Part shown: piece after piece, positions 1 to 11,813 of the stretch | How positions within the stretch are numbered: the first letter of the stretch is position 1 | How the letters are laid out: each line of letters begins with the position of its first letter | Virus record (IMG/VR): IMGVR_UViG_2869947659_000003 | Span: 1 to 11,813 of that record | DNA from: a virus | Taxonomy: Duplodnaviria; Heunggongvirae; Uroviricota; Caudoviricetes | Length of the DNA: 11,813 bases | Direction: 5' to 3' (one strand) | Made by a program: the position numbers and the translations under genes | Notes under the pieces: generated by a model | Told to the model about the DNA's origin: nothing | What the model saw: the letters and a program-made list of their open reading frames with translations, nothing else | The model's database searches: none

Positions 1-819
1 TTAAGCAGCCATCTGATGATATTTTTCCCTGAAGGCTGCCGGGGAGATATTCCCCAGACGAGAGTGACGACGCTGACGATTGTAGAAAATCTCAATGTAT
101 TCCCGTATTACTGAGATGGCTTCATCCCGGTTATTAAAACGATAGTGGCTCAGGCTCTCATTTTTCAGCGTTCCCCAGAAGCTTTCCATCGGAGCGTTGT
201 CGTAACAGTGACCTTTACGCGACATTGATGTTTTCAGACCAGACTGCTCCTGTATGACCCGGTAATCGTATGCGCAGTACTGTGAACCTCGATCAGAGTG
301 GTGGATTAGCCCGGCAGGTGGGCGCTGGCTCCTGAGCGCCATAAACAGGGCTTTACCTGTCAGCTCTTTTGTCATGCGCTCTCCCATGGCGTAGCCGACA
401 ATTTCGCACGTATAAACATCTTTGATGCCAGCGAGGTACAACCATCCCTCCTGTGTGGCAACATACGTCAGGTCCGCCACCCAGACCTGATTTGGTGCTG
501 TAGGAGCGAACGTCTGGTTCAGCAGATTTGGCGCAACTGGCAGATTGTGGTTCGGGTTCGTAGTCGCTCTGAACTTGCGTTTCTGCTTACAGCGTAGCCT
601 TAGCTCCTTACGAAGACGTGCCAGTCGGTCACGACCAACGATGATGCCATTCTCTGCCAGCTCCGTCTGGAGCCGCCGGGTTCCATATGTTTCGCGAGTG
701 CGGATATGTGCCACCTTAATCTCCAGTTTTAGCCGCTCATCACTTTGTTTTCTGTCTGAGGGTTCATGCTGTACCCAGTTGTAATAACCGCTCCTGGATA
801 CACCAAATACCTGACACAT
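1..819 (-). CDS. IS3-family transposase OrfB (DDE/integrase catalytic core), probably made as an OrfAB fusion by -1 frameshift
   Basis: 272-aa ORF with rve-like motifs (HSDRGSQYCAYDY, KGHCYDNAPMESFWGTLK, FYNRQRRHSRLGNISP). Stop codon sits at window positions 1-3. The ATG at 819 is probably not the biological start. Confidence 0.9.
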   Translation of the reverse strand: MCQVFGVSRSGYYNWVQHEPSDRKQSDERLKLEIKVAHIRTRETYGTRRLQTELAENGIIVGRDRLARLRKELRLRCKQKRKFRATTNPNHNLPVAPNLLNQTFAPTAPNQVWVADLTYVATQEGWLYLAGIKDVYTCEIVGYAMGERMTKELTGKALFMALRSQRPPAGLIHHSDRGSQYCAYDYRVIQEQSGLKTSMSRKGHCYDNAPMESFWGTLKNESLSHYRFNNRDEAISVIREYIEIFYNRQRRHSRLGNISPAAFREKYHQMAA

Positions 820-854
820 CGCTTCAATGGGAAATTGTTGTCGCCATTGTTCGA

Positions 855-1157
855 TTAACGCGTATTTTTCAGCGACTCCTGTGCAAAATACGCTGTTGCT
901 TTTTTTAATATATCTCGCTCAAGGCGAGCTTCATTTAACGCCTTACGCAGTTGCAGAATTTCAGATTCCAGTTCAGCCACCGTGCGGGAACCAGGAGTAC
1001 CGAGCCCTTTTCTGGCGGCGGTAACCCATTGTCCTAAAGTGCCTTCAGGAAGGGATAATCGGGAAGCGCCTTCACTGATCGAAAGTTGATTTTCAAGAAC
1101 CGTTCTGACAGCTTCGGCTTTGAACTCTTTAGAGTAACGTTGGTTTTTTCTGCTCAT
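855..1157 (-). CDS. IS3-family transposase OrfA (helix-turn-helix DNA-binding subunit)
   Basis: 100-aa ORF directly upstream of OrfB; N-terminal HTH-like region and C-terminal leucine-zipper-like segment (LESEILQLRKALNEARLERDILKKATAYFA) typical of IS3 OrfA. Confidence 0.85.
   Translation of the reverse strand: MSRKNQRYSKEFKAEAVRTVLENQLSISEGASRLSLPEGTLGQWVTAARKGLGTPGSRTVAELESEILQLRKALNEARLERDILKKATAYFAQESLKNTR
897..908 (-). other. Putative programmed -1 ribosomal frameshift site (A-rich slippery run) near the 3' end of orfA
   Basis: Minus-strand mRNA reads GAT ATA TTA AAA AAA GCA at the codons for ILKKA; the IS3 family typically uses an A AAA AAG-type heptamer here. Not experimentally supported. 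Confidence 0.5.
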
Positions 1158-1256
1158 TATTAGCTCCTTCTGATGCCATTCTATTTCAGGAAGGAGTGTC
1201 CGTTAAACTCAGGCTACCTCAGTTCGCCGCTGGCGAATTTCGAAAATATCAACCAG

Positions 1257-1538
1257 TTACCGCCGTAACCGCTCCGGCTTCTTCCAGTGGTACGTAATTT
1301 TTGCTTTTTCCCTGTACGTCTGCACGCGGCGACGGTAGGCCAGCATTTCAAGAACGCGGATCCGTATGTCGCGCATATCAACATCATTAAGCTGGATACC
1401 ATCACGGCGCATCACCTCAGCAACAACACGCACATAATTTTCAGCGGTCACGCTGTCCGGCTGTGTGGCCTGTTCGTCATGCTGCTGGCTGATTCCGGTA
1501 ACGCGGCGGATTAATCCCAGTAGTTCGGCTTCTGTCAT
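1257..1538 (-). CDS. Hypothetical protein, 93 aa
   Basis: ORF with a G-rich Shine-Dalgarno (GGGGG, 4 nt before the ATG). No recognisable family. Stop codon lies 36 bp from the IS end, so the gene appears intact. Confidence 0.55.
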   Translation of the reverse strand: MTEAELLGLIRRVTGISQQHDEQATQPDSVTAENYVRVVAEVMRRDGIQLNDVDMRDIRIRVLEMLAYRRRVQTYREKAKITYHWKKPERLRR

Positions 1539-1564
1539 TGTGCCCCCATCGCTCTGATAGTCTG

Positions 1565-1640
1565 GTGTCGTCGGGTCCTTCCTGGAATTATGGCCCGTTA
1601 CGGGGCGGCGACCTCGCGGTTTTTCGCTATTTATGAGCTT
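1565..1640 (+). other. Lambda-type cos site, copy 1 (cosQ-like ACGGGTCC-type segment plus cosN; 12-nt cohesive-end sequence GGGCGGCGACCT at 1603..1614)
   Basis: Sequence CGGGTCCTTCCTGG...GTTACGGGGCGGCGACCTCGCGGTTTTTCGCTATTTATGAGC closely matches the lambda genome termini as I recall them (right end ...ACGGGTCCTTTCCGG...GTTACG, left end GGGCGGCGACCTCGCGGGTTTTCGCTATTTATGAAAA). Confidence 0.8.
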
Positions 1641-1649
1641 TTTTAGAGG

Positions 1650-1800
1650 GAGGTTGTTGTTTAATTGTTTGTCATATCCATTTGATAACTAAGTAAAAAT
1701 AAAGAGCAATACAACAACCTGATAGTGTTTTTTTGATGCTAAAAATAAAAAAATGCTAATTGAATCAAATAGTTTTAAAAAAATACGTGGTTGTTGTATT
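1650..1800. repeat. AT-rich region with three GTTGTTGT / ACAACAAC repeats on the cosB side of cos copy 1
   Basis: GGTTGTTGTTT at about 1652, ACAACAACC at about 1710 and GGTTGTTGTAT at about 1790, seen directly. Possible terminase-small-subunit or IHF-type binding elements. Confidence 0.35.
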
Positions 1801-1831
1801 GCGTATTTGATGGCGTAACAGAAAGTGATTT

Positions 1832-2272
1832 TTAACTTTGCTGTTCTGTAACGACTGATTGTTCCATGCTGGCACGGCAAACGCTTACGGCATGACGCCA
1901 CCCAGCCAGAAAGCCGGCCATTTTATTTCGCGCTTTGCTCACTTCTTCCGGTGAGTAGCCGTAAATCTGTAAACCTTCATCAAATCTATGTTCTGTTTCT
2001 TCACTGGAGTACTCGTCACGCTCAGATGAAAGCAGCCTGGCAACCATAATTTTTTCCAGCGCACTGGTTTCTACGTGATATCCAATGGCCTCAAGATGGC
2101 TTTTACCTGAAGACCAAAGCAATGTATGCCCGATGTGATAACCGCCGGACTTTCCGCGATCCGCATTAAGATACGGCATCCCTTGTTTGGTCCATGCGCG
2201 AATAGTGGTTCTGTTTACCTTGAAATGTTCAGCTATTTCCTGCTGACTTACAAAACAAGCCTTATTAATCAT
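1832..2272 (-). CDS. Nu1-like terminase small subunit homologue (N-terminal winged-helix cos-binding domain); candidate packaging-redirection protein
   Basis: N-terminus VSQQEIAEHFKVNRTTIRAWTKQGMPYLNADRGKSGG aligns with lambda Nu1 VNKKQLADIFGASIRTIQNWQEQGMPVLRGGGKG. Only 146 aa versus 181 aa for Nu1, with a divergent C-terminus. RBS GAGGT precedes the ATG; the gene sits about 90 bp downstream of cos copy 2, as in lambda. Confidence 0.8.
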   Translation of the reverse strand: MINKACFVSQQEIAEHFKVNRTTIRAWTKQGMPYLNADRGKSGGYHIGHTLLWSSGKSHLEAIGYHVETSALEKIMVARLLSSERDEYSSEETEHRFDEGLQIYGYSPEEVSKARNKMAGFLAGWRHAVSVCRASMEQSVVTEQQS

Positions 2273-2339
2273 AATGTTACCTCAATTGACTGATTAAATG
2301 TTAATCAAGTGGTGGTGGTGTCACCTTCACGGAAAAACG

Positions 2340-2400
2340 TCATAAATAGCGAAAACCCGCGAGGTCGCCGCCCCGTAACGGCTCCATATGCCGGAAAGGA
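2340..2400 (-). other. Lambda-type cos site, copy 2 (cosQ-cosN; cohesive-end sequence reverse-complemented at 2362..2373), correctly oriented for the Nu1-like gene
   Basis: Minus strand reads ACGGGTCCTTTCCGGCATATGGAGCCGTTACG GGGCGGCGACCT CGCGGGTTTTCGCTATTTATGACG, near-identical to lambda cosQ/cosN. Confidence 0.85.
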
Positions 2401-2405
2401 CCCGT

Positions 2406-2430
2406 AAAAAAAAGCCGGATTTCTCCGGCC
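2406..2430 (-). terminator. Rho-independent terminator downstream of the capsid-like operon
   Basis: Stem GCCGGA / TCCGGC with 4-nt loop, followed on the minus strand by eight U residues. Confidence 0.7.
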
Positions 2431-2435
2431 TTGTC

Positions 2436-2849
2436 TCAGATGGTTTTCAGTATGCGATCGATGTCGCCGTCATCGCCCTGGTTTCTGCCATCGTATGCCA
2501 TGCCAGCTGATACGGCTTGCGGGCTGTGCATGTCCATAAAGTTTTCAAAGGCTGCGGTAAGCTCTGGTGCAACCTTTGGGCGCTCCTGCTCTATGGTCAT
2601 GTTCAGGATTTCACGAGCATTATCGACGCTAATACATGGCACGTTTGCCATTGCACGTAACAGCGGCTGATAGTCTTTATGCTCATGAAGCGCCATAATC
2701 GCATCAGCGCGCGGCTTGTCCTGCTCTTCCAGTTTGTTTAGTTGATATACGGCCTCATAGGTTGATAAACCTCTGTCAGCCATTGCCCGCGCTTCGGCTT
2801 TAAATTTACTCGCCAGCGGTAGCGTCATGATGCTTTCATTCGTTGCCAT
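2436..2849 (-). CDS. Hypothetical protein, 137 aa (last gene of the capsid-like operon)
   Basis: ORF with AGGGGGA Shine-Dalgarno, 12 nt downstream of the gpD-like gene. No recognisable family. Confidence 0.6.
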   Translation of the reverse strand: MATNESIMTLPLASKFKAEARAMADRGLSTYEAVYQLNKLEEQDKPRADAIMALHEHKDYQPLLRAMANVPCISVDNAREILNMTIEQERPKVAPELTAAFENFMDMHSPQAVSAGMAYDGRNQGDDGDIDRILKTI

Positions 2850-2861
2850 CGTTCCCCCTGC

Positions 2862-3197
2862 TTATCGGGCCAGCGGCTGAACGGATACGCCGGAACCCGC
2901 AAAGGCGGCGCATTTTTTCGCATCGGTGTCGACGCTCTCAGGCCAGTTAACGGCGGCAATATTGAATATCCCCGTCTTGTAACACTGTGCTGATTTCTGC
3001 TTTGACGTGTCCACAGGGTACGAGGTCAGATAAACAGCCTTGCCAGATTCCTTACCATCCCACGGCTTAAACTCGCCATTGTCCGCCAGCATCAGCGGGG
3101 TAAATTCCTGAATAACGCCAGCATCAGCGGCAAAATGTACCAGCGTCGTGGCGACCTGCTGACTGCCTGCAAATAACTCAATGTATGGAGTGTCCAT
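2862..3197 (-). CDS. Lambda gpD-like head decoration protein homologue
   Basis: TPLMLADNGEFKPWDG...YKTGIFNIAAVNWPESVDTDAKKCAAFAGSGVSV aligns with lambda gpD TPLMLDTSSRKLVAWDG...[35 protein letters not shown] (from memory). GGGGGA Shine-Dalgarno. Confidence 0.75.
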   Translation of the reverse strand: MDTPYIELFAGSQQVATTLVHFAADAGVIQEFTPLMLADNGEFKPWDGKESGKAVYLTSYPVDTSKQKSAQCYKTGIFNIAAVNWPESVDTDAKKCAAFAGSGVSVQPLAR

Positions 3198-3208
3198 AGA
3201 ATCCCCCG

Positions 3209-4264
3209 TTAACCAATTTTGACGGTAACAAATTTGCGAATATCTGCCGGAACCGGCTGCGGTGCGCTGTGCGTCTGCACGTACTCAATCGCCGGATCGC
3301 CGTCCTCAATCCAGTTTTTCGGGTAAAACATGTTTTGCGTTGCGCCTGTTCTTACTGCGTCCTGATCCATAATCGCACCATAGGCCACCAGCCCTTTATT
3401 GTTGGTGTTGCCCAGAACCAGCAAATCAGGCTCAAGGAAATATTTTTCTGTGCCGTCGCTGTCAGTGTATTTGCCGGAATAGACGATAAGGGCAATATCG
3501 CCCAGATAGCCTTTAAAGCTCACCACTTCGCCCAGGTTTTTACAGGCCAGCTCTGCGGCGGACTCTGAACCACGGGAAAGATCGTACAGCTCACGGAATT
3601 TTTTAAAGCTGCGTAACGTTCGCCATACCTCAGCGCCCATAATCATGACGTTTGCGGGGCAACCAGCCTGATCGGCGTATAGTTCGATATCATAGATTGG
3701 ATCGTGGGTTTCTTTGTCCTGCTCTGACCATTTTTTCCCGTCGGCCTGCTCTATGATGTTTTTTTCCGGTATCTTCCAGTCGATTTCATAGCGCTCTATG
3801 CCTTCGCCCTCAATGATGTTTTTTCCGGTCGTTACCGCATTTACCGCCAGCCATTCCACGCGCGCTTTAATGGCGTTTATCTGGCGGCGCATGTTGCCAG
3901 TAATCAGGCGCATACGGCGATAGGTAGGGTCGTTAAGCTGTGCCGGATCTTCTCCAGCCATGCGCATGATGGTTTTCGTTGGATCGATTTCGTGCTTTGG
4001 CTTCATGTAGCCAGGTTTAATCGTGCTGGTTTCGTACCCTTTATCGCGCTGAACCTGGCTACCCACCATAGGCGAACAAAACGCCGACATGGTGACTTCT
4101 TCAATGTCCAGGGTATCCAGCATGATGTTTTGCGTGCTGAATGTCGCCACGTTCGGGAAAAACAGCGTGGTAAACAGCGGACTGAATTTAAATTCCGCAA
4201 TATCCCCGCGATTCAGGTACGCAAAAAGCTGGTTAGTGTTAAGTACCATTGCTTTTACTGTCAT
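3209..4264 (-). CDS. Lambda gpE-like major capsid protein homologue
   Basis: Conserved blocks along the whole 351 aa shared with lambda gpE: EFKFSPLF, KPGYMKPKHE, DPTYRRMRLI, WSEQDKETHDP, WRTLRSFK, RGSESAAE, SFKGYLGDIALIVYSGKY, LVLGNT, FYPKNWIEDGDPA, QSAP. Start codon overlaps the stop of the upstream 68-aa ORF (TAATG). Confidence 0.9.
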   Translation of the reverse strand: MTVKAMVLNTNQLFAYLNRGDIAEFKFSPLFTTLFFPNVATFSTQNIMLDTLDIEEVTMSAFCSPMVGSQVQRDKGYETSTIKPGYMKPKHEIDPTKTIMRMAGEDPAQLNDPTYRRMRLITGNMRRQINAIKARVEWLAVNAVTTGKNIIEGEGIERYEIDWKIPEKNIIEQADGKKWSEQDKETHDPIYDIELYADQAGCPANVMIMGAEVWRTLRSFKKFRELYDLSRGSESAAELACKNLGEVVSFKGYLGDIALIVYSGKYTDSDGTEKYFLEPDLLVLGNTNNKGLVAYGAIMDQDAVRTGATQNMFYPKNWIEDGDPAIEYVQTHSAPQPVPADIRKFVTVKIG

Positions 4265-4470
4265 TATTCCCCCCCGTGAACCTGATTCATACCCAGCGCC
4301 GCGCGTAAATAGGCGCGTACCTGCCAGCCTGTTGACGGCTCAACCATCGCCAGCGGATCAAGTCCTGCCGCAATGCCTGCTTTTACGTTCTGCTGGTGGC
4401 GTTCCTTGAGCGCCTTCACGATGTCGGGGCTTATGTACACCGAAACACCGCCTTTTTTCTCTTCAGCCAT
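4264..4470 (-). CDS. Hypothetical protein, 68 aa (first gene of the capsid-like operon)
   Basis: AGAGGA Shine-Dalgarno upstream; translationally coupled to the gpE-like gene. No recognisable family. Confidence 0.5.
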   Translation of the reverse strand: MAEEKKGGVSVYISPDIVKALKERHQQNVKAGIAAGLDPLAMVEPSTGWQVRAYLRAALGMNQVHGGE

Positions 4471-4498
4471 AGTAAGAAATTCCTCTTTGACTTAAAAA

Positions 4499-4555
4499 AT
4501 CATAACTGGATGTTCATCCAGTTATGATTATAATCATGATCGCATTTTGTGCAAT
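4499..4555 (-). promoter_or_regulatory. Sigma70-like promoter for the capsid-like operon overlapped by a 30-bp perfect palindrome (candidate operator)
   Basis: Minus strand -35 TTGCAC (4549..4554), 16-bp spacer, -10 TATAAT (4527..4532). Palindrome ATCATAACTGGATG tt CATCCAGTTATGAT at 4499..4528 covers the predicted transcription start. Confidence 0.5.
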
Positions 4556-4633
4556 GATATTGAGTTGCGTTGCAAATTATGAAATGATTATCCCGATCAT
4601 GTGTGTCAGTGCACCAAAAAACCTCATATGCAA

Positions 4634-4672
4634 AAGCCCGATAACCCACCTCTGACCTTATCGGGCTTTTTT
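4634..4672 (+). terminator. Hairpin terminator (10-bp stem AGCCCGATAA / TTATCGGGCT, 13-nt loop, T-run)
   Basis: Seen directly; followed by TTTTTTAT on the plus strand. A weaker U-run follows on the minus strand, so it may act in both directions. Confidence 0.5.
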
Positions 4673-4770
4673 ATCTGCCTGCAAAGATGTTGAACAAAAA
4701 TTAACCACAACCATCATCTTTTTTGCATCAAAACAATTAAAAACAATAAATTACGCTCATGATGATGATG

Positions 4771-4847
4771 ACGATAAAATCACAAAAATGCGCTTTTTTC
4801 CGCGCCTCCCGCCCCGTGTTCAGGCCCACCCCGCCAGGAGGACCCGT
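4771..4847 (-). other. Degenerate third cos-like element (diverged duplicate of cos copy 2)
   Basis: Plus-strand 4771..4869 aligns with 2341..2430 over about 100 bp (…CCGCCCCGT…GGACCCGTAAAAAAGCCGGATTGCTCCGGC). The cohesive-end core is not intact (GGGCGGGAGG instead of GGGCGGCGACCT). Confidence 0.55.
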
Positions 4848-4869
4848 AAAAAAGCCGGATTGCTCCGGC
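4848..4869 (-). terminator. Rho-independent terminator downstream of ssb
   Basis: Stem GCCGGA / TCCGGC with loop, followed on the minus strand by six U residues; near-identical to the terminator at 2406..2430. Confidence 0.7.
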
Positions 4870-4885
4870 TTCTGTCACTCGTCGC

Positions 4886-5308
4886 TTAAAACGGTATGTT
4901 ATCCCCGTACGGATCATCATTCCCCGCCTGTTGTTTTGCCCTGTTCAGCGCGTCAGTAGCCTGGCCCTGTTGACCTTTTTTGCCGCCCAGTCGCGCCGTT
5001 CGCGCACTGATTACACTGTCTGCGATAACCTGCCAGCCCTGCCGCGTTTCCCCGTTCTGTCCGGTCCACTGGCTGACCTGCATCGTGCCGGATACGCTGG
5101 CAACGTCGCCTTTTTGATGTTTAGCCAGGAAGTCGGCCTGCTTACCAAATGCGATGACCGATAGCCATAACGTCGCCTGCCCATCCTGCGCCTGACTACA
5201 TGGCAACGATACCGCCATACGCGCCAGCGTCATCGGTGTGCCCTTGCTGGTCTGTTTTACCTGCGGGTCGTCCACCAGCCGCCCGTAAGCGGCTATCTGT
5301 GCTGTCAT
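4886..5308 (-). CDS. ssb: Single-stranded DNA-binding protein (SSB-like OB-fold protein with acidic C-terminal tail)
   Basis: OB-fold-like core (TLWLSVIAFGKQADFLAKHQKGDVASVSGTMQVSQWTGQNGETRQGWQVIADSV) resembling the E. coli SSB core, and a C-terminal tail ending DDPYGDNIPF (compare the SSB DDDIPF tip). Start overlaps the stop of the upstream ORF (ATGA). Confidence 0.7.
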   Translation of the reverse strand: MTAQIAAYGRLVDDPQVKQTSKGTPMTLARMAVSLPCSQAQDGQATLWLSVIAFGKQADFLAKHQKGDVASVSGTMQVSQWTGQNGETRQGWQVIADSVISARTARLGGKKGQQGQATDALNRAKQQAGNDDPYGDNIPF

Positions 5309-5562
5309 AATTCCACCTCTCCGGTTTTAACGTTGATGGTTGTTACCTGTTCCGCTTCGGCAATCTCCCGCTCTGTCAGCGTGGCAAAGTTTGCCGCTGC
5401 TGTGGTCATGAATGCGCTTATCAGGTCGGGATGTGCTTTCGCGTATCCTTCCCCCGTGTTGCGGTCGATGATTTTTATCGCCACTCTCAGCCAGTGCTCT
5501 GTAAGGTCAATGGCGCGGTTATGCTGCTTCTTCTGATTATTAAGTTTTCCTGATGTGCGCAT
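5305..5562 (-). CDS. Hypothetical protein, 85 aa, translationally coupled to ssb
   Basis: ORF with ATGA overlap to ssb. No recognisable family. Confidence 0.5.
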   Translation of the reverse strand: MRTSGKLNNQKKQHNRAIDLTEHWLRVAIKIIDRNTGEGYAKAHPDLISAFMTTAAANFATLTEREIAEAEQVTTINVKTGEVEL

Positions 5563-5610
5563 TTTTATTTTTACCCCCTCGTTTAAAAAGTTTTGAGTTG
5601 TGCCTCCCCT

Positions 5611-5837
5611 TGTCTACCTTATCTACCTTACTGGCTCTCATGCCAGTAATGGCGCGGCTTTCAGCGGGGTAGAGTGCTTTTATCCACTATCTACCCCGTA
5701 TCTACCTCCCTGTCTGATTCAGGTAAAATCAGGTAGAGAGGGTAGATAGTAGGTAGACAGTGAAAAAAGGCTGTCTACCTAAGTTAATATACTGAATTAA
5801 ATGTATTTTTCTTTACTCAGGTAGACAGGGTAGACAG
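5611..5837. repeat. Iteron array (candidate replication origin) with a DnaA-box-like site
   Basis: At least 11 copies of TCTACC / GGTAGA-containing 8-9-mers in both orientations (for example TGTCTACC 5611, TATCTACC 5620 and 5688, GGTAGAGAG 5732, GGTAGATAG 5741, GGTAGACAG 5752, 5820 and 5829, CTGTCTACC 5771). TTATCCACT at 5680..5688 is an 8/9 match to the DnaA box. Lies immediately 3' of the primase gene. Confidence 0.7.
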
Positions 5838-5850
5838 CCATTGCAAAAAA

Positions 5851-7599
5851 TTATAAAAACGCGTCGCAATCGTCTGTTGTTATTGCGTTAGTCTGCGTTA
5901 CTCCCTTAACTTTCCGCGTAATATATTCATGTCCGTAAACTTTCGCGGCTGGCTTCATAGCCTTGCCAAAGTCATTTACGTTTAGCGGTTTGCTCCTGCC
6001 TGCGTATGCCATAAACGCCAGATAGACGCGGTAAAGGCTGTTTCTGGTCGTGTACTTCACTGAATCGCCACCGCCACCCATCATCAGGCCGCGCGCTTCC
6101 TCCAGAAAATTCAGGAACTGGCAAAACTCAATAACCGGATCCGTCTGTTGCTTTATTGCCAGAGCTTCATCACCGTCACGCTGTTCCAGTAGTAAAGCCC
6201 GTGCCTTCTCAGGGTCGGTAAAGTTCGCCAGCAAGCGGCGGATAATGACAGGGATTTCAGCCGCGATCTTTTCCGGTAGCTCCCTGTCTTTTTCTGCCTC
6301 GCTTACGATATTGTCGAAGCGGAAAATAACCCGACGACGTGACACGCCTCCGGCCCGTTCGGTGAATATCATCGGGTTGTTATTGGTCGCCAGCACCACC
6401 GCCCTGATTACCGTAGTGAAACGCTTTTCATATTTCGGGTTGATTTCCACGGGGTCGCCGCCCGTGATTTTCTTGATGCCCGTGCCTTCGCCTGTATATT
6501 TCGGCTGGTCTGCCAGGACGATAAGACGACTCCCGACAACCTGCGCACGCCCACCAGCATCATCAAGCGATGTCATTTCCGCGCTTACCGTGTTTTGTTT
6601 CCCCGCTAAAAGGCTGGCGATGTGGGTGAATGTACTTTTGCCGCTCCCGCCGTCTCCGGTGGCCTCAATAAACATCTGCCAGTCGTACCGGTTCGCCATA
6701 ATCATGTACAGCGCGGCACATATACGCATCATCTTGCGCTGGTCTTTTCCAGCTGCGTGATCAAGCCATTTATGAAAGTTTGGCGCGTTATCGCGGATGT
6801 TCTCCCCAGGTGCTGGTGGCGTGTACTCAATGCCGTTGTGCGTGGTGATCCAGTTCTCCGGCGTGTGCGGGGAAAATTCCCCCGTTTTCAGGTCAAGCGC
6901 ACCATTGGCGAACGGCAGCAAATCGCCGGACGGCTCCCCCATTGGTTCGGCAATAACTTTTAACGCTTCAACGGCGTTATTGATCACGCGTTTGCTGAAA
7001 GTGGCCCTGTGCTCTGAATAGATCGCCACCATTTCGCGGCTCAGCTCCATTGTGCTGATCGGACACCATACCCCGCCGCGCCATACGTGAACGATTTCAC
7101 TTTCCGGATGCACACAAACGCCATCAAAGCGCTCGGCAAGCAGCTGCGCGCGCTCACTGTCTGCCATTTGTGCCAGTTGCGTATTTTTCTGCTCCGGCAT
7201 GGTAAGCCCTGCGGCAATATTTTCACGCTCAGCATTCAGATAGCGCCGCCAGTTTTCACACTTCTGGACGTGCATTCCTTCGGGGTAAAAATTTGCGTCC
7301 TGAATATCTGCCGCCGCCAGCTTCTGACCAATCTTTTTGGTCTCCACTAAATCCAGTTCTCCGGCCTGGTACAGCCTTACGCGCTTTTTCCCATCCGGAA
7401 CAATTTTCAGCGCATCAAGTTCGGCAAGCTGATTTGGCCCAAGCCACACAGGCGGCACATTATCGCCGGATGCGGGGCCATCCTGCTCCTGCCATTGTTT
7501 CGCGTGCGACCAGGCATCACTACCCGCGAAAATAATTACCTCTGTGTCTTTGTGTTTTATTCCGCGTGGCTGTTTTTTTACGTTCGGTGCCAGTTTCAT
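5851..7599 (-). CDS. P4-family primase/helicase (alpha-like replication protein; D5-type SF3 helicase with Walker A)
   Basis: 582-aa ORF with Walker A EATGDGGSGKST and a downstream Walker B-like LIVLAD segment; overall resemblance to the P4 alpha / phage-plasmid primase C-terminal region. Coupled by ATGA overlap to the upstream small ORF. Confidence 0.88.
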   Translation of the reverse strand: MKLAPNVKKQPRGIKHKDTEVIIFAGSDAWSHAKQWQEQDGPASGDNVPPVWLGPNQLAELDALKIVPDGKKRVRLYQAGELDLVETKKIGQKLAAADIQDANFYPEGMHVQKCENWRRYLNAERENIAAGLTMPEQKNTQLAQMADSERAQLLAERFDGVCVHPESEIVHVWRGGVWCPISTMELSREMVAIYSEHRATFSKRVINNAVEALKVIAEPMGEPSGDLLPFANGALDLKTGEFSPHTPENWITTHNGIEYTPPAPGENIRDNAPNFHKWLDHAAGKDQRKMMRICAALYMIMANRYDWQMFIEATGDGGSGKSTFTHIASLLAGKQNTVSAEMTSLDDAGGRAQVVGSRLIVLADQPKYTGEGTGIKKITGGDPVEINPKYEKRFTTVIRAVVLATNNNPMIFTERAGGVSRRRVIFRFDNIVSEAEKDRELPEKIAAEIPVIIRRLLANFTDPEKARALLLEQRDGDEALAIKQQTDPVIEFCQFLNFLEEARGLMMGGGGDSVKYTTRNSLYRVYLAFMAYAGRSKPLNVNDFGKAMKPAAKVYGHEYITRKVKGVTQTNAITTDDCDAFL

Positions 7600-7895
7600 T
7601 TTTTACCCCTGAATACGTTAAGCATCTTTTTTATTTCCTGAATATTGGCGCGTGCTTTCTCCCTGCTGGTTGGTTTACTGCGGGGCGCTGCCTGTACCAG
7701 AGAAAAATCACGCCGAAACTGATAAACAGGCATCACGCAATCATATTCGTAGCCTTCACGACGGTAGGTGATGCGCCGTTCTGCCACGCCTTTAATCGTT
7801 ACCATGCCGCCATATTTATCGCGGTAAATATCGCCGTTCATAAATTCAGGACGAGCGGGGCCGCTGGCAGTAACGCCAGAATTTTTATTTTTCAT
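7596..7895 (-). CDS. Hypothetical protein, 99 aa, translationally coupled to the primase
   Basis: ORF; stop overlaps the primase ATG. No recognisable family. Confidence 0.6.
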   Translation of the reverse strand: MKNKNSGVTASGPARPEFMNGDIYRDKYGGMVTIKGVAERRITYRREGYEYDCVMPVYQFRRDFSLVQAAPRSKPTSREKARANIQEIKKMLNVFRGKK

Positions 7896-7900
7896 GTTTT

Positions 7901-8131
7901 TTATTCTCCGGTGTGCTGCGCTTTATTATTCTCGTGAATTGCCATCACTGTATTTAATTCATTAATAACAGGCGTTAATAGCGTACGCACGGCAGAAAAC
8001 ATCATTGAATCAGATTCATCGCCACTTTCCGGCACATCAATTAACTTAAGTAGTAATGCGTCCATTTCCTTTGCGCGGATTAATGCGTTTTCAGAGTGGA
8101 TTAATACTTCAAAAGGGATTTTATGCATCAC
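7901..8131 (-). CDS. Hypothetical protein, 76 aa
   Basis: ORF in the same operon orientation. No recognisable family. Confidence 0.5.
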   Translation of the reverse strand: MMHKIPFEVLIHSENALIRAKEMDALLLKLIDVPESGDESDSMMFSAVRTLLTPVINELNTVMAIHENNKAQHTGE

Positions 8132-8405
8132 AAATTTTCTCCCTTATTCTTTTAATGTCCTCATTAAGGATGTCTGTAACTTTTATCAGCGAGTTTTTGG
8201 CAATTATTTTTATTGTTTTAAGTTTTCTTTTGTCGTGCTCCGACTGTGATTTTCTCTCCATAATCTCCACCATGTGGGTAACATCAACGAGCGCACGTAT
8301 CAGTATTTGCATTGCTTCTTCTGCTGCGTCCGGTGTGGTTTTATTGCACATGTACCCCTCCGCATTTTTTTTCGTTAGAAATAAGCGTTCTTCTTTCCTG
8401 TTCAT
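8121..8405 (-). CDS. Hypothetical protein, up to 94 aa (start uncertain; internal ATGs at 8351 and 8309)
   Basis: ORF overlaps the upstream ORF (8341..8571) by 65 nt in a different frame, so the true start may be an internal Met. Confidence 0.4.
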   Translation of the reverse strand: MNRKEERLFLTKKNAEGYMCNKTTPDAAEEAMQILIRALVDVTHMVEIMERKSQSEHDKRKLKTIKIIAKNSLIKVTDILNEDIKRIREKICDA

Positions 8406-8571
8406 CGCTCAGGAATACGCAGACCTCACCGCTAAGGCGTTTAAGTAAGCCGATGATTGCCCCTGATTCGCTGTCGGTCATCATGCCAGGGTAATCCTCT
8501 GCCAGTGCGCAAATAACTTCGATTTGGTGGGCGCGTTCTGCTGCCTGTTGTAGTGTGATTTCCTGACTCAT
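8341..8571 (-). CDS. Hypothetical protein, 76 aa
   Basis: ORF whose ATG overlaps the stop of the upstream 66-aa ORF (ATGA at 8568..8571). Confidence 0.5.
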   Translation of the reverse strand: MSQEITLQQAAERAHQIEVICALAEDYPGMMTDSESGAIIGLLKRLSGEVCVFLSDEQERRTLISNEKKCGGVHVQ

Positions 8572-8768
8572 AAGCCTACCCCCTGACGAATACGGGCGGC
8601 GAATACCATCACGCAGCCATCAGGAGATTGCTGGCGTGCTTCCTGTTCGCTGGTGGCCACGATGTGAATCACGCGCGGTTGTGCGGTGCTCAGGGCGATA
8701 AAACGCCAGATGTATTTATTCAGGTTGTACGAGTCCCGCCCTTGCGGGTGTATGGTATAATTTCTCAT
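8568..8768 (-). CDS. Hypothetical small protein, 66 aa (possibly Icd-like); first gene of the replication operon
   Basis: Sub-ORF MRNYTIHPQGRDSYNLNKYIWRFIALSTAQPRVIHIVATSEQEARQQSPDGCVMVFAARIRQGVGL, taken from the C-terminal end of the 469-aa track ORF, with a GAGG RBS. Its WRF...PRV..I.A.SE.EAR...FAAR pattern resembles what I recall of Icd-like proteins in P4-like prophages; tentative. Confidence 0.45.
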   Translation of the reverse strand: MRNYTIHPQGRDSYNLNKYIWRFIALSTAQPRVIHIVATSEQEARQQSPDGCVMVFAARIRQGVGL

Positions 8769-8859
8769 AGCTGCCTCGATAATCTTGCTATCGTTGGTGG
8801 TTAGAAGCCCCGTTACTGCTCCTACAGTGCGGGGTTTCGTCGTTTCTGCACCTTGCATT

Positions 8860-8945
8860 AACAAGGTGTAAGTAACTTTATTTATAGGTGGCTTACATGT
8901 CAATGCTTTTATGTAAGACTTTTTATGTGTATATTGTCTTACACT
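8860..8945. promoter_or_regulatory. Divergent promoter/operator region with four TGTAAG / CTTACA half-sites
   Basis: TGTAAG at 8867 and 8912, CTTACA at 8892 and 8938; CTTACAT-N12-ATGTAAG forms an inverted repeat. Sits between the plus-strand RHH-like gene and the minus-strand replication operon. Confidence 0.45.
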
Positions 8946-8964
8946 TTCATTGAGAGGATTACAG

Positions 8965-9270
8965 ATGGCTACAGGTTCAAAAAACGCAAAATCACAATCA
9001 CTGACAGCTCGGATCCCGCATGATGTTATTGAAGGCATGGAATCCGTAAAACTGGACGGTGAAAGCAACGCCGGATTCATAGTAACCGCCATGCGCGGTG
9101 AAATCGCCCGCCGCCAGGCAGAAGGAAGCAGAGAAAACCCCCTGATTTCTTCGCTCGATGCACTGGCGCAGGTGGAAAAACTCGGAATCAAAGCCGCCGA
9201 GGAGATCGGGCAGCTCGTCACTGTCGCACGTGAAGAACTCCAGCGCCGCAAGACCAAAGAACCAGAGTAA
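8965..9270 (+). CDS. Probable ribbon-helix-helix (CopG/Arc-like) DNA-binding protein, about 101 aa
   Basis: Strong RBS AGAGGA 6 nt before the ATG at 8965 (the track ORF begins at TTG 8950). N-terminus LTARIPHDVIEGMESVKLDGESNAGFIVTAMRGEIARR fits a beta-strand/helix/helix RHH pattern. Fold assignment is by pattern, not by search. Confidence 0.55.
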   Translation: MATGSKNAKSQSLTARIPHDVIEGMESVKLDGESNAGFIVTAMRGEIARRQAEGSRENPLISSLDALAQVEKLGIKAAEEIGQLVTVAREELQRRKTKEPE

Positions 9271-9327
9271 TCACCATCAGCGCCGTGGTGTAAGGTATTA
9301 CGGCGCATTGCTATGCAGGACAACACA

Positions 9328-9501
9328 ATGACCGATAAAGAATTGACCAAAACATTATCACCGGCACGGAAAAGACGGCGCAGAAAGATAGAGCATGAAT
9401 CAGAAAGATTCGCGCCATGTGCTTTTGCCCTTGAGCAATTCCTTAAAGAGTACAGGGAAAAGCGCTCATTGCAGGTATGGCAACGAACTGAACCAGACTG
9501 A
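9328..9501 (+). CDS. Small basic protein, about 57 aa (the track ORF begins at the upstream ATG 9313)
   Basis: AGGA 7 nt upstream of ATG 9328; N-terminal KRRRRK cluster; followed by a plus-strand terminator. Confidence 0.45.
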   Translation: MTDKELTKTLSPARKRRRRKIEHESERFAPCAFALEQFLKEYREKRSLQVWQRTEPD

Positions 9502-9577
9502 TTGCATTGCCCACCAGCCGCAAATGTGGCATTGTTGGCAATGCTCATGCGTTGGGGATAACGTGTAGCTTGTGTCG

Positions 9578-9609
9578 AGGGGCCACCGTAGCGGGTGGCC
9601 TTTGTTTTG
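9578..9609 (+). terminator. Rho-independent terminator ending the plus-strand cassette
   Basis: Stem GGCCACC / GGTGGCC with loop GTAGCG, followed by TTTGTTTTG. Confidence 0.6.
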
Positions 9610-9612
9610 CCC

Positions 9613-9977
9613 GTTATTCGGCAATTGTGGCGCTTCTCCACATGGTTGATATAATCCCACTGCTCAGATTCATTTTTTGCGCAGTAGGTTAATTGTTCAC
9701 AAAGGCGCTCCGGCAACGGGGCGCTTTTTGTTTTTATTAGTTTGTAGAAACCTGACTCAGAGATAATGCTCATATTCTGATTGCCGTCAGGGGTGTAAGT
9801 TAAATTTACTCCCTTTTTATCATCAAACATCTGCAACACTCTGGCGTTAACAATATTGGTTTCACTCCCGCCAGTAAGGCCGGAAATAACCGGAATACTT
9901 TCGGCAAAATTTTGCAGATTCTGTTTTTCAGGACGAACGAAGCCCCGCCCTTGTTCGGGAGAATATCCAGTATTCAT
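9613..9977 (-). pseudogene. Possible 5' remnant of a gene downstream of alpA (N-terminal ~120 codons of the 469-aa track ORF); extent uncertain
   Basis: The N-terminal part (MNTGYSPEQGRGFVRPEKQ...EQWDYINHVEKRHNC) has protein-like composition. The rest of the 469-aa frame runs antisense through the plus-strand genes and is Ser/Cys/Arg-rich, so it is probably not a real protein. No in-frame stop exists until 8568. Confidence 0.3.
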
Positions 9978-10029
9978 GGTTAGATCTCTGTATTAGTGGA
10001 TGGGTGGCGGCTGTGTGCCGCCAGCCTGA

Positions 10030-10218
10030 TTAGTGAACTGCCTCGCAGCTGTCCTTCCATGCCAGAACTTCGGATAAAGACCAGCCAACGGAACGACCGC
10101 CCAGCTTACGCCGTGATGGGAATTGTCCGGCTTTTTCCAGGCGGTACCGACATGAGCGGCTCAGGCCTGTAAGTTGCTGACATTCTTTTTCACGTATAAA
10201 GCGATCTGTGCTTAACAC
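10030..10218 (-). CDS. alpA: AlpA/Vis-like winged-helix regulator (prophage excisionase / transcriptional activator family)
   Basis: 62-aa protein resembling CP4-57 AlpA and P4 Vis-type proteins in size, composition and position next to a P4-type integrase. Start is GTG at 10218 with AAGGGGGA upstream. Confidence 0.8.
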   Translation of the reverse strand: MLSTDRFIREKECQQLTGLSRSCRYRLEKAGQFPSRRKLGGRSVGWSLSEVLAWKDSCEAVH

Positions 10219-10254
10219 AATTCCCCCTTTGTTGTTTCTTAAAGAGTCATTGGG

Positions 10255-10300
10255 TGGATTATTGGGTTGGGTTGTGTCGGATTGTGTCAGGGTGTTTGTG
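10255..10300. repeat. Tandem roughly 10-bp direct repeats (GGTTGTGTC GGATTGTGTC AGGGTGTTTG) upstream of alpA
   Basis: Seen directly, in the alpA 5' region. Confidence 0.4.
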
Positions 10301-10498
10301 GAATGGCAAACACTGGCGGCGGTCGTTTTACAGAAGCATGGGGAATGAGAATAAAAACTCTTTTAATTCATTATGATGCAAAGGCATAAAATTTTACTTT
10401 TACGCCTTTTTTACATATTTTTAAGAGTGATTCGCCAGTGTATAAAAAAACAGTACACCTATAAAAATCAAATGGTTATTACGATGGCTGATTTTTAA

Positions 10499-10560
10499 CC
10501 CGTTGTTCCATTTTGTTCCTTGTTGTTCGTCGTTGTGTCTCGTTGTTTCACGTTGTCCGC
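10499..10560. repeat. Six tandem roughly 10-bp direct repeats (consensus tCGTTGTTyC) just 3' of the integrase gene
   Basis: CCGTTGTTCC, ATTTTGTTCC, TTGTTGTTCG, TCGTTGTGTC, TCGTTGTTTC, ACGTTGTCCG in helical phase. Candidate binding array for Int arm-binding domain, AlpA/Vis or IHF-type proteins. Confidence 0.4.
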
Positions 10561-10583
10561 ATCCTGAAAAATCGCAAAAAAAA

Positions 10584-11813
10584 TTATATTTCTCTGGCTA
10601 TTGGCAATGTGGTTACGTTTTCATGTGTTCCCGCCAGTATCCCTAACCGCTCCGTCCACATATCCAGCGCGTCACGTTTCGCATCCAGATAACGGGAATG
10701 GTTATAGACTCGTTGCATCCCTGGCATCTGATGACCTGTAAGCTGCTCCACGACGTGAGGATCCACGCCTAAATCGTTCAGCATCGTTGTAAAGGTGCGC
10801 CGGATGTCATGCAGTGACCAGTGAGGGTGTTTTAGCCTCCTGTGCGCTAATCTACCGTACTGCGACACGCTTGTTTCCTGTTTCACTTCCCCCAGCAATA
10901 AGCCCGTGTGCCTGTTCTGCTCCACCAGCTGCGTGACGAACGGTAGTATTGCTTCCGGTATGGGCCGGAATATTGCCACCTTCGTTTTGCTGTGTTCTTT
11001 CGGCACGGTCCAGAGCATTTCGGTAAAATCCCACTCGCTGATCTCCGATAACCTCAGTTCTACCGTCCGGCATCCGAAAACAATCAGGAGGCGGATTAGT
11101 GCGACGTAGTAAGGGGAAAATATTTTTTTGTCCAGTGCCTGCAATAATTCGCCAAGTTCTTTGGTGCTTAAGACACGCTCGCTTATATCCGGTTTTTTCC
11201 TAACGTCCGCCACACTCATATCATCAAGAACGTTGCTGATTGCATAGCGCCGCCTCCGGCAGAACTTAAGCGCCTGTTTGCACGTCTGTAGCAAGAATCC
11301 GGCAGTAACAGGCGTTCGCTTTGCCACCTGGTCAAAACAGGCCAGCCAGTGCCGTAGCTCGCATTTATCCAGCGGCATAGCACCAATGTGCTGTATTACG
11401 TGATTATTAAGGCGCTTTTTCAGGGCGGCATAATCCACGCGGTTTTCCTTTGCGTACGACTCAAGCCAGTAGGTGAGCGCATCGCCAACCGTTACCGGCT
11501 TTAACGCTTCCTGTACGGTGTAATTAAGCTCATGACGTGGATTTTTCCCCTCTGCCAGCCATGCGCGACACTGGGCGGCTTTTTCCCTGGCTGATTTCAG
11601 GCTCAGATCAGGATAATTTCCCAGCTTAATGCGTTCCGGTGGTGCCCCCCTTCCCGTTCCGGCCCTGTAAGTGAAATACCAGGTTAAAAGGCCACTGGTT
11701 GAATGCCTGACGCTCAGGTTTCCACCGTCATTAAGAAAGGCTGTTTTTTGGGCGGGTGTGCCGTTGATTTTCCTCAGCTGTGTATCGCTCAGTTTGTTAA
11801 GTGCTCTGCTCAT
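10584..11813 (-). CDS. int: P4-type tyrosine integrase (site-specific recombinase)
   Basis: 409-aa ORF with N-terminal arm-binding-like region and C-terminal catalytic motifs (HDIRRT, GHQ, RVYNHSRYL with the catalytic Tyr). The ATG is at the window edge; alignment with the P4 Int N-terminus suggests this is close to the true start. Confidence 0.93.
   Translation of the reverse strand: MSRALNKLSDTQLRKINGTPAQKTAFLNDGGNLSVRHSTSGLLTWYFTYRAGTGRGAPPERIKLGNYPDLSLKSAREKAAQCRAWLAEGKNPRHELNYTVQEALKPVTVGDALTYWLESYAKENRVDYAALKKRLNNHVIQHIGAMPLDKCELRHWLACFDQVAKRTPVTAGFLLQTCKQALKFCRRRRYAISNVLDDMSVADVRKKPDISERVLSTKELGELLQALDKKIFSPYYVALIRLLIVFGCRTVELRLSEISEWDFTEMLWTVPKEHSKTKVAIFRPIPEAILPFVTQLVEQNRHTGLLLGEVKQETSVSQYGRLAHRRLKHPHWSLHDIRRTFTTMLNDLGVDPHVVEQLTGHQMPGMQRVYNHSRYLDAKRDALDMWTERLGILAGTHENVTTLPIAREI

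Follow-up and report, generated by a model that had tools for sequence, protein, structure and literature searches.

The window analyzed here, an 11,813-nt stretch of DNA filed as a virus of the Caudoviricetes (IMG/VR record IMGVR_UViG_2869947659_000003), joins P4-type integration and replication genes to lambda-type cos sites and homologs of lambda head proteins. This arrangement raises the question of what kind of element it is, and of what the capsid genes contribute to it.

Identity and genomic context of the island

All gene classes named in an earlier sequence-only reading of this DNA were found on the minus strand by Pfam, PHROGs and pairwise comparison: the P4-type int, alpA and primase with iterons were all detected, and the lambda-type cos, Nu1-like gene and gpE and gpD homologs were confirmed by profile and pairwise matches. 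As that reading had stated, Pfam and PHROGs comparison of the window ORFs detected no homolog of a portal, protease, large terminase, tail or lysis gene. Its view of a helper-dependent satellite, not a lambdoid prophage, was borne out by the source genome, where the flanks are chromosomal, with roxA and pepT on one side and phoQ and phoP on the other, and the island adjoins no portal, terminase or tail gene. Att repeats are present on both sides of the island.

Nucleotide comparison revealed that E. coli islands cover 89–92% of the window at ~95% identity; the CFT073 counterpart, at 1377930-1388346, has ~95% identity over 89% of the window, and CP026766.1 is 100% identical to it. The window is very probably a copy of the EcCICFT073 family of Rpp-type cos PICIs, with roxA and phoQ as its neighbors in a chromosome of the E. 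coli/Shigella type and with an IS600 insertion, and nothing in the sequence contradicts this assignment. The sequence-only reading had allowed that the arrangement might be undescribed; with ~95% identity to the published EcCICFT073, it is already known. EcCICFT073, a phage satellite of E. coli and Shigella under study since 2018 (PMC6092414; Fillol-Salom 2018 ISME J, 2019 Mol Cell), is the model Gram-negative PICI (PMC6092414, PMC6739421) and hijacks lambda-like helper phages via its Rpp protein (PMC6739421).

The window and EcCICFT073 have in common the integration site (roxA/phoQ), the gene order and two inverted cos sites flanking rpp, with amino acid identities of 98.5% for Int, 100% for AlpA, 94% for RppA, 98.6% for the gpE-like and 100% for the gpD-like protein, and 97% identity to the published cos1. 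The window differs by an IS600 inserted near the phoQ-side end, by a segment with a degenerate cos-like relic in place of perC, by another cosB-side flank at cos2, and by divergent small ORFs within 7926-9240, parts of which differ. The phoQ-side end contains:

1..1221, minus strand: IS600 (IS3 family; Pfam HTH_Tnp_1 and rve; 99% identity to IS600 copies)
1257..1538, minus strand: orf93, a conserved terminal island gene (phrog_1561, 9e-57; homolog in the CFT073 and O157 islands)

The island, previously taken to begin at 1565, reaches left to at least 1222, including this 93-aa ORF, and is then broken by IS600 (junction at 1221/1222). The insertion sequence sits inside the island, ~570 bp before the phoQ-side att repeat, which is located beyond it. 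With IS600 the unit grows to ~12.45 kb, and its excision or packaging could be affected by the insertion.

Integration, replication and packaging modules

The remaining features outside the capsid genes are as follows:

10584..11813, minus strand: P4-type tyrosine integrase, 409 aa (Pfam Arm-DNA-bind_3 2.6e-18, Phage_integrase 5.9e-17; phrog_1 1.7e-73)
10219..10583, minus strand: region between int and alpA, with AACAAC(G) repeats phased at 10 bp (~10500-10560) and GACACAA repeats at 10261-10288
10030..10218, minus strand: AlpA regulator/excisionase, 62 aa (Pfam Phage_AlpA 3e-18; phrog_2790 5.9e-18)
8965..9270, plus strand: divergently oriented small gene, 101-106 aa (phrog_6522 3.5e-57; annotated in the source assembly)
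8568..8768, minus strand: small Icd-like protein of 66 aa, corresponding to the C-terminus of a long 469-aa ORF
7596..7895, minus strand: DUF4222 protein, 99 aa (Pfam DUF4222 1.7e-24)
5851..7599, minus strand: Pri-rep primase/helicase, D5/P4-type, 582 aa (Pfam D5_N 3.7e-15, DUF5906 3.5e-10, Pox_D5 8.4e-5; phrog_864 1.1e-170)
5608..5842, no strand: predicted replication origin with iterons (core TCTACC, both orientations)
4886..5308, minus strand: single-strand DNA-binding protein (SSB), 140 aa (Pfam SSB 1.7e-16)
4785..4870, minus strand: third cos-like relic, degenerate, made up of a hairpin, a T-run, a cosQ core and the left half of a cosN
2333..2408, minus strand: cos1, co-oriented with rpp (cosQ 2408-2391, cosN 2373-2362)
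2273..2332, minus strand: PICI-specific cosB side of cos1, with no lambda R sites
1832..2272, minus strand: RppA (redirecting phage packaging protein), 146 aa
1572..1831, plus strand: cos2, inverted relative to cos1 (cosN 1603-1614; AT-rich flank with ACAACAACC inverted repeats)

The int-alpA repeats, located by TRF arrays, sequence inspection and motif positions, are putative regulatory or arm-type sites. The Icd-like protein gave no match in the Pfam search; it matches a CFT073 protein annotated as 'host cell division inhibitor Icd-like protein' and a 66-aa call in L007/L009. TCTACC occurs 11 times in 5613-5834 versus twice in the other 11.6 kb of the window, and this iteron origin lies directly 3' of pri, in accordance with the PICI ori rule (PMC6092414).

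The Nu1-like gene (rppA) has an exact cosN site on either side, the two being inverted relative to each other. cos1 is identical to lambda at 18/18 positions of cosQ and 40/40 of the cosN region and departs from it after +34, with a cosB side conserved with CFT073 cos1. At cos2, the cosN (1603-1614) is the exact lambda GGGCGGCGACCT, matching lambda at 39/40 positions between -6 and +33; its flank (1645-1835) is unlike that of CFT073 cos2 and was found in 78 E. coli genomes. In EcCICFT073, cos1 is required, while cos2 is dispensable and even inhibitory. The sequence-only reading had thus located a genuine lambda-type site, but only the dispensable cos2, overlooking the required cos1. In the third cos-like relic, alignment with cos1 and cos2 gave 5/12 mismatches at the cosN equivalent; this segment is not in CFT073, where perC occupies the place.

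The described similarity of the Nu1-like protein to Nu1 holds for the N-terminus (33% identity, E 4e-6), but the protein is RppA, not a stand-alone small terminase, and works by heterodimerizing with the helper TerS. It matches PDB 6hlk RppC (7.3e-32) and keeps R21, T22, L51 and F121, the residues mutated in published work. EcCICFT073 RppA pairs with the helper small terminase and retargets it to island cos1, and the RppA-TerS complex requires the cos1-side PICI cosB (PMC6739421).

By homology to the experimentally studied EcCICFT073, a life cycle can be proposed, in which the Rpp mechanism, the cos1/cos2 roles and the negative capsid results are taken from the literature, and the identity, anatomy, conservation and genomic context from this analysis. 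A lambdoid helper would switch on alpA expression, Int and AlpA would excise the island, and the primase would fire the TCTACC-iteron origin to yield concatemers. RppA dimers would then bind the helper small terminase, and the resulting hybrid DNA-binding domain would lose the phage cosB and recognize the island cosB beside cos1; the helper TerL would therefore cut the lambda-identical island cosN. Several tandem island copies would enter full-size helper heads, which would then receive helper tails, and phage packaging would be blocked at the same time. The inverted cos2 would play no necessary part, as in EcCICFT073.

Composition and conservation of the capsid cassette

The capsid cassette consists of four genes between two terminator-like hairpins:

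4498..4529, minus strand: terminator-like 14-bp hairpin and T-run just upstream of the cassette (hairpin conserved in CFT073)
4264..4470, minus strand: orf68, first cassette gene (phrog_3255 8.4e-37)
3209..4264, minus strand: lambda gpE-family major capsid homolog, 351 aa, equivalent of c1499 (Phage_cap_E 2e-52)
2862..3197, minus strand: lambda gpD-family head decoration homolog, 111 aa, equivalent of c1500 (HDPD 2.5e-17)
2436..2849, minus strand: orf137, Nu3-C-terminal-like, 137 aa, equivalent of c1501 (phrog_1999 3.7e-65; C-terminus of phrog_53 1.7e-10)
2411..2432, minus strand: terminator-like hairpin closing the cassette

The stop codon of orf68 overlaps the ATG of the capsid gene; fold comparison of its AF2 model (pLDDT 75.7) gave no match. 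Aligned along its full length, the gpE-like protein is 43% identical to lambda E (E 4e-95); its identity to any phage in INPHARED is at most ~47%. The gpD-like protein is 36% identical to lambda D. orf137 resembles the C-terminal part of the lambda-type scaffold Nu3/gpC, and may be a truncated homolog. Lambda Nu3 residues 117-200 also match phrog_1999 (2.7e-26), lambda Nu3/gpC shares with orf137 the repeated motif IMAL-E...PG/C-(M/I)-(T/S)-V-(D/E)-xA-(R/K)-x-IL, and Nu3-type scaffolds share its C-terminal F-E-x-F-M-x-x-H-S-P tail. orf137 also matched the Nu3-like scaffold P0041 (BLASTP 6e-11) and, by tblastn, the end of a protease/scaffold ORF that lies upstream of the D gene of phage 204576; direct pairwise comparison with lambda Nu3 was weak and not significant. 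Unlike Nu3/gpC, orf137 has only 137 aa without the protease domain, and is a stand-alone gene after D, not before it.

The cassette is conserved and under purifying selection: of 5426 complete E. coli genomes, 592-598 carry it intact, and dN/dS is 0.08-0.11 for E, 0-0.2 for D and 0.25-0.29 for orf137. This strong conservation contrasts with the lack of a phenotype in published tests. In that work, the tetA marker was inserted right after hairpin 2411..2432, just past the c1501 stop codon (PMC6092414).

Alternative readings and related satellites

By analogy with SaPIbov5 Ccm, the sequence-only reading proposed that the gpE-like and gpD-like proteins, to which we add the Nu3-like protein, co-assemble with or replace helper proteins to build satellite-sized capsids. 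The cassette has the parts for this, with a full-length gpE homolog, a gpD homolog and a scaffold-like protein in a compact, translationally coupled unit that has terminators at both ends, is widespread under purifying selection and belongs to a PICI-specific capsid lineage; the related PmCI172, which encodes a capsid homolog, forms small capsids (PMC6092414). Against it, all DNA packaged by EcCICFT073 is phage-sized, deletion of c1499 or c1500, in an island with the cassette otherwise intact, left interference and transfer unchanged, and an island with cat in place of c1499 still transferred at up to 1e6 per ml (PMC6092414). When genes downstream of ori were cloned one at a time, lambda was inhibited by c1503 (rppA) alone, and plaques returned in full once this gene was deleted (PMC6739421). 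The cassette is dispensable for transfer and for interfering with lambda, phi80 or CFT073 phage 4, and capsid resizing is an improbable role for it. A P4-type satellite with a P2-like helper would account for the P4-type integrase, AlpA and P4-family primase C-terminal domains; nevertheless, no ORF matched Sid, Psu, Delta or Epsilon (Pfam, PHROGs), the cos is lambda-type rather than P2/P4-type, and Rpp, the packaging adaptor, targets a lambda-type TerS, making this reading very improbable.

Least credible of all is a decayed lambdoid prophage remnant keeping cos, Nu1, D and E beside an unrelated integrase. These homologs are all lambda-family, but the gene order E, D, Nu3-like, cos, rpp differs from that of lambda, the genes are all intact under purifying selection, the flanks carry chromosomal genes, hundreds of genomes contain this same ~11-kb unit and its att repeats, and the close relative EcCICFT073 is experimentally mobile (PMC6092414). 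Genomic context and this published mobility effectively refute the remnant.

The EcCICFT073-family assignment also places the island among other satellites. The O157:H7 EC4115 PICI and the L007 island share the capsid cassette (gpE-like, 96% amino acid identity), but are TerS-type, with a full-length Nu1-family TerS (180 aa, phrog_57 8e-53, PF07471) instead of Rpp. EC4115 has the att site of the window and a RepA helicase where the window has the primase; L007 has an identical primase protein, with a different integrase and integration site. The cf-PICI EcCIEDL933 also has its own capsid protein gene (Alqurainy et al., bioRxiv 10.1101/2022.09.08.507074); however, cf-PICIs additionally encode portal, protease, head-tail connectors, HNH, TerS and TerL, none of which is in the window, and build their own small capsids, in contrast to the phage-sized heads of the EcCICFT073 family. 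SaPIbov5 is likewise a cos-phage satellite carrying its helper's cos and a major-capsid homolog. Its Ccm causes small capsids and interference, whereas the EcCICFT073 homolog showed neither (PMC6092414), and capsid families and hosts differ. The HE-PICI 11capE, also from Gram-negative bacteria, resembles the island in size and gene order and has its own gpE-family capsid gene, but integrates within the helper capsid gene E and not in the chromosome (PMC10111431).

To the known picture of EcCICFT073, this analysis adds the conservation of the four-gene capsid cassette, the Nu3-like nature of its 137-aa member, and, in this copy, an IS600 insertion and a third cos-like relic. As to the role of the cassette, we lean towards a helper-specific contribution to shell assembly.

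Identity, integration site and gene content

Islands covering 89–92% of the island region at about 95% identity are present in many E. coli genomes, including CFT073 (1377930-1388346), where the same gene order as in the window lies between phoQ and roxA. The CFT073 island is EcCICFT073, the prototype Gram-negative PICI, a phage satellite (PMC6092414), and the element is an already-known satellite. The source genome CP026766.1 (GCA_002949475.1) is 100% identical to the window, and there the island sits between roxA/pepT and phoQ/phoP, the same site as in EcCICFT073. Att repeats of 21–30 bp were found in CP026766.1, one adjoining int and another about 570 bp beyond an insertion sequence. This sequence, IS600 (IS3 family), occupies window positions 1-1221 with its junction at 1221/1222 (16443-18188 in L008, a locus read for comparison), between orf93 and the phoQ-side att repeat. 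Because the att repeat recurs beyond it, IS600 lies inside the island and brings the size of the unit from about 11.2 to about 12.45 kb. Draft assemblies with the exact primase protein of the island carry it mostly on 10–20 kb contigs, and the two draft contigs that we read (L009 and L010) end just after orf93, at the start of IS600. Helper-driven induction, replication and high-frequency transfer have been shown for EcCICFT073 only (PMC6092414); IS600 could affect these processes in the window copy.

The functional genes of the element are all on the minus strand, and the features are arranged as follows.

Features of the island in the window, from the integrase end
11813-10584, minus: integrase (int; Arm-DNA-bind_3 and Phage_integrase), at one end of the island
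10218-10030, minus: AlpA (Phage_AlpA, 3e-18), adjoining int
between AlpA and primase: small ORFs (DUF4222; Icd-like protein; function-unknown members of several PHROG families)
7599-5851, minus: primase (pri-rep; D5_N, DUF5906, Pox_D5; phrog_864, 1e-170)
5608-5842: origin of about 230 bp with 11 TCTACC iterons (in 5613-5834), directly downstream of pri-rep
between origin and capsid cassette, minus: 85-aa ORF and SSB
4470-4264, minus: orf68 (first gene of the capsid cassette)
4264-3209, minus: gpE-like capsid protein
3197-2862, minus: gpD-like decoration protein
2849-2436, minus: orf137 (last gene of the capsid cassette)
after the cassette, in order: terminator-like hairpin, cos1, rppA, cos2, 93-aa ORF (orf93)
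2272-1832, minus: rppA (Nu1-like gene), between cos1 and cos2
1257-1538, minus: orf93 (93 aa; phrog_1561, 9e-57)

AlpA is 100% identical in amino acids to CFT073 AlpA, and the 11 TCTACC copies in the origin compare with two in the remaining 11.6 kb. The conserved last island gene in CFT073, O157 and the window copy is orf93, with a relatively high dN/dS of 0.18–0.40. Several repeats were observed outside the origin: about six 10-bp-phased AACAAC(G) repeats just downstream of int (10500-10560), GACACAA repeats upstream of alpA (10261-10288), and three copies of a related ACAACAACC motif, as inverted repeats, in the cos2 flank (1651-1660, 1711-1720 and 1789-1798). All three types may represent candidate protein-binding sites. 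A 469-aa open frame on the minus strand (8568-9977) runs antisense to plus-strand genes at 8965-9270 and 9328-9501, and it is annotated as a gene in one public assembly (L010). Its two ends alone look genuine: the C-terminus is Icd-like, and close to the N-terminus there is a very weak match to Bro-N (E 0.09). As a whole, the frame is probably artefactual or left over from a fusion. No Rfam RNA family was detected in the window at the gathering threshold, nor in 8400-10650 at E <= 1.

The gene content is that of a Gram-negative PICI: an integrase with its att site, alpA, pri-rep with an iteron origin, a size within about 10–15 kb, and no portal, TerL, tail or lysis gene. None of the set of a capsid-forming PICI (portal, prohead protease, head-tail connectors, TerS, TerL and HNH) was found in the window or its flanks. 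The P4-like satellite genes sid, psu, delta and epsilon had no Pfam or PHROG match in any ORF; moreover, P4-like satellites have a P2-type cos, whereas the cos of the window is lambda-type. The contiguous portal, protease, TerL, tail and lysis modules of a lambdoid prophage are likewise absent, and the flanks in both CP026766.1 and CFT073 consist of housekeeping genes. The sequence-only reading had named contiguous portal, protease, large terminase and tail genes in the flanks as the observation that would speak for an ordinary prophage; because the CP026766.1 flanks are chromosomal and contain no phage morphogenesis genes, that explanation does not apply. Its structural description also held: all of the gene classes that it named are present, and among the ORFs there is no match to portal, protease, large terminase, tail or lysis proteins.

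The cos sites and RppA

Two exact copies of the lambda cosN dodecamer GGGCGGCGACCT, inverted relative to each other, flank rppA, one on each side. The minus-strand site (cosN 2373-2362) is identical to lambda at 40 of 40 positions from -6 to +33, with a cosQ matching at 18 of 18, while the plus-strand site (1603-1614) matches at 39 of 40 and has a weaker cosQ. Past +34, both are unlike lambda cosB. The sequences of EcCICFT073 cos1 and cos2 are given in Supplementary Figure S1 of PMC6739421, by which the minus-strand site is cos1 (97% identical, cosB side included) and the plus-strand site is cos2. The window thus carries the cos1 of an Rpp-type PICI, in which cosQ and cosN are lambda-type and cosB is specific to PICIs. 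In EcCICFT073, transfer needs cos1, and deletion of cos2 raises transfer (PMC6092414). The lambda-type cos of the sequence-only reading was therefore a real site on the plus strand, although cos1 on the minus strand, the one required in EcCICFT073, had been overlooked.

On the cosB side, the flank of cos2 (1645-1835) shows no relation to its CFT073 counterpart and recurs in 78 complete E. coli genomes. A conserved cos1 and flank beside a divergent cos2 flank would fit co-evolution of cos1 with Rpp, leaving cos2 free to vary. A degenerate third cos-like relic was also observed directly after ssb (4785-4870, minus strand). Its hairpin, T-run, cosQ core and left cosN half are those of cos1; beyond this point the two diverge, and 5 of 12 cosN positions are mismatched. 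The relic falls in a segment (4672-4980) that is unmatched in EcCICFT073, which has perC there instead, and this placement suggests module exchange at terminator–cos junctions.

The Nu1-like protein had been recognized by its resemblance to lambda Nu1, which extends over the N-terminal winged helix only; its identity, as judged from sequence, is RppA. It is 94% identical to CFT073 RppA (c1503), matches the solved RppC structure at 7e-32, and keeps all of the residues mutated in published work, i.e., R21 and T22 (DNA binding), L51 (TerS contact) and F121 (dimerisation). These sequence and structure matches correspond to the Rpp architecture of a TerS-like DNA-binding domain and a dimerisation helix. 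RppA binds the helper TerS, and the heterocomplex recognises the cosB of cos1 and not the phage cos; RppA acts as the interference factor, and packaging of the island requires it as well (PMC6739421).

The capsid cassette and its Nu3-like gene

The gpE-like protein forms a distinct, old lineage: it shares 43% identity with lambda E and no more than about 47% with any capsid among 50,697 phage records. The cassette was found in 598 of 5426 complete E. coli genomes (~11%), with at least 80% of its length covered in 592, and its genes are annotated as intact CDSs in the genomes listed. The dN/dS values (0.08–0.11 for E, 0–0.2 for D and 0.25–0.29 for orf137) are comparable to those of int and pri. 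Terminator-like hairpins bracket the cassette at 4529-4498 and 2432-2411. The upstream hairpin, a perfect 14-bp stem with a T-run, lies 28 bp before orf68 and is preceded on the minus strand by a promoter-like site (4583-4554). This hairpin is kept in CFT073, and the cassette may be expressed only by terminator read-through. For orf68, phrog_3255 is the sole family annotation, and its AF2 model, of moderate confidence (pLDDT 75.7), had no Foldseek match in the PDB below E = 2.

The equivalent of orf137 in EcCICFT073, c1501, is unannotated in the published description (PMC6092414). The orf137 protein belongs to phrog_1999 (3.7e-65), a family that residues 117-200 of lambda Nu3 also match (2.7e-26). 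It further matches a 195-aa Nu3-like scaffold (P0041) at 6e-11 and, in phage 204576, the C-terminal end of the S49-protease/scaffold ORF that lies immediately before D. In an exhaustive HMMER search only nine matches were recovered, two of them Nu3-like scaffolds. Based on these similarities, orf137 probably resembles the C-terminal part of lambda-type scaffold proteins, as a truncated Nu3-like protein; we rate this as probable and not proven because lambda Nu3 itself, when compared directly, gives weak scores (BLASTP E 3.4, hhalign E 0.013). A word-index search matched close E. coli relatives only, and NCBI lists these as "phage head-tail connector protein". This name, carried by many orf137 homologues (P0001-P0035), lacks support from Pfam and NCBIfam, in which orf137 has no match, and is probably wrong, since the similarity found is to the C-terminus of Nu3-type scaffolds. 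The resemblance of orf137 to Nu3-type scaffolds is previously unrecognised.

Capsid resizing, module exchange and the role of the cassette

The sequence-only reading had proposed that the gpE-like and gpD-like proteins resize helper capsids as SaPIbov5 Ccm does. A capsid homologue is indeed present in the window; however, the published EcCICFT073 tests for small capsids and interference were negative, and the proposal is unsupported in this 95%-identical relative. In that work c1499 was named capsid and c1500 head decoration, SaPIbov5 Ccm was explicitly invoked, the DNA packaged with lambda and EcCICFT073 was all phage-sized, and deletion of c1499 or c1500 left interference and transfer unchanged; an island with cat in place of c1499 transferred at 1e5–1e6 per ml (PMC6092414). 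Among individually cloned genes downstream of ori, only c1503 inhibited lambda, and its deletion fully restored plaques (PMC6739421). Later papers describe concatemers of these PICIs packaged into full-size heads, and 21 out of the 29 reference Gram-negative PICIs have capsid genes, which are not required for transfer (PMC10111431). Beyond the cited papers, we found no later work in the literature that deals with capsid and decoration genes in Rpp-type PICIs. The knockouts could have been confounded if the "c1501::tetA" marker had broken the Nu3-like gene. This was ruled out by the primer sequences of Table S6: c1501 is intact in the marked island because they place the tetA cassette exactly after its stop codon.

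Comparison with other islands revealed the cassette in different settings. The island of L007 (6216-16303) has a 582-aa primase identical to that of the window but another integrase, and it is integrated elsewhere, between a cold-shock-domain gene and clpS/clpA. It also carries a PerC gene, and Rpp is replaced there by a full Nu1-family TerS. The O157:H7 EC4115 island (L006, 7716-18152) retains the capsid cassette and carries a RepA helicase and TerS. The cassette thus recombines with other modules: its partner may be Rpp or a full Nu1-type TerS, and the replication and integration modules beside it differ. The modules shuffle freely.

The element, Rpp packaging and the capsid and decoration homologues have been published since 2018–2019, and as a discovery the island matters little. 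The puzzle is why purifying selection keeps a capsid–decoration–scaffold-like cassette in ~11% of complete E. coli genomes when its deletion has no phenotype. We consider it improbable that the cassette is a working capsid-shell module, one that is inactive with lambda, phi80 and CFT073 phage 4 and needs other helpers, or that is active only on read-through of the upstream terminator; such a module would build or remodel shells on the helper portal and would be intermediate between classical and capsid-forming PICIs. With a Nu3-like orf137 (c1501), the cassette looks like one coherent unit for shell assembly.

Follow-up and report, generated by a model that had tools for sequence, protein, structure and literature searches.

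An Rpp-type and a predicted phage-type cos site face each other across rpp in a phage-inducible chromosomal island of the EcCICFT073 family

The window analysed here, a stretch of 11,813 nucleotides, harbours an EcCICFT073-family phage-inducible chromosomal island (PICI), whose pair of cos sites is the cos1/cos2 pair published for Rpp-encoding PICIs. Positions 1 to ~1200 are taken up by an IS3-family element, and homology with the island of CFT073 spans positions 1222-11813 (94.9% identity over 80% of the window length). Nearly all island genes are located on the minus strand, among which genes for a tyrosine integrase (10584-11813), AlpA (10030-10218), a D5-type primase (5851-7599), an SSB, a gpE-like capsid protein and a gpD-like decoration protein. 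The hallmarks of Rpp-type PICIs are present: an integrase at one end, AlpA, a primase and a mostly unidirectional gene order in an element of about 10-20 kb.

The short gene between the two cos sites (Table 1) was described in the initial annotation as Nu1-like and terS-like. The N-terminus of its 146-aa product is indeed Nu1-like, but the gene is rpp and not terS. The protein matches the structure of RppC (PDB 6HLK/6HN7; E=7e-32), and its winged-HTH region is identical to that of RppA of CFT073 (c1503), including R21/T22. The TerS PHROG matches only the N-terminal 41 amino acids of Rpp (residues 6-46), and a TerS-like winged HTH without the C-terminal TerL-binding part, another hallmark of Rpp-type PICIs, is what this protein displays. 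Two scans of GTDB genome contigs for Rpp relatives, one with a single protein and the other with an alignment as query, returned only one distant match, in Dokdonella.

The 12-mer of lambda cosN, GGGCGGCGACCT, was found in exactly two perfect copies in the window, at 1603-1614 (plus strand; copy 1) and 2362-2373 (minus strand; copy 2). By our own arithmetic ~0.001 exact 12-mer matches are expected by chance in 2 x 11.8 kb; the shuffle control of the cosN search applies only to the search allowing ≤2 mismatches. A third cosN-like 12-mer at 6452-6463, within the primase gene and without a cosQ in its surroundings, was not accepted as a cos site. Both cosN copies are part of a 72-nt inverted repeat (61/72 positions identical) with a perfect 25-nt core at 1595-1619, which bears out the two inverted lambda-type sites of the initial annotation. 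The cosQ sequence GGGTCCT is located exactly 30 nt upstream of cosN in each copy (1573-1579, plus strand; 2397-2403, minus strand), and the cosB side of both copies carries the lambda-like sequence CGCGG(G/T)TTTTCGCTATTTATGA. A 12-nt cosN, cosQ 30 nt upstream and an I2-like segment downstream, which are features of a lambda-type cos, were thus found in both copies. Aligned with the annotated cos of lambda(DE3) from -45 to +37, copy 1 is identical at 57/82 and copy 2 at 62/82 positions; past +37 neither copy is related to lambda cosB (26-30% identity). The cosN copies are spaced 759 bp start-to-start, with 747 bp between them, and the cosB sides of both point inward at the Nu1-like ORF, as had been noted.

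Table 1 Features of the cos pair and its surroundings (window coordinates)
Feature	Position	Strand	Remarks
Last island gene, 93 aa, PHROG 1561	1257..1538	-	Conserved outer flank of copy 1; present in CFT073 and all relatives
Inverted-repeat arm 1, core of cos copy 1	1572..1643	+	cosQ, cosN, I2-like CGCGGTTTTTCGCTATTTATGA; position of EcCICFT073 cos2
Phage-type cosB of copy 1	1615..1815	+	Three R-like elements, AT-rich spacer, prophage cos homology
747-bp cassette cosB2 - rpp - cosB1 between the cosN sites	1615..2361		Either orientation among relatives
rpp, 146 aa	1832..2272	-	94% identical to RppA (c1503) of CFT073
Rpp-type cosB of copy 2	2273..2361	-	Near-identical to the cosB of CFT073 cos1
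Inverted-repeat arm 2, core of cos copy 2	2333..2404	-	cosN, cosQ; EcCICFT073 cos1
Intrinsic-terminator-like hairpin after the 137-aa gene	2411..2432	-	T-run continues straight into cosQ of copy 2
137-aa island gene, PHROG 1999	2436..2849	-	Conserved outer flank of copy 2

The product of the 137-aa gene is named "head-tail connector" in some RefSeq records.

Copy 2 shows the canonical order proposed for it earlier, cosQ, cosN, cosB and the terS-like gene, here rpp. Its cosQ and cosN are identical to those of lambda and its cosB is unrelated to that of lambda (49/165). A phage-like cosQ and cosN with a non-phage cosB directly upstream of rpp is also characteristic of Rpp-type PICIs. Repeated R elements are absent from this cosB, which in this respect is N15-like. 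For the rpp-proximal cos, the only PICI cos treated in that study, a single R3-PICI located at bp 48-65 from cosN has been proposed (Murialdo and Feiss 2022; PMC9026076). In the window a putative R3-PICI, AGGTGACACCACCACCAC, is located at exactly this distance from cosN of copy 2, at 2309-2326, with the R3-PICI motif ACCACCACC at 2311-2319. The sequences in Fig S1A of Fillol-Salom et al. place cos1 directly upstream of rppA and cos2 beyond its 3' end, so that copy 2 corresponds to cos1 and copy 1 to cos2.

EcCICFT073 has been shown to carry two cos sites, and cloning of either into a plasmid makes this plasmid transferable by lambda and phi80 (Fillol-Salom et al. 2018, ISME J, PMC6092414; 2019, Mol Cell, PMC6739421). 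Transfer of the island was strongly lowered by deletion of cos1, raised by deletion of cos2 and abolished by the double deletion (PMC6092414, PMC6739421), and what transfer remains in the absence of cos1 requires cos2 (PMC6092414). RppA binds the helper TerS, and the complex recognises the cosB of cos1 only. The cos1 site is Rpp-TerS-dependent and essential, and cos2 is functional but dispensable with lambda and phi80; according to the authors a phage cosB was not identifiable in either site (PMC6092414, PMC6739421). The initial suggestion that packaging may start in either direction agrees with the experimental demonstration that both sites of the CFT073 orthologue are functional (PMC6092414). 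By analogy, copy 2 with its Rpp-type cosB and rpp would be the own packaging module of the island: Rpp would heterodimerise with the helper TerS, and the complex would bring the helper TerL to copy 2, from where packaging would run leftward in window coordinates. The function of this module has been shown experimentally for the CFT073 orthologue; for the window it is predicted from the identity of the two Rpp proteins and the near-identical cosB. Induction, replication and packaging by a helper phage, and interference with this helper, are likewise documented for the CFT073 orthologue alone (PMC6092414, PMC6739421).

Between cosN+~18 and the stop codon of rpp the window and CFT073 are unrelated. 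In this region copy 1 displays three R-like elements in direct-inverted-direct order: AGGTTGTTGT at 1651-1660, where R3 is canonically located (48-65 nt from cosN), ACAACAACCT at 1711-1720 (inverted) and GGTTGTTGT at 1789-1797 (direct); their binding by a cognate TerS is a prediction. Segments 60-80% identical to that of copy 1 occur in 241 E. coli genomes. In E. coli O111:H- 11128 such a segment is located directly upstream of the terS-terL-W-portal operon of a prophage; the alignment of this prophage cos with copy 1 extends from cosQ to a point just short of the terS start, and none of the three R elements differs between them. A search of the INPHARED phage collection with copy 1 recovered the common cos core only and no close cosB match, matches to the cosB being restricted to prophages. 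As judged from these alignments, copy 1 is a complete lambdoid-phage cos rather than a divergent PICI cos, and the two sites are non-equivalent copies, one with an Rpp-specific cosB and the other with a genuine phage-class cosB. The phage origin of copy 1 is absent from the searchable literature and hence appears to be new.

Among relatives of the island, at least four classes of phage cosB occupy the same slot, and every one of them matches the cos of a real phage or prophage. The GGTTGTTGT class of the window has its counterpart in the O111:H- 11128 prophage. The CATGTCCGG class of CFT073 is matched by the O157:H7 NE1127 prophage (88.8%) and by a prophage in strain 1070/13 (98.5%), the GTCAGATCC class of the O157:H7 FRIK2533 island by an ST131 prophage cosB, and the CATGTCGG class of the E105 and PM4-5 islands by the annotated R3-I1-R2-R1 of phage 21. 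Since each class matches an intact phage or prophage cos, the slot beside the outer cosQ-cosN is modular and takes intact phage cosB segments interchangeably. TerS proteins attached to different cosB classes differ in their N-terminal DNA-binding domain and can be near-identical in their C-terminal part; those of the O111 and O157 phages share 17% identity in the former and 93% in the latter. A class-matched prophage was present in ~3/35 island-bearing genomes vs ~5% of all genomes, which is no clear enrichment, and no sign of co-adaptation of the island to a resident helper was observed.

The head-to-head layout was found in all two-cos relatives examined. In CFT073 two inverted cosN sites flank rppA (c1503), as in the window. 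In the terS-type islands of O157:H7 FRIK2533, E105 and DA61218, a TerS of 180 aa (PHROG 57, E=8e-53) replaces Rpp between two head-to-head cos sites, and the terS-proximal cosB is of the same class as the cosB of copy 1. All 18 Rpp-type contigs in IMG/VR carry the second cos in inverted orientation, 10 of the CATGTCCGG class and 8 of the GGTTGTTGT class. One island with a single cos exists (L009). Furthermore, ~9 genomes harbour islands with neither rpp nor terS (L015, L012), in which two phage-type cos sites of different classes face each other over back-to-back remnants of the 3' end of rpp; the left arm of L012 carries a degenerate cosN variant. Islands of this kind, without rpp and with two phage-type cos sites, were not found in the searchable literature and are therefore considered new.

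Inversion of the segment between the cos sites was searched for with a synthetic junction, in which the left flank, cosQ and one half of cosN were taken from copy 1 and the remaining half of cosN, the cosB and the beginning of rpp from copy 2. Matches covering 99% of this junction were obtained in 15 complete genomes. In one of these, WP4-S17-ESBL-08 (L006), the 727 bp between the cosN copies reproduce the CFT073 segment exactly, with 0 mismatches, but as its reverse complement; the left 350-394 nt are identical to CFT073 and rppA is on the strand opposite to its neighbours. Over 1.7 kb the 15 genomes with this inverted RppA-type cassette show 100% identity, and they probably go back to a single event. 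In nine others the flanks are the same (99.6%) and the cassette has its usual orientation. Two further independent inversions were found in terS-type islands, 2014C-4587 (yejO site) compared to FRIK2533 and PM4-5 compared to E105 (both mdtJ/tqsA), which brings the natural normal/inverted pairs to three. The locus labels of the two terS-type pairs are L010 vs L007 and L011 vs L008. Inverted isomers are a minority, accounting for 15 of ~82 Rpp-type genomes, 5 of ~380 terS-type genomes and 0 of the 18 IMG/VR contigs. Two other queries did not report inversions. The 375 matches of the synthetic junction B query are normal cos sites of terS-type islands, because the cosB of these is homologous to that of copy 1, and 35 of the 40 matches of an O157-type junction query are normal window-type islands.

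In the terS-type inversions each arm keeps its own cosQ-cosN spacer, which confines the exchange to a ~25-30-nt identical core including cosN; in L006, since the spacer of the right arm has been converted, the left junction alone can be placed in this core. The two arms show concerted evolution: the spacer type of copy 1 occurs on both sides in several islands, and a rare G-to-T change is shared by the two cosN copies of strain Ch1. Genomic comparison shows that the 0.75-kb segment has been flipped several times in nature, and the inversion-prone segment suspected initially is borne out by inverted isomers that occur naturally in three lineages of islands. The searchable literature, including the two EcCICFT073 studies (PMC6092414, PMC6739421), mentions neither the inverted orientation nor inversion of the cassette. 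No invertase or Fim-type recombinase gene was found beside the segment, the neighbours being the 93-aa protein, rpp and the 137-aa head-related protein; the only recombinases in the window are the island integrase, 8 kb from the segment, and the IS3 transposase. A promoter scan of 1200-2900 performed no better than on shuffled sequence, so that no cassette promoter is proposed and a switch in expression of the 93-aa gene or rpp by inversion was dropped as unsupported.

Taken together, it is probable that the island combines a site redirected by Rpp with a phage cos that mimics that of a helper, that the inverted orientation allows the two to coexist, and that their arms occasionally recombine. 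Termination of packaging in lambda requires that cosQ-cosN is met in one orientation, as known from the genetics of lambda cos duplications. Because termination is orientation-dependent, inverted orientation would permit two cos sites in one island: a terminase started at one cos would run through the inverted other, and two direct sites would delete the rpp segment between them. Copy 1 would serve, without Rpp, those helpers whose TerS recognises the GGTTGTTGT class, with packaging going rightward, opposite to copy 2. The island would thereby be a parasite with two strategies, redirection and cos mimicry. The short inverted repeat occasionally recombines, resulting in gene conversion of the arms and inversion of the cassette with both cos sites intact; the inversions may stem from infrequent recombination within the identical core sequence, which cuts made by terminase at cosN might promote.

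Several other explanations were weighed. The odd look of two cos sites 0.76 kb apart is all that speaks for an assembly artefact, or for a junction of two mobile elements, both of which were raised in the initial annotation. The same arrangement is found in CFT073, in 67 independently finished E. coli genomes (the complete genomes covering ≥80% of window positions 1200-2900) and in the 18 IMG/VR contigs, and an assembly collapse or chimera is therefore discarded. Both sites belong to a single island, whose conserved genes adjoin each of them on the outside, and both have been cloned and deleted experimentally in the CFT073 orthologue (PMC6092414, PMC6739421), which leaves artefact and junction alike with a negligible probability. 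It is rather unlikely, but deserves more weight, that copy 1 lacks a function and was left behind when island and helper phages recombined at the shared cosQ-cosN, having been kept similar to copy 2 by gene conversion and tolerated since an inverted cos is non-terminating for packaging. Deletion of cos2 improves lambda-mediated transfer of EcCICFT073 (PMC6092414), and the one-cos island, the degenerate cosN in the left arm of L012 and the lack of enrichment of class-matched resident prophages fit such a relic as well. It is the net cost of cos2 with lambda and phi80, together with this lack of enrichment, that keeps the explanation under consideration. A relic is difficult to reconcile, however, with the intact cosQ, spacing, cosN and R elements in four independent cosB classes, all of which correspond to functional phage cos sites as far as the beginning of terS. 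Moreover, the cloned cos2 of CFT073 is functional and sustains the residual transfer of the cos1 mutant (PMC6092414), islands without rpp keep two phage-type cos sites, and the second site is present in 18/18 IMG/VR Rpp-type contigs.

Release or inversion of the segment by terminase cutting, raised in the initial annotation, is a hypothetical mechanism. The pair might also act as an invertible switch driven by terminase, in which both cosN sites are cut and the cassette re-anneals either way via its identical cohesive ends, or in which the double-strand break at cos triggers repair from the inverted copy, so that the packaging direction flips relative to island and chromosome. At least three independent inversions have occurred, the exchange in both terS-type cases is limited to the core containing cosN, and from the sequence geometry both cassette ends would carry the same 12-nt overhang. 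The exchange interval is, however, also the only perfectly identical stretch, and rare homologous recombination therefore explains it equally well. Homogenisation of the spacers and the shared G-to-T mutation point to gene conversion, which cohesive-end rejoining alone cannot produce; in addition, inverted isomers are in the minority and expression of terminase normally accompanies cell death. This switch is considered very unlikely. The sequence data do not separate terminase-driven inversion from homologous recombination, with gene conversion in favour of the latter. A broader proposal, that the head-to-head pair is a modular, invertible packaging-specificity cassette in which the outer cosQ-cosN, common to all lambdoid helpers, serve as portable points where an island takes up the cosB of any helper class it encounters, and in which terminase cleavage at both cosN sites, via the identical cohesive ends or break-induced repair, drives inversion without a dedicated recombinase, is regarded as quite unlikely. 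Four cosB classes and rpp-less islands with two mimicked sites are observed, and inversion would reverse the packaging direction with respect to island and chromosome.

The combination of an Rpp-redirected and a helper-mimicking site, which is the explanation preferred here, has parallels in known systems. EcCICFT073 with RppA is like the window in gene order, in its cos1-type cosB and in the inverted cosN positions around rpp, but has a second-site cosB of the CATGTCCGG instead of the GGTTGTTGT class. Lambdoid phage cos sites (classes lambda/phi80, 21 and N15, studied in the Feiss laboratory; PMC9026076) have the same cosQ, cosN and spacing; their cosB precedes terS, whereas the cosB of copy 1 precedes the 3' end of a convergent rpp and is faced by a second cos. 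P4, SaPIbov5 and the satellite 11capE follow the same strategy, packaging by means of a copied helper cos including cosB; 11capE, which is embedded in its helper, shares 258 bp with this helper, 50icd (bioRxiv 10.1101/2022.07.18.500453). Unlike these elements, the window mixes mimicry with an Rpp-redirected site of another specificity in a fixed head-to-head arrangement. The terS-type islands of FRIK2533, E105 and DA61218 share the flanking genes and the head-to-head cos sites with the window; in these islands the GTTGTTGT-class cosB belongs to the island's own site, whereas in the window it belongs to the second site. The segments inverted by Hin/Gin/Cin and fimS are, like the cassette, short, bounded by inverted repeats and found in both orientations in natural isolates, but here the repeats are packaging sites and inversion alters no obvious promoter-gene junction.

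The cos pair itself is already known in kind, and the window adds a member whose second cos represents another phage specificity class. What is gained comes from comparison: the published question of why an island has two cos sites receives an answer that can be put to the test, and inversion of the cassette is documented in nature. For annotation, a short Nu1-like gene bracketed by two lambda-type cos sites in head-to-head orientation indicates an Rpp-type or TerS-type PICI and not a mis-assembly. Because the second site faithfully copies the cos of another helper class, one island could exploit two helper classes by two mechanisms. If true, this would widen the predicted helper range of a family of islands often found in uropathogenic and Shiga-toxigenic E. 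coli, would account for the mosaicism of the cosB slot, and would provide a natural case of phage packaging sites as hot spots of recombination and inversion.

Four sister islands in other E. coli genomes (L007, L009, L010 and L011) were found to encode a full-length TerS of 180 amino acids in place of Rpp. The TerS of the O111 prophage (11128), a lambdoid prophage, resembles the N-terminal domain of this sister-island TerS, with the motif FDKWGV.PVER.GRE.FYDV. The cosB of copy 1, the phage-type cos of the window, is homologous to the own cosB of these TerS-encoding islands. On the side of copy 2, the Rpp-type cos, the single R element proposed in the literature for the rpp-proximal cos, R3-PICI (window 2309-2326, minus strand), includes ACCACCACC, and the cosB adjoining terS in L007 carries GGTGGTGGTGG, the reverse-complement motif, at about equal distance from cosN. 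The islands of strains CEA601S (L015) and GF4 (L012) lack both rpp and terS and harbour a head-to-head pair of phage-type cos sites of two classes, GGTTGTTGT and CATGTCCGG, with remnants of the rpp 3' end lying back-to-back between them. The GF4 island is the opposite isomer, and its left cosN is degenerate.

Coordinates of genes and island regions compared (minus, minus strand)
Feature	Location	Strand
IS3-family orfB	window 1-819	minus
IS3-family orfA	window 855-1157	minus
137-aa protein gene (PHROG 1999), adjoining copy 2	window 2436-2849	minus
469-aa ORF	window 8568-9977	minus
180-aa TerS gene	L007 2050-2592	
180-aa TerS gene	L009 1861-2403	
180-aa TerS gene	L010 3267-3809	
180-aa TerS gene	L011 3266-3808	
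cos-pair region of the island without rpp and terS, CEA601S	L015 1859-2394	
cos-pair region of the island without rpp and terS, GF4	L012 ~2590-3136	

In strain Ch1 (L003) both cosN copies (3965-3976 and 4725-4736) carry the identical G-to-T change, GGGCGTCGACCT. This shared change points either to gene conversion linking the arms, the two halves of the inverted repeat, or to adaptation towards a helper whose own cosN is a variant. A further cosN-like sequence, GGGCGGCGACCC, matching cosN at 11 of 12 positions, is located within the primase gene (window 6452-6463, minus strand) and is retained in CFT073 (L001 7796-7807). Neither cosQ nor I2 context surrounds it, so that a chance match within coding sequence is the likeliest reading.

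The 137-aa protein shows a weak match to head maturation proteases, in their C-terminal region (PHROG 53, positions 495-567), and is named head-tail connector in some RefSeq records; the island carrying it was reported not to make small capsids. An IS3-family insertion sequence (1-~1221) adjoins the island end in the window. At the corresponding point, CFT073 and several relatives continue into the chromosome on the phoQ side. The 469-aa ORF has an N-terminus weakly matching BRO/Ant-like proteins and a strongly phage-repressor-like C-terminus (PHROG 6196). It replaces a cluster of small ORFs and an Icd-like gene of the CFT073 island, and the regulatory module of the window island is therefore a mosaic.

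Follow-up and report, generated by a model that had tools for sequence, protein, structure and literature searches.

The island and its two cos sites

The stretch of DNA analysed here (the window, 11,813 nucleotides in full) is a satellite island (PICI) of the EcCICFT073 family that is inserted beside phoQ, at the site which the prototype island EcCICFT073 itself occupies in E. coli CFT073. Its gene content comprises an integrase, a primase, a gpE-like capsid gene, a gpD-like decoration gene, and a gene for a protein of 146 amino acids. The 146-aa protein matches RppC (PDB 6hlk) with E = 7e-32, and its gene is referred to as rpp ('redirecting phage packaging'). When aligned with RppA of EcCICFT073, the window Rpp is 94% identical, and residues 4-58, which form the DNA-binding domain, are the same in both proteins. 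The gene lies between two convergent cos sites, and the features of this region are as follows.

1572-1582, plus strand: CGGGTCCTTCC, a cosQ-like element that goes with the cosN starting at 1603
1603-1614, plus strand: cosN GGGCGGCGACCT, an exact lambda-type match, which by position is the cos2 slot of EcCICFT073 ('cos copy 1' of the earlier note on this DNA)
1832-2272, minus strand: rpp, 146 aa (the 'Nu1-like gene' of the earlier note)
2309-2326, minus strand: proposed Rpp-TerS site 'R3-PICI', AGGTGACACCACCACCAC, bp 48-65 of the other cos, identical to EcCICFT073 cos1
2362-2373, minus strand: second, convergent cosN of the published cos1 type ('copy 2' of the earlier note), with its cosQ at 2393-2405 (minus strand)

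The cos numbering of the earlier note is the reverse of that in the literature; the published names, cos1 and cos2, are used below. The CGGGTCCTTCC element aligns with the conserved cosQ that precedes cosN in EcCICFT073 cos2, in the phage loci described below, and in the other cos copy of the window; the motif form, GGGTCCTT(T)CC, is taken from Fig. S1A of PMC6739421. The two cos copies of the window have about 75 bp in common, from cosQ through cosN to ~35 bp further on, and diverge after that. The first 73 bp beyond the cohesive end of the cos at 2362-2373 agree in full with EcCICFT073 cos1, and the cosQ-cosN flank at 1603 does not differ from its EcCICFT073 cos2 counterpart until after bp 16, where the two sequences diverge. 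The cos at 1603 also lies between a conserved 93-aa ORF and the 3' end of rpp and is convergent with cos1, as is the case for EcCICFT073 cos2.

EcCICFT073 has two cos sites, and its transfer by lambda and phi80 requires cos1 (PMC6092414, PMC6739421). RppA binds the small terminase (TerS) of the helper, and exchanges of cosB have identified the cosB of cos1 as the element recognised by the RppA-TerS complex (PMC6092414, PMC6739421). In Supplementary Fig. S1A of PMC6739421, cos1 is located upstream of rppA and contains ...CCGTGAAGGTGACACCACCACCACTTGATTAA..., and the convergent cos2 contains three CATGTCCGG repeats. Murialdo and Feiss placed R3-PICI at bp 48-65 of cos1 (PMC9026076). The ACCACCACC core of this cosB is found in the window at 2311-2319 (minus strand), corresponding to bp 55-63 from its cohesive end.

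Three repeats on the cosB side of the cos2 slot

The feature under study lies in an AT-rich stretch that extends from the cosN (1603-1614) as far as the stop codon of rpp on the minus strand, with a GC content of 31.5% for the segment 1601-1800. A further minus-strand ORF is located upstream at 1257-1538, so that the repeat region sits between this ORF and rpp. The earlier note had pointed to three copies of GTTGTTGT or its complement in this segment, which was borne out both by exact coordinates and by comparative conservation. There are exactly three matches to GTTGTTGT in the 11.8-kb window, at 1653-1660 (plus), 1711-1718 (minus), and 1790-1797 (plus), all of them on the right, cosB side of the cosN. 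The core common to all copies extends to 9 nt, GGTTGTTGT, and its orientation is direct (1652-1660, plus), inverted (1711-1719, minus), and direct (1789-1797, plus). Copies 2 and 3 have 14 nt, GGTTGTTGTATTGC, in common as an inverted repeat. Together with two conserved blocks between them, the repeats make up the following arrangement.

1650-1665, plus strand: R3 site, with GAGGTTGTTGTT at 1650-1661 (bp 48-59 from the cohesive end) and the GGTTGTTGT core at bp 50-58
1675-1687, minus strand: candidate IHF site (I1 equivalent) between R3 and R2, TATCAAATGGATA, with 1 mismatch to WATCAANNNNTTR
1706-1720, minus strand: inverted R2 site, reading AGGTTGTTGTATTGC on the minus strand, 59 bp from R3
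1763-1775, plus strand: second conserved IHF-like block between R2 and R1, AATCAAATAGTTT, with 1 mismatch, conservation 0.92, and a purely conjectural role
1789-1802, plus strand: direct R1 site, GGTTGTTGTATTGC, 78 bp from R2

The statistical support for the repeats from the window alone is only moderate. About 0.49 matches to GTTGTTGT are expected in the window, and three were reached in 1 of 200 shuffles. For the 217-bp spacer, 142 of 20,000 dinucleotide-preserving shuffles (0.7%) contain some 9-mer three times or more, mostly in the form of A/T runs. It is the comparative data that decide the matter.

The overall layout is that of the complex cosB, with R3 near bp 50 and an inverted R2, which has been described for lambda, phi80, 21, Gifsy-1, and Monarch (PMC9026076, PMC4669245). 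Both the position of R3 and the presence of three R copies with R2 inverted were found in the window. The likeness to the R elements of lambda cosB, which the earlier note had proposed, is upheld by the position of the core at bp 50-58, by the direct/inverted/direct pattern, and by the sequence match to R3-N15 and the Monarch cosB presented below. The window shares with lambda the R3-R2-R1 architecture, with a candidate block in place of I1, the inverted R2, and the type of cosQ and cosN, and the R3 of lambda occupies bp 50-65. In contrast, the R sequence of lambda, CGTTTCC(T/G)TTCT, is unrelated, and R3 and R2 are separated by ~50 bp in lambda compared with 59 bp in the window. One feature of a phage cosB is missing from the island copy, as it is not followed by terS. 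The homologous prophages do have terS at this place, and the window copy is thus a cosB that has been detached from its terS.

As for the two IHF-like blocks, one-mismatch matches to the WATCAANNNNTTR consensus are not enriched over chance in the window. The block at 1675-1687 may nevertheless serve as the I1 equivalent, a role suggested by the architecture of lambda and Monarch. Across the homologs described below, a TATC...TTGATAA block in the R3-R2 interval has a conservation of 0.95, and the windows 1682-1684 are among the best-conserved.

Phage homologs and probable N15/Monarch specificity

The most direct link to a known packaging specificity is provided by R3. The sequence GAGGTTGTTGTT at window positions 1650-1661 is found in phage N15 at bp 48-59, so that sequence and position are both the same. 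At bp 48-63, the interval that the extended R3 site covers in the window, N15 has the left-end sequence GAGGTTGTTGTTTAAT. R3-N15 has been defined as bp 48-59, and mutational data are available for both halves: scrambling GAGGTT (bp 48-53) lowered the yield ~7-fold, and scrambling GTTGTT (bp 54-59) led to a ~100-fold loss (PMC4669245). Within the N15/Monarch class, the experimental support for R3 comes from N15 only. Because GAGGTTGTTGTT lies at exactly bp 48-59, we read the GGTTGTTGT repeats as the R3, R2, and R1 sites of a cosB with N15/Monarch specificity. The R3 position is that of N15, and the succession of R3, IHF-like block, inverted R2, and R1 agrees with the description of Monarch. N15 itself differs in having only R3 and a remote rR2 (PMC4669245), compared with R3, R2, and R1 in the window. 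Specificity in this class is asymmetric: N15-specific terminase packages lambda DNA, but lambda terminase does not package DNA of N15 specificity (PMC4669245).

To place the element among its relatives, the 200-bp cosB carrying the repeats was compared with 5,426 complete E. coli genomes, 299 of which contained matches. These fall into three bands of identity: 35 genomes at 95% or more, representing the island type of the window, 23 at 80-90%, and 241 at 60-80%. Two loci were fetched from the middle band (L003 and L005), both of them islands. Every locus fetched from the 60-80% band turned out to be a lambdoid prophage with the order cosQ, cosN, GGTTGTTGT-type cosB, terS, terL. The TerS proteins encoded next to this cosB belong to the Pfam family Phage_Nu1, and a scan of IMG/VR with this TerS returned 431 relatives, of which a sample of 80 loci with 49 distinct upstream regions was kept. 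In these 80 loci, the positions relative to the start of terS are about -178 for GGTTGTTGT (plus), -119 for ACAACAACC (minus), and -41 for GGTTGTTGT (plus). We equate this prophage group with the 'Monarch' type according to the published description in PMC4669245 rather than by the Monarch sequence.

To assess conservation, 44 distinct homologous cosB sequences were aligned with their strand taken into account. An exact core is present in 40 of the 44 for R3, in 43 for R2, and in 41 for R1, and all three cores rank among the best-conserved 9-column windows. The spacing is constant, with 59 bp between R3 and R2 in nearly all phage and island copies and 78 bp between R2 and R1 in most phages; both distances are the same in the window. 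An apparent mis-spacing of the window R3 by 1 bp (bp 50, compared with 51 in the L004 prophage) was dismissed, as the phages themselves vary between 14 and 16 bp from the TTTATGAG anchor. The homology between island and phages starts after cosN and stops just after R1. Past this point the phage sequence enters terS, whereas the island sequence enters the 3' end of rpp. Compared with N15 and the Monarch prophage group, the cassette of the window thus lacks terS behind it and abuts the 3' end of the convergent rpp inside a satellite island.

The TerS proteins of the prophages further define the class. A tblastn search identified N15 gp1 as the nearest named relative of the prophage TerS, with 47% identity. 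The recognition helix ISVQAFDKW is invariant in the TerS of the 80 prophage loci and identical in N15 gp1, so that the R3 match in the window is accompanied by the cognate TerS helix in its phage homologs. Among the same loci, residues 10-50 hardly vary, whereas identity drops to 70% towards the C-terminus. The window itself has no terS with the N15 helix. We also considered GGTTGTTGT as an undocumented fourth packaging specificity. This was rejected in view of the relationship to N15 gp1 and the identical R3 of N15, which has already been described together with the Monarch group.

A comparison of two phage loci reveals how cosB and TerS are coupled. The TerS proteins of PhiR12_1 and of the L004 prophage are 100% identical over their last ~75 residues, and their N-termini are unrelated. 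The cosB repeats differ alongside these N-termini, being CATGTCCGG in PhiR12_1 and GGTTGTTGT in L004. The class of cosB and the DNA-binding domain of TerS switch together.

These observations also bear on readings in which the cluster has nothing to do with packaging, namely a replication origin with iterons, a promoter or operator, a terminator that serves two convergent genes in both directions, or chance. AT-rich DNA with short direct and inverted repeats does resemble an origin or an operator, the arms at 1706-1731 and 1777-1802 could form a hairpin, and the region lies between rpp and the minus-strand ORF upstream of it. In the phages, however, the cluster keeps a constant distance to cosN and immediately precedes terS, and neither an origin nor a convergent gene exists there. 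Furthermore, a scan for promoters and terminators gave no such site within 1640-1830, and an Rfam search of the repeat region gave no match. Chance is excluded by the conservation in 44 homologs together with the R3-N15 identity. We consider a non-packaging origin of the cluster highly improbable.

Three further searches had a negative outcome. No match to the whole cosB was found among the isolate phages of the phage collection, and a text search of the literature for the GGTTGTTGT motif gave nothing relevant. A scan of the genome contig collection with the Rpp protein yielded no confirmed relatives; the comparisons were obtained from E. coli RefSeq and IMG/VR instead.

Proposed function of the repeats and of the cos2 slot

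Taken together, we consider it probable, at roughly 0.8, that the three copies of GGTTGTTGT represent R3, R2, and R1, the binding sites for TerS in a complex lambda-type cosB of N15/Monarch specificity, which occupies the cos2 slot of the island and which is predicted to provide a route for Rpp-independent packaging by helpers of this specificity. Such packaging is the most likely function of the repeats.

The earlier note had assigned them a different purpose, suggesting that they are sites for the island's own Nu1-like protein which set the satellite cos apart from that of the helper. In this reading, Rpp would bind the repeats either alone or as an Rpp-TerS heterodimer. Rpp does have a winged-helix domain of the TerS type, the repeats do occupy R-element positions beside a cos inside the island, and with helpers of the lambda, phi80, or 21 type the cosB of the window would differ from the helper's own. 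Several lines of evidence speak against it. Prophages of 241 E. coli genomes and 80 sampled IMG/VR viral contigs have the same elements in the interval from cosN to a Nu1-family terS, where they form the cosB of phages with a TerS of their own, and R3 is shared with N15. Because of this location between cosN and terS in prophages, the repeats are a signal of helper-phage type and not specific to the satellite.

The properties of Rpp point in the same direction. Its DNA-binding domain, KVNRTTIRAWTKQGMP, is unlike the N15-type TerS helix that co-occurs with GGTTGTTGT. It is the domain of RppA, yet the island of RppA, EcCICFT073, has no cosB with GTTGTTGT; despite identical domains, the slot contains CATGTCCGG in EcCICFT073 and GGTTGTTGT in the window. 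What the two islands have in common is the cos1-type cosB, to which the published swaps map the RppA-TerS complex and which is conserved in the window as the cosB of 'copy 2'. Related islands likewise retain this Rpp-type cosB while the cosB in the slot changes its class. The cos1-type site resembles the repeats in lying beside a lambda-type cosN of the same island and in having a triplet-repeat core near bp 50-63. It differs in its ACCACCACC sequence and in being a single, unrepeated site between cosN and the start codon of rpp, whereas the GGTTGTTGT repeats lie on the 3' side of the gene. Cos1-type (ACCACCACC) cosBs were not found in phages. We therefore regard recognition of the repeats by Rpp as quite unlikely.

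If the repeats are the R sites of an N15/Monarch-type cosB, packaging of the island may proceed by analogy with lambda. During growth of a helper whose TerS carries the ISVQAFDKW helix, a TerS dimer would dock on R3 and R2 across a bend that is probably made by IHF. The dimer would anchor the large terminase (TerL) on the cosN at 1603-1614, resulting in a nick, and the concatemeric island DNA would then be packaged rightwards. This route would have no need for Rpp. With helpers of other specificities, the Rpp-TerS complex would act at the other cos (2362-2373, minus strand), whose cosB contains ACCACCACC. The use of the window copy within the island, the involvement of IHF, and the independence from Rpp are predictions of this model, and capture of an N15/Monarch-type TerS by Rpp might block the Rpp-independent route.

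The repeats could also be genuine R elements of phage origin that take no part in island transfer, an inert passenger left as a scar of recombination through the shared cosQ-cosN. The breakpoints do fall in sequence shared by phages and islands, and a truncated cos is found in the slot of some related loci (L126, L163-L165). When cos2 was deleted from EcCICFT073, its transfer by lambda and phi80 was not diminished and in fact went up (PMC6092414, PMC6739421). Any benefit of the slot is for this reason putative. A matching resident prophage, and hence a matching resident helper, is also uncommon, as a second match occurs in only 3 of the 35 genomes with the island-type cosB of the window; this neither supports nor refutes the packaging hypothesis. 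Against an inert passenger, islands at three different chromosomal sites have preserved all three cores along with their spacing, namely the window (phoQ side), L003 (yejO side), and L005 (clpS side). The alternative cosN of the matching phages, L006 and L007, is present at both cos sites of L005, which suggests co-adaptation with such phages. Moreover, the cloned cos2 of EcCICFT073 supported the transfer of a plasmid in the published work with lambda and phi80, and transfer was abolished only when both cos sites were deleted (PMC6092414, PMC6739421). An inert passenger is thus unlikely in our view, and a role of the repeats in packaging by N15/Monarch-specificity helpers remains the preferred reading.

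To characterise the slot more broadly, we surveyed 80 IMG/VR loci that contain the neighbouring 93-aa ORF, 42 of which have a cos in the slot. The 42 slot cosBs belong to four types of similar frequency, all located behind the same cosQ-cosN and all with a complete layout of three repeats, which again argues against an inert passenger. The type with CATGTCCGG repeats, to which EcCICFT073 cos2 belongs and which sets it apart from the N15/Monarch class in the window, has its counterpart in the cosB of phages PhiR12_1 to PhiR12_5, with 98% identity. For the AGATCC type, the nu1-proximal region of phage SerU-LTIIb is a relative with 74% identity, and the GGTTGTTGT type has its phage-side relatives in Monarch and N15. 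The fourth type appears similar to phage 21, as judged by eye against the cosB of a CFT073 prophage. In the original EcCICFT073 papers, no phage cosB was identifiable in this island (PMC6092414, PMC6739421). The cos2 site is absent from the review by Murialdo and Feiss (PMC9026076), and we found mentions of it only in the two original papers.

These findings lead to a broader proposal, to which we give an even chance. The second cos of EcCICFT073-family islands would be a swappable cassette for helper range, such that each island combines one universal, Rpp-dependent cos with one complete phage-type cosB, which recombination in the shared cosQ-cosN has brought in from one lambdoid lineage or another. 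The class of the slot would then predict the Rpp-independent helpers of an island, and the island of the window would be tuned to helpers of N15/Monarch specificity. We found no statement of this idea in the original cos2 papers (PMC6092414, PMC6739421) or in the Feiss review (PMC9026076).

The element itself is an ordinary instance of a well-understood kind, and its setting in the cos2 slot of a PICI is modestly new. The repeats appear to copy the packaging signal of one class of helper phages rather than allowing a satellite protein to tell the satellite from the helper. The more interesting by-product of the analysis is that the cos2 slot looks like an exchangeable cassette for a helper-type cosB. 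The cosB at cos2, together with three sibling slots, looks phage-type, with identifiable phage-side relatives for three of the four, and the so far unexplained cos2 of the E. coli PICIs gains a concrete and testable meaning. If the slot sets the range of Rpp-independent helpers, the mobility of an island could be predicted from its sequence, and the slot would be natural material for studying the co-evolution of the TerS recognition helix and its R site.

cos upstream of rpp and its neighbouring genes

The window carries two convergent cos sites, and the one upstream of rpp, the gene of the 'redirecting phage packaging' protein that the earlier note had called Nu1-like, is of the cos1 type. 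Its elements are the following:

2309-2326, minus strand: proposed Rpp site AGGTGACACCACCACCAC, bp 48-65 from the cohesive end
2362-2373, minus strand: cosN
2393-2405, minus strand: cosQ

Over the 73 bp after the cohesive end, including AGGTGACACCACCACCAC, this site is identical to the published cos1 of EcCICFT073. A C-rich triplet repeat, (ACC)n, occupies bp 50-63, and the G/T-rich GGTTGTTGT core lies at the same bp of the other cos. The copies were numbered in the earlier note in the order opposite to that of the literature. A further 12-mer with one mismatch to cosN (GGGCGGCGACCC, 6452-6463, minus strand) is located inside the primase gene; neither cosQ nor cosB accompanies it, and the resemblance is most probably due to chance.

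Three neighbouring genes were annotated:

1257-1538, minus strand: conserved 93-aa ORF, transcribed away from the cos2 slot, with its start about 35 bp from the cosQ there
2862-3197, minus strand: lambda gpD-like head decoration protein (Pfam HDPD, 2.5e-17)
3209-4264, minus strand: gpE-like major capsid protein (Phage_cap_E, 2e-52)

The 93-aa ORF, which has no Pfam match, accompanies the cos2 slot in all related islands examined. Like the window island, EcCICFT073 encodes both gpD-like decoration and gpE-like capsid proteins. These genes are at odds with the description of EcCICFT073 as lacking capsid morphogenesis genes and being packaged in full-size helper capsids (Fillol-Salom 2018).

Diversity of cosB and cosN

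Among the IMG/VR loci with the 93-aa ORF (L090-L169), an identical cosQ-cosN segment in the cos2 slot of the island family is followed by one of four cosB types with three repeats each, namely 21-like (11 loci), CATGTCCGG (11), AGATCC (11) and GGTTGTTGT (9). A further 38 of these loci have no cos in the slot, and in four of the 38 a truncated cosN is fused to other sequence. The comparison of the slot also covered L009:3050-3340 and L002:3100-3290. The cos2 of EcCICFT073 shares 98% identity with the cosB of phages PhiR12_1 to PhiR12_5, and its repeats are oriented + - - rather than + - +.

Variation extends to cosN itself. Two phage loci (L006 and L007, both at about 1440-1480) and one island (L005) carry CACCGGGGGTCGGTGGACGCGC in place of the lambda-type cosN region TTACGGGGCGGCGACCTCGCGG, while retaining cosQ, the TTTATGAG block and the GGTTGTTGT cosB; in the island, the alternative is present at both cos sites (1440-1480 and 2150-2200). 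The island beside yejO (L003:1400-2100), where only a 3' remnant of rpp is left, has two convergent phage-type cos sites, one of the CATGTCCGG and one of the GGTTGTTGT type, both with a mismatched cosN (GGGCGTCGACCT).

Exchange of cosB with the TerS DNA-binding domain

The small terminase of a prophage (L004:1719-2198) and the Nu1 of phage PhiR12_1 (L170:866-1375) are 100% identical over their last ~75 residues, with unrelated N-terminal DNA-binding domains, and the cosB repeats upstream change along with these domains. The pair is a clean natural case of a combined swap of cosB and the TerS DNA-binding domain as one cassette.

An island of the O157 type (L002:3294-3970), which shares its phoQ site with the window, encodes a full-length, 180-aa Nu1-family TerS in place of Rpp. 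The DNA-binding domain of this TerS (VSATAFDKWGVTPVERKGRE) is close to that of N15/Monarch. In the cos upstream, cosN has a single mismatch (GGGCGGAGACCT) and is accompanied by a GGTGGTGGTGGTTTTGTTGTTTG tract and the inverted pair CAATACACCAACC / GGTTGGTGTATT; the repeats are therefore one base away from GGTTGTTGT. The earlier proposal, in which a Nu1-like protein encoded by the island has R sites of its own, may apply to this type of island.

Follow-up and report, generated by a model that had tools for sequence, protein, structure and literature searches.

The window, the whole stretch of 11,813 nucleotides that was analysed, carries an island whose genes are all on the minus strand. Read in order, the island consists of an integrase (10584–11813), AlpA (10030–10218), a D5-type primase (5851–7599), an SSB (4886–5308), a gpE-like major capsid protein (3209–4264; Pfam Phage_cap_E, 2e-52), a gpD-like decoration protein (2862–3197; HDPD, 2.5e-17), a 137-residue ORF, the packaging site cos1, the rpp gene, a second packaging site, cos2, and a 93-residue ORF. 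The segment immediately upstream of cos1 (2436–4470) thus holds morphogenesis-like genes, namely the gpE-like, gpD-like and 137-residue ORFs together with an ORF of 68 residues, and the remainder of the island extends from 4886 to 11813; these assignments were made with Pfam and PHROGs. The gene order is the same as in EcCICFT073, which was found between roxA and phoQ in the CFT073 chromosome, and as in the GmF052 island (between roxA and phoQ). Genes for int, alpA and pri-rep, which define a phage-inducible chromosomal island (PICI), are present, and Pfam and PHROGs detected no terminase, portal or tail genes. By gene content and order, the window is a PICI of the EcCICFT073 family.

The lambda gpE-like and gpD-like proteins encoded at 2862–4264 (minus strand) are homologues of c1499 and c1500 of CFT073, and their genes are arranged in the same order. 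According to a 2018 paper, interference does not require c1499 or c1500, and the capsids in which the island is packaged are of full size. An IS3-family element occupies positions 1–1221 (minus strand), with an OrfA (HTH_Tnp_1, 855–1157) and an OrfB (rve, 1–819); it borders directly on the island, about 35 bp away from the last ORF there, and lies outside all island genes. Since the homology shared with the islands of CFT073 and GmF052 extends no farther than about position 1222, where this element begins, the attR side of the island is either beyond the element or lost. A mechanically called ORF of 469 residues (8568–9977, minus strand) has an odd middle part rich in serine, arginine and cysteine; the corresponding region of related islands contains a BRO-N pseudogene, a YlcI/YnfO gene on the opposite strand and an Icd-like gene, and the ORF is probably a read-through artefact or a fused pseudogene that encodes no real protein.

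Two segments of the window, 1597–1636 (plus strand) and 2340–2379 (minus strand), match the 40-nucleotide cosN region of lambda, and none is expected by chance. They correspond to cos2 and cos1, respectively. The sequence-only reading had counted three cos variants; the third cos-like 12-mer (6452–6463) lies inside the primase gene, has one mismatch and no flanking cos similarity, and falls within chance expectation, so that the count is two.

The cosN of cos1 (2362–2373, minus strand) is the 12-nucleotide lambda-type cohesive-end sequence GGGCGGCGACCT and is identical to that of EcCICFT073 cos1. Its cosQ (2393–2408, minus strand), TTTACGGGTCCTTTCC, is the same as the cosQ listed in the supplementary material of PMC6739421, and the cos1 of CFT073 differs from the window at one of the 16 positions. 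The cosB contains, at bp 48–65 from the cohesive end (2309–2326, minus strand), the segment AGGTGACACCACCACCAC, which Murialdo and Feiss put forward as the Rpp site 'R3-PICI' (PMC9026076) and which is identical in the window, CFT073 and GmF052. Counted from the cohesive end of cos1, the rpp ATG falls at bp 102, the position reported in the same review for the start codon of a PICI rpp gene (PMC9026076). The gene is therefore placed as is characteristic of rpp, directly downstream of a PICI cos (2309–2408, minus strand) that combines lambda-type cosQ and cosN with a non-phage cosB. A terminator-like hairpin with a 9-bp stem and a T run (2411–2432, minus strand) immediately follows the 137-residue ORF and closely precedes the cosQ of cos1; transcription of rpp may therefore begin at a separate start, within cos1 or beyond it.

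The rpp gene (1832–2272, minus strand) is an ATG-to-stop ORF that encodes 146 residues, preceded by a GAGG Shine-Dalgarno sequence (2280–2283, minus strand) 7 nucleotides before the ATG, as read directly from the sequence. The ORF is real rather than a product of chance: its exact protein sequence is recorded on 43 contigs, and its cluster at 90% identity has 229 member sequences, one of which is found on at least 1000 contigs. The 144-residue RppA form falls in this same cluster. With no more than 17 clusters, every one of them enterobacterial, the homologue search did not yield enough sequences for a deep alignment. The database entry for the exact protein reads 'hypothetical protein [Shigella boydii]'.

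The comparison protein was the 144-residue ORF of EcCICFT073. This ORF is the RppA (c1503) of PMC6739421, since its N-terminal sequence and the junction between cos1 and the ATG agree with those printed in the supplement of that paper. The window protein and RppA align without gaps and are identical at 136 of 144 positions (94%). The eight substitutions are D3N, R59H, R64G, F77V, D110E, R132C, A140V and D141V; in addition, the window protein is longer by two residues at the C-terminus because the TAA of CFT073 reads CAA here. A phmmer search of PDB sequences gave one strong match, to RppC (PDB codes 6HLK and 6HN7), with an E value of 7.3e-32, spanning residues 3–124 with 46% identity over 122 aligned positions. 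The homology to experimentally characterised Rpp proteins therefore extends over the whole length, and the window protein is, as judged from these matches, an Rpp rather than merely Rpp-like. The gene very probably specifies a functional protein of the RppA ('redirecting phage packaging') type, carried by a PICI of the EcCICFT073 family.

All four residues that have been tested by mutation in RppA (R21, T22, L51 and F121) are kept in the window protein, and the proposed DNA contacts R25, K29, R39 and K41 are the same as in RppA. In the family alignment, R21, T22, R25, K29, R39, K41 and F121 are invariant across 16 members. The N-terminal winged helix-turn-helix of Rpp, with the residues associated with cos1 recognition (R21, T22, R25, K29, R/K39 and K41), is thus complete. 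The C-terminal dimerisation and TerS-contact region, α4–α6, is also present, with L51 and F121 kept and R132C as a departure. This C-terminal part is the defined Rpp domain for dimerisation and TerS binding, and neither a degraded Nu1 nor a mere truncation. The identity of the protein, its retention of the tested residues, and the identity and position of cos1 are established directly from the window.

An AlphaFold2 model built from the 16-sequence alignment is of low confidence (pLDDT 56, with the wing not modelled); it places six helices at the positions of RppC α1–α6, with residues 71–85, 91–103 and 108–145 corresponding to α4–α6. In a Foldseek search with this model, the sole significant PDB match was 6HLK (E=1.5e-5, TM 0.46–0.51). 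The agreement with RppC offers weak corroboration, and because the model is poor the identification relies on the sequence matches.

Residue 132 (codon at 1877–1879, minus strand) is cysteine in the window protein and arginine in all but one of the 15 other aligned homologues. It is situated in the α6 region, which forms both the homodimer and a four-helix bundle with TerS α3; affinity for the TerS partner or helper range could therefore differ from those of RppA. This change, the only one of its kind at a nearly invariant arginine among the 16 aligned sequences, might also be taken as a sign that the island is decaying and its Rpp allele weakened or inactive, as might the replacement of the island end from about 1222 leftwards by the IS3-family element and the record of the exact protein from Shigella boydii. 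However, the ORF is intact, the residues shown by experiment to be critical are retained, as is all of cos1, the allele is carried on 43 contigs and the insertion sequence is outside all island genes, and a weakened or inactive allele is unlikely.

The relationship to small terminase subunits is confined to the N-terminal part. A pairwise BLASTP comparison with lambda Nu1 (with a Nu1 sequence whose N-terminal part agrees with PDB codes 1J9I and 7LW0) aligned residues 8–56 with Nu1 residues 3–44, with 16 of 49 positions identical (~33%) and an E value of 4e-6 for the pair, and PHROG 57 ('terminase small subunit') matched residues 6–46 with an E value of 3.4e-8. Pfam Phage_Nu1 (PF07471) covered only residues 8–38, and its score of 14.3 bits fell well short of the gathering score of 30. 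Beyond residue ~56, BLASTP against this Nu1 sequence found no similarity, and the C-terminal TerL-binding region of Nu1 is unmatched. A full-length match of the kind that defines a lambda-like small terminase, including the C-terminal parts for oligomerisation and TerL binding, was not obtained. These results bear out several points of the sequence-only reading, which had described a protein with the Nu1 winged-helix DNA-binding domain that is shorter than Nu1 (146 versus 181 residues), has an unrelated C-terminus and may lack the region that interacts with the large terminase, and which had called for an alignment with both Nu1 and Rpp proteins. That alignment confines Nu1 likeness to the N-terminal ~49 residues and reveals no canonical full-length TerS with an intact TerL-binding region; as noted for Rpp in PMC9026076, the protein would have no TerL-binding region.

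The N-terminal similarity to TerS families, together with a position directly downstream of cos that mirrors Nu1 or N15 gene 1, could nevertheless be read as the mark of a self-sufficient TerS encoded by the island, which would bind the island cos and recruit helper TerL directly without helper TerS. Apart from the unmatched C-terminal region and the Phage_Nu1 score far below threshold, the genetics of RppA, with its 94% identity, speaks against this: no island transfer occurred once the phage terS was deleted, and TerS escape mutants likewise failed to transfer the island. A self-sufficient subunit is accordingly very unlikely. The idea that the protein is a common transcription regulator of the MerR/HTH type, acting on island genes and unconnected with packaging, draws on generic HTH matches in Pfam (HTH_28, HTH_17 and MerR_1; E=0.002–0.014, all below the cut-off) and on MerR-family chains among the weak fold matches, but it is scarcely credible, as those HTH matches, uninformative by themselves, cover only about 25 residues, Rpp is the protein that is matched specifically and strongly, and the packaging role of Rpp has been demonstrated both genetically and structurally.

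The reading of the gene as an RppA-type rpp brings with it a mechanism that has been worked out for its homologues. RppA binds the TerS of lambda and φ80 in experiments, blocks phage packaging and redirects packaging to cos1 (PMC6739421). RppA and RppC homodimerise through a C-terminal α6 coiled coil; each protomer also takes up one helper TerS monomer, with α6 packing on the extended α3 of TerS, and the Rpp winged helix substitutes for the second TerS DNA-binding domain (PMC6739421). The heterocomplex no longer recognises the phage cosB, which results in interference with lambda and φ80, and not with HK97, and it promotes packaging from the cosB of cos1 (PMC6739421). Mutations separate these steps: the R21A-T22A variant of RppA retains interference and loses cos1 redirection, L51D loses TerS binding and F121R loses dimerisation (PMC6739421). 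Since Rpp has no TerL-binding tail, recruitment of TerL would fall to the TerS of the helper (PMC9026076).

By homology to RppA and RppC, binding, interference and redirection by the allele in the window would follow the same course. Upon induction of the island by a lambda-, φ80- or 21-type helper, Rpp would form a homodimer through its C-terminal α6 coiled coil, and each protomer would bind one TerS monomer of the helper; the winged helix of Rpp would stand in for the second DNA-binding domain of TerS. The mixed DNA-binding unit would be blind to the R sites of the phage cosB, giving phage interference, and would instead recognise the cosB that adjoins cos1 on the island, immediately upstream of rpp. 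The TerL-binding tail would come from the TerS partner, and helper TerL would then nick the lambda-type cosN so that island concatemers are packaged.

Mixed complexes with helper TerS that favour the satellite cos had been proposed in the sequence-only reading, and the 94% identity to RppA combined with the published mechanism (PMC6739421) argues for them. That reading called the protein functionally analogous to the Rpp of PICIs; the mechanism is the same, but the relation is one of homology and not analogy, as the matches to RppA and RppC show. The idea is correct and, because of this homology, not new: the mechanism at which it arrives was published in 2019, along with the gene family and its structure, and the window gene is an allele with 94% identity in the same island family. 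For annotation, the window protein and its relatives, still labelled 'hypothetical protein' in NCBI/RefSeq, can be named Rpp.

The second packaging site, cos2, is the counterpart of EcCICFT073 cos2. Its cosN (1603–1614, plus strand) is downstream of the rpp stop codon and convergent with cos1. The cosB of cos2 (1615–1831) contains three GGTTGTTGT boxes in forward, reverse and forward orientation, where 0.12 are expected by chance. The first R box together with its flanks, GAGGTTGTTGTTTAAT, lies at bp 48–63 from the cohesive end (1650–1665, plus strand) and matches phage N15 in both sequence and position, being identical to N15 bp 48–63 (N15 R3); the experimentally defined R3 site of N15 is bp 48–60, according to the review (PMC9026076). 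The two further boxes, which are R2/R1-like, are within 1706–1802, in a 26-nucleotide inverted repeat with arms at 1706–1731 and 1777–1802. The same first box occurs at the same distance in the N15-like Enterobacter phage MStein-2023a, just before its TerS gene.

A blastn search of 50,697 phage records found no phage source for the full three-box cos2 cosB, the best coverage being at most 36%; the phage matches comprised the cosQ/cosN part only, plus the first R box in one N15-like phage. In contrast to cos1, cos2 sets the window apart from EcCICFT073, whose cos2 cosB is unrelated to that of the window and contains three ATGTCCGGTT boxes. Those CFT073 boxes were compared with the annotated R boxes of phage 21, to which they are similar but not the same (CATGTCCGG versus CATGTCGG), and no assignment was made. 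Among 5426 complete E. coli genomes, the N15-type cos2 cosB was found in 46 and the CFT073 type in 63, at a coverage of at least 80%.

The cos2 of EcCICFT073 is functional and dispensable for transfer by lambda and φ80 (2018 and 2019 papers), and its deletion even increased lambda-mediated transfer; the authors could identify no phage cosB in either cos1 or cos2 of that island. A reasonable hypothesis, suggested by the box sequences, is that cos2 is a swappable mimic of a phage cosB, such that helpers with a different TerS specificity could carry out packaging of the island independently of Rpp, which would itself act at cos1. Because the cos2 of the window has an exact copy of N15 R3 at bp 48–63 and two more boxes, we tentatively propose, as something rather short of an even chance, that the island has two packaging routes with different helper ranges: an Rpp-dependent route in which lambda-, φ80- or 21-type TerS acts at cos1, and an Rpp-independent route in which TerS of N15-type phages (Ravinvirus) would act at cos2. 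A second, weaker possibility is that the R132C allele has a changed range of TerS partners. If the proposal of two routes is true, different island lineages swap cos2 cosB cassettes and thereby fit cos2 to the helpers available locally. The cos2 observation could also explain a gap in the 2018 and 2019 papers, in which cos2 was functional yet dispensable and its phage cosB was not identified. A swappable, Rpp-independent cos2 for N15-type helpers was not found stated in the literature searched, and the exact copy of N15 R3 in cos2 may be new.

Among known systems, lambda Nu1/TerS (PDB code 1J9I) and N15 gp1 resemble the window protein in the N-terminal winged helix-turn-helix and in the placement of the gene just after cosB. 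Unlike them, the window protein has neither the oligomerisation nor the TerL-binding region of Nu1, and its recognition-helix residues differ from theirs; because these residues differ between Nu1 and Rpp, the cosB recognised is expected to be different. RppB of an E. coli PICI also has 146 residues; a relative whose sequence agrees with the published RppB shows 85% identity to the window protein and has the same QSVVTE C-terminal tail. RppC of EcCIEC2733.1 (6HLK, 6HN7) belongs to the same family and has the same architecture, but the residues of α6 involved in dimerisation differ from those of the window protein, and differences in α6 have been linked to the absence of cross-dimerisation between RppA and RppC (PMC6739421). 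RppA of EcCICFT073 (Fillol-Salom et al. 2019, PMC6739421) has in common with the window R21, T22, L51 and F121, the ATG at bp 102, the cosN and bp 48–65 of cos1, and the gene order. The window departs from it in the eight substitutions, including R132C, in the two-residue C-terminal extension and in the cosB of cos2, and the protein is closer to RppA than to either RppB or RppC.

Follow-up and report, generated by a model that had tools for sequence, protein, structure and literature searches.

The locus analyzed here raises a simple question: what acts on a long, perfect palindrome that covers the predicted start site of a promoter for capsid-like genes in a phage satellite? The window, meaning the whole 11,813-nt stretch of DNA that was analyzed, is a Gram-negative phage-inducible chromosomal island (PICI) of the EcCICFT073 type, from E. 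coli, and is encoded on the minus strand (Table 1). With EcCICFT073 it shares int, alpA, pri, ssb, the capsid E and D homologs, an rpp-like gene and two cos sites, and the 32-bp palindrome in CFT073 is identical to that of the window. Unlike EcCICFT073, the window has no perC upstream of the promoter, and it carries an IS3-family element at one end. The capsid-promoter region was matched in 603 of 5,426 complete E. coli genomes, with CFT073 itself at 98.5%; in ATCC 25922 the region is 97% identical. The hairpin located after the fourth gene and before cos and rpp is the probable end of a four-gene operon.

Table 1. Coordinates of the genes and sequence elements of the island that are discussed in the text; the order follows the minus strand.
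Feature	Position	Strand	Remarks
Integrase (int)	10584-11813	-	
AlpA	10030-10218	-	Pfam Phage_AlpA, 3e-18
D5-type primase (pri)	5851-7599	-	
SSB	4886-5308	-	
G+C-rich bidirectional terminator-like hairpin, between ssb module and capsid promoter	4625-4677		Kept in relatives
Second dyad ATTGCA-N5-TGC(G/A)AT, across -35 and spacer	4539-4555	-	1 mismatch in window
-35 hexamer TTGCAC	4554-4549	-	3/6 to TTGACA (TTG)
-10 hexamer TATAAT	4532-4527	-	Perfect consensus; near-invariant in relatives
LexA (SOS) box-like 20-mer AACTGGATGAACATCCAGTT, CTG-N10-CAG	4504-4523	-	Conserved core of palindrome
T-run after palindrome	4494-4499	-	Also in lineages without the palindrome
Shine-Dalgarno AGAGGA	4481-4486	-	10 nt before ATG at 4470; invariant in relatives
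68-aa protein, operon gene 1	4264-4470	-	phrog_3255; stop overlaps capsid gene start
Major capsid protein homolog, lambda gpE family (c1499 of EcCICFT073)	3209-4264	-	Pfam Phage_cap_E, E = 2e-52
Head decoration homolog, lambda gpD family (c1500)	2862-3197	-	Pfam HDPD, E = 2.5e-17
137-aa protein, last gene of operon	2436-2849	-	Resembles C-terminal (scaffold) part of head maturation protease; phrog_1999, phrog_53
Terminator-like hairpin and T-run	2411-2432	-	9 pairs, 5 G-C
Rpp/TerS-like HTH protein	1832-2272	-	

Several features of the island outside the capsid module were recorded along the way. The IS3-family element (1-1157; orfA 855-1157 and orfB 1-819, both on the minus strand) adjoins the island end, and at this end the relatives continue into host genes, phoQ among them. 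Two perfect 20-nt matches to lambda cosN (ACGGGGCGGCGACCTCGCGG) are found at 1600-1619 (+) and 2357-2376 (-); they are inverted and flank the rpp-like gene, in agreement with the two cos sites reported for EcCICFT073. A cos or packaging role for the palindrome was considered and rejected, given that the perfect lambda-type cosN sequences sit elsewhere. The PerC-family gene, which lies between ssb and the capsid promoter in the CFT073 and O55:H7 islands, is missing from the window, and its place (4680-4885, compared with L001:6700-7000) is taken by approximately 200 nt of non-coding DNA, including a G+C-rich stretch at about 4795-4860 that by eye is like a degenerate cos region. Just downstream of int, at 10520-10585, there are six copies of a GAACAACG-like motif with a periodicity of about 10 bp (ggacaacg, tgaaacaacg, agacacaacg, acgaacaaca, aggaacaaaa and tggaacaacg), which may be arm-type recombinase sites or binding sites for AlpA/Xis. 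Nested inverted repeats (CTGTCTACC / GGTAGACAG and related sequences) are clustered at 5681-5842, between pri and the next gene, and this is probably the island replication origin. A 469-aa open reading frame at 8568-9977 (-) is of low complexity and rich in Ser, Ala and Cys; it overlaps the place where relatives have several short genes (icd-like, and YlcI-like on the other strand) and is unlikely to be a real gene.

On the sense (minus) strand, the palindrome reads AATCATAACTGGATG-AA-CATCCAGTTATGATT (in full, AATCATAACTGGATGAACATCCAGTTATGATT), with two arms of 15 nt each, at 4498-4512 and 4515-4529, that are 100% complementary around a 2-nt center. The initial annotation had given 14-bp arms and a total of 30 bp; the perfect symmetry is real, but it extends to 32 bp, and the 'tt' center quoted there is the plus-strand reading of the sense-strand AA. 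Arms of at least 15 nt with a spacer of at most 10 nt occurred in 0 of 300 first-order Markov simulations of the window, and arms of at least 12 nt in 0.7%.

The promoter has a spacer of 16 nt between its two hexamers. It had been described as near-consensus, which is correct for the perfect -10 but not for the -35, where three of six positions agree; it is because the -35 matches TTGACA only at TTG that a consensus promoter scan did not list this promoter. The -35/16-nt/-10 layout was kept in all related lineages examined (E. coli, two Salmonella lineages, Pluralibacter and the L011 type), which have in common the arrangement TTGC/16 nt/TA(T/A)AAT, and for this reason a real sigma-70 promoter can soundly be placed here. 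An alternative upstream promoter (TTCATA-18-TATCAT), from which the full hairpin would be transcribed, was rejected because Salmonella, Pluralibacter and the L011 type do not keep its -10. The palindrome does not begin after the promoter, as first thought, but overlaps it, the last 3 nt of the -10 falling inside the left arm. In sense-strand order, TATAAT is followed by CAT, the 20-mer AACTGGATGAACATCCAGTT (4523-4504), ATGATT and then the T-run. Transcription is predicted to start about 7 nt after the -10 (approximately position 4520), within the left arm, and the 20-mer starts 4 nt past the -10, covers this predicted +1 and lies 33 nt before the ATG. The initial description of a promoter ahead of capsid-like genes, with a dyad-symmetric site over the predicted start in the classic position for a repressor operator, was upheld.

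The core of the palindrome had been said to resemble the LexA box without matching it, its form being CTGG-N8-CCAG and not CTGT-N8-ACAG. To score it, a symmetrized LexA matrix was made from Table 4 of PMC3009722, which gives 18 SOS boxes of E. coli, and the known boxes were scored leave-one-out. The core AACTGGATGAACATCCAGTT (4523-4504) reached 20.3 bits, compared with 18.5 for ruvA, 19.2 for lexA, 19.4 for cho, 20.2 for sulA and 20.6 for recA, in an overall range of 6.6-27.9; the core thus scores above ruvA, is about equal to recA and sulA, and lies within the range of experimentally established boxes, so the claim of a mismatch does not stand. CTG and CAG are found at the spacing of the LexA dyad (consensus TACTGTATATATATACAGTA). 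The half-site CTGGAT is exactly that of the ruvA box (CGCTGGATATCTATCCAGCA, with the core CTGGAT..ATCCAG) and of cho (CACTGGATAGATAACCAGCA), whose box beginning CACTGGATAG bears it, and CCAG is also present in the recN, dinI, uvrD, uvrB and dinB boxes (PMC3009722). A heterology-type index, calculated from our own matrix and not from the published Lewis matrix, was 7.0-7.4 for the core versus 6.5 for ruvA with the same all-sites matrix and 8.5 for ruvA leave-one-out.

Such a score is rare by chance. Random sequence should give a match of at least 20 bits 0.001 times per 11.8 kb, and 848 kb of unrelated genomic DNA gave zero matches of at least 18 bits and one of at least 15 bits. A random 32-nt perfect palindrome attains at least 20 bits with a probability of only 1-3e-4, and the LexA match is therefore not a side effect of the symmetry. 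The core departs from the LexA consensus at box positions 6 and 15, where both half-sites have G/C for the preferred T/A, and its center, GAAC, is less A+T-rich; because of these departures, the affinity of LexA for the core is probably moderate and like that for ruvA. The ruvAB and cho boxes resemble the core in their CTG-N10-CAG geometry, their unusual CTGGAT/ATCCAG half-sites and their comparable scores. They differ from it in their flanks and 4-nt center, and LexA binding has been demonstrated for those boxes, whereas here it is predicted from sequence; moreover, the box in the window is nested in a 32-bp perfect palindrome and carried by a mobile element.

Relatives of the region were collected from E. 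coli genomes, from contigs with diverged homologs of the 68-aa or capsid protein and from 80 IMG/VR contigs, which yielded 46 sequence variants of the E. coli-type region. The whole 130-nt region was well conserved among these, and the changes clustered in the outer arms (CA-x1x2x3-C ... G-y3y2y1-TG) and the 4-nt center. CTGGAT/ATCCAG was invariant, save for ATACAG (C to A) in three variants and a 1-nt insertion in one. In the ATACAG variants (L147/L171/L198) the palindrome is broken, and the LexA score rises to 21.7 bits. Scores of 16.2-22.2 bits were obtained for 86 of 89 locus records, which are not all independent, the public contigs being partly duplicated.

Farther afield, the two Salmonella cores (GACTGGATAAATATCCAGAT and GACTGGATGAAAATCCAGTA) stand among diverged outer arms and flanks, and the Pluralibacter core (AACTGGATGTTTGTCCAGTT) is located 13 bp farther downstream. 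A Lelliottia island, whose capsid protein shares 59% identity with that of the window and whose small ORF product shares 33% (E = 1e-7), has a canonical box (CACTGTTTTTTCATACAGTT, 21.1 bits) at the equivalent position, 26 nt ahead of the small ORF. Boxes of the CTGG type are hence found in E. coli, two Salmonella lineages and Pluralibacter, and a CTGT..ACAG box in Lelliottia. What these comparisons show to be conserved is a 20-bp CTG-N10-CAG dyad. Perfect arms of 15 bp are a trait of the CFT073 lineage; the arms first reported as perfect over 14 bp are indeed so there, but beyond that lineage only the inner ~20 bp or so is conserved. Since Lelliottia has a canonical box at the equivalent position, what evolution appears to retain at this site is "a LexA box" rather than "this palindrome".

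Counting against a LexA operator, a LexA-like site was missing at the promoter in the L011 type, L213/Edwardsiella, Serratia, Cedecea and an E. coli type of 56% identity. The core-less lineages (L011, L214-L216, L246, L251, L257, L283-L285, L213 and L309) retain the CATGAC ... GTTATG arms and the T-run. Their -10 is TAAAAT, not TATAAT, which, speculatively, would fit a weaker promoter where repression has been lost (L011 type, L213/Edwardsiella). In another, very divergent lineage (capsid 64% identical, small ORF 22%), a perfect-armed dyad, TGTTG-N10-CAACA, follows the -10 (L316:2726-2745 and L317:500-519) and scores 4.8 bits; it has LexA-box geometry, but TTG stands in place of CTG and CAA in place of CAG. 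Such a dyad could have come from a box that decayed and was symmetrized by mutation, or it could be the operator of another protein. Wider scans added little: a capsid-protein-anchored scan of genome contigs gave 45 pattern matches, 0 of them confirmed; in a scan of genome contigs with the promoter DNA pattern, the pattern was too degenerate, and the matches listed were all chance ones in unrelated taxa; and the Lelliottia capsid protein had zero matches in viral contigs.

Together, we consider it reasonably probable, though well short of certain, that the palindrome contains a LexA operator over the start site and that the four-gene capsid-like operon is derepressed in the SOS response. From the sequence, we infer LexA binding and SOS inducibility as follows. 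LexA is common to all hosts of these islands. In undamaged cells, a LexA dimer on the core would block open-complex formation or promoter escape. Upon DNA damage, activated RecA would promote self-cleavage of LexA, the operator would be left empty and the promoter would fire; the operon thus freed would supply the 68-aa protein, the gpE-like capsid protein, the gpD-like decoration protein and the 137-aa scaffold-like protein. The damage signal freeing the capsid promoter would be the same signal that induces a helper prophage. EcCICFT073 is the prototype Gram-negative PICI (Fillol-Salom et al. 2018, 2019). According to published work, expression of alpA in this island depends on the helper phage and is independent of SOS, with AlpA as an activator, and mutants deleted for c1499 or c1500 had no phenotype. 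SOS is consequently not the simple driver of the entire island, because alpA depends on the helper and not on SOS.

The putative LexA operator may not be the sole input to this promoter. The second dyad, ATTGCA-N5-TGCAAT across the -35 and spacer, was perfect in most relatives and found in every lineage, even where the LexA-like box is absent; in the L213/Edwardsiella type (L213/L309) it is duplicated. This pattern suggests that it is a candidate site for a further regulator. A further TGCAAC is present about 20 nt upstream of the second dyad, at approximately 4569-4574.

A second LexA-box-like 20-mer was noticed at 10436-10455, in the int-alpA spacer and some 220 nt ahead of alpA. Its sense-strand sequence, TACTGTTTTTTTATACACTG, has a score of 18.3 bits; its right half has CAC instead of CAG. 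The occurrence of such further boxes in these islands counts in favor of the LexA reading. The int-alpA box is conserved in CFT073, O55:H7 and EDL933 CP-933C (L001:1029; L002:1456, 1345; L308:41699, 41588). The EDL933 CP-933C island has a box of 19.3 bits and a 13.5-bit site just after int, and these are the sole matches of at least 13 bits in 49 kb of EDL933. A ciprofloxacin transcriptome of EHEC EDL933, in which the capsid gene changed -1.8-fold, was uninformative, since the capsid module of CP-933C and its upstream region differ.

The LexA operator model leaves one feature of the palindrome over. The symmetry of the outer arms, beyond the 20-mer, is not needed for it, is partly conserved and shows some compensatory change, and these compensatory changes are not explained by LexA binding. 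A more elaborate possibility, which we think rather unlikely in its entirety, is that EcCICFT073-type PICIs sense damage via LexA at both the capsid promoter and the int-alpA spacer, in parallel to the helper-dependent AlpA switch, and that the capsid site is composite, with a LexA box set in a longer palindrome whose outer arms are kept symmetric by selection for a second function, for instance through a second binding protein or as a hairpin in read-through transcripts.

Another dimeric DNA-binding protein of the island or its helper might use the palindrome as its operator instead, the best candidate being the 68-aa protein as an autorepressor; on the evidence that follows, this is unlikely. 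Dedicated repressors typically have such long and fully symmetric sites across the start, some outer-arm changes are symmetric double changes, and the small gene is invariably directly downstream of the site. The N-terminus of the 68-aa protein (GGVSVYISPDIVKALKE) resembles the strand-helix start of a ribbon-helix-helix (RHH) protein, and one homolog has a weak match to the RHH-containing BrnA antitoxin family (BrnA_antitoxin, E = 0.017). However, the AF2 model of the 68-aa protein has two helices with a pLDDT of 73, its Foldseek matches were all at E > 1, and the protein from the window had no Pfam match. The putative reading strand GGVTVYIS occurs in homologs that have the palindrome (L313 and E. 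coli P0006/P0013) and in one that does not (L309), so an RHH autorepressor and this operator are not distributed together. In the divergent L316 lineage, a different dyad at the equivalent place accompanies a very divergent small protein, which speaks for this reading, but the 33%-identical protein of Lelliottia lies behind a canonical LexA box. No extra copies of the half-site, at up to three mismatches, were found in the window or island.

Other candidate binders fared similarly. The RHH-like (YlcI/YnfO-type) product of 8950-9270, which the initial annotation had put forward, is not co-distributed with the site: islands of the O55:H7 type and of Salmonella retain the core but have no homolog, and the CFT073 homolog is just 56% identical even though the 32-bp palindrome is identical. 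Nor is alpA co-distributed; with the window protein as query, homologs were undetectable in the Salmonella and Pluralibacter islands, and AlpA homologs are present in EDL933 CP-933C, where the capsid module differs. A helper-encoded signal acting on the palindrome had also been proposed, but 50,697 phage genome records contained zero copies of it, with partial matches at chance level. The distributions of the RHH-like gene and of alpA, both independent of the site, the lack of the palindrome in these phage records and the presence of LexA in all the hosts count in favor of LexA as the binder. With any other binder, the LexA match would be a coincidence with a probability of about 1e-4.

The symmetry might also act at the level of nucleic acid, as an intrinsic terminator or attenuator of transcripts from upstream or as a DNA hairpin or cruciform, but this we judge improbable. 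As in intrinsic terminators, a stem-loop is followed by a T-run on the sense strand, and a terminator scan flagged the palindrome there (14 pairs, 4 of them G-C, with the T-run); the complete hairpin has a folding energy of -19.8 kcal/mol (z = -4.4), and in Pluralibacter the corresponding element is located entirely beyond the start, with U6 behind it. Unlike intrinsic terminators, however, the palindrome has an A+U-rich stem, with just 4 of 14 G-C pairs where a stable G+C-rich stem would be expected; it overlaps a conserved -10, and its structure is not conserved outside the E. coli lineage, a stable hairpin being neither predicted nor evident in Salmonella and Lelliottia. Because the -10 is partly in the left arm, the promoter's own transcript would be without that arm and keep a 6-bp hairpin whose stability does not exceed that of shuffled sequences (fold of the 42-nt 5' transcript, -8.1 kcal/mol, z = -1.2). 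For transcripts from upstream, a strong G+C-rich terminator is already present 95 nt before the palindrome (4625-4677). In the outer arms, four pairs have changed on both sides, and the covariation score exceeded those of all 500 shuffles; the pair states include T:A, C:G and G:C at one position, C:G to T:A at another and A:T to G:C at a third, and G:U-compatible states are common. Against this, at one position pairing is absent from 9 of the 19 variants, and kinship and templated mutation can mimic such a signal. The commonest variants have a G:A mismatch within the stem, the core is kept as sequence without co-variation, the ATACAG variants disrupt the center of the stem, and an Rfam search matched zero families.

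Least probable of all, and in our view very improbable, is that the palindrome has no function beyond the promoter and owes its symmetry to quasi-palindrome (template-switch) mutation and common descent: such mutation symmetrizes long quasi-palindromes, the flip of the center from AA to TT in L161 and other symmetric changes that look like single steps fit it, and the high conservation of the whole 130-nt region makes core conservation alone weak evidence within E. coli, but the core persists where the neighboring sequence has diverged and has moved by 13 bp in Pluralibacter, Lelliottia has an independent canonical LexA box at the equivalent place, and the LexA score far exceeds what chance would give a palindrome.

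The preferred reading, a LexA operator within the palindrome, has precedents, in that LexA operators and LexA control of a satellite morphogenesis operon are both already known. Operon I of the S. aureus pathogenicity islands (SaPIs) is derepressed by the helper-inducing signal, independently of the island master regulator; it includes terS and is needed for packaging, and the LexA motif there is of the Gram-positive CGAAC-N4-GTTCG type. This packaging and capsid morphogenesis operon is reportedly LexA-controlled (Ubeda et al. 2007, Mol Microbiol 65:41). SaPI operon I and the operon proposed here are alike in that a satellite morphogenesis module would be under the host SOS repressor. They are unlike in host clade, LexA motif and genes, which are unrelated, making this an analogy and not a homology; the operon in the window also seems to end before cos and rpp, and its capsid genes are without a detectable phenotype. 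In the literature searched, we found nothing on this promoter, and an operator or LexA box for the capsid genes of Gram-negative PICIs was not reported there.

The current picture of Gram-negative PICI regulation is AlpA-centered and helper-dependent. If the LexA operator is real, enterobacterial satellites would tie their morphogenesis module to the host SOS response, as the staphylococcal islands do, and this would be convergent evolution because neither the genes nor the LexA motifs are related to the staphylococcal ones. The E. coli SOS regulon would gain a widespread mobile-element promoter, and SOS induction in non-lysogens would be a simple handle on what the capsid homologs do.

What the first reader, a model, noticed from the sequence alone, without database searches (positions are those of the whole stretch)
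4529..4672. Promoter-terminator pair with no ORF: candidate small RNA between ssb and the capsid operon
On the plus strand a TATAAT hexamer at 4529..4534 is followed about 100 nt later by a strong hairpin terminator at 4634..4672, with no plausible coding frame between. This layout matches a small non-coding RNA of roughly 130 nt. It would be antisense to the 5' region and promoter of the capsid-operon transcript. P4-family satellites are known to use a small RNA (CI RNA) for immunity, so an RNA regulator here is plausible. The plus-strand -35 is poor, so this is tentative.
Basis: inference. Interest (0 to 1): 0.4.

Follow-up and report, generated by a model that had tools for sequence, protein, structure and literature searches.

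The report
Capsid-operon control region, possible short RNA
The flagged stretch is the control region of a phage satellite's capsid operon: the TATAAT most likely serves an SOS (LexA)-repressed promoter on the opposite strand. A short non-coding RNA ending at the hairpin remains possible, but from a different promoter and not as an antisense regulator.

Summary
The window is a Gram-negative phage-inducible chromosomal island (PICI) of the EcCICFT073 type, not a P4-family satellite. Both reported features exist.

- **TATAAT (4529-4534).** It lies inside a 10-bp palindrome, GATTATAATC, so the minus strand carries TATAAT too. In 53 related sequences the minus-strand promoter TTGCnn-16-TATAAT is always kept. 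The plus-strand hexamer is broken in two lineages (TTTAAT, TATAAA).
- **Palindrome 4498-4529.** It contains the best LexA box in the window (4504-4523, 20.1 bits), over the predicted start of the capsid operon.
- **Hairpin (4632-4672).** It is a real terminator at a module boundary. Four different hairpin sequences occupy this spot in relatives, each with the longer T-run on the plus side.
- **A better plus-strand promoter.** TTGAGT-17-TGaAATGAT (4560-4588) is conserved in all lineages. It predicts an RNA of about 78 nt (about 4595-4672).
- **The predicted RNA.** Its body is unstructured and nearly unconserved (32% identity). It matches no Rfam family, has no target in the island, and does not overlap the capsid mRNA.

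A short divergent transcript is plausible. A 130-nt antisense, CI-like regulator is not supported. No transcript data were available.

The parts
4264..4470 (-). First gene (68 aa) of the capsid operon; the major capsid gene (3209-4264) and the decoration gene (2862-3197) follow
   Evidence: ORF list. Pfam Phage_cap_E and HDPD hits for the two downstream genes. phrog_3255, unknown function. RefSeq annotation of relatives.
4498..4529 (.). Perfect 15+15 palindrome, AATCATAACTGGATG/CATCCAGTTATGATT
   Evidence: I3. In 42 main-clade sequences the core is invariant and positions 4503-4505/4522-4524 vary, with a few compensated changes.
4504..4523 (.). LexA (SOS) box AACTGGATGTTCATCCAGTT, of the form CTG-N10-CAG
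   Evidence: Top hit in the whole window with a matrix built from 18 E. coli LexA boxes: 20.1 bits. Known boxes score 6.5-27.3 leave-one-out; 200 shuffled windows reach at most 16.3 (boxes from PMC3009722). Also present in the Salmonella (18.1) and Pluralibacter (17.7) relatives; absent in one E. coli clade.
4527..4532 (-). -10 hexamer TATAAT of the capsid-operon promoter Pcap (predicted start about 4520)
   Evidence: TATAAT in 42 and TAAAAT in 8 of 50 unique relatives. The scan tool called the homologous promoter in L005 and in Salmonella L260.
4549..4554 (-). -35 hexamer TTGCAC of Pcap, 16-nt spacer
   Evidence: TTGC is invariant in 50 of 50 and the spacer is always 16 nt.
4529..4534 (+).
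   Evidence: It is TTTAAT in 8 of 50 relatives and TATAAA in Salmonella. There is no -35.
4540..4558 (.). Operator-like unit O1 (TCGCA-N5-TGCAA plus TGAT), overlapping the Pcap -35
   Evidence: 17-nt direct repeat with O2, 30 bp apart (D1). Dyad pattern match. Conserved across lineages.
4570..4588 (.). Operator-like unit O2 (TTGCA-N5-TGAAA plus TGAT), overlapping the P2 -10
   Evidence: In Salmonella it is the perfect dyad TTTCATAATATGAAA.
4560..4565 (+). -35 hexamer TTGAGT of the candidate plus-strand promoter P2
   Evidence: TTGAGT in 40, TTGACT in 8, TTGATT in 1 and TCGATC in 1 of 50. TTGACA in Pluralibacter and TTGATC in Salmonella.
4580..4588 (+). Extended -10 of P2, TGaAATGAT, 17-nt spacer
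   Evidence: TGAAATnAT in 50 of 50, with only the -9 base free. The scan tool called this promoter in L005, L258 and L260. In the window it scores 8 of 12 plus the TG.
4595..4672 (+). Predicted short non-coding transcript (about 78 nt) from P2 to the hairpin; the start is inferred, not measured
   Evidence: Inferred from P2 and T2. The body 4595-4633 is unstructured (z = +0.64). Mean identity among five lineages is 0.32. No Rfam family. No target in the island above shuffles.
4632..4672 (.). Intrinsic terminator T2, usable both ways, with the better T-tract on the plus strand; left boundary of the capsid module
   Evidence: Homology with the O157-type elements ends at 4672. Four different hairpin sequences occupy the same position.
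4524..4655 (+). 43-codon hydrophobic ORF, judged non-coding
   Evidence: variable start codon, frameshifts, early stops.
4683..4852 (-). cos-like segment (context, not part of the candidate RNA)
   Evidence: 87-91% identity to non-coding DNA of Stx-converting and VT1-Sakai lambdoid phages. Alignment with mEp460. EcCICFT073 is reported to carry lambda/phi80-like cos sites (PMC6739421).
4848..4870 (-). Terminator T1 of the ssb (early/replication) operon
   Evidence: Hairpin plus six U on the minus strand, z = -5.19. The homologous site was called by the scan in L010.

Best explanation
Positions 4498-4672 are the control region of the PICI's capsid/packaging operon.

1. **Capsid promoter.** The TATAAT belongs mainly to a sigma-70 promoter on the minus strand: TTGCAC (4554..4549), 16 nt, TATAAT (4532..4527), with a start near 4520. 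This promoter drives the 68-aa gene, the capsid gene and the decoration gene.
2. **SOS control.** The palindrome just downstream is a LexA operator (4504-4523) covering the -10/+1 region. The operon would be silent until DNA damage removes LexA, which is also when a lambdoid helper prophage is induced.
3. **Second promoter.** Back to back with the capsid promoter lies a second, conserved promoter on the plus strand: TTGAGT (4560-4565), 17 nt, TGaAATGAT (4580-4588).
4. **Short transcript.** Its transcript would start near 4595 and stop at the hairpin, giving about 78 nt without a coding frame.
5. **Operator-like repeats.** Two 17-19 bp units 30 bp apart (4540-4558 and 4570-4588) overlap the -35 of the first promoter and the -10 of the second. 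They probably bind an unidentified regulator.
6. **Hairpin.** It marks the edge of the capsid module. It keeps plus-strand transcription out of the cos site and the replication genes, and backs up terminator T1 for minus-strand transcription.

**Shown:** the sequence features, their conservation and the LexA matrix score. **Inferred:** both start sites, LexA binding, and that the short RNA is made. The short RNA is more likely a by-product or a local insulating transcript than a conserved trans-acting regulator.
For: - **Element identity:**
- **Minus-strand promoter:** kept in 50 of 50 unique relatives plus Salmonella and Pluralibacter. The scan tool called it independently in L005 and L260.
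- **Symmetry broken one way:** twice independently the palindrome changed so that only the minus-strand hexamer survives.
- **LexA box:** best hit in the window at 20.1 bits, within the range of known boxes and above all 200 shuffles. CTGGAT..ATCCAG is invariant while its flanks vary, and two relatives changed to the consensus CTGTAT. A box is retained in Salmonella and, shifted by 12 nt, in Pluralibacter.
- **P2:** TTGAnn-17-TGAAATnAT in 49 of 50 relatives and in both other genera. The tool called it in three lineages.
- **Conservation profile:** it drops from 0.76 over P2 to 0.32 immediately downstream.
- **T2:** four different hairpin sequences, each with the longer T-run on the plus strand. 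Most relatives have the minus-facing T1 directly beside it, the layout of convergent transcription units.
- **Precedent:** SaPI operon I is LexA-controlled (Ubeda 2007, cited in PMC6092414).
Against: - No transcript data were available, so all start sites are predictions.
- In the window P2 matches only 8 of 12 consensus positions plus the TG, and the scan did not call it there.
- The conserved bases of P2 overlap operator-like unit O2, so protein binding could explain part of their conservation.
- One E. coli clade lacks the LexA box altogether.
- The published work read here reports that EcCICFT073 alpA induction depends on the helper phage and not on SOS, and mentions no LexA control of the capsid genes (PMC6092414).
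- The relatives are not phylogenetically independent, so counts such as 50 of 50 overstate the number of independent observations.
Confidence: 0.5

Rival explanations
1. No plus-strand RNA of any consequence is made. The hairpin is a two-way insulator and a back-up terminator for the early (ssb) operon. The conserved block 4538-4588 consists only of protein-binding sites (O1/O2) that regulate the capsid promoter.
For: - O1 and O2 form a 17-nt direct repeat 30 bp apart, each with dyad character. The Salmonella O2 is a perfect dyad.
- On the minus strand the main-type hairpin is followed by UUUUGCAU and folds with z = -5.70.
- The RNA body is unconserved and unstructured.
Against: - Conserved bases outside the O2 dyad fit a promoter: TTGA at exactly 17 nt, and A4587/T4588. 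The matching positions of O1 are not conserved.
- In one clade the minus-side tail of the hairpin is only UUUCAU while the plus side has 6-8 U.
- T1 already terminates the early operon in every relative.
Confidence: 0.28
2. One reading: the palindromic -10 works as a bidirectional promoter. The plus-strand TATAAT (4529-4534) fires from about 4541 and gives an RNA of about 130 nt ending at the hairpin. LexA would probably repress it too, because the LexA box covers its -35 position.
For: - Perfect TATAAT on both strands, with predicted starts 21 bp apart. This is within the 7-25 bp range used to define bidirectional promoters (PMC10268837).
- The plus-facing terminator lies downstream.
- The 138-nt RNA folds with z = -2.55, mostly because of the terminator.
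Against: - There is no -35 and no extended -10.
- The plus-strand hexamer loses -11A in the L005 clade and -7T in Salmonella. The terminator and the minus-strand hexamer persist in both.
- Such an RNA would not be antisense to the capsid mRNA, because the two transcripts diverge.
Confidence: 0.12
3. The palindrome 4498-4529 acts as an RNA hairpin followed by a U-run, that is, a leader terminator or attenuator in the capsid mRNA, and not as a LexA operator (or in addition to being one).
For: - On the minus strand it folds as a 14-bp hairpin followed by UUUUUU, z = -4.41.
- Several substitutions keep pairing on the minus-strand RNA through G-U pairs, and a few are compensated: 598 against 585 of 630 cells paired.
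- In Pluralibacter the box is directly followed by TTTT.
Against: - With the conserved -10 at 4532..4527, transcription would start inside the 5' arm, so the full hairpin could not form.
- Conservation is concentrated on CTGGAT..ATCCAG, the LexA core. It is not spread evenly along the stem, and 19 of 42 sequences have a mismatch at 4503/4524.
- The U-run is kept in the clade that has no palindrome.
Confidence: 0.07
4. The 43-codon ORF at 4524-4655 encodes a small hydrophobic protein, for example an SOS-controlled type I toxin similar to TisB or DinQ.
For: - The translation MIIIMIAFCAMILSCVANYEMIIPIM... is strongly hydrophobic, and the first 24 or so residues look conserved.
- A LexA box lies next to it.
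Against: - There is no ribosome-binding site.
- The start codon is CTG in 22 of 50 relatives, and both alternative ATG codons are also variable.
- A-run length changes shift the frame among close relatives, and seven sequences have early stops.
- The apparent conservation coincides with the promoter blocks.
Confidence: 0.03

Closest known systems
LexA control of the packaging operon (operon I) of Staphylococcus aureus pathogenicity islands (Ubeda et al. 2007, cited in PMC6092414)
   Same: A satellite's capsid/packaging operon has its own promoter, guarded by a LexA operator. Expression would therefore be tied to the SOS signal that also induces the helper prophage.
   Different: The host is Gram-negative and the box is of the E. 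coli type (CTG-N10-CAG). LexA binding is not shown. It was not mentioned in any of the E. coli PICI papers read here. One clade of relatives lacks the box.
Bidirectional promoters that arise from symmetry of the -10 element (Warman et al. 2021; PMC10268837)
   Same: GATTATAATC gives TATAAT on both strands, with predicted divergent starts 21 bp apart.
   Different: The commonest natural spacing is 18 bp. Here only the minus-strand half is kept in all relatives. No start sites have been measured.
Short Hfq-binding prophage RNAs AsxR, AgvB and EcOnc03 of enterohaemorrhagic E. coli (Tree et al. 2014; Rfam RF02703)
   Same: - Small size.
- A variable 5' part followed by a GCCCGA...UCGGGC terminator and a U-tail.
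- The Rfam model aligns from 4594, close to the predicted P2 start.
   Different: - The score is 18.4 bits against a gathering score of 63.
- The promoter regions are not homologous.
- The loop similarity is not conserved among relatives.
- The location is a PICI, not the late region of a lambdoid prophage.
P4 CI immunity RNA
   Same: Both would be a small RNA encoded by a phage satellite.
   Different: This element is not P4-like: it has no sid, psu, delta or alpha genes, and it has lambda-type capsid genes and a lambda-type cos site. No Rfam hit was found. CI is processed from an operon leader and acts through complementary seq sites (as summarised in PMC10111431); no such complementarity was found here.
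Lambda oop RNA
   Same: A terminated transcript of about 77 nt from its own promoter inside a phage control region.
   Different: oop is antisense to cII, whereas this RNA would overlap no gene. The comparison rests on my own knowledge and was not tested.

Membership tests
Independent small-RNA gene (own promoter plus intrinsic terminator) | Intrinsic terminator with a U-tail on the RNA's strand | tested here: met
   A 9-13 bp stem followed by six U on the plus strand, z = -4.26. A plus-side T-run of 5-8 is present in all relatives.
Independent small-RNA gene (own promoter plus intrinsic terminator) | A promoter on the same strand at a suitable distance | tested here: inconclusive
The alternative P2 (4560-4588) is conserved and was called by the tool in three lineages, but it scores only 8 of 12 plus TG in the window and overlaps an operator-like repeat.
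Independent small-RNA gene (own promoter plus intrinsic terminator) | Conserved seed sequence or conserved structure in the RNA body | tested here: not met
   Body identity among five lineages is 0.32. At least five unrelated body variants exist. The body fold has z = +0.64.
Independent small-RNA gene (own promoter plus intrinsic terminator) | A detectable discrete transcript | not testable with these tools
   The one catalogue checked, Hfq-CRAC of strain Sakai, could not be used. The Sakai island at the same chromosomal site (roxA-phoQ) has a different capsid module without these features. The rest of the Sakai genome was not searched for this module.
Any curated RNA family (Rfam 15), including P4 CI/C4-type and AsxR | Covariance-model score at or above the gathering threshold | tested here: not met
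   No hits at gathering thresholds in the window. The best sub-threshold hits are AgrB at 18.7 against 40 and AsxR at 18.4 against 63. Nothing relevant was found in four relatives.
P4-like satellite | P4 core genes (sid, psu, delta, alpha-type primase) and P2-type helper signals | tested here: not met
   The genes present are int, AlpA, DUF4222, a D5-type primase, SSB, a lambda E-like capsid protein, a lambda D-like decoration protein and a TerS-like HTH protein. The cos-like DNA matches lambdoid phages.
Gram-negative PICI of the EcCICFT073 type | int, alpA, primase/replication module, then capsid and packaging genes in one direction, with a lambda-like cos site | tested here: met
   This matches the description of the family in PMC6092414 and PMC10111431.
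E. coli LexA (SOS) box | 20-bp palindrome CTG-N10-CAG that scores like known boxes | tested here: met
   20.1 bits, the top hit of the window. Known boxes score 6.5-27.3; the maximum over 200 shuffles is 16.3.
E. coli LexA (SOS) box | Position overlapping the promoter or start site of the regulated operon | tested here: met
   The box at 4504-4523 lies directly downstream of the conserved -10 (4532..4527) and covers the predicted start near 4520. The start site itself is predicted.
E. coli LexA (SOS) box | Retention in relatives | tested here: met
   The core is invariant in 42 of 42 main-clade sequences. It is present in Salmonella and Pluralibacter and absent in the eight-sequence L005 clade.
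E. coli LexA (SOS) box | LexA binding and SOS-dependent expression | not testable with these tools
   This needs a gel-shift or footprint assay and reporter assays.
Bidirectional promoter by -10 symmetry | Overlapping -10 elements on both strands with divergent starts 7-25 bp apart | tested here: inconclusive
   The sequence allows it, with predicted starts 21 bp apart. The plus-strand half is not conserved, and no start sites are known.
Type I toxin or small membrane protein | A conserved, translatable ORF | tested here: not met
   Variable start codon, frameshifts and nonsense codons.

The most novel reading that the evidence does not exclude
The P2-terminator unit could be a genuine PICI gene for a 65-90 nt RNA. 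In this reading the promoter and terminator are conserved, and the body changes from lineage to lineage because it tracks a fast-evolving partner such as a helper-phage transcript or a host small RNA (sponge-like). It might also form, with operators O1/O2 and the LexA-guarded capsid promoter, a two-promoter switch that times capsid and packaging gene expression.
Probability: 0.12. Interest if true: 0.65.

Novelty: new member of a known kind. Interest (0 to 1): 0.38.

Why it matters
The papers on E. coli PICIs read here do not say how these islands time their capsid and packaging genes. They report that AlpA activates the early genes and that the helper's signal is unidentified.

A LexA box over the capsid-operon promoter gives a simple, testable answer: SOS control, as in staphylococcal islands. 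It also points to convergent regulatory logic in unrelated satellites.

The back-to-back second promoter, the paired operator-like repeats and the plus-facing terminator mark out a compact switch region. It could be dissected with a few reporter constructs.

For the sRNA claim itself, the result mainly corrects the promoter, the length and the mechanism. It also lowers the expectation of a CI-like regulator.

Tried and rejected
- **Rfam.** Nothing at gathering thresholds or at permissive E-values, in the window or in four relatives.
- **AsxR/AgvB/EcOnc03 kinship.** I fetched the three Sakai loci. Their promoters are unrelated, and the only shared part is a generic GCCCGA terminator.
- **Small-protein reading of the 43-codon ORF.** Rejected.
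- **Target search.** I looked for pairing between the RNA body and all mRNA-sense sequence of the window. The best non-self duplex is -28.0 kcal/mol against a shuffled mean of -27.7.
- **The scan tool's minus-strand promoter** TTCATA-18-TATCAT (4583..4554). Its -10 is poorly conserved, reading TATCAT in 23 of 50, with several variants lacking -11A.
- **The 68-aa first gene as a ribbon-helix-helix repressor that binds O1/O2.** Not supported:
  - The AlphaFold model has pLDDT 73.5, with a beta-hairpin and two helices.
  - Foldseek found no PDB match better than E = 2.8.
  - There is no Pfam hit and no PDB sequence hit.
  - None of 50,697 phage records has a homolog.
- **Genome-contig scans.** Both (68-aa profile and capsid protein) returned no confirmed loci. 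Relatives were obtained instead from E. coli genomes, a DNA-motif scan of viral and metagenome contigs, and protein-based contig look-ups. Because the motif scan used the conserved block itself, those loci are biased towards keeping it. The E. coli BLAST hits and the protein-based Salmonella and Pluralibacter loci are not.
- **Published Hfq-crosslinking catalogue for O157 Sakai.** Not informative. The Sakai island at roxA-phoQ (Sp7) carries a different capsid module.
- **Literature on LexA or small RNAs in Gram-negative PICIs.** Nothing found.

Full report
**What the window is.** All long ORFs lie on the minus strand:
- integrase, 10584-11813
- AlpA, 10030-10218
- a DUF4222 protein
- a D5-type primase, 5851-7599
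- SSB, 4886-5308
- a 68-aa gene, 4264-4470
- a lambda E-like major capsid protein, 3209-4264
- a lambda D-like decoration protein, 2862-3197
- a TerS-like HTH protein
- an IS3-type insertion at the left end

Near-identical elements sit in hundreds of E. coli chromosomes, including Nissle 1917 and ATCC 25922, and are annotated in the same way. This is the gene order described for Gram-negative phage-inducible chromosomal islands such as EcCICFT073 (PMC6092414, PMC6739421, PMC10111431). It is not a P4-type satellite.

**The observation.** TATAAT is at 4529-4534 on the plus strand. The hairpin has its stem at 4636-4644/4658-4666, extended by A/T pairs, with six T at 4667-4672.
- The hairpin folds far better than shuffles on either strand: z = -4.26 on plus and -5.70 on minus.
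- The hexamer alone is not beyond chance, and the scan did not call a plus-strand promoter there.
- A 43-codon hydrophobic ORF (4524-4655) does span the interval. Across 50 unique homologous sequences its first codon is CTG in 22. The frame is shifted by length changes in an A-run, and seven sequences carry early stops. It is not a gene.

**Comparative material.** I assembled 50 unique versions of the 250 nt upstream of the 68-aa gene. They came from E. coli genomes and from viral and metagenome contigs found with a conserved 17-mer. I added a Salmonella and a Pluralibacter relative, found through the 68-aa protein. The motif-based loci are biased towards keeping that motif. The BLAST-based and protein-based loci are not.

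**The TATAAT belongs to the other strand.**
- The hexamer lies in the palindrome GATTATAATC, so the minus strand reads TATAAT at 4532..4527.
- Sixteen bases upstream on that strand is TTGCAC (4554..4549). TTGC, the 16-nt spacer and the hexamer (TATAAT or TAAAAT) are kept in all 50 sequences.
- In the L005 clade the palindrome became GATTTTAAT. The minus strand then reads TAAAAT, while the plus strand reads TTTAAT and lacks the essential A at position 2.
- In Salmonella it became GATTATAAAC. The minus strand still reads TATAAT, while the plus strand reads TATAAA and lacks the final T.
- The scan tool called this minus-strand promoter on its own in L005 and in Salmonella.
- The capsid operon therefore most likely starts near 4520. 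A plus-strand RNA starting near 4541 would diverge from it and would not be antisense to it.

**The palindrome is a LexA box.**
- I built a position matrix from 18 E. coli LexA boxes listed in PMC3009722. The best 20-mer in the whole window is 4504-4523, AACTGGATGTTCATCCAGTT, at 20.1 bits.
- Known boxes score 6.5-27.3 when left out in turn. The best hit in 200 shuffled windows was 16.3.
- In 42 main-clade sequences CTGGAT..ATCCAG never varies, while the flanking stem positions do. Two sequences changed to CTGTAT, the consensus.
- Salmonella keeps a box (18.1 bits). Pluralibacter keeps one shifted by 12 nt (17.7 bits). One E. coli clade has none.
- The box covers the predicted start site, the usual place for SOS operators.
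- LexA control of a satellite's packaging operon is known for staphylococcal islands (Ubeda 2007, cited in PMC6092414). I found no mention of it for E. coli islands.
- An RNA-attenuator reading of the same palindrome is less likely, because transcription would begin inside its 5' arm.

**The hairpin and plus-strand transcription.**
- Homology with O157-type elements stops exactly at 4672, so the hairpin is the edge of the capsid module.
- Four different hairpin sequences occupy this position:

| Lineage | Stem | T-run, plus side | T-run, minus side |
|---|---|---|---|
| Main clade | GCCCGATAA | 6-8 T | UUUUGCAU |
| Pluralibacter | GCCCGCT/AGCGGGC (compensated variant of the main type) | 8 T | shorter than on the plus side |
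| L005 clade | ATCCCCCGG | 6-8 T | UUUCAU |
| Salmonella | CCCCCAGCC/GGTTGGGGG | 5 T | shorter than on the plus side |

- In most relatives a minus-facing terminator (T1) lies immediately to the right. This is the arrangement of two convergent transcription units.
- In the window, a 170-bp cos-like segment with about 90% identity to Stx-phage DNA is inserted between the two terminators. T1 then lies at 4848-4870.
- This pattern argues that plus-strand transcription reaches the hairpin and is stopped there.

**A better plus-strand promoter.**
- The block 4560-4588 reads TTGAGT, 17 nt, TGaAATGAT.
- Among the 50 sequences, 49 have TTGAnn. All have the 17-nt spacer and TGAAATnAT, with only the -9 base free.
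- Pluralibacter has TTGACA-17-TGaAATTAT and Salmonella has TTGATC-17-TGaAATAAT.
- The scan tool called this promoter in L005, Pluralibacter and Salmonella. In the window it reaches 8 of 12 plus the TG and was not called.
- It would start transcription near 4595 and give about 78 nt to the end of the hairpin.
- Mean identity among five lineages is 0.76 across this promoter. It falls to 0.32 in the next 45 nt and recovers to 0.50 over the hairpin.
- Caveat: the same block is the second copy of a 17-nt direct repeat (4542-4558 and 4572-4588, 30 bp apart) with dyad character, TTGCA-N5-TG(C/A)AA. Part of its conservation may therefore reflect an unknown DNA-binding protein.
- The bases that fit only the promoter model (TTGA at 4560-4563, and A4587/T4588) are conserved, whereas the matching positions of the first repeat copy are not.

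**What the RNA would be.**
- The body 4595-4633 is unstructured (z = +0.64).
- It exists in at least five unrelated versions and encodes nothing conserved.
- It matches no Rfam family.
- It has no pairing partner in the island beyond what shuffled sequences give.
- A weak AsxR-like alignment (18.4 bits against a threshold of 63) did not survive inspection. The AsxR, AgvB and EcOnc03 promoters are unrelated, and the loop similarity is not conserved.
- A conserved promoter and terminator around a free-running body suggests two possibilities. The transcript may be a by-product that is deliberately stopped before the cos site and the replication genes. Or it may be a lineage-specific RNA. I cannot distinguish these without expression data.

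**Verdict.**
- The two features are real, but the proposed promoter-terminator pairing is probably wrong. The TATAAT serves the LexA-guarded capsid promoter on the minus strand. If an RNA ends at the hairpin, it more likely starts at about 4595.
- The antisense mechanism and the P4 CI analogy are not supported.
- Confidence in the capsid promoter and the LexA box is fairly high. For the existence of the 78-nt RNA it is about even. For a conserved regulatory role of that RNA it is low.
- All start sites and LexA binding are inferred. The experiments under next steps would settle them quickly.

Noticed in passing
window 4683-4852: A cos-like segment, about 87-91% identical to non-coding DNA of Stx-converting and VT1-Sakai lambdoid phages. 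It lies between terminators T2 and T1, whereas many relatives have T2 and T1 directly adjacent. The cos segment therefore appears to have been inserted between a convergent terminator pair.
   Followed up: partly
window 10436-10455: The second-best LexA-matrix hit in the window, CAGTGTATAAAAAAACAGTA (17.8 bits). Its left half reads GTG where the consensus has CTG. It lies between the integrase stop and alpA. Published work reports that alpA induction is independent of SOS.
   Followed up: no
window 10502-10556: Repeats phased at 10 bp (GGAACAAC-like on the minus strand, about 4-6 copies) lie between int and alpA. They may be binding sites for AlpA, an excisionase or the integrase arm-binding domain.
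   Followed up: no
window 4540-4558 and 4570-4588: A pair of operator-like units 30 bp apart, TTGCA-N5-TG(C/A)AA plus TGAT, conserved from E. coli to Salmonella and Pluralibacter. The protein that binds them is unknown.
   Followed up: partly
window 4264-4470 (-): The 68-aa first gene of the capsid operon has no known function (phrog_3255). None of 50,697 phage records has a homolog. Its predicted fold (a beta-hairpin plus two helices) matches no solved structure. It appears to be specific to these islands.
   Followed up: partly
window 8568-9977 (-): A 469-aa ORF downstream of alpA, upstream of the DUF4222 and primase genes, has no Pfam or PADLOC match. It may be an accessory or defence gene.
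   Followed up: no
window 1-1157: An IS3-family insertion (HTH_Tnp_1 ORF at 855-1157; rve integrase-core ORF at 1-819, running off the window) lies at the distal end of the packaging module.
   Followed up: no
L254 (E. coli O157:H7 Sakai, prophage Sp7, 1,594,711-1,610,171): The island at the same chromosomal site (roxA-phoQ) in Sakai is of the capsid-forming type, with portal, protease and terminase genes. It shares terminator T1 but lacks T2, P2 and the LexA-guarded promoter. These control elements therefore travel with the lambda-E-type capsid module.
   Followed up: partly
window 4527-4548 and 4748-4769: A 22-nt inverted repeat, 77% complementary, links the promoter region and the cos-like segment. 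It may be chance.
   Followed up: no

Follow-up and report, generated by a model that had tools for sequence, protein, structure and literature searches.

The DNA analysed here, a stretch of 11,813 nucleotides that we call the window, carries, besides two lambda-type cos sites, a third cos site, cos3, which lies between the replication genes and the capsid genes of a satellite island. Judging from its sequence, we consider it reasonably probable that cos3 is a complete cos of a second specificity, which was acquired as a discrete cassette and would enable packaging by a second group of helper phages without the island protein Rpp. That the site is actively used for packaging by such helpers seems to us somewhat on the likely side of even, and of its homology and anatomy, as read from the alignments described below, we are confident.

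[quoted passage not shown] It has the features of a cos PICI of this type: it is small, it carries int, alpA, pri-rep with an adjacent ori, rpp and cos, and it lacks terL and tail genes. All the island genes discussed here, which were annotated with Pfam and PHROGs, are on the minus strand (Table 1).

Table 1. Coordinates of features in the window, in island order (slashes in cosN mark the predicted nick positions).
Feature	Position	Strand	Details
int	11813-10584	-	First in island order
alpA-like gene, then icd-like gene	Between int and primase	-	
D5/P4-type primase	7599-5851	-	Iterons next, then an 85-aa gene
Iteron array	5600-5840		Repeats of GGTAGAC/GGTAGAT, some in each orientation; immediately behind the primase gene
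ssb	4886-5308	-	Final gene of the replication module; Pfam SSB, E = 1.7e-16
Terminator T1	4848-4875	-	Hairpin GCCGGAG-CAA-TCCGGC (4854-4869) and T6 run (4848-4853)
cos3 cassette (cosQ, cosN, cosB)	4673-4847	-	~175 bp; CFT073 has 7 nt (GCGCCCA) instead
cosQ of cos3	4839-4845	-	GGGTCCT, same as lambda cosQ, read from the sequence
cosN of cos3	4801-4816	-	CG/GGGCGGGAGGCG/CG; 12-nt cohesive-end equivalent 4803-4814, G1 at 4814
I2-like segment and R3 equivalent	4759-4800	-	TCATCATCATCAT at 4759-4771, +44 to +56 from G1
Remaining cosB of cos3	4683-4758	-	A/T-rich spacer, then inverted GATGATGG at 4711-4718 (+97 to +104)
Bidirectional hairpin terminator T2	4625-4677	Both	Inverted repeat; closes the cassette on the capsid side; also in CFT073
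Capsid module	2436-4470	-	68-aa gene, E-like major capsid protein, D-like decoration protein, 137-aa protein
Terminator and lambda-type cos	2341-2432	-	Terminator 2411-2432, cosQ 2397-2403, cosN 2362-2373, G1 2373
rpp-like gene	1832-2272	-	146 aa; Nu1-type winged-HTH N-terminus; followed by a 93-aa gene
Inverted lambda-type cos (published cos2)	1573-1643	+	Identified by inverted repeat, motif and literature

The iteron array is presumably the replication origin of the island. The capsid genes were recognised by their Pfam matches to Phage_cap_E (2e-52) and HDPD (2.5e-17), and PHROGs were also used. The last protein of this module (137 aa, 2436-2849) matches the C-terminal part of the head-maturation-protease family phrog_53 (E = 1.7e-10) and is named a head-tail connector in one RefSeq record. 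Upstream of the capsid-operon start lies a palindrome (4498-4529) with a 14-bp stem (AATCATAACTGGATGAACATCCAGTTATGATT) and an adjoining ATGATTATAATCAT; this region (4498-4545) is kept in CFT073 and looks like an operator. Just past the 93-aa gene, the island end is abutted by an IS3-family insertion sequence at 1-1222 (orfA 1157-855 and orfB 819-1, both on the minus strand), whose terminal sequence resembles IS600, and homology to the CFT073 island starts at 1222. The AT-rich stretch 1645-1835, which adjoins the inverted cos at its cosB end, contains repeated GGTTGTTGT motifs and an inverted repeat of 26 nt (1706-1731 / 1777-1802); it has no homology to the corresponding CFT073 segment, and both of its flanks are homologous. 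A search of Rfam gave zero matches anywhere in the window, and hence no known structured RNA there.

On the minus strand, the order of elements around cos3 is ssb, the T1 hairpin with its T6 run, the dinucleotide AC, cos3, the T2 hairpin and the promoter of the capsid operon. The T1 hairpin lies 16 nt past the ssb stop codon, and T1 ends 2 nt ahead of cosQ. By its predicted RNA fold (-22.6 kcal/mol, z = -3.29), T1 is a stable GC-rich hairpin directly followed by UUUUUU at the end of the ssb operon, as is typical of rho-independent terminators; the hairpin of the neighbouring cos copy folds at -19.2 kcal/mol, and z is about -3.3 for both. A simple consensus terminator scan listed this sister hairpin (2411-2432) and missed T1, in our reading because the extension of the T1 stem uses up the T-run. 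At least 119 IMG/VR stretches have the T1 hairpin at a module boundary. At the other border, T2 folds at -22.8 kcal/mol, and we propose that cos3 sits in a transcription-free slot between the replication-operon terminator T1 and T2 ahead of the capsid operon. The ORFs that overlap cos3 (4759-4959 on the plus strand and 4780-4920 on the minus strand) were taken as spurious.

The subsites of cos3 can be read against those of natural lambda-like phages, in which the 7-bp cosQ and the CGs flanking the nicks are conserved and cosN varies at positions 7-12 (PMC4669245, Feiss laboratory). In cos3, the exact cosQ heptamer lies upstream of cosN, and the gap from cosQ to G1 is 23 nt, compared with 22 nt in lambda. 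The ungapped context of cosN is ACA CG/GGGCGGGAGGCG/CG GAAAA in cos3 and TTA CG/GGGCGGCGACCT/CG CGGG in lambda; the left half GGGCGG and the CGs at the two nick positions, 12 nt apart, are the same, and positions 7, 8, 9, 10 and 12 differ. The block TCATCATCATCAT is a candidate TerS binding site, by analogy with the position of R3 in lambda and N15, and the inverted GATGATGG is possibly an R2 equivalent, the roles of R2 and IHF having been judged by eye. In the literature, we found no experimental definition of the R sites in the phage lineage with a DUF1441-type TerS. In every cos allele that we saw, with L004, L002 and L238 compared besides the window, the R3-equivalent block (~+44 to +65 from the cosN G1) is a trinucleotide repeat: cos3 and the Stx type have (TCA)4, the Rpp-dependent cos (about 2309-2319) has (ACC)3-4, the cdtI/Tritos type has (GGC)3, and another PICI type has CACCATCACCACC. 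These repeats may be a simple specificity code.

How is cos3 related to the two lambda-type cos copies? The preliminary description, made from the letters of the window, had taken 4771-4869 to be a diverged duplicate of 2341-2430. A scan of the window for the spaced motif GGGTCCT-N18-24-CGGGGCGG gave three occurrences, one on the plus strand (1573-1608) and two on the minus strand (2368-2403 and 4809-4845), and the motif was matched in none of 200 dinucleotide-preserving shuffles. Local alignment of 4771-4869 with 2341-2430 extends over 40 columns (36 identities, 2 mismatches and 2 gaps), and the two stretches share the hairpin, the T-run and ACGGGTCCT. Beyond cosQ, cos3 and its lambda-type neighbour align only over the 9-nt ACGGGGCGG, and 170 of 2000 shuffles score equally. 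When cos3 was aligned with the two lambda-type copies, significance was confined to the hairpin, the T-run and cosQ. Plain pairwise alignment was dropped as a sufficient test, and the spaced-motif test together with external phage homology decides the question. On these grounds, cos3 is not a recent diverged duplicate of the neighbouring cos. The feature is present at 4771-4869 and continues beyond it, to about 4673-4683.

The same description had regarded cos3 as a degenerate or pseudo-cos with a mutated cosN-like core. The core, GGGCGGGAGG, is instead a native allele of its phage lineage and not a mutated lambda cosN: because phages of the DUF1441 lineage carry the cores GGGCGGGCGGCG, GGGCGGGAGCGT or GGGCGGGAGCGG, that of the window falls within natural variation. 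Every recognisable cos subsite is present, the whole matches phage cos, and the differences concentrate outside the subsites, none of which fits degeneration. A further suggestion, that cos-plus-terminator blocks are recurrent module boundaries, is supported: in all operon-co-oriented cos copies of the window, CFT073, L002 and L004, the GC hairpin and T-run stop 2 nt short of cosQ.

The closest relatives of cos3 are found in phages. In Stx-converting lambda-like phages, the cos region occupies the interval from the lysis genes (Rz) to a DUF1441 terS with a gpA-like terL, and window positions 4683-4851/4852 are 87-91% identical to it over ~170 bp. Matches at this level were obtained with an O157:H7 Stx1 prophage, VT1-Sakai and eight Stx2 phages, and more remote matches include mEp460; in the prophage, the annotation of the matching cos region reads simply 'hypothetical protein'. 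When IMG/VR was scanned with cosQ and its spacer motif, 97 of the 122 matches were in phage context and 23 were in PICIs, and the phage-context matches have the orientation Rz-cos-DUF1441 terS-terL wherever the locus holds those genes, which places the phage homologues of cos3 in the interval between the lysis genes and terS-terL.

The cosB of cos3 is collinear with that of the Stx-type phages, and its core blocks are nearly identical. From I2 through R3, including TCATCATCATCAT, a single base, adjoining cosN, differs from Stx2_112808; the second cosB block, ATGATGGTTGTGGTT, is identical in the two, and the other differences between them are concentrated in the A/T-rich spacer that separates the blocks. 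The I2-R3 and ATGATGGTTGTGGTT blocks are conserved across the phage, PICI-proximal and PICI-distal sets. The exact GGGCGGGAGGCG occurs in none of the phage sets examined, the closest cores differing by one base or in length. The deposited records of cdtI and Tritos, phages with the same TerS family, start exactly at the equivalent of G1; a search for phage records with ends at the predicted cosN yielded these for the cdtI/Tritos allele and none for the exact Stx-type one. Of 5,426 complete E. coli genomes, 169 contain the window-type region. Among the matches listed, 6 of 7 window-type host genomes had no second closely similar cos of the kind that a resident prophage would supply, and a co-resident prophage with a similar cos is therefore not the rule.

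Is cos3 served by the island's own packaging protein? EcCICFT073 has two cos sites, of which cos1 is required for transfer and is recognised by an Rpp-TerS heterocomplex, and cos2 is dispensable, its deletion raising transfer (Fillol-Salom 2018, 2019). The functional PICI cos immediately precedes rpp, whose start codon is found near +102 (Murialdo & Feiss 2022). In the window, rpp starts at 2272, which is +102 from G1 (2373) of the minus-strand cos, and for this reason the cos at 2341-2432 is the published Rpp-dependent cos1; the earlier numbering was the reverse of that in the literature, its copy 2 being the published cos1 and its copy 1 the published cos2. Nothing comparable applies to cos3. 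It differs from the cosN of lambda, phi80 and 21 (GGGCGGCGACCT) at the five positions given above, T2 and the capsid operon come after it, where an Rpp-dependent cos would have rpp ~100 bp downstream, and at +44 to +56 it has TCATCATCATCAT and not the PICI-specific R3 ACCACCACCAC (+48 to +65 segment). The N-terminus of the Rpp-like protein has 33% identity to residues 3-44 of lambda Nu1 (E = 4e-6; phrog_57, TerS), and comparison of Rpp with the DUF1441 TerS revealed no detectable similarity. Because Rpp resembles Nu1 and not the DUF1441 TerS, cos3 is most likely Rpp-independent; that Rpp also serves cos3 was considered and set aside as unlikely.

Comparison with related islands indicates that cos3 occupies a polymorphic slot. 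T1 and T2 are shared by CFT073, where only a heptanucleotide separates them and a perC gene lies upstream of T1, and the resulting indel coincides almost exactly with the stretch homologous to phage cos. We surveyed the slot by scanning IMG/VR for the T1 hairpin. The CFT073-type arrangement (perC-T1-no cos-68aa-E) was found in 33 contexts and the window type (ssb-T1-...-68aa-E) in 22; among the latter, 18 have an intact cos, 3 have point mutations in cosQ and 1 is empty. The 18 intact sites comprise 11 with the cosN and R3 core of the window, 4 of the mEp460 type and 3 other variants. In islands with a ClpP-MCP fusion capsid gene, the slot holds other alleles: one, with R3 = GGCGGCGGCAGC (L004 and L083, behind the T1 hairpin), closely matches the cos of cdtI/Tritos. 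The E. coli island L130 has an mEp460-type cos behind the same T1, and the compared segment of its cosB is identical to that of mEp460. The existence of several alternative alleles, three of which closely match sequenced phage or prophage cos, suggests repeated replacement by intact sites and thus function over decay.

In about a dozen islands of the type ssb-T1-...-ClpP-MCP-93aa, cosQ is replaced by GTAGGTACT and cosN is kept. Because cosQ is required for termination and dispensable for initiation (PMC4669245), its loss may reflect either decay or selection against premature termination, and in these islands the termination signal could have been removed with the capacity for initiation retained. 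Together with the cosQ point mutations in 3 of 22 window-type copies, this loss in a sister type indicates that the constraint on the slot cos is not absolute. The island itself is a mosaic, its ssb and replication genes being 84-91% identical to those of CFT073 and its capsid module 96.7%, and in the related island L131 the replicase differs. L130 (E. coli VL7S7, NZ_CM177009.1) has in addition a hybrid distal cos at ~3435, in which a hairpin, cosQ and spacer of the lambda-PICI type are joined to an mEp460-type cosN (GGGCGGGAGCGGCGC), with a right side like that of the published cos2 of CFT073; what is left of rpp is a fragment, and an IS110-family element interrupts the primase. This hybrid looks like the product of a cos-cos rearrangement.

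The capsid module of the window lies between cos3 and the Rpp-dependent cos, two sites with the same orientation. A capsid module between two co-oriented cos sites is found in three island types with different capsid genes, the layout recurring in L002, L023 and L029 and in L004, L040 and L083. Two islands that lack the capsid module, L136 and L221, are collinear with L083 to either side of it. Diagnostic bases place their crossover between the cosQ-cosN spacer, which is of the proximal type, and position 12 of cosN, which is of the distal type. Such a junction would fit cos-to-cos packaging, and homologous recombination over the ~50 shared bp would leave the same one. The suggestion that modular recombination takes place at cos-terminator junctions gains support from these two islands and from CFT073, which lacks exactly cos3; the expectation that related islands would have or lack the module exactly at the repeats was borne out by L136 and L221. 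In the IMG/VR contigs L129, L023 and L055, ClpP-MCP fusion PICIs adjoin a phage terL with 99% identity to its Stx2_112808 counterpart. The PICI of L129 lies between phage terS and terL, embedded in the helper, and the R3 blocks of the PICI and phage cos are identical. That PICIs embedded beside a DUF1441-type terS/terL share the R3 block of that phage fits a pairing in which the helper cos is directly mimicked.

How might cos3 work? The second group of helpers would consist of Stx-converting and VT1-Sakai-type phages with a DUF1441 small terminase. During phage growth, the phage TerS would bind the phage-type cosB of cos3, the gpA-like TerL would nick CG/GGGCGGGAGGCG/CG, and island concatemers would be packaged toward the capsid module. 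No Rpp would be needed at this site; Rpp, matched to Nu1-type TerS, would serve the rpp-proximal cos for helpers of the lambda, phi80 and 21 types, in line with the published work. With two cos specificities, the island would carry packaging signals for two helper families. Since cos3 and the rpp-proximal cos are co-oriented around the capsid module, cos-to-cos events, either terminase cutting at two different cos or recombination between them, could delete or exchange the module. The same orientation also counts against this reading, in that a site 2.4 kb upstream of the main cos could bring premature termination and mismatched cohesive ends. It has been reported that an extra cos can lower lambda-mediated transfer (Fillol-Salom 2018, 2019).

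As a more tentative extension, which we put forward as a possibility and no firmer, the region behind the replication-module terminator of enterobacterial PICIs might be a hot-swappable cos slot, in which exchange of a ~175 bp cassette for the cos of any lambdoid lineage then present, kept beside an Rpp-dependent cos, switches or widens the helper range. Since slot and main cos enclose the capsid genes in direct orientation, terminase would drive turnover of the capsid module. Terminase that starts at one cos and stops at another, or that joins the ends of different molecules, would then bring about gain, loss and exchange of capsid modules and the capture of phage late DNA.

We weighed several other explanations. 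A rather unlikely one is that cos3 is a functionless scar of recombination or phage-DNA capture, which has stayed largely intact because it is recent. The island is clearly mosaic, copies with a mutated cosQ occur, and islands of the CFT073 type, with no cos3 in any of their 33 contexts, are fully mobile; EcCICFT073 transfers at high frequency without it (Fillol-Salom 2018, 2019). A scar, however, does not readily account for the variety of cos alleles in the slot, which number three or four at the least. Three closely match sequenced phage or prophage groups, two of these (mEp460 and cdtI/Tritos) being isolated phages, a pattern that implies repeated replacement and not decay. Moreover, the differences from the phages avoid cosQ, the left half of cosN and R3, and 18 of 22 window-type copies are intact. 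The terminator alone is a far poorer explanation still. Although pairwise alignment with the neighbouring cos is significant only over the hairpin, T-run and cosQ, the notion that the resemblance is a shared rho-independent terminator and the rest chance is already refuted by the threefold occurrence of a spaced motif matched in 0 of 200 shuffles and by the 87-91% identity with phage cos regions along 170 bp, and we give it practically no credence.

Two other readings accept cos3 as a recognised site and deny it productive packaging by a second helper. The preliminary description had raised the possibility of a decoy that is bound and left uncut, and such a site might titrate or misdirect the Stx-type terminase and lower phage yield. 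Satellites commonly interfere with helper packaging, as Rpp does in the EcCICFT073 family, and a phage-identical cosB would be expected to bind phage TerS. Nothing, though, points to a block on cleavage or separates cos3 from a cleavable cos: cosQ is intact, and an intact cosN with conserved CG flanks favours cutting over mere binding. Replicating concatemers with a complete cos would be packaged in the manner of cosmids, and interference would then be a by-product of packaging and not an alternative to it. We therefore rate a pure decoy as very unlikely. Slightly less probable again is that cos3 is an auxiliary termination site for a lambda-type terminase that began at the Rpp-dependent cos. 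The two sites are co-oriented, and termination needs cosQ, cosN and I2 and is independent of cosB specificity (PMC4669245). The I2 of cos3 is nevertheless unlike that of lambda, and of the 12 cohesive-end positions 5 would be mismatched, where a mismatch of 2 bases already costs a fourfold loss of yield (PMC4669245). An auxiliary terminator would also leave unexplained why a full phage cosB is retained and why the slot alleles track those of phages.

The second-specificity reading of cos3 can be set beside known systems. With cos1 of EcCICFT073, cos3 agrees in cosQ, in the left half of cosN and in the placing of a terminator ahead of cosQ, and it belongs to the same island family; it differs in being a third site, behind ssb and missing from CFT073, with no rpp behind it and with a right half of cosN and a whole cosB from a different phage lineage. 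The cosB of cos1 is PICI-specific and needs Rpp-TerS, whereas that of cos3 is the phage's own. With the cos of phages that have a DUF1441 TerS (VT1-Sakai, the Stx2_112808 group, mEp460, cdtI and Tritos), cos3 shares the order cosQ-cosN-cosB, the spacing and the logic of orientation. Unlike these, it lies in a satellite and not upstream of terS, it has a GC-rich terminator where the phages have an AT-rich palindrome before cosQ, the cassette ends ~65 nt short of the position of the phage terS start, and position 8 of cosN is A in cos3 and C in the phages.

Satellites that carry a near-copy of the helper cos and are packaged by the helper terminase are already known, as in P4 (with the cos of P2), SaPIbov5 and the HE-PICI 11capE, the last of which has 258 bp at 90% identity in common with the cos region of its helper; two cos sites are likewise known from EcCICFT073. 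In contrast to P4, SaPIbov5 and 11capE, cos3 coexists with an Rpp-dependent cos of another specificity and sits in a polymorphic slot that brackets capsid genes. When lambda carries a duplicated, co-oriented cos, as in Feiss laboratory constructs and cosmids, the intervening DNA is lost or kept according to where packaging starts and stops. The capsid-less island L136 resembles such a product, but it is a natural island, and terminase action and homologous recombination would both fit; in the window, moreover, the two cos sites have unlike cohesive ends. In the literature, we found no description of a third cos of other specificity in EcCICFT073-type islands, of a polymorphic cos slot behind a replication-module terminator, or of capsid modules flanked by cos with a deletion junction inside cosN, and nothing specific on the DUF1441-type cos or on mobilisation of PICIs by Stx phages.

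If the reading of a cos slot is true, it would answer a published question (Fillol-Salom et al.), namely why some PICIs carry several different cos sites. The extra cos sites would represent different phage specificity groups and not degenerate copies, and one satellite may use several helper families. The capsid module bracketed by cos sites, together with the deletion variant whose junction lies in cosN, suggests a simple route for the modular evolution of satellites. Because the second helper family would include Shiga-toxin-converting phages, the finding would also bear on the spread of these islands and their cargo among pathogenic E. coli.

Follow-up and report, generated by a model that had tools for sequence, protein, structure and literature searches.

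A bacterial-type single-stranded DNA-binding protein encoded behind the predicted origin of a PICI-type satellite, and its small overlapping neighbor

[quoted passage not shown] A first-pass annotation described the protein as an SSB with a modified C-terminal tail, coupled to an upstream 85-aa protein, and proposed that it could either support island replication or sequester host factors. In particular, three problems follow from this description: 1) Whether the protein is a genuine SSB, and in which respects it departs from that of the host. 2) Whether its genomic setting points to replication or to interference with other elements. 3) Whether the small upstream protein belongs with it functionally. 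We considered these problems in the window, by which we mean the entire stretch of 11,813 nucleotides that was analyzed, and in related loci. Both open reading frames were found on the minus strand as described (Table 1), with the product of the second ending in DDPYGDNIPF, and the observation of an SSB gene with its upstream neighbor is confirmed as real and far beyond chance.

Table 1. Positions of the island features discussed, numbered along the window
Feature	Position	Strand	Description
Tyrosine integrase	10584-11813	(-)	
AlpA	10030-10218	(-)	Small genes lie between AlpA and DUF4222
DUF4222	7596-7895	(-)	
pri-rep	5851..7599	(-)	582 aa, P4-type SF3 helicase/initiator; Pfam D5_N, DUF5906, Pox_D5; TIGR01613
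Island replication origin (predicted)	5563..5850	.	288-bp gap from the pri stop to the start of the 85-aa gene
85-aa conserved gene (PHROG 1231)	5305..5562	(-)	Predicted helical hairpin; core ID..xGEGYAKxHP[ED]LISAFMTTAA
Shine-Dalgarno-like GGAGAGGTGG for ssb	5313..5322	(-)	4 nt upstream of the ATG, within the last codons of the 85-aa gene
ATGA stop/start overlap, 85-aa gene to ssb	5305..5308	(-)	Read from the sequence; signature of translational coupling
ssb	4886..5308	(-)	140-aa OB-fold single-stranded DNA-binding protein (Pfam, TIGR, AlphaFold2, Foldseek); OB domain ~1-102, short basic linker 103-130, tip DDPYGDNIPF
Codons of the tip DDPYGDNIPF	4889..4918	(-)	SSB-Ct-like partner-docking motif (predicted); family consensus DDP[YFW]GD[NDGE]IPF
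Terminator-like hairpin GAAGCCGGA-GCAA-UCCGGCUU, then U run	4846..4873	(-)	13 nt past the ssb stop

The SSB assignment was borne out by profile searches, which recovered the Pfam SSB family PF00436 over residues 5–99 (60.6 bits, gathering score 26; E 1.7e-16), the NCBIfam model TIGR00621 (59.7 bits; cutoff 53.95) and PHROG 44, "single strand DNA binding protein" (2.3e-39). The sequence matched 26 solved SSB structures, the best being the Thermotoga SSB (1z9f, 9e-11), with the E. coli SSB (1eqq) recovered at 1e-6. An AlphaFold2 model computed with 47 relatives predicts a five-strand OB fold with one helix for residues 1–102 (block-mean pLDDT 82–93), followed by a C-terminal tail that is disordered or of low confidence and includes a weak helix at 117–127. 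When this model was compared with the PDB by Foldseek, the top 50 matches listed were all bacterial SSBs, with target-normalized TM-scores of 0.60–0.79. Identity to the E. coli SSB, for which we used a reference sequence identical to PDB 1eqq_A, is 26% over the OB domain. The E. coli protein stacks single-stranded DNA against four aromatic residues, W40, W54, F60 and W88, and three of these four are found in the island SSB, where W48, F54 and W81 align to W54, F60 and W88 and are invariant across the 47 relatives. The position of W40 is occupied by Cys37, which is nearly invariant among the same relatives, and that of H55 by Leu49. Across relatives the ssb gene shows dN/dS values of 0.05–0.27, indicative of purifying selection. 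We conclude that the island encodes a real SSB of the bacterial type, divergent in sequence but otherwise ordinary.

The C-terminal tail was examined in the best 120 cluster representatives, 117 of which end in Phe, and residues were counted in those 117. Reading inward from the C-terminus, they have F at -1 (117), P at -2 (115), I at -3 (113), D at -5 (116), G at -6 (102), an aromatic residue at -7 (Y 103, F 9, W 5), P at -8 (110), and D at both -9 (110) and -10 (111); position -4, with N in 46, D in 41, G in 18 and E in 11, varies more than any other among the last ten. Thus the Asn of the island protein, which terminates in NDDPYGDNIPF, is not a family trait; the trait of the family is DDP[YFW]GDxIPF. 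In E. coli SSB the C-terminal tip is the docking site for DnaG, the chi subunit of Pol III, PriA, RecQ, ExoI and others. With positions -1, -2, -3, -5 and -7 nearly invariant, these docking elements are retained in the island family. Alignment from the C-terminus with the host sequence MDFDDDIPF leads to the same picture: the description of the tail as modified is correct as far as the letters go, but it was overstated, because the two sequences share the IPF tip, D(-5) and an aromatic residue at -7, and the Asn falls on the most variable position.

The difference from the host SSB is greater in the short basic linker and the isoelectric point than in the letters of the tip. Linker and tail together comprise 38 residues with a net charge of +1.8 and a G+P+Q fraction of 0.34, as against 66 residues, -3.2 and 0.58 in E. 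coli SSB, and the pI of the whole protein is 9.2 versus 5.4. The long, net-acidic linker rich in Gly, Pro and Gln that is found in the SSB family is accordingly absent, which is a variant feature and not one that excludes the protein from the family. The C-terminal region contains a conserved ATDALNRAKQQ segment, and the linker region of ssb is mosaic between islands: proteins of the EDL933 type combine the OB domain of the window's SSB with another linker (…GGNRRKTTGTQGNQPPAGGDDPYGDGIPF), and the tip is unchanged despite such swaps. In light of the short basic linker and the high pI, the oligomeric state, binding mode and partner range of the island SSB may differ from those of the host protein; these features, like the replacement of W40 by Cys and of H55 by Leu, weigh against the replication role proposed below.

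The genomic context of ssb was then considered at the level of its junctions. The plus-strand letters at 5305–5308, tcat, read ATGA on the coding strand, so that the ssb start overlaps the stop of the 85-aa ORF; this overlap is kept in all 13 of the pair loci examined, and the earlier proposal that the upstream gene of no known function is set up for translational coupling is upheld by it. The CCGGAGAG core of the Shine-Dalgarno-like element was present at every junction examined, including those of islands that are devoid of the 85-aa gene. On the other side of ssb, the hairpin at 4846–4873 has a GC stem and a predicted folding energy of -24 kcal/mol (z -2.6). It was absent from the list of the consensus scanner, probably because extension of the stem consumed part of the T run, and it is therefore treated here as a likely terminator, a function that we infer; as such it likely closes the early/replication transcription unit. 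As a consensus scan of the coding strand detected no promoter within the origin that could serve the pair, we assume that transcription reads through from pri. No Rfam family was matched in the window at gathering score.

The window represents one Gram-negative PICI-type satellite lying on the minus strand, with int, AlpA, DUF4222 and Pri all in that orientation. PICIs are recognized by a unidirectional layout, a size of about 10–20 kb, phage-like late genes and cos site(s). In comparisons with solved structures, pri-rep recovered only 7ola, covering the SF3 helicase region, and 1ka8, a P4-alpha-type C-terminal origin-binding domain; neither this comparison nor Pfam detected a primase catalytic domain in it. 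The predicted origin contains 11 TCTACC/GGTAGA iteron cores, arranged as two opposed sets around an AT-rich stretch, and its repeats comprise the families D1–D3 together with inverted pairs, with the GC fraction falling to 0.34–0.38 at 5700–5850. The same iteron layout is seen in mapped E. coli PICI origins (PMC6092414). Beyond ssb in gene order, a 415-bp AT-rich gap is followed by a 68-aa gene and then by a lambda gpE-like capsid gene, a gpD-like decoration gene and a gene of 137 aa whose product is similar to the C-terminal part of head proteases; a gene for a Nu1-like HTH protein, a 93-aa gene and an IS3-family element come last. The island contains two exact lambda cosN 12-mers. A 469-aa ORF at 8568–9977 is a maximal-ORF artefact, as gene callers give a product of 170 aa there. 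Judged by this layout (int – alpA – pri/rep – iteron origin, phage-like late genes and cos), the island is classified as a Gram-negative PICI, and the SSB gene accordingly sits on a satellite, as had been proposed.

A chromosomal counterpart is found in CP026766.1 (locus L019), in which the called genes occur in the window's order with matching product lengths, and in which the island spans ~10.7 kb between roxA and an IS adjoining phoQ. Between the window integrase and its counterpart in the cf-PICI EcCIEDL933, identity is 98.8%. We also considered whether the island might be embedded in a helper, and rejected this: it has its own site adjoining roxA and an EcCIEDL933-type integrase, whereas its close relative L001 lies inside a prophage terminase gene. 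Helper-dependent induction, replication and packaging have been demonstrated by experiments only on relatives, namely EcCICFT073, EcCIEDL933 and 11capE (PMC6092414, PMC10111431, bioRxiv 10.1101/2022.09.08.507074).

The exact SSB sequence is present in many assemblies, and of 5426 complete E. coli genomes, 1682 have a match to the 677-bp region encoding the pair, 873 of them over at least 80% of its length. PICI-encoded SSBs occur in roughly one in three such genomes. Of 40 matching records taken as a spread sample, 35 listed the SSB together with the small gene under the match, and the RefSeq labels of the pair are "single-stranded DNA-binding protein | hypothetical protein". Carriers of the pair include E. 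coli O157:H7 EDL933 (in EcCIEDL933), NRG 857C (in the helper-embedded PICI 11capE) and ATCC 25922. Outside Escherichia and Shigella, named hits come from Salmonella and Citrobacter, along with E. albertii and islands of Leclercia, and a plasmid collection yielded copies of lower identity from Klebsiella, Enterobacter, Serratia and Sodalis. The order replication gene – origin – pair is the same in 13 related loci, which differ in their replication protein (P4-type, DUF927 or RepA) and in their late module (lambda-E capsid, HK97 set, PerC or ProQ/FinO); the islands of E. albertii and Leclercia likewise have their SSB gene behind a replication gene and iterons. Among 50,697 deposited phage genomes no close homolog of the SSB was detected, the best match having 32% identity, and for the 85-aa gene deposited phage genomes gave no homolog at all. 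The absence of a close phage relative therefore indicates that the SSB clade is borne by satellites and was not recently acquired from a helper that has been sequenced.

We know of no experimental test of any PICI-encoded SSB. The experimental PICI papers PMC6092414, PMC6739421 and bioRxiv 10.1101/2022.09.08.507074 contain no mention of SSB in their text. In a paper of 2023 (PMC10111431), SSB is placed in the "Replication" category of both Gram-negative PICIs and helper-embedded PICIs, and grouped with Primase and DUF5906 as replication genes that colocalize with mapped origins. An SSB at this island position is thus already annotated and published, and the view that a dedicated SSB on a satellite is notable does not hold up against the abundance of genomic matches, the RefSeq annotation and this listing. 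We found no earlier description of three details, namely the linker that is short and basic, the DDPYGDxIPF motif, and the coupling to a PHROG 1231 gene.

Taken together, these observations make it probable that the island SSB belongs to the PICI replication module, acting as an accessory protein that coats DNA at the origin and recruits host partners through its IPF tip. The pair begins directly after the iteron origin, which in turn follows pri, and this position of ssb favors replication over the sequestering of host factors. The proposed sequence of events would be as follows: 1) ssb would share the transcript of the early operon, in which int, alpA, DUF4222 and pri all run in one direction, by read-through across the iteron origin, and would be translated by coupling to the 85-aa gene that directly precedes and overlaps it. 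2) Upon induction by a helper phage, the SF3 helicase/initiator of the island would open the origin. 3) The single strands thereby exposed would be coated by the OB fold of the island SSB, for which the predicted fold and the retained stacking aromatics speak. 4) The …DDPYGDxIPF-COOH tip may dock in the pockets of DnaG primase, Pol III chi, PriA, RecQ and others that receive the host tip, as suggested by the established role of the C-terminal tip in E. coli SSB. 5) Such docking would bring host priming and polymerase functions to island DNA, and recruitment of priming would matter because the island Pri has no recognizable primase domain.

In the case of EcCICFT073, pri and the origin alone maintain a plasmid (PMC6092414), so an island SSB is not needed for initiation. 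Since pri and the origin suffice there, and since some related islands (L016) have no SSB, its role must be an accessory one; the protein would serve as a boost, or as insurance when host SSB becomes limiting during helper and island replication, and would not be essential.

A separate issue is whether the 85-aa protein shares in this role. It is matched by phrog_1231 (3.2e-48; residues 6–84 on profile positions 4–82 of 83), a family without assigned function, and had no Pfam, NCBIfam or PADLOC match. The AlphaFold2 model (121 sequences) predicts two helices, at 6–36 and 45–81, with a block-mean pLDDT >90 for residues 21–60. A fold-based function was sought and not obtained: the structure search found no PDB neighbor, and the matches in BFVD were weak and all to uncharacterized phage proteins. 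The gene is under purifying selection (dN/dS 0.10–0.42 across relatives). Its close relatives form 162 clusters, nearly all from Escherichia or Shigella, and a HMMER scan of 1.84 billion representatives gave 171 relatives at E <= 1e-3, while a profile search gave 376 clusters at E <= 1e-5. The wider "GEGYAKxHPEL" family comprises proteins of 60–130 aa from diverse bacteria and metagenomes, which have the core ID..FGEGYAKxHPELxAAFMxTAA in common with the 85-aa protein, and for this family no Pfam model, name, or solved or annotated structural relative was found; a Pfam search with 89 distant members likewise gave nothing.

One reading is that the two genes are functionally unrelated neighbors, with the overlap being a result of compact operon packing and the 85-aa protein doing something else, such as acting as a small regulator or an anti-host factor. 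We hold this to be a strong possibility, just short of probable. The pairing is frequent but not obligate, as the 85-aa protein usually, not always, travels with the island SSB: SSB occurs without the small gene in L015, L002 and L003–L006, among them the APEC37, E. albertii and Leclercia islands, and the small gene occurs without SSB in L016 / ZH48. Distant members of the 85-aa family are found in early regions or at the edges of prophages, and in one case between CoA-transferase genes, and no fixed SSB neighbor was seen in the loci inspected. Against this stand the adjacency of the two genes in most Escherichia matches and the conservation of the ATGA overlap wherever the pair was examined.

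Two more specific roles for the small protein were considered and rejected. An iteron-specific origin factor is contradicted by near-identical cores beside four unrelated iteron types (TCTACC, TAACCCGCA, AGTGGGGA, TGTTCACC), and by one TAACCCGCA-iteron island that has no 85-aa gene. Co-adaptation of its N-terminus with the replication protein was suggested by six loci and contradicted by 14, in which both N-terminal types occur with P4-type as well as with DUF927/RepA proteins. As the core is the same at four iteron types and the N-terminal type tracks neither the iterons nor the Rep protein, origin-specific and Rep-specific roles are rejected; the same lack of correlation is compatible with the two genes being unrelated neighbors.

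A different alternative concerns the SSB itself, namely that it acts as a decoy or interfering factor, with its IPF tip titrating SSB-interacting proteins of the host, or with the protein occupying the single-stranded DNA intermediates of the helper in Red recombination, rolling-circle replication and RecA loading, such that the helper is slowed or SOS is tuned in favor of the island. A conserved tip joined to a linker and charge unlike those of the host SSB would suit a competitor for partner binding that acts differently on DNA, and the gene is dispensable in some islands. Strong interference with lambda is also seen for classical E. coli PICIs, and as of 2018 the genes behind it had not been found among the capsid and decoration homologs, the genes deleted in EcCICFT073, c1499 and c1500, being such homologs and not the SSB pair (PMC6092414). 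However, the fixed place of ssb after pri and the origin, across unrelated late modules, points to replication; the interference by EcCICFT073 was later studied as packaging redirection, in a paper in which a term search finds no SSB (PMC6739421); and EcCIEDL933, which carries the same pair, does not block its helpers (bioRxiv 10.1101/2022.09.08.507074), an observation that weakens the decoy reading in particular. We regard it as unlikely.

A role in replication could also be extended to a satellite-specific module of two proteins, the helical-hairpin protein and the SSB, that partitions replication resources. The small protein might bind the ATDALNRAKQQ linker, the IPF tip or the SSB interactome of the host, and parts of the host replisome might thereby be steered to island DNA and away from helper DNA. 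The conserved ATGA coupling and the satellite-only distribution are compatible with such a module, which would, if real, be a previously undescribed route by which a satellite partitions replication resources; we nevertheless judge it distinctly unlikely.

Finally, an interplay with anti-phage defense, in which the satellite SSB would shield the single-stranded DNA of the island from SSB-monitoring systems such as Retron-Eco8, Hna, Hachiman, Nhi and AbpAB, or be sensed by them, with the variable -4 position and the swapped linkers as traces of an arms race, is plausible in principle and without support here, and we consider it very improbable: foreign SSBs do trigger several defense systems where the host SSB does not (PMC13402713, PMC13381803), and the linker mosaic and the variability of the tail at -4 would fit, but neither protein has a PADLOC match (PADLOC-DB, E <= 0.01), the two trigger SSBs studied in these papers were that of T7 and that of phage 5A, the latter predicted to be T7 gp2.5-like, and not of the bacterial tetramer type (PMC13402713, PMC13381803), dN/dS is low overall with no diversifying selection seen at the gene level, and the neighbors are replication and capsid genes and not defense cargo. 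Since foreign SSBs act as such triggers, a host-resident satellite SSB could serve as a useful natural test case.

The finding confirms a routine annotation and places ssb in the known replication module of PICIs, and as such it matters little. It does delineate an SSB clade in which the IPF tip is like that of the host while the linker is unusually short and basic, and which is usually accompanied by a small conserved protein of a widespread, entirely unannotated family.

Comparison with known systems brings these similarities and differences together. The SSB of E. coli (P0AGE0; 1EQQ/1EYG) belongs to the same Pfam and TIGR family and has the same OB fold as the island SSB, and both have a disordered C-terminal region that ends in an acidic …D-x-I-P-F tip with an aromatic residue at -7. 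They differ in the tip letters (GDNIPF in the island protein, DDDIPF in that of E. coli), and in the linker, which in the island protein is basic, contains little Gly, Pro and Gln, and has roughly half the length. Bacterial-type SSBs of temperate phages, such as Pseudomonas phage F116 and Staphylococcus phage StB20-like, are similar over the full length, including the C-terminal tail, at an identity of only ~29–32%. F-type conjugative plasmids carry an ssb gene in their leading region, a case of a bacterial-type SSB on a mobile element that presumably supplements the host pool while single-stranded DNA is exposed. The setting of these plasmid genes (oriT-proximal, with psiB/ardA) differs from that of the window island, which is chromosomal and has ssb in a pri–origin context, and plasmids hardly ever carry the island SSB clade, with matches at E <= 1e-8 in 25 of 72,556 records; two of the E. 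coli plasmids listed, 171 and 187 kb in size, have the match annotated as "single-stranded DNA-binding protein | hypothetical protein".

The nearest known systems are two PICIs, 11capE (Eco567.11capE of NRG 857C; PMC10111431), whose SSB is 78% identical to that of the window, and EcCIEDL933 of EDL933, for which the figure is 84%. In both, ssb also lies after pri and the origin and has the same 4-nt overlap with a small upstream gene. In the window island, an integrase of the EcCIEDL933 type is found together with a P4-type Pri and lambda-E/D capsid genes, in place of a DUF927 protein and an HK97 module. Neither its linker and motif nor its coupling to PHROG 1231 sets the SSB apart as part of a novel type of system, and the SSB of the window island differs in nothing of kind from those of 11capE and EcCIEDL933.

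The mosaicism of these islands reaches into the ssb gene itself, as is apparent from a comparison of the window's copy (4886-5308) with the EDL933 version of the gene (L014, 6895-7305), in which the encoded OB domain is nearly identical to that of the window and the linker is unrelated. In another related locus, L018, an SSB identical to the window's is located behind a RepA-type helicase, and a recombination junction lies inside the 85-aa gene. The N-terminal 125-160 residues of the replication protein Pri share 62-68% identity with their counterparts in islands whose replication protein is for the rest of its length DUF927 or a RepA-type helicase. This region, taken here as residues 1 to about 140 (window 7180-7599) and compared with L014, L016 (which has the 85-aa gene without an SSB) and L015 (which has the converse arrangement), matches PHROG 2850 and no Pfam family. 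It looks like a portable domain, with no role assigned, that has been joined to differing helicases.

A further gene lies downstream of the SSB gene in islands of E. albertii, Leclercia and some E. coli; one such gene is annotated as ProQ/FinO-related, and two others resemble this family by eye only. The Leclercia SSB ends in YDDLPPF rather than in IPF. An SSB-tip-like C-terminus, YPEDLPF, is also seen in P0312, a distant relative of the 85-aa protein with 149 residues, a lone example that may have arisen by chance.

The AT-rich gap of 415 bp between ssb and the capsid operon (4471-4885) contains a perfect palindrome, a promoter-like site and a second hairpin, and may constitute a control region for the late operon. 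A 469-aa ORF elsewhere in the window (8568-9977, minus strand) gave no family matches; it is the maximal reading frame over a stretch in which the genes called are one of 170 aa and small ones on the opposite strand, and is probably not a genuine 469-aa protein.

Coordinates of the features discussed in the text
Feature	Sequence	Position	Strand	Remarks
Lambda cohesive-end 12-mer GGGCGGCGACCT, copy 1	window	1603-1614	+	exact match
Lambda cohesive-end 12-mer GGGCGGCGACCT, copy 2	window	2362-2373	-	exact match
IS3-family orfA	window	855-1157		HTH_Tnp_1
IS3-family orfB	window	1-819		rve
Palindrome AATCATAACTGGATG/CATCCAGTTATGATT	window	4498-4529		perfect, 14-bp arms; ssb-capsid gap
Promoter-like site	window	4583-4554	-	ssb-capsid gap
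Second hairpin	window	near 4633-4675		ssb-capsid gap
Gene 3' of SSB	L025	2448-2915		annotated 'ProQ/FINO family protein'
Gene 3' of SSB	L002	7462-7998		178-aa ORF; ProQ/FinO-like by eye only
Gene 3' of SSB	L005	7453-7938		161-aa ORF; ProQ/FinO-like by eye only

Among E. coli relatives, the one nearest to this region is L001 (NZ_CP123335.1 2820667-2837967), a helper-embedded PICI that lies within the gene for the large terminase subunit of a prophage, whereas the window's own island adjoins roxA; the integrases of the two are only 23% identical. An IS3-family element (1-1157) directly adjoins the late end of the island, the right attachment site of which may have been disturbed; in locus L019 (CP026766.1) phoQ is the next gene beyond this element. 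The 12-nt lambda cohesive-end sequence occurs twice without mismatch, and these copies, mutually opposite in orientation, bracket the gene for a Nu1-like HTH protein of 146 residues (1832-2272), a candidate for an Rpp-type packaging redirector, and this opposed pair is reminiscent of the cos1/cos2 pair of EcCICFT073.

Follow-up and report, generated by a model that had tools for sequence, protein, structure and literature searches.

Among the closest known relatives of the locus described here are the replication origins of phage-inducible islands. In Gram-negative PICIs, the origin is the region immediately 3' of pri-rep, in which two sets of iterons lie around an AT-rich region (Fillol-Salom et al., ISME J 2018, PMC6092414). 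For one of these islands, EcCICFT073, a temperature-sensitive plasmid that carries the pri-rep-ori segment was shown to persist at the restrictive temperature (Fig. 2b of PMC6092414). Deletion of pri-rep gave zero colonies, and deletion of ori gave significantly fewer colonies without abolishing them (PMC6092414). The SaPIs form a different island lineage from the Gram-negative PICIs (PMC6092414). Their Reps load themselves and recognize iterons through a C-terminal winged helix, and their origins have been defined by 6 to 12 iterons that directly follow rep and include an AT-rich region with two or more iterons on either side, in opposite orientation (PMC9371898). Iterons flank an AT-rich melting region in the origins described in both reports (PMC6092414; PMC9371898).

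We analyzed a stretch of 11,813 nucleotides from a Caudoviricetes record (IMG/VR IMGVR_UViG_2869947659_000003, positions 1 to 11,813), which we refer to as the window. The original prediction, made from the letters of this stretch, was that a dense repeat array within it is the iteron-type origin of a satellite. We compared the array with that of EcCICFT073 (AE014075, 1377749-1389210; locus L003 in our comparisons). The EcCICFT073 intergenic spacer, which corresponds to a 288-bp region here, is approximately 97% identical to that of the window and has the same 11 repeat cores at the same spacing, with a few point differences in the spacers; in both islands the origin lies 3' of pri-rep. Given this identity and the 2018 plasmid assay, the feature is already known: a near-identical copy has been described and functionally tested, and the prediction of an iteron-type origin was right in its essentials. 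The experimental support for ori function, namely the dependence of a plasmid on pri-rep and ori, comes from the EcCICFT073 sequence. We conclude with high confidence that this array serves as the origin of vegetative replication (ori) in a PICI of the EcCICFT073 type.

An EcCICFT073-type island

The following protein-coding features were assigned, with Pfam matches for the gpD-like, gpE-like, SSB, Pri-Rep, DUF4222, AlpA, and Int proteins:

1-1157, minus strand: IS3-family element abutting the island end (orfA 855-1157; orfB 1-819, running off the window)
2862-3197, minus strand: lambda gpD-like decoration protein
3209-4264, minus strand: lambda gpE-like capsid protein
4886-5308, minus strand: SSB
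5305-5562, minus strand: 85-aa ORF, directly downstream of ori and followed by the SSB gene
5851-7599, minus strand: pri-rep, putative 582-aa helicase-initiator (D5_N, DUF5906/SF3 P-loop, Pox_D5 C-terminal)
5878-6144, minus strand: Pri-Rep residues 486-574, predicted winged-helix origin-binding domain (homology to the P4 alpha origin-binding domain, 1KA8)
7596-7895, minus strand: DUF4222 protein
10030-10218, minus strand: AlpA
10584-11813, minus strand: tyrosine integrase (Int)

Judged by its genes, the window is an EcCICFT073-type PICI, a phage satellite of E. coli and Shigella, and does not belong to the P4 type. It has its genes in the order found in EcCICFT073: int, alpA, icd-like, DUF4222, pri-rep, ori, 85-aa ORF, SSB, gpE-like capsid, gpD-like. 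The window island differs in having an IS3-family element at its flank, and no perC was found between its SSB and capsid genes. The IS3-family element lies beyond a 93-aa ORF (1257-1538).

Separately, we noted an unusually long ORF of 469 aa (8568-9977, minus strand) that covers a region with several small genes in related islands, including an Icd-like gene and a BRO-N fragment. In some genomes a 446-aa "Icd-like" protein is annotated at this position. An ORF on the plus strand (8950-9270) overlaps the 469-aa ORF, at the position of a YlcI/YnfO-family gene in related islands. The 469-aa ORF could be a fusion or could be spurious.

The iterons form a near-perfect dyad

The intergenic region (5563-5850, 288 bp) is flanked by pri-rep and the 85-aa ORF, both on the minus strand. 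It contains the following features:

5585-5594, minus strand: AAAACTTTTT box (A-run/C/T-run), 24 nt past the last iteron
5613-5834, both orientations: iteron array taken as ori, with 11 exact TCTACC cores and the consensus CTRTCTACCY
5628-5667, no strand: GC-rich spacer (46 bp, GC 57%), mirror of the AT-rich spacer
5680-5688, plus strand: DnaA-box-like TTATCCACT, an 8/9 match judged fortuitous
5780-5819, no strand: AT-rich spacer (GC 17%), bordered by iteron 5774 and the pair 5820/5829, presumed DNA-unwinding element

There are exactly 11 exact copies of TCTACC/GGTAGA at 5613-5834 and only 2 more in the rest of the 11.8-kb window. This total of 13 compares with 2.7 +/- 1.5 expected from dinucleotide shuffles, and none of 200 shuffles reached it. 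Five cores are on the plus strand (5613, 5622, 5690, 5701, and 5774) and six on the minus strand (5668, 5732, 5741, 5752, 5820, and 5829). The stop codon of pri-rep occupies 5851-5853, and the array starts 16 nt past it. It had been predicted that at least 11 copies in both orientations lie within about 230 bp immediately 3' of this gene; with 11 cores at these positions and so short a distance to the stop, the coordinates, the copy count, and the placement were all correct, and our computational count and phasing of the repeats agree with them. Aligned beyond the core, the repeats extend to approximately C-n-C-T-(G/A)-TCTACC-(T/C).

The start-to-start spacing of the iterons is 9, 46, 22, 11, 31, 9, 11, 22, 46, and 9 nt. 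The array is a near-perfect dyad: five plus/minus pairs of iterons have a common center at 5723.5, which was matched by none of 2,000 random placements, and the eleventh iteron (5732) adjoins this center. This is a new but incremental point. In the window and in the complete islands compared with it (L001, L002, L003, L007, and L088), the TCTACC cluster is confined to one 222-bp stretch per island. We also considered a degenerate twelfth iteron, CTGTCTGAT (5709-5717), as a mirror partner of 5732. It was not counted because it is absent from the variant Combat2C1, described below.

Spacers and signals between the iterons

The AT-rich tract at 5780-5819 lies in the pri-rep-proximal half of the array and separates two iterons (5820 and 5829) from the other nine. 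The minus-strand pair faces the plus-strand iteron 5774 and others across this tract, and with 11 iterons in all the array has the layout by which SaPI origins were defined. Most of the related arrays shown carry an AT-rich tract at the equivalent position. The original prediction had pointed to AT-rich flanks. The left flank (5560-5599) is indeed low in GC, at 27.5%, but the strongest tract is the one inside the array.

The GC-rich spacer has a palindrome, TTACTGGC/GCCAGTAA, with an 8-bp stem (5628-5635 and 5642-5649), and its DNA fold has an energy of -10.3 kcal/mol (z = -3.5). Within 5628-5667, the segment GCCGCGCCATTACTG (minus strand) is kept in all of the E. coli ori variants. It is also partly kept in arrays of Symbiopectobacterium and Raoultella, and arrays of the TTCACC class are AT rich at that position. 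Past the last iteron, an A-run/C/T-run box like AAAACTTTTT was found at a distance of 15 to 27 nt in 13 of 38 arrays, compared with a background of 0.12 per kb per strand. These 13 include 12 of the 18 TCTACC arrays, the window itself being among the carriers.

A DnaA-box-like site with an 8/9 match had also been proposed as part of the origin. The site, TTATCCACT, is present at 5680-5688, but it does not appear to be an origin element. Eight-of-nine matches to TTATCCACA number 5 in the window against 2.4 expected, and 21 of 200 shuffles reached 5; the site in question, the sole such match in the array, does not have the conserved final A of the DnaA box (TTATCCACA or TTWTNCACA); and unrelated sequence replaces it in Combat2C1, GF60, and WL1467, although their iterons are kept. 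Because of this chance-level frequency, the missing final A, and the loss in three variants, we rejected a DnaA box and a DnaA-dependent origin. The array contains no site matching the IHF consensus WATCAANNNNTTR, and no Rfam family reached its gathering score anywhere in the window. On the minus strand of the intergenic region, we found neither a promoter-like (sigma-70) nor a terminator-like site. Transcription of pri-rep probably continues across the origin to the 85-aa ORF and the SSB gene, which are probably part of the same replication module.

Cores are kept while spacers diverge

Close variants of the island let us compare the cores with the sequence between them. In Combat2C1, Pri-Rep is 99% identical to that of the window, and the spacer region is only 77% identical. 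Nine of its 11 cores are exact, the other two read TCTACA, and the sequence between the cores is scrambled. That cores are kept where spacers have diverged indicates, at the level of sequence comparison, that selection acts on the TCTACC cores. GF60 and WL1467, whose C-terminal domains are 92 to 93% identical to that of the window, have TCTACC in a nearly equal layout, with CCC replacing CTG before the core.

The EcCICFT073 Pri-Rep is 90% identical to that of the window overall, 97 to 100% over residues 151-582, and 100% over residues 481-582, whereas the N-terminal 150 residues are only 69% identical. The same residues (1-150) are the variable part among alleles in general, with 68 to 100% identity between alleles against 96 to 100% for the remainder. 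The allele of this part tracks the allele of the overlapping upstream DUF4222 gene (7596-7895).

Pri-Rep resembles a helicase-initiator

The array was predicted to be recognized by the C-terminal domain of the adjacent gene product, as in P4 alpha. We found that Pri-Rep residues 486-574 match PDB 1KA8, the origin-binding domain of P4 alpha, by phmmer (E = 1.1e-6, covering residues 2-89 of the 100-aa chain). This domain contains the wing TRKVKGVTQTN. Residues 186-430 match the SaPI5 PriRep helicase (PriRep5; 7OLA) with an E value of 2e-14. The SaPI match covered the helicase core only and not the C-terminal domain, and SaPIs further differ from the window in their iteron sequences and in the phylum of their host, being Staphylococcus aureus islands.

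The gene had been called a primase/helicase gene. The helicase part of this description stands, the protein being of the SF3 type, but the primase part does not: no Zn-ribbon or Toprim domain was detected. The whole protein matches only D5_N, DUF5906, and Pox_D5 in Pfam, with no primase catalytic domain detected, and residues 1-150 match no Pfam family even at E <= 0.1. P4 alpha, in contrast, matches Zn_Ribbon_Prim and Toprim_3 in its N-terminal primase, and residues 1-150 of Pri-Rep (7150-7599) stand in the place of that region. The "primase" label of the 582-aa protein stems from TIGR01613 (primase_Cterm). Its domain matches thus identify the protein as a helicase-initiator rather than a primase. 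With no primase domain detected in Pri-Rep, host DnaG presumably provides the priming.

Iteron class tracks the C-terminal domain

We then asked how iterons and Pri-Rep domains vary together across more distant loci. A search with the whole Pri-Rep protein provided no diversity, as its best 120 matches were all E. coli or Shigella sequences with 98 to 100% identity. We therefore used a contig scan with one genome per species, which gave 80 loci with homologues 41 to 98% identical. A dense array, defined as at least 6 copies of one hexamer within 400 bp past the stop, was present in 37 of about 75 loci with sufficient downstream sequence. The orientation pattern ++-+++--+-- is common to many of these arrays, though their iteron sequences differ. 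TCTACC arrays were found in Rosenbergiella, Xenorhabdus, Symbiopectobacterium, Raoultella, and Pantoea, and P4-type TTCACC arrays in Klebsiella, Raoultella, Citrobacter, Pluralibacter, and Xenorhabdus. Further iteron types in other loci were GTGTTCAT, GTATACAC, GTCACT, ACTGTCC, CAGTGCC, and CCCTACC.

The wing of the C-terminal domain follows the EY.TR.[IV][KN]G..QTN motif where the array is of the TCTACC class and the Y.[KR][RK].[TS]K.G.I[RQ][ST]N motif where it is of the TTCACC class. When pairs of loci with like helicase-core identity were compared, those of one iteron class had the clearly more similar C-terminal domains: among pairs with 0.7 to 0.8 helicase-core identity, C-terminal identity was 0.71 for the same iteron class and 0.44 for different classes. 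In a logistic model for a shared iteron class, the C-terminal domain had a coefficient of +11.6 and the helicase core one of -4.2. These statistics rest on phylogenetically related, non-independent pairs, and because of this the co-variation is supportive, not conclusive, evidence that iteron class follows the C-terminal domain and not the helicase core. Together with the 1KA8 match, it supports the prediction that this domain reads the iterons as in P4 alpha, and it likewise favors the further claim that iteron sequence sets replicon specificity. L021 and L068 have CTGTCTACC-type iterons beside a C-terminal domain that is about 30 to 34% identical to that of the window; thus, the mapping of domain to iteron is not one-to-one.

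The Pri-Rep/alpha homologue is the sole protein always found alongside TCTACC arrays. In many of the loci, AlpA, Int, DUF4222, and the 85-aa ORF are either missing or unrelated. The iterons most likely bind the island's own helicase-initiator.

One pair of loci stood out as a side observation. The Pri-Reps of L009 (Escherichia sp. ESNIH1) and L010 (Pseudocitrobacter faecalis) are 99% identical and differ at 17 alignment positions. The differences in the origin-binding domain are at 506, 520, 565, and 568 (window numbering), of which 565 (T/N) and 568 (V/M) are in the wing. Their iterons differ throughout (GGTGTTCAT versus GGTATACAC) in the same layout about 260 bp past the stop of the Pri-Rep homologue, and L009 retains a few hybrid iteron copies. 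The pair has the look of a natural switch in specificity in which the repeats evolved in concert.

Comparison with P4 crr and alternative explanations

The alpha protein of P4 has a homologous SF3 helicase core and a homologous C-terminal origin-binding domain (1KA8). The crr element of P4 (4291-4590) comes immediately 3' of the alpha gene, whose stop is at 4636, and has ten type-1 repeats in both orientations within 300 bp. Given this location, the window array is the positional counterpart of crr. The P4 type-1 iteron TGTTCACC is related to TGTCTACC of the window, agreeing at 6 of 8 bases, but is itself not found in the window array, where the iteron is CTRTCTACCY. Both P4 and the window have an A-run/C/T-run box past their last iteron pair; in P4 (L004) similar runs occur at about 4470-4485 and 4290-4305, after the last iteron pair of both crr repeats. 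The two elements differ in internal organization, crr consisting of two direct 120-bp repeats and the window array of an inverted duplication. The P4 annotation also places a terminator between alpha and crr, whereas none is predicted in the window, and the remaining gene content of P4 is unlike the PICI genes of the window.

This likeness raises the question of whether the array is an auxiliary cis element that acts like crr to enhance or organize replication through looping, with initiation elsewhere or by host DnaA at TTATCCACT. Its position directly 3' of an alpha homologue, the A-run/C/T-run box that it has in common with the crr repeats, and the one 8/9 DnaA-like match inside it would all fit such a role, and P4 needs both ori and crr. 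However, P4 has two TTCACC clusters (ori and crr) 4.5 kb apart, while complete PICIs have a single TCTACC cluster. Moreover, cloned EcCICFT073 pri-rep with its 3' region sufficed to drive a plasmid (PMC6092414), and the DnaA-like site is no commoner than chance predicts and is missing from variants that look functional. We consider an auxiliary role very unlikely.

The repeats could instead be operators for an island transcription factor (AlpA, a PerC-like protein, the 85-aa protein, or Int) acting on the SSB/capsid operon. The array does lie upstream of the 85-aa ORF, SSB, and capsid genes in an island that is transcribed entirely one way. However, no sigma-70-like promoter was found on the minus strand of the intergenic region. 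In Nissle, the ori is 96% identical to that of the window, but AlpA similarity is undetectable and Int is 24% identical. In addition, the 85-aa ORF is absent alongside the TCTACC arrays of Xenorhabdus, Rosenbergiella, Symbiopectobacterium, and Pantoea, and AlpA and DUF4222 are mostly undetected there. We consider an operator function very unlikely as well. Finally, the array is an imperfect 225-bp inverted duplication and might be taken for the relic of a decaying long palindrome or repeat without present function, but we give this next to no credence, as the cores are preserved while the spacers drift, the layout is conserved across genera and iteron classes, and the region is present in hundreds of E. 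coli genomes (see below).

A model for initiation at the array

We therefore return to the array as the origin of replication. Upon induction, the island would make its Pri-Rep, a hexameric SF3 helicase whose C-terminal part is a winged-helix origin-binding domain. The winged-helix domain would bind the CTRTCTACCY iterons, which form two mirror-image sets of five with a further copy near the center. Bound Pri-Rep would then melt the AT-rich tract at 5780-5819 and load itself as the helicase, probably as one hexamer per half-origin. Host enzymes would replicate the excised island, presumably with priming by DnaG. The iteron sequence, read by the wing, would decide which Pri-Rep fires which origin. 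In this scheme we infer that the C-terminal domain contacts the iterons directly, where the DNA melts, that loading is as a double hexamer, and that the host provides priming.

The self-loading scheme is modeled on SaPI, and the double-hexamer step is by analogy with other SF3 origins. In SV40 and papillomaviruses, the core origin has dyad-symmetric initiator sites with an AT-rich tract on one side and a palindrome on the other, and initiation at these double-hexamer origins is by an SF3 helicase that carries an origin-binding domain of its own. The likeness to the window is one of functional analogy, as those origins have 4 sites against 11 here and their origin-binding domain is N-terminal rather than C-terminal to the helicase.

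A broader reading would join three parts: a cassette common to PICI ori and P4 crr, the reprogramming of specificity through wing residues, and primase loss with reliance on host priming. According to the first part, PICI ori and P4 crr would be two versions of an ancient modular cassette that travels with the alpha/Pri-Rep gene; it would be a dyad of about 6 + 6 sites for two hexamers, with an AT-rich spacer in one half and a GC-rich palindrome spacer in the other. According to the second, all iterons of an origin would change in concert with residues of the wing, of which two (565 and 568) might be enough, as the L009/L010 pair suggests. According to the third, PICI-type proteins would have lost the primase and would depend on host priming. 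We offer this reading tentatively, as one that is plausible and somewhat likelier to fail in some part than to hold as a whole.

The feature itself adds nothing new to what was described in 2018 (Fillol-Salom et al.). What the comparisons contribute are testable refinements and not discoveries: a dyad layout that is kept from one iteron class to another, the homology to crr by position, the two-residue specificity switch, and the lack of a primase domain. The array marks the island as what is very probably an autonomously replicating phage satellite, and it would show which Pri-Rep allele can fire its origin. This is relevant to the use of PICI replicons as vectors and to cross-activation or incompatibility among islands with the same ori.

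Distribution of the origin in E. coli

We determined how widespread the origin is among 5,426 complete E. coli genomes. The intergenic region was present in 424 of them, at 435 places, all chromosomal. The islands with a matching intergenic region are about 11 kb and are located at yejM/tRNA-Pro, cspD-clpS, and roxA(ycfD)-phoQ; yejM, cspD-clpS, and roxA(ycfD)-phoQ are listed as E. coli PICI attachment sites in Table S1 of Fillol-Salom et al. 2018 (PMC6092414). E. coli genomes carry up to three places with the TCTACC ori type. Thus, islands that the same Pri-Rep could fire coexist in one chromosome, and the question of cross-activation would arise among up to three islands per genome. In the phage collection, the intergenic region had no match, and the pri-rep gene matched P4 alpha only, and weakly.

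Two loci deserve separate mention. L089 (CP088587.1, "plasmid" pD17EC0246-3) is a 32.5-kb circle with an island whose ori is 95.5% identical to that of the window. The island is still flanked by the chromosomal genes pntAB, mlc, clcB, and mdtIJ, and the circle is either an assembly artifact or a product of in-place replication of the island. The other locus, L088 (E. coli AR_0013, NZ_CP032204.1, 3437850-3453137), matches the window at 100% identity in its ori and is essentially identical to it in the pri-rep module. Its island genes encode an HK97-type capsid, portal, protease, head-tail connector, HNH, and TerS/TerL, where the window has gpE-like and gpD-like genes, and we take it to be a capsid-forming PICI. 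Comparison of L088 with the window shows that the replication module is exchanged between PICI types.

Follow-up and report, generated by a model that had tools for sequence, protein, structure and literature searches.

Five small ORFs lie head to tail on the minus strand (span 7596-8768) and run directly into a primase-helicase gene in the 11,813-nt stretch of viral DNA analysed here (hereafter the window). The arrangement raises the question of whether these ORFs are genes in their own right and, if so, what they contribute to the element that carries them. At a probability of roughly 60%, they make up the half nearest the promoter in the early/replication operon of an EcCICFT073-type PICI, coupled into the primase-helicase gene and modular in build, with a leader, cassettes and a replicase-linked pair (Table 1).

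Table 1. Features of the early/replication region and flanking genes; positions refer to the window
Feature	Position	Strand	Description
int	11813-10584	-	
alpA	10030..10218	-	phrog_2790 'excisionase and transcriptional regulator', E 5.9e-18
YlcI/YnfO-family gene	8965..9270	+	divergent, 101 aa from ATG 8965
Candidate sigma-70 promoter	8875..8903	-	-35 TTGACA 8903-8898, 17-nt spacer, -10 TAAAGT 8880-8875
Structured 5' leader	8769..8868	-	about 100 nt, three hairpins, the last adjoining the ORF1 ribosome-binding site
ORF1	8768-8568	-	66 aa, ATG start, basic (pI 10.0), first cistron
ORF2	8571-8341	-	76 aa, acidic (pI 4.8)
ORF3	8351-8121	-	76 aa, ATG 8351 preceded by GGAGGGG
Exchangeable segment	7927..8322	-	most of ORF3 and ORF4, between conserved junction sequences
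ORF4	8128-7901	-	75 aa, acidic (pI 5.0)
ORF5	7895-7596	-	99 aa, DUF4222, pI 10.2, net charge +11.5
Primase-helicase gene (pri-rep)	7599-5851	-	582 aa, distal gene of the coupled series

Its sequence identifies the element as a Gram-negative PICI of the EcCICFT073 type from E. coli/Shigella. EcCICFT073 (E. coli CFT073, NC_004431, 1379443-1384046), the prototype Gram-negative PICI, served as reference, and the window showed 92.0% nucleotide identity to it over 86% of the 4.5 kb from alpA to the primase gene. Minus-strand genes followed one another as int, alpA, a Bro/Icd zone, pri, ssb, and capsid and decoration genes, in agreement with the four-zone order Integration-Bro-Replication-Late (PMC10111431), with int, alpA and pri in the same orientation. 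Both islands possessed int, alpA, a divergent YlcI/YnfO gene, an Icd-like gene, small ORFs, DUF4222, primase, ssb, capsid and decoration genes, and protein identity to EcCICFT073 ranged from 100% (ORF2) through 89% (ORF1) and 75% (ORF5) to 40-41% (ORF3 and ORF4). Between the Icd-like gene and DUF4222, EcCICFT073 encoded four ORFs against three in the window, from which the CFT073 gene G8 was absent. The YlcI/YnfO allele also differed (101 aa in the window, 59 aa in CFT073), as did the operator-like repeats, and the late end of the window was cut by an IS3-family element, unlike that of EcCICFT073. Helper-dependent induction and packaging have been shown for EcCICFT073 itself only (PMC6092414).

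The sequence-only reading had compared the position with P4-like and PICI-like elements; the 92% identity and shared gene order point to an EcCICFT073-type PICI. A P4-like satellite was rejected as a candidate: none of the ORFs scanned matched the epsilon family, and the annotation of the CFT073 island, 92% identical, lists genes for a major capsid protein and head decoration but no sid, delta or psu. The window element harbored lambda-type capsid and decoration genes in contrast to the sid/delta/psu module of P4. The proposed equivalence in position to the early genes of P4 was nevertheless borne out by gene order. The P4 left operon (vis-eta/kil-epsilon-orf151-orf106-alpha) follows the same logic, with an AlpA/Vis homologue, an Icd/Kil gene, small overlapping ORFs and a primase. 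Small ORFs of P4 overlap by 8 nt, including kil/epsilon, P4 Kil is 65 aa long against 66 aa for ORF1, and in both elements a longer eta-like frame contains or precedes a promoter. P4 epsilon (PF25738), orf151 and orf106 (DUF5375), on the other hand, displayed no detectable kinship with ORF2 to ORF5, the sole weak hint being an HHalign probability of 14.7% between DUF4222 and the N-terminus of orf151.

The junctions between the ORFs were compact and displayed the layout expected of translational coupling, as had been proposed from the sequence alone. ORF1/ORF2 and ORF5/primase gene both met in an ATGA overlap (-4 nt), ORF2/ORF3 overlapped by 11 nt and ORF3/ORF4 by 8 nt, while ORF4 and ORF5 were separated by 5 nt. 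A G-rich Shine-Dalgarno-like motif was found 5-11 nt upstream of every start, within the final codons of the gene before it. The five ORFs (each at least 60 aa) filled 99.6% of the 1173 nt, whereas dinucleotide-preserving shuffles (n=1000) gave a mean coverage of 19.8% and a maximum of 69.7%; this tiling exceeds chance, since none of the shuffles attained 95%. Each ORF matched a PHROG family of its own over nearly its full length, the profiles of these small-ORF families being 63-83 positions long, and dN/dS across related loci was below 1 in all five families (0.24-0.66), consistent with purifying selection. The families were also found independently of each other, in varying combinations, contrary to what would be seen if the ORFs were fragments of a single degraded larger gene. 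By these comparisons, the five ORFs are judged to be genuine, separately translated genes. Part of the strong conservation at the C-termini of the small proteins may be due to the ribosome-binding sites encoded there and not to what the proteins do. The initial ORF list had the five ORFs and their span right, but ORF3 measures 76 aa instead of 94, ORF4 75 aa instead of 76, and the coding strand is the minus strand.

The boundary between ORF2 and ORF3 had been suspected to hide a frameshift or nested start, given the overlap of 8341..8571 with 8121..8405. The 94-aa version of ORF3 (ATG 8405) is merely the longest possible frame, within which the phrog_5146 match starts at residue 19. The shorter ORF3 has its own conserved ATG and GGAGGGG motif, so that no frameshift is needed, and its start, M(C/H)N(K/N), was kept in 12 of 12 distinct contexts, among them loci with the Icd-like gene directly upstream and without any upstream ATG. 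That ORF2 and ORF3, or more of the ORFs, would be pieces of one gene, through programmed frameshifting, transcriptional slippage or decay of a larger gene, is highly improbable. An A8 run (8372-8365), at which low-level slippage could occur, does lie within the overlap; there the ORF3 frame extends 18 open codons beyond its ATG on the upstream side, and fused frames occur elsewhere (ORF2+ORF3+G8 as 221 aa in locus L007, where RefSeq annotates a 148-aa protein at the fused site; a 149-aa ORF3+G8 frame in L022; and others). These fusions were nonetheless located at homopolymer runs, common places for assembly errors and natural indels, and passing from the ORF2 to the ORF3 frame requires a +1 shift instead of the usual -1. 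ORF3 moreover kept its own Shine-Dalgarno motif and start even where ORF2 was missing, and each of the families has a full-length PHROG profile and occurs separately.

ORF1 was assigned to the Icd/Kil family, as the sequence-only reading had suspected. It scored 71.8 bits against NCBIfam NF033153 (phage_ICD_like; cut-off 25) over residues 19-62, and the same model matched P1 Icd (52.6 bits) and the kil region of P4 (73.9 bits). ORF1 also matched phrog_6196 and phrog_1743, the latter shared with P4 Kil, and alignment of the three proteins displayed a common motif, (Y/F)IWRF...A(T)xExEAR...F(A)AR. BLASTP between ORF1 and the P4 region gave no match, and their kinship appears at the level of profiles. 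ORF1 shares the family trait of a small first cistron (65-73 aa) with a stop overlapping the next start. Its dN/dS was 0.39, and its Shine-Dalgarno motif and ATG were invariant among the upstream allelic types. The products of the founding members (P1 icd-ant1, P4 kil/eta) halt cell division or kill the cell.

In the P1 immI operon (c4 RNA-icd-ant1/ant2), the 73-aa Icd, founder of the family and 39% identical to ORF1 in the alignment, is likewise a small first cistron joined to ant1 by a 4-nt ATGA overlap, as ORF1 is to ORF2. The P1 icd record notes that the gene is 'apparently required for expression of ant', and P4 kil/eta is subject to translation-termination control (PMC10111431). By analogy, ORF1 could act as a leader cistron with a dual role, its translation serving downstream expression and its product arresting division or killing the cell. 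The genes that follow differ, being antirepressors in P1 and small ORFs plus the primase gene in the window. P1 icd is furthermore under the control of the c4 antisense RNA and P4 has a CI/C4-type RNA, whereas the Rfam search of the window found no C4/isrK immunity RNA upstream of ORF1, either at the gathering score or at E<=5. With no such RNA detected, the parallel with the P1 icd and P4 kil leader cistrons is only partial; membership of ORF1 in the family stands regardless, the RNA being part of the P1 and P4 operons and not of the family.

Upstream of ORF1, a candidate sigma-70 promoter matched 10 of 12 consensus positions. Its -35 TTGAC and -10 TA(A/T)AGT were kept in 8 distinct upstream sequences belonging to three allelic types, alongside allele-specific repeats. 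The leader that follows is structured (minimum free energy -31.6 kcal/mol, z = -3.3; none of 200 shuffles was as stable), its middle hairpin showed clear compensation at one pair (CG in 2 sequences, GC in 6), and it matched no Rfam family. A search of the gene strand over 5851-8875 turned up nothing resembling a terminator. Transcription would most likely start from this promoter and pass through the leader. The divergent YlcI/YnfO-family gene (NF041551, 72.3 bits; phrog_6522 over its full length, E 3.5e-57) encodes a candidate repressor of the operon promoter, its N-terminal residues co-varying with the operator-like repeats. AlpA of EcCICFT073 activates downstream PICI genes and is required for induction and transfer (PMC6092414).

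Conservation of the layout was followed in a redundant set of 82 related loci, 36 of one architecture and nearly all from Escherichia or Shigella. The junction from the Icd-like gene to the next gene was -8, -11 or -4 nt in 81 of the 82, and DUF4222 overlapped the replicase gene by 4 nt (ATGA) in 78 of 81. Ribosomes would be passed from ORF1 along the cistrons to the primase-helicase gene, a hand-over proposed because each cistron contains, in its final codons, the ribosome-binding site of its successor and has a stop that overlaps or abuts the next start. This arrangement is widespread and has been annotated before: 1939 of 5426 complete E. coli genomes, about a third, contained sequence from the block, and no new kind of system is revealed. 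In a full-text library search, the literature on EcCICFT073-type PICIs did not examine these small genes, and no published study of the small proteins was found despite that abundance. What is added here is the corrected five-ORF gene map, the link of ORF1 to the P1 Icd/P4 Kil leader cistrons, and the separation of a conserved core from exchangeable cassettes, which indicates the genes most worth studying for how Gram-negative PICIs begin replication and handle helpers.

That separation emerged from comparing the loci, which splits a conserved core (the Icd-like gene, an ORF4-type hairpin and DUF4222) from exchangeable cassettes. Nucleotide similarity to CFT073 ended at 8323 and restarted at 7926, CFT073 having three different ORFs in between. 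Across the related loci, the cassette content between the Icd-like gene and DUF4222 ranged from none (5 of 82 loci, with unrelated genes only) up to four or five genes. ORF2 (phrog_1478, E 2.9e-28; dN/dS 0.31) was present in 51 of the 82 loci and was 100% identical to the CFT073 protein WP_000076671, while its database homologues formed 22 clusters only, and all those with an organism name were from E. coli. ORF3 was the fastest evolver reported (dN/dS 0.66; 40% identity to its CFT073 counterpart). Both genes belong to a set of interchangeable small genes, most of them coding for helical proteins, which would recombine at conserved junction sequences, and their products are suggested to bind helper-phage or host proteins because of their fast turnover. 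For ORF3, an assignment to the HEPN/HepT ribonucleases (PF01934) was rejected: the score of 14.6 bits fell below the cut-off of 23.5, the R-x5-H stretch was missing from the CFT073 homologue, and 76 aa are too short for a 120-position profile.

The small proteins might instead act mainly on the helper phage or prophage, by derepression, anti-repression or interference, in the manner of P4 epsilon, which inactivates the P2 repressor. Such a role is possible but unlikely. The ORFs occupy the location of epsilon, orf151 and orf106 between kil/eta and alpha, the small size, acidity and helical build of ORF2 and ORF4 would suit protein-binding inhibitors, and both the fast evolution of ORF3 and the swapping of cassettes between islands would be expected of partner-specific factors. 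Searches for homology to PF25738 ('Derepression') or to further early proteins of P4 found none, however: ORF2, ORF3 and ORF4 gave no Pfam match to PF25738 at E<=1 and HHalign probabilities of 0.1-0.2% with P4 epsilon, which itself scored 170 bits. PADLOC gave no match at E 0.01, and the near-universal, conserved ORF4-type and DUF4222 genes fit a core function better than partner-specific warfare. In EcCICFT073, furthermore, the helper induces the island via alpA, and it is not the island that derepresses the helper (PMC6092414). The derepression or anti-helper function put forward in the sequence-only reading had been drawn from position, and no named anti-helper family matched (Pfam at E<=1; HHalign probabilities up to 1.1%). 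Its view that the proteins lack a known function holds for ORF2 to ORF5, ORF1 being Icd-like.

Within the early/replication operon proposed here, ORF4 and ORF5 form a near-universal pair directly ahead of the replicase gene, whichever replicase family follows. ORF4 belonged to phrog_2196 and showed a dN/dS of 0.24. Its 90 homologues, none with a product name, were mostly 75 aa long, which favours the 75-aa form over the 76 aa from an alternative GTG start at 8131. The AlphaFold2 model (pLDDT 86.7) displayed a helical hairpin (helices 6-30 and 38-72), for which Foldseek returned no specific match in the PDB. In 76 of 82 loci, the gene immediately before DUF4222 was a member of the ORF4 superfamily (G3, G5, G6 and G9). 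ORF5 covered all of the Pfam DUF4222 profile (PF13973, 85.6 bits, gathering score 27, positions 1-53 of 53), and RefSeq gives its homologues the same name. The replicases downstream of DUF4222 fell into three unrelated clusters (73, 5 and 2 loci), with a single short ORF left outside them, and were named DNA primase, RepA helicase, or DUF927 or DUF5906 proteins in RefSeq. The primase-helicase of the window is of the D5/P4 type (D5_N, DUF5906, Pox_D5, TIGR01613; phrog_864, E 1e-170), and pri is required for replication of EcCICFT073 (PMC6092414). ORF4 and ORF5 may be accessory replication factors, whose ratio to the replicase would be fixed by the coupling.

It is improbable that the small ORFs act purely in cis, as translated spacers that relay ribosomes and prevent polarity while their peptides have no function. 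The ribosome-binding sites are all embedded in the last codons of the previous gene, the overlap classes were kept across the 82 loci, downstream expression in P1 and P4 is affected by translation of the Icd/Kil cistron, and cassette content varies widely. Purifying selection nevertheless acts on the amino acids of ORF1, ORF2, ORF4 and ORF5 (dN/dS 0.24-0.39), and ORF2 is identical between islands whose neighbouring genes share just 40% identity. DUF4222 moreover has 38 invariant columns, mostly in the core of its barrel rather than at the junction, and the predicted folds of ORF4 and ORF5 are confident and well packed.

The predicted fold of ORF5, a Tudor/SH3-like barrel (residues 20-68) followed by a C-terminal helix (77-96), resembles DUF1653 proteins (PDB 3be3) and the Tudor-like C-terminal domains of UvrD/PcrA, and several of the better BFVD matches were DUF1653 phage proteins. 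Identity was just 13-19%, however, Pfam shows no relationship, and the long basic C-terminal helix of ORF5 comes in addition to this fold. We know of no function for DUF1653, and the RNA-polymerase-binding role of the UvrD domain is not transferable to ORF5 on a modelled fold alone. Within the replicase-linked pair, ORF5 could bind nucleic acid or else a host protein of replication or transcription. More tentatively, and with rather low likelihood as a combined proposal, the interval between the Icd-like gene and DUF4222 would be a dedicated exchange site, swapped at the coupling junctions, whose cassettes set helper or host specificity, while the ORF4-type hairpin and the DUF4222 barrel would separately form a replicase-independent adaptor licensing replication via a host component, for instance RNA polymerase or the replisome. 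At such an exchange site, cassette specificity could be exerted, for example, through binding of helper or defence proteins.

The five small minus-strand reading frames upstream of the primase gene (ORF1 to ORF5) jointly filled 99.6% of the interval 8768-7596. When the interval was shuffled 1000 times with its dinucleotides preserved, ORFs of at least 60 aa filled a mean of 19.8% of it and never more than 69.7%; the five-ORF arrangement is therefore real and not due to chance, and the sequence-only reading was right in describing small ORFs set head to tail, with ATGA or short overlaps, up to the primase gene. From ORF1 onward, the first three junctions were overlaps (ATGA, 11 nt and 8 nt), the fourth was a 5-nt gap, and the last was another ATGA overlap, into the primase-helicase gene. 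A G-rich Shine-Dalgarno-like motif lay 5-11 nt before every start, within the final codons of the preceding gene. Sequence and locus comparisons thus describe five real genes, readable as a single operon with the primase gene, and junctions that appear built for coupling. The overall picture, a coupled early operon with a conserved core, an exchangeable middle and the control and protein roles proposed below, is given a probability of about 0.6, while confidence in the function of any single protein is much lower.

Features of the small-ORF block and its surroundings
Feature	Position	Strand	Remarks
IS orfB-like ORF	1-819	minus	272 aa, runs past window end
IS orfA-like ORF	855-1157	minus	100 aa
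Primase-helicase gene	7599-5851	minus	582 aa
ORF5	7895-7596	minus	99 aa
ORF4	8128-7901	minus	75 aa
ORF3	8351-8121	minus	76 aa
ORF2	8571-8341	minus	76 aa
ORF1	8768-8568	minus	66 aa
A8 run	8372-8365		inside ORF2/ORF3 overlap
5' leader	8769-8868	minus	about 100 nt
Predicted sigma-70-like promoter	8903-8875		for the operon
TGTAAG/CTTACA repeats	8863-8947		flank and overlap promoter -35 and -10
469-codon open frame	8568-9977	minus	terminates in ORF1
YlcI/YnfO-like gene	8965-9270	plus	divergent from the operon
Small ORF after YlcI/YnfO-like gene, same frame	9313-9501	plus	62 aa, phrog_21027, E 1.6e-15
Strong terminator-like hairpin	9701-9728	plus	12-bp stem, then T-run

EcCICFT073, from E. coli CFT073, is the prototype Gram-negative phage-inducible chromosomal island (PICI), and the window shared about 92% identity with it. 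Both displayed the order integrase, alpA, divergent YlcI/YnfO gene, Icd-like gene, small ORFs, DUF4222 (the ORF5 family), primase, ssb, major capsid and head decoration genes, and the block belongs to the EcCICFT073-type PICIs, a group described before. AlpA is required for induction and transfer of EcCICFT073, and pri is needed for its replication (PMC6092414). Such islands comprise four zones, Integration, Bro, Replication and Late (PMC10111431); ORF1 to ORF5 lay at the Bro/Replication boundary. RefSeq names the genes of the block Icd-like, hypothetical or DUF4222 proteins, and the small ORFs were neither examined nor tested in the papers searched on EcCICFT073-type islands.

Gene content was compared across 80 IMG/VR loci collected by means of the DUF4222 alignment, five annotated genome loci and the window, and ORFs of at least 55 aa were chained between the Icd-like gene (ORF1 or its relatives) and DUF4222 in 82 loci. 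The diversity came from IMG/VR, a primase scan of species-representative genomes having given only 3 loci. The Icd-like gene and DUF4222 were constant bookends in the 82 loci, and the ORF4 superfamily (groups G3, G5, G6 and G9, merging at E<=1e-3) stood directly before DUF4222 in 76 of them. Between the bookends lay up to four additional small genes per locus, or none, drawn from about ten families; among them were ORF2 (51 loci), ORF3 (20 loci) and another Icd/Ash-like gene of greater length. The combination of the window was found in only 3 of the 82 loci, the commonest one in 36. Similarity to CFT073 broke at 8323, just inside ORF3, and resumed at 7926, in the final ORF4 codons; the exchange boundaries are therefore junction sequences bearing ribosome-binding sites. 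The spacing from the Icd-like gene to the next gene was -8, -11 or -4 nt in 81 of 82 loci, and DUF4222 was joined to the replicase gene by ATGA in 78 of 81. The replicases directly after DUF4222 formed three unrelated clusters (73, 5 and 2 loci) plus one short unclustered ORF, and were named DNA primase, RepA helicase, DUF927 or DUF5906 proteins in RefSeq. Pooled pairwise dN/dS values (Nei-Gojobori) were 0.39 for the Icd domain, 0.31 for ORF2, 0.66 for ORF3, 0.24 for ORF4 and 0.30 for DUF4222. Family combinations, junction classes and dN/dS across loci thus ruled out that the ORFs are fragments of one degraded larger gene. The same comparisons point to a conserved core of Icd-like gene, ORF4-type hairpin and DUF4222 around an exchangeable middle.

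A frameshift or nested start had been suspected where the ORFs at 8341..8571 and 8121..8405 overlap, and neither is needed. Judged from sequence conservation, the true start of the ORF of up to 94 aa is ATG 8351, not 8405. The PHROG match of ORF3 opened at residue 19 of the long frame, the CFT073 homologue starts MCNKTTPDAA in RefSeq, and an M(C/H)N(K/N) start behind a GGAGG-type motif was kept in 12 distinct sequence contexts, including loci with ORF3 directly after the Icd-like gene and without any in-frame upstream ATG. The upstream ATG occurred only where ORF2 precedes ORF3, because it belongs to the ORF2 coding sequence. Slight slippage, requiring a +1 shift, may still occur at this overlap, given its A8 run and the fusion of neighbouring small ORFs into single 125-228-aa frames in a few other loci (L007, L013, L022, L044), although it is needless to explain the sequence. 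Such frames may have arisen by natural indels or may reflect sequencing errors in homopolymers; genuine fusions would hint at joint action of neighbouring proteins. At other junctions, G-runs were ribosome-binding sites.

ORF1, tentatively called Icd-like from sequence alone, proved to be a member of that family. It matched NCBIfam NF033153 at 71.8 bits (cut-off 25), a model also matched by P1 Icd (73 aa, 52.6 bits) and by the last 65 codons of the P4 eta/kil frame (73.9 bits). The three proteins could be aligned with a motif common to all, a relationship between ORF1 and P4 that plain BLASTP did not detect. For ORF1, sequence search of solved structures gave nothing above chance level, and the sole PADLOC match was ORF1 at 11 bits. 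The c4 RNA of P1 is followed by icd as first cistron, which shares 4 nt with ant1; according to the P1 record, ant expression apparently depends on icd. P4 kil lies within eta and overlaps the next gene, epsilon, by 8 nt; translating the region stops premature termination of the early transcript (PMC10111431). As ORF1 shares size, first position and overlap with P1 Icd and P4 Kil, the same two roles would apply by analogy, namely a translated leader permitting operon expression and a division-arresting product. Unlike in P1 and P4, no C4/CI-type RNA was found near ORF1 in the Rfam search. PHROG families 1743, 6196 and 6928, to which ORF1 and the P4 ORF at 8168-8584 belong, are labelled 'transcriptional repressor'. 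The P4 record still names this ORF 'cI gene product', although an RNA is described as the immunity factor of P4 (PMC10111431); the PHROG label probably goes back to that old annotation and is no guide to the function of ORF1.

The 469-codon open frame ending in ORF1 showed weak Bro-N/Ant antirepressor likeness at its N-terminus, at about residues 49-90 (PHROG E 1.8e-5 to 3e-3; Pfam Bro-N E 0.094). The middle of the frame matched no family and ran antisense to two genes of the plus strand; the third positions of codons coincided between the strands. The terminator-like hairpin downstream of the 62-aa ORF also lay within this minus-strand frame. Long open frames recurred in many loci (up to 2052 nt), and RefSeq annotates an 'Icd-like pseudogene, missing C-terminus' at the corresponding place of two related loci. 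The frame resembles what remains of a Bro-Icd gene of the P4 eta type after an opposite-strand module had split it, which seems to have left ORF1 as a kil-like stand-alone gene. LR881103.1 ('Escherichia phage vB_KppS-Ant', 16.5 kb), the sole deposited phage record matched by ORF1 in tblastn and by the DNA of the region, encodes an integrase, a regulator, a 324-aa protein with an Icd-like C-terminal domain, two small ORFs, a primase and head genes. The record resembles a satellite that forms capsids and whose eta-like gene is intact, rather than a phage.

The predicted promoter of the operon was conserved. Other islands kept its hexamers with different repeats, either GTGGGCCACACCT twice or GTGCGAT, and the divergent YlcI/YnfO-like proteins varied in an N-terminal stretch (SLTARI, ALKARV or QLNARF), which we take to be a ribbon-helix-helix-type strand. 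This co-variation of repeats and N-terminus suggests that the YlcI/YnfO-like protein is a repressor of the early operon of the island. Such a role has been reported as unclear in Gram-negative PICIs (PMC6092414). The 5' leader was significantly structured (three hairpins, -31.6 kcal/mol, z = -3.3); its middle hairpin showed a compensatory change between allelic types and was followed by an invariant CTTCTAACCACCAACGATAG. No Rfam family matched the leader at gathering score, and the two matches at E 2-4 were both terminator-like hairpins on the opposite strand. The leader might correspond to the control region of P4 (CI/seqA) or of P1 (c4).

ORF5 matched Pfam PF13973 (DUF4222) at 85.6 bits. The AlphaFold2 model, built on a 43-sequence alignment (mean pLDDT 74, core 87-90), predicted a five-stranded Tudor/SH3-like barrel (residues 20-68) and a long C-terminal helix (77-96), and the protein was strongly basic (pI 10.2, net charge +11.5). 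The family is narrow: among 1.84 billion representatives it formed only 78 clusters at 50% identity, and the 120 closest relatives came from E. coli or Shigella wherever an organism was named. No match was found by tblastn in 50,697 deposited phage genomes or by sequence search of solved structures, and the literature mentioning DUF4222 gave no function.

ORF2, ORF3 and ORF4 each corresponded to a PHROG of unknown function and matched no family in Pfam, NCBIfam or PADLOC. ORF2 and ORF4 were acidic, ORF3 near neutral. A two-helix hairpin was confidently predicted for ORF4 by AlphaFold (pLDDT 86.7), and fold search returned generic helical hairpins only, with no specific structural relative. The three are not paralogues (best pairwise BLASTP E about 1; HHalign of family profiles <=2.5% probability), and a HEPN/HepT assignment for ORF3 was rejected, the match being under the cut-off and the motif not conserved. 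In gene order the block matches the P4 early operon, and the first genes of the two belong to one family, whereas the remaining genes are of different families. ORF2 to ORF5 shared no Pfam or PHROG families with P4 epsilon, orf151 or orf106, and HHalign was negative except for a weak pairing of DUF4222 with orf151 (P4 7440-7895; probability 14.7%, 47 columns), which set GEIYR of orf151 opposite GDIYR of ORF5. The orf151 N-terminus may be a small barrel related to DUF4222, a likeness too weak to claim.

In the proposed working of the block, transcription would begin at the sigma-70-like promoter, under positive control by AlpA (PMC6092414) and probably negative control by the divergent YlcI/YnfO-like protein. 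Translation of ORF1 would open the operon and its product arrest division, ORF2 and ORF3 would act as partner-specific binders of helper or host proteins, and the ORF4/ORF5 pair would support replication whatever the replicase type; ORF5 would bind either nucleic acid or a protein of the host. A speculative and rather unlikely extension is that the middle serves specifically for the exchange of cassettes encoding helper or host specificity factors, and that ORF4 and DUF4222 form a replicase-independent licensing adaptor.

No identical small-ORF block was found in complete E. coli genomes, the best matches being about 91-92% identical; part of the block occurred in 1939 of 5426 such genomes, and at least 80% of it was matched in only 5. 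The primase was 98% identical on one Shigella flexneri chromosome. At the late end of the island, the ORFs within 1-1157 resemble, by sequence, the orfA/orfB pair of an IS3-family insertion sequence, which may have truncated the island. The element is presumably IS600-like, which would fit a Shigella origin.

Follow-up and report, generated by a model that had tools for sequence, protein, structure and literature searches.

The DNA studied here, in the following called the window, is a stretch of 11,813 nt that is about 95% identical to EcCICFT073, the model Gram-negative phage-inducible island. Its minus strand carries a 469-codon open reading frame (8568..9977), present in the ORF list as well as in a frame scan of the window and starting with ATG; EcCICFT073 has a 428-aa version of it. 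The frame is free of stops from 8568 to 9992 and is the only such frame on the minus strand; within 8500-10050 the other two contain 31 and 30 stops. The gene upstream, transcribed in the same direction, is alpA (10030..10218, minus strand; PF05930, E 3e-18), and the long ORF starts 53 nt from the alpA stop, with a weak ribosome-binding site and no overlap geometry. The ORF is a mosaic of unrelated pieces, antA and bro fragments followed by an antisense stretch and an Icd-like gene, and the sequence-only reading was right in calling it chimeric and not one protein. It can be described as an eta-like, putatively translated leader ORF with a nested kil gene and a 5' end fused to antirepressor remnants.

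Pieces of the long ORF and the genes opposite it

The 5' part (9738..9977, minus strand) is a decayed antirepressor that supplies the start codon. It consists of the 5' end of an antA gene (aa 1-49, which match the beginning of a 266-aa AntA-family gene at 80% identity) and a Bro-N fragment (aa 42-80, 78% identical to aa 57-97 of Bro). Neither AntA (PF08346) nor Bro-N (PF02498) is there as a complete domain: a Pfam search gave no match for aa 1-80, Bro-N scored 13.8 bits on the long ORF where the gathering cut-off is 25.6 bits, and the PHROG anti-repressor matches are restricted to aa 49-90. The N-terminal 120 or so residues had been read as protein-like; this is true of aa 1-80 (9738-9977), to which the protein homology on the N-terminal side is confined, and not of aa 81-120, which are antisense to the second plus-strand terminator. 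The position after alpA and the homology of aa 1-49 and aa 42-80 are shared with the Bro-N/AntA genes of the PICI "Bro zone" (PMC10111431), but in the window both domains are incomplete, whereas the 192-aa Bro and 266-280-aa AntA of relatives are separate, intact genes. The bro fragment passes in frame into the rest of the long ORF between ...YKLI and KTKS..., at about 9738. It appears that a deletion joined it to a long ORF that already existed, so that the ORF now uses the start codon of the antirepressor gene. This antA/bro fusion is specific to the window and EcCICFT073. In three relatives with an intact 192-aa bro (L003, L037 and L093) the same long ORF is present downstream of bro, together with the same cassette of ylcI and a 62-aa ORF, which speaks against the earlier suggestion that the plus-strand cassette had inserted into a pre-existing gene. 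The segment of L037 equivalent to the spacer described below also lies downstream of the intact bro.

Opposite codons 81-403 lie two plus-strand terminators, the 62-aa gene, ylcI and a promoter/operator region. The gene ylcI (8965..9270, plus strand), a candidate repressor of the YlcI/YnfO family, lies wholly antisense inside the long ORF. It has the ribosome-binding site GAGAGGA, and its product matches NF041551 (72.5 bits, E 2e-20, aa 9-50; cut-off 30 bits) and phrog_6522 (E 3e-57); tblastn found no homologues in 50,697 phage records. We rejected the possibility that ylcI is an artefact because of the curated family match, the occurrence of the family in other contexts, the gene's own ribosome-binding site and terminators, and the covariation with operator repeats. 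The fold of YlcI is probably ribbon-helix-helix, the signals being weak (Pfam PSK_trans_fac, E 0.007; best PDB match CopG, E 0.25, not significant). Downstream follows a 62-aa basic ORF (9313..9501, plus strand; phrog_21027, E 1.6e-15), annotated by RefSeq as "hypothetical protein" in L001 and L098; its alignment gaps are multiples of 3, and it is probably a real gene. Then come two terminator-like hairpins on the plus strand. The first (9578..9610; GGGGCCACC...GGUGGCCUU then UUGUUUUG; -20.6 kcal/mol, z -2.1) was missed by the terminator scanner. The second, an intrinsic-terminator-like hairpin with a U-run at the end of the cassette (9699..9737; -20.5 kcal/mol, z -5.0), was flagged as 9701-9728 plus a T-run. 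The part of the long ORF antisense to both hairpins is a spacer (9502..9737, minus strand), without homology and apparently without amino-acid constraint.

At its 3' end the long ORF contains in frame a kil or Icd-like gene of 66 aa (8568..8768, minus strand). Amino acids 404-469 match the NCBIfam profile NF033153, phage_ICD_like (E 3.5e-20, 71.8 bits, aa 19-62 of 66; cut-off 25 bits), and so does the Kil protein of P4 (E 1.6e-21). BLASTP found no match between the Kil region of the window and P4 Eta, so the relation is visible only through the profile, and a tblastn search of phages with a 96-aa extended Kil gave one weak match only. RefSeq annotates the 66-aa kil as a gene of its own in relatives, and it has its own GAGG ribosome-binding site. 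A promoter-like site (TTGACA-17-TAAAGT; 8875..8903, minus strand), which would serve kil and the replication operon, is predicted inside the long ORF, and its TTGAC motif is conserved in nearly all of the 20 relatives shown. As the sequence-only reading proposed, the last 66 codons thus appear to be an independently initiated gene that heads the replication operon, of a predicted cell-division inhibitor family; the pN/pS of 0.39 given below agrees with this.

Between promoter and gene, again inside the long ORF, lies a structured leader RNA with three hairpins (8769..8868, minus strand; z -3.4). RNAalifold on a trimmed alignment showed covariation in 10 of 19 pairs, and 87% of the cells were paired as compared to 30-41% when slid; the window contains no match to an Rfam family for this leader. 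The kil ribosome-binding site adjoins, or sits within, a conserved hairpin of the leader.

Around the -35 of the kil promoter are four copies of an operator-like repeat, TGTAAG/CTTACA (8863..8947). The sequence of the repeats differs by lineage while their positions are conserved, and the putative recognition strand of YlcI changes with them: KSQSLTARI pairs with TGTAAG, KSQLTTVRV with GTGTTTC in both E. coli and Photorhabdus, and KSKQISIRI with GTGATTC in both E. coli and Yersinia. This covariation makes YlcI a candidate for the PICI repressor.

The open frame across genera

The middle of the long ORF had been described as antisense to the plus-strand cassette and rich in Ser, Cys and Arg, and the composition bears this out; it is the shared-wobble frame opposite genuine plus-strand genes. 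These three residues make up 34-37% of the parts antisense to ylcI and the 62-aa ORF, and 11-18% elsewhere. In this the ORF resembles known "shadow" antisense ORFs, which share the third codon position with the gene opposite and have the same kind of composition. That such a frame is open opposite ylcI (P about 0.3-0.4) and opposite the 62-aa ORF (P 0.6-0.8) is unsurprising by chance. The K-12 genes ylcI and ynfO, which lie in a different context and served as control genes for frame closure, are likewise open within the gene. It is conceivable, then, that the read-through is an accident, an antisense frame left open by the codons of the plus-strand genes and turned into an ORF by gene calling, and that only the short genes are real, as RefSeq annotates them; the antisense-type composition of the middle, and the lack of both a fold and a family match, would fit this as well.

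The openness is a different matter where there is no gene on the other strand. Across the non-genic segments it is not what chance predicts (P=0.0064 for 8769-8964 and P=0.052 for 9502-9737), and for the window alone the per-segment values multiply to a combined P of about 5e-5. A shadow ORF stops close to the limits of the gene opposite it, and in the K-12 controls the frame closes within 24-51 nt of the gene ends, whereas the ORF of the type found in the window runs hundreds of bases past both sides in many lineages. The statement that this is the antisense frame that commonly stays open therefore holds opposite ylcI and the 62-aa ORF, and fails for the promoter/operator region and the 3' flank, where the frame is open in relatives of at least 8 genera.

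Homologous open frames of 200-820 codons cross ylcI in 93 of 95 loci, and the frame either includes icd or stops 6-20 nt short of it in 91 of the 94 loci with a detected icd. A set of 22 non-redundant loci, ranging from E. coli to Pseudomonas, was used for stop counts in the kil-ylcI intergenic region, which is AT-rich (35-48% GC) and 171-214 nt long. In the frame of the long ORF this region has no stop in 17 loci and one stop in 4, as compared to means of 5.6 and 5.7 stops in the other two frames, and shuffled intergenic sequences gave a probability of an open frame of 0.003-0.03 per locus; the lineage counts are not fully independent since the loci share ancestry. The intergenic lengths take eleven distinct values, all 1 mod 3, which shows that insertions and deletions keep the frame. 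The frame is broken in a few loci (L039, L046, L008 and L009), and 4 lineages close it 6-20 nt short of the ATG of kil.

The starts of the ORF also point to coupling with the upstream gene. Behind a Shine-Dalgarno sequence, the start overlaps the stop of that gene as ATGnnTAA in two E. coli loci (L023 and L095), in Pseudomonas (L010) and in Yersinia (L006), as ATGA in Photorhabdus (L005), and as TGATG in Xenorhabdus (L011) and in P4. Some other lineages lack an obvious start: L037 and L093 offer only a TTG, 145 nt after bro, and in L079 and L085 the ORF begins past a plus-strand gene, at a distance of 919 nt from alpA.

An accidental read-through would leave several of these observations unexplained, namely that the promoter/operator region and the 3' flank lack stops in 17-18 of the 22 lineages, that length changes keep the frame, that ATG/stop overlaps with Shine-Dalgarno sequences occur in several genera, and that the frame, when it ends, ends no more than 20 nt from the kil start. 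The intergenic stop counts and the start overlaps thus disfavour it, and we regard it as very improbable. The openness is conserved across genera, and the read-through appears to be no accident.

Constraint on the encoded protein

What seems to be conserved is the open frame and not the protein. The pN/pS figures, which come from few substitutions with the window present in all pairs, are 0.39 for kil, about 0.3 for the 62-aa ORF in its own frame and 1.44 for the leader part in the frame of the long ORF; for the spacer (9502..9737) the value in that frame is 0.59, and the other frames give 0.82 and 0.64. No alignment of the N-terminal part is possible between genera, no Pfam, NCBIfam or PHROG family covers the middle, and AlphaFold2, run with 38 homologues, predicted no fold for the 469-aa product (mean pLDDT 28.9), which is weak negative evidence. 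Outside kil and the ylcI overlap, there appears to be no amino-acid constraint on the long ORF.

This bears on a second explanation, in which the product of the ORF is a single functional multi-domain protein of the "Bro network", with an antirepressor N-terminus, a linker and an Icd-like C-terminus, whose sequence is important. P4 eta and the PICI Bro-zone genes have been treated as domain-swapping proteins (PMC10111431), which would agree with such a protein, and Bro-N or AntA parts share one frame with Icd-like parts in several relatives, including P0094 and P0099. Full-length homologues also exist under the name Icd-like protein in hundreds of database entries. A search for homology along the whole length, by which the sequence-only reading would have been refuted, gives an ambiguous answer: homologues with 63-99% identity and 100% coverage are abundant, but they owe their name to a C-terminal model of 48 residues, and the middle is covered by no curated family. 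Moreover, the AntA and Bro-N parts are fragments under every domain threshold, the middle 320 residues are either set by the opposite strand or apparently unconstrained, the middle is unalignable between genera, and no fold is predicted. Three relatives (L003, L037 and L023) carry a complete antirepressor gene that stands apart, in a different frame or ORF. A multi-domain protein of this kind is, in our judgement, highly unlikely.

The public records are in conflict on this point, with thousands of entries for a 320-540-aa "Icd-like protein" on the one hand, and the 66-aa gene plus ylcI in the RefSeq complete genomes on the other. Probably both annotation layers, the long ORF and the short genes, are real and different in kind.

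Likeness to P4 eta/kil and a possible head-on switch

The arrangement has a counterpart in P4. In the P4 record, vis is followed by the eta ORF, which starts from ATGATG over the vis stop and has C4/CI and isrK/seqA inside it, and kil is the last 65 codons of eta. In the account of Forti et al. (1999, J Bacteriol 181:5225) that is given in PMC10111431, only the upstream late promoter gives rise to full-length Eta, translation of eta is coupled to that of the alpA homologue, and "Eta translation prevents termination". In both elements a short gene of the NF033153 family forms the in-frame 3' end of a long ORF that begins upstream of an internal promoter (predicted in the window) and after an alpA/vis-type gene, and the replication (primase) operon lies downstream; in both, the long ORF is of unusual composition, and what appears to count is solely that it is translated.

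The differences concern the contents of the ORF. The ORF of the window is 2-4 times longer than eta, it starts from a decayed antirepressor and not from an overlap with the alpA stop, and it embeds a protein gene, ylcI, and its operators in antisense. Rfam searches for C4/CI, isrK and c4-a1b1 RNA found none of them in the window (E<=1 for the whole window, E<=10 for 8540-9000), and a P4-type RNA immunity element was rejected for this stretch, as the only hits, mir-3927 and SprD, were chance hits. Phage_ASH (PF10554) matches P4 Eta (E 3.7e-23) and neither the ORF of the window nor those of L003 and L004. Without the C4/CI and seqA RNAs and the Phage_ASH region, the immunity mechanism would have to differ from that of P4. 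C4 and isrK are present in P4 and in 2 of 20 ylcI loci (L020 and L057), where they occur together with ylcI and both lie inside the same open frame.

The immI region of phages P1 and P7 (c4 RNA - icd - ant) is similar in having a small Icd-like gene before further genes, behind a structured leader, with antirepressor genes nearby. No C4 RNA was detected in the window, however, and there the ant/bro part is upstream of icd, a different gene order. A long nested ORF is not a known feature of P1.

On balance we consider it more likely than not that the long ORF and kil are a nested pair of the P4 eta/kil type, and that it is translation itself that is under selection. By analogy with P4, the long ORF would be translated only on transcripts that begin upstream, at an AlpA-dependent promoter. 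Ribosomes moving along some 1.2 kb of antisense RNA that is otherwise non-coding would guard the transcript against premature (Rho-dependent) termination, and the guarded transcript would extend as far as kil and the primase operon. YlcI on the repeats around the kil promoter may keep the operon off in the quiescent state, and read-through transcription, which opposes ylcI, may help to silence it.

Selection could also keep the frame open for reasons other than Rho, such as control of ylcI through a ribosome-covered antisense RNA or targeting by RNase III, stability of the long mRNA, or delivery of ribosomes to kil by coupling or re-initiation. The long ORF is fully complementary to the ylcI mRNA, the gap of 6-20 nt to the kil ATG in the 4 lineages mentioned is a coupling distance, and the conserved hairpin by or around the kil ribosome-binding site would be melted by ribosomes coming from upstream. 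Such roles are compatible with anti-termination, and the present data separate neither from the other, but the precedent that has experimental support, P4 eta, is one of anti-termination. We think a non-Rho reason rather unlikely.

In EcCICFT073, a reporter on ORF3, the gene after alpA, needs AlpA, and over-expression of AlpA leads to pri-dependent replication; according to the authors, AlpA somehow switches the island on, and a global repressor is "unclear" (PMC6092414). In the stl/str (rpr) modules of Gram-positive PICIs and SaPIs (PMC6092414), a small DNA-binding-protein gene is likewise divergent from the replication operon, with operator repeats in the intergenic region that the two share. 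YlcI has no relation to Stl, though, and is a candidate repressor only, and ylcI lies between alpA and the replication genes, overlapped in antisense by a putatively translated ORF. It is a tentative suggestion, and one we would not rate as likely, that YlcI is the long-sought master repressor of islands of the EcCICFT073 type and works in a head-on switch, with an ORF of free sequence that must be translated running antisense through ylcI and its operators. The AlpA-driven read-through would then escape termination by being translated, silence ylcI through collision and antisense pairing, and activate kil and the primase operon.

For annotation, the results mean that the long product should not be handled as a domain protein. 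The conserved and putatively translated leader, the nested kil and the divergent ylcI are concrete targets that can be mutated in studies of how the replication genes are induced, and the locus is a clean example of an ORF that appears to stay open under selection other than on its amino acids, with a real gene overlapping it on the opposite strand. If the head-on switch is real, it would be a protein-repressor variant of the RNA-based immunity of P4, and an instance in nature where translation alone is selected across the antisense strand of another gene.

Make-up and origin of the long frame

The minus-strand ORF at 8568-9977 has 469 codons; both of the other minus frames are interrupted by stops across that stretch. 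Codons 1-80 consist of pieces of two antirepressor genes: residues 1-49 match the N-terminal 49 residues of a 266-aa AntA-family gene in the related locus L023 at 80% identity, and residues 42-80 are 78% identical to residues 57-97 of an intact 192-aa Bro, but a domain-model search of these codons satisfied no antirepressor domain model. Codons 81-159 are antisense to two plus-strand terminator hairpins, codons 160-222 to a 62-aa plus-strand ORF (phrog_21027), and codons 237-338 to ylcI (8965-9270, plus; NF041551, E 2e-20). Codons 339-403 span the divergent promoter/operator region and a leader, and codons 404-469 are an Icd-like gene, here called kil (NF033153, E 3.5e-20). The composition is Ser/Cys/Arg-rich only in the two stretches opposite the plus-strand genes, and the RefSeq annotation of relatives gives separate short genes. 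The sequence-only reading, that the product is a patchwork with an independent 66-aa gene at its C-terminal end, is thus borne out. The public annotation of the locus is inconsistent: RefSeq complete genomes have a 66-68-aa Icd-like gene and ylcI, and many GenBank and metagenome records a single 'Icd-like protein' of 316-540 aa with ylcI dropped, one such cluster being found on at least 1000 contigs.

The same reading had the plus-strand cassette (ylcI and the 62-aa ORF) inserted into an older gene. This does not agree with the related loci L003, L037 and L093, where an intact bro is found with the same cassette and the long ORF starts downstream of bro. In L023, L005 and L010 an intact antA gene is coupled to the long ORF. 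The window, L001, L002, L055 and CFT073 have in common a junction between ...YKLI and KTKS..., where a bro fragment is joined in frame to the ORF. The intact genes beside the same arrangement, together with the shared junction, therefore argue against such an insertion and for a deletion, which took out the 3' part of bro and 145 nt of spacer.

Openness of the frame

The third codon positions are common to the ORF frame, ylcI and the small ORF. Resampling of synonymous codons gave a probability of no antisense stop of 0.30-0.40 opposite ylcI and 0.6-0.8 opposite the small ORF, so the earlier argument that the antisense frame is commonly open opposite genes holds for these parts. It does not account for the read-through as a whole, since dinucleotide shuffles gave a probability of 0.0064 for 8769-8964 (0.052 for 9502-9737) and the frame is conserved in relatives. 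In the controls, ylcI and ynfO of E. coli K-12, which adjoin nohD and nohA in lambdoid prophages, the antisense frame is open within the gene and closed 24-51 nt outside.

Among 95 loci with ylcI, the ORF frame is open across the gene in 93. We also compared a non-redundant subset of 22 loci from E. coli, Enterobacter, Superficieibacter, Pantoea, Lelliottia, Yersinia, Photorhabdus, Xenorhabdus and Pseudomonas. In 17 of them the ORF frame runs through the kil-ylcI interval (171-214 nt, 35-48% GC) without a stop, in four it meets one stop, placed 6-20 nt before the kil start, and in one (L009) it meets two; the remaining two frames have a mean of 5.6 and 5.7 stops. The shuffle probability of an open interval is 0.003-0.03 per locus. 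The interval has 11 distinct lengths, every one congruent to 1 mod 3, and for 300 nt past the ylcI stop the frame is stop-free in 16-18 of the 22. Several genera have a Shine-Dalgarno sequence before the first ATG, and this ATG overlaps or directly adjoins the stop codon of the minus-strand gene ahead of it: GGAGGaaaacagccATGtgTAA in E. coli (L023, L095), ATGtaTAA in Pseudomonas (L010), ATGcgTAA in Yersinia (L006), ATGA in Photorhabdus (L005) and TGATG in Xenorhabdus (L011). Genes translated within an operon are arranged in this way. The stop-free intervals, their lengths and these overlaps speak against a merely incidental read-through, and the openness is very probably under selection.

The sequence of the long product seems to be of no importance. 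In kil, pN/pS was 0.39 for the ORF frame and 1.57 and 0.81 for the other two; the corresponding values are 0.59, 0.82 and 0.64 for the spacer and 1.44, 0.99 and 0.86 for the leader. The N-terminal third is unalignable between genera and variable in length, the middle is not covered by any profile library searched, and AlphaFold2 with 38 homologues gave a mean pLDDT of 28.9.

Some relatives carry a 178-aa predicted membrane protein gene between ylcI and alpA (L079, 3157-3693, plus). Here the long ORF begins just 38 nt past ylcI, and about 900 nt of antisense RNA would be untranslated if read-through occurs. The model of a translated leader leaves this exception unexplained.

The island and its likeness to P4

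The window, a Gram-negative phage-inducible chromosomal island, is read along the minus strand in the order integrase (10584-11813), alpA (10030-10218), the long ORF, several small genes, DUF4222 (7596-7895), a D5/P4-type primase (5851-7599), an iteron-rich origin, ssb, a lambda-E-type capsid gene and a head-decoration gene. Right after the primase gene, GTCTACC/GGTAGAC iterons of either orientation form a dense array with a 39-nt inverted repeat (5608-5842), which is probably the replication origin; it also caused spurious mir-3927 Rfam matches. The left, late-gene end is cut by an IS3-family element (1-1157; HTH_Tnp_1 orfA 855-1157, rve orfB 1-819, running past the window edge), and the packaging module may be truncated by it. 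A strong hairpin without a U-run (10003-10026, minus; -17.3 kcal/mol, z -5.0) separates the alpA stop from the start of the ORF. Because AlpA of Pseudomonas is a processive antiterminator, this hairpin could serve as a signal for regulatory pausing or for termination.

In the P4 record, the ORF with the 65-aa Kil at its end begins at the stop of vis, the same start geometry as in relatives of our ORF; the C4/CI RNA and the isrK/seqA target lie inside it. P4 Kil and the C-terminus of the window's ORF match the same NCBIfam model. A published summary of the P4 genetics (PMC10111431) describes full-length Eta as produced from the upstream late promoter alone and as coupled to the alpA homologue, and its translation as preventing termination; the 'Bro zone' genes of these islands are likened there to eta. 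Of 80 loci in close P4 relatives, 77 have a run of 124-160 open in-frame codons ahead of kil. The window matches this design apart from the immunity device: neither a C4 nor an isrK RNA could be detected in it, and both are found in only 2 of 20 ylcI loci. In the E. coli-type loci L057 (952-3412) and L020 (1768-3394; both minus, locus coordinates), a P4-type isrK and C4 module lies downstream of the ylcI module, all within one unbroken frame, 820 codons in L057.

Taken as a whole, an eta/kil-type translated leader ORF is the likeliest explanation, and a fairly probable one; that the openness is selected as protection from premature termination has about an even chance. AlpA would drive read-through into the long ORF. 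EcCICFT073, the model island of E. coli CFT073 and 94.7% identical to the window across 2 kb around the ORF, carries a 428-codon version, and there ORF3 expression is AlpA-dependent and over-expression of AlpA triggers pri-dependent replication (PMC6092414). These experiments, which bear on expression and replication, agree with such read-through.

YlcI, the operator-like repeats and the kil leader

The kil leader (8769-8868, minus, 100 nt) has three predicted hairpins (z -3.4), two of them with compensatory changes across genera at 10 of 19 pairs; 87% of the alignment cells are paired, as compared to 30-41% with the partners slid. An invariant UCUAACCAC comes after one hairpin, and a second hairpin adjoins or covers the ribosome-binding site. 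The leader matches no Rfam family, and could represent an RNA element not described before or else a relative, strongly diverged, of the immunity region of P4.

Upstream is a kil promoter-like site, TTGACA-17-TAAAGT (8903-8875), from which ylcI is transcribed divergently. Four copies of TGTAAG/CTTACA in the intergenic region (8863-8947) bracket its -35. Other lineages have repeats of different sequence, with the repeat positions and the TTGAC motif kept. In the window and in loci L003-L014, L044, L093 and others, the type of the 3-4 repeats follows the N-terminal strand of YlcI (KSQxxxxR) and not the host, the same pairs being found in different genera: KSQSLTARI with TGTAAG, KSQLTTVRV with GTGTTTC (E. 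coli and Photorhabdus) and KSKQISIRI with GTGATTC (E. coli and Yersinia). For a ribbon-helix-helix fold of YlcI the sequence signal is weak. We infer that YlcI is a candidate operator-binding repressor of the kil-primase operon. In K-12, ylcI (L096, 6252-6446) and ynfO (L097, 4757-4990) are each divergent from a small-terminase homologue, nohD and nohA, respectively, so the YlcI/YnfO family may also act at divergent promoters of lambdoid prophages. The covariation of the strand with the repeats at the kil promoter, across genera, suggests that YlcI would be an immunity-type repressor of the islands, in place of the P4-type RNA; the literature searched describes no such role.
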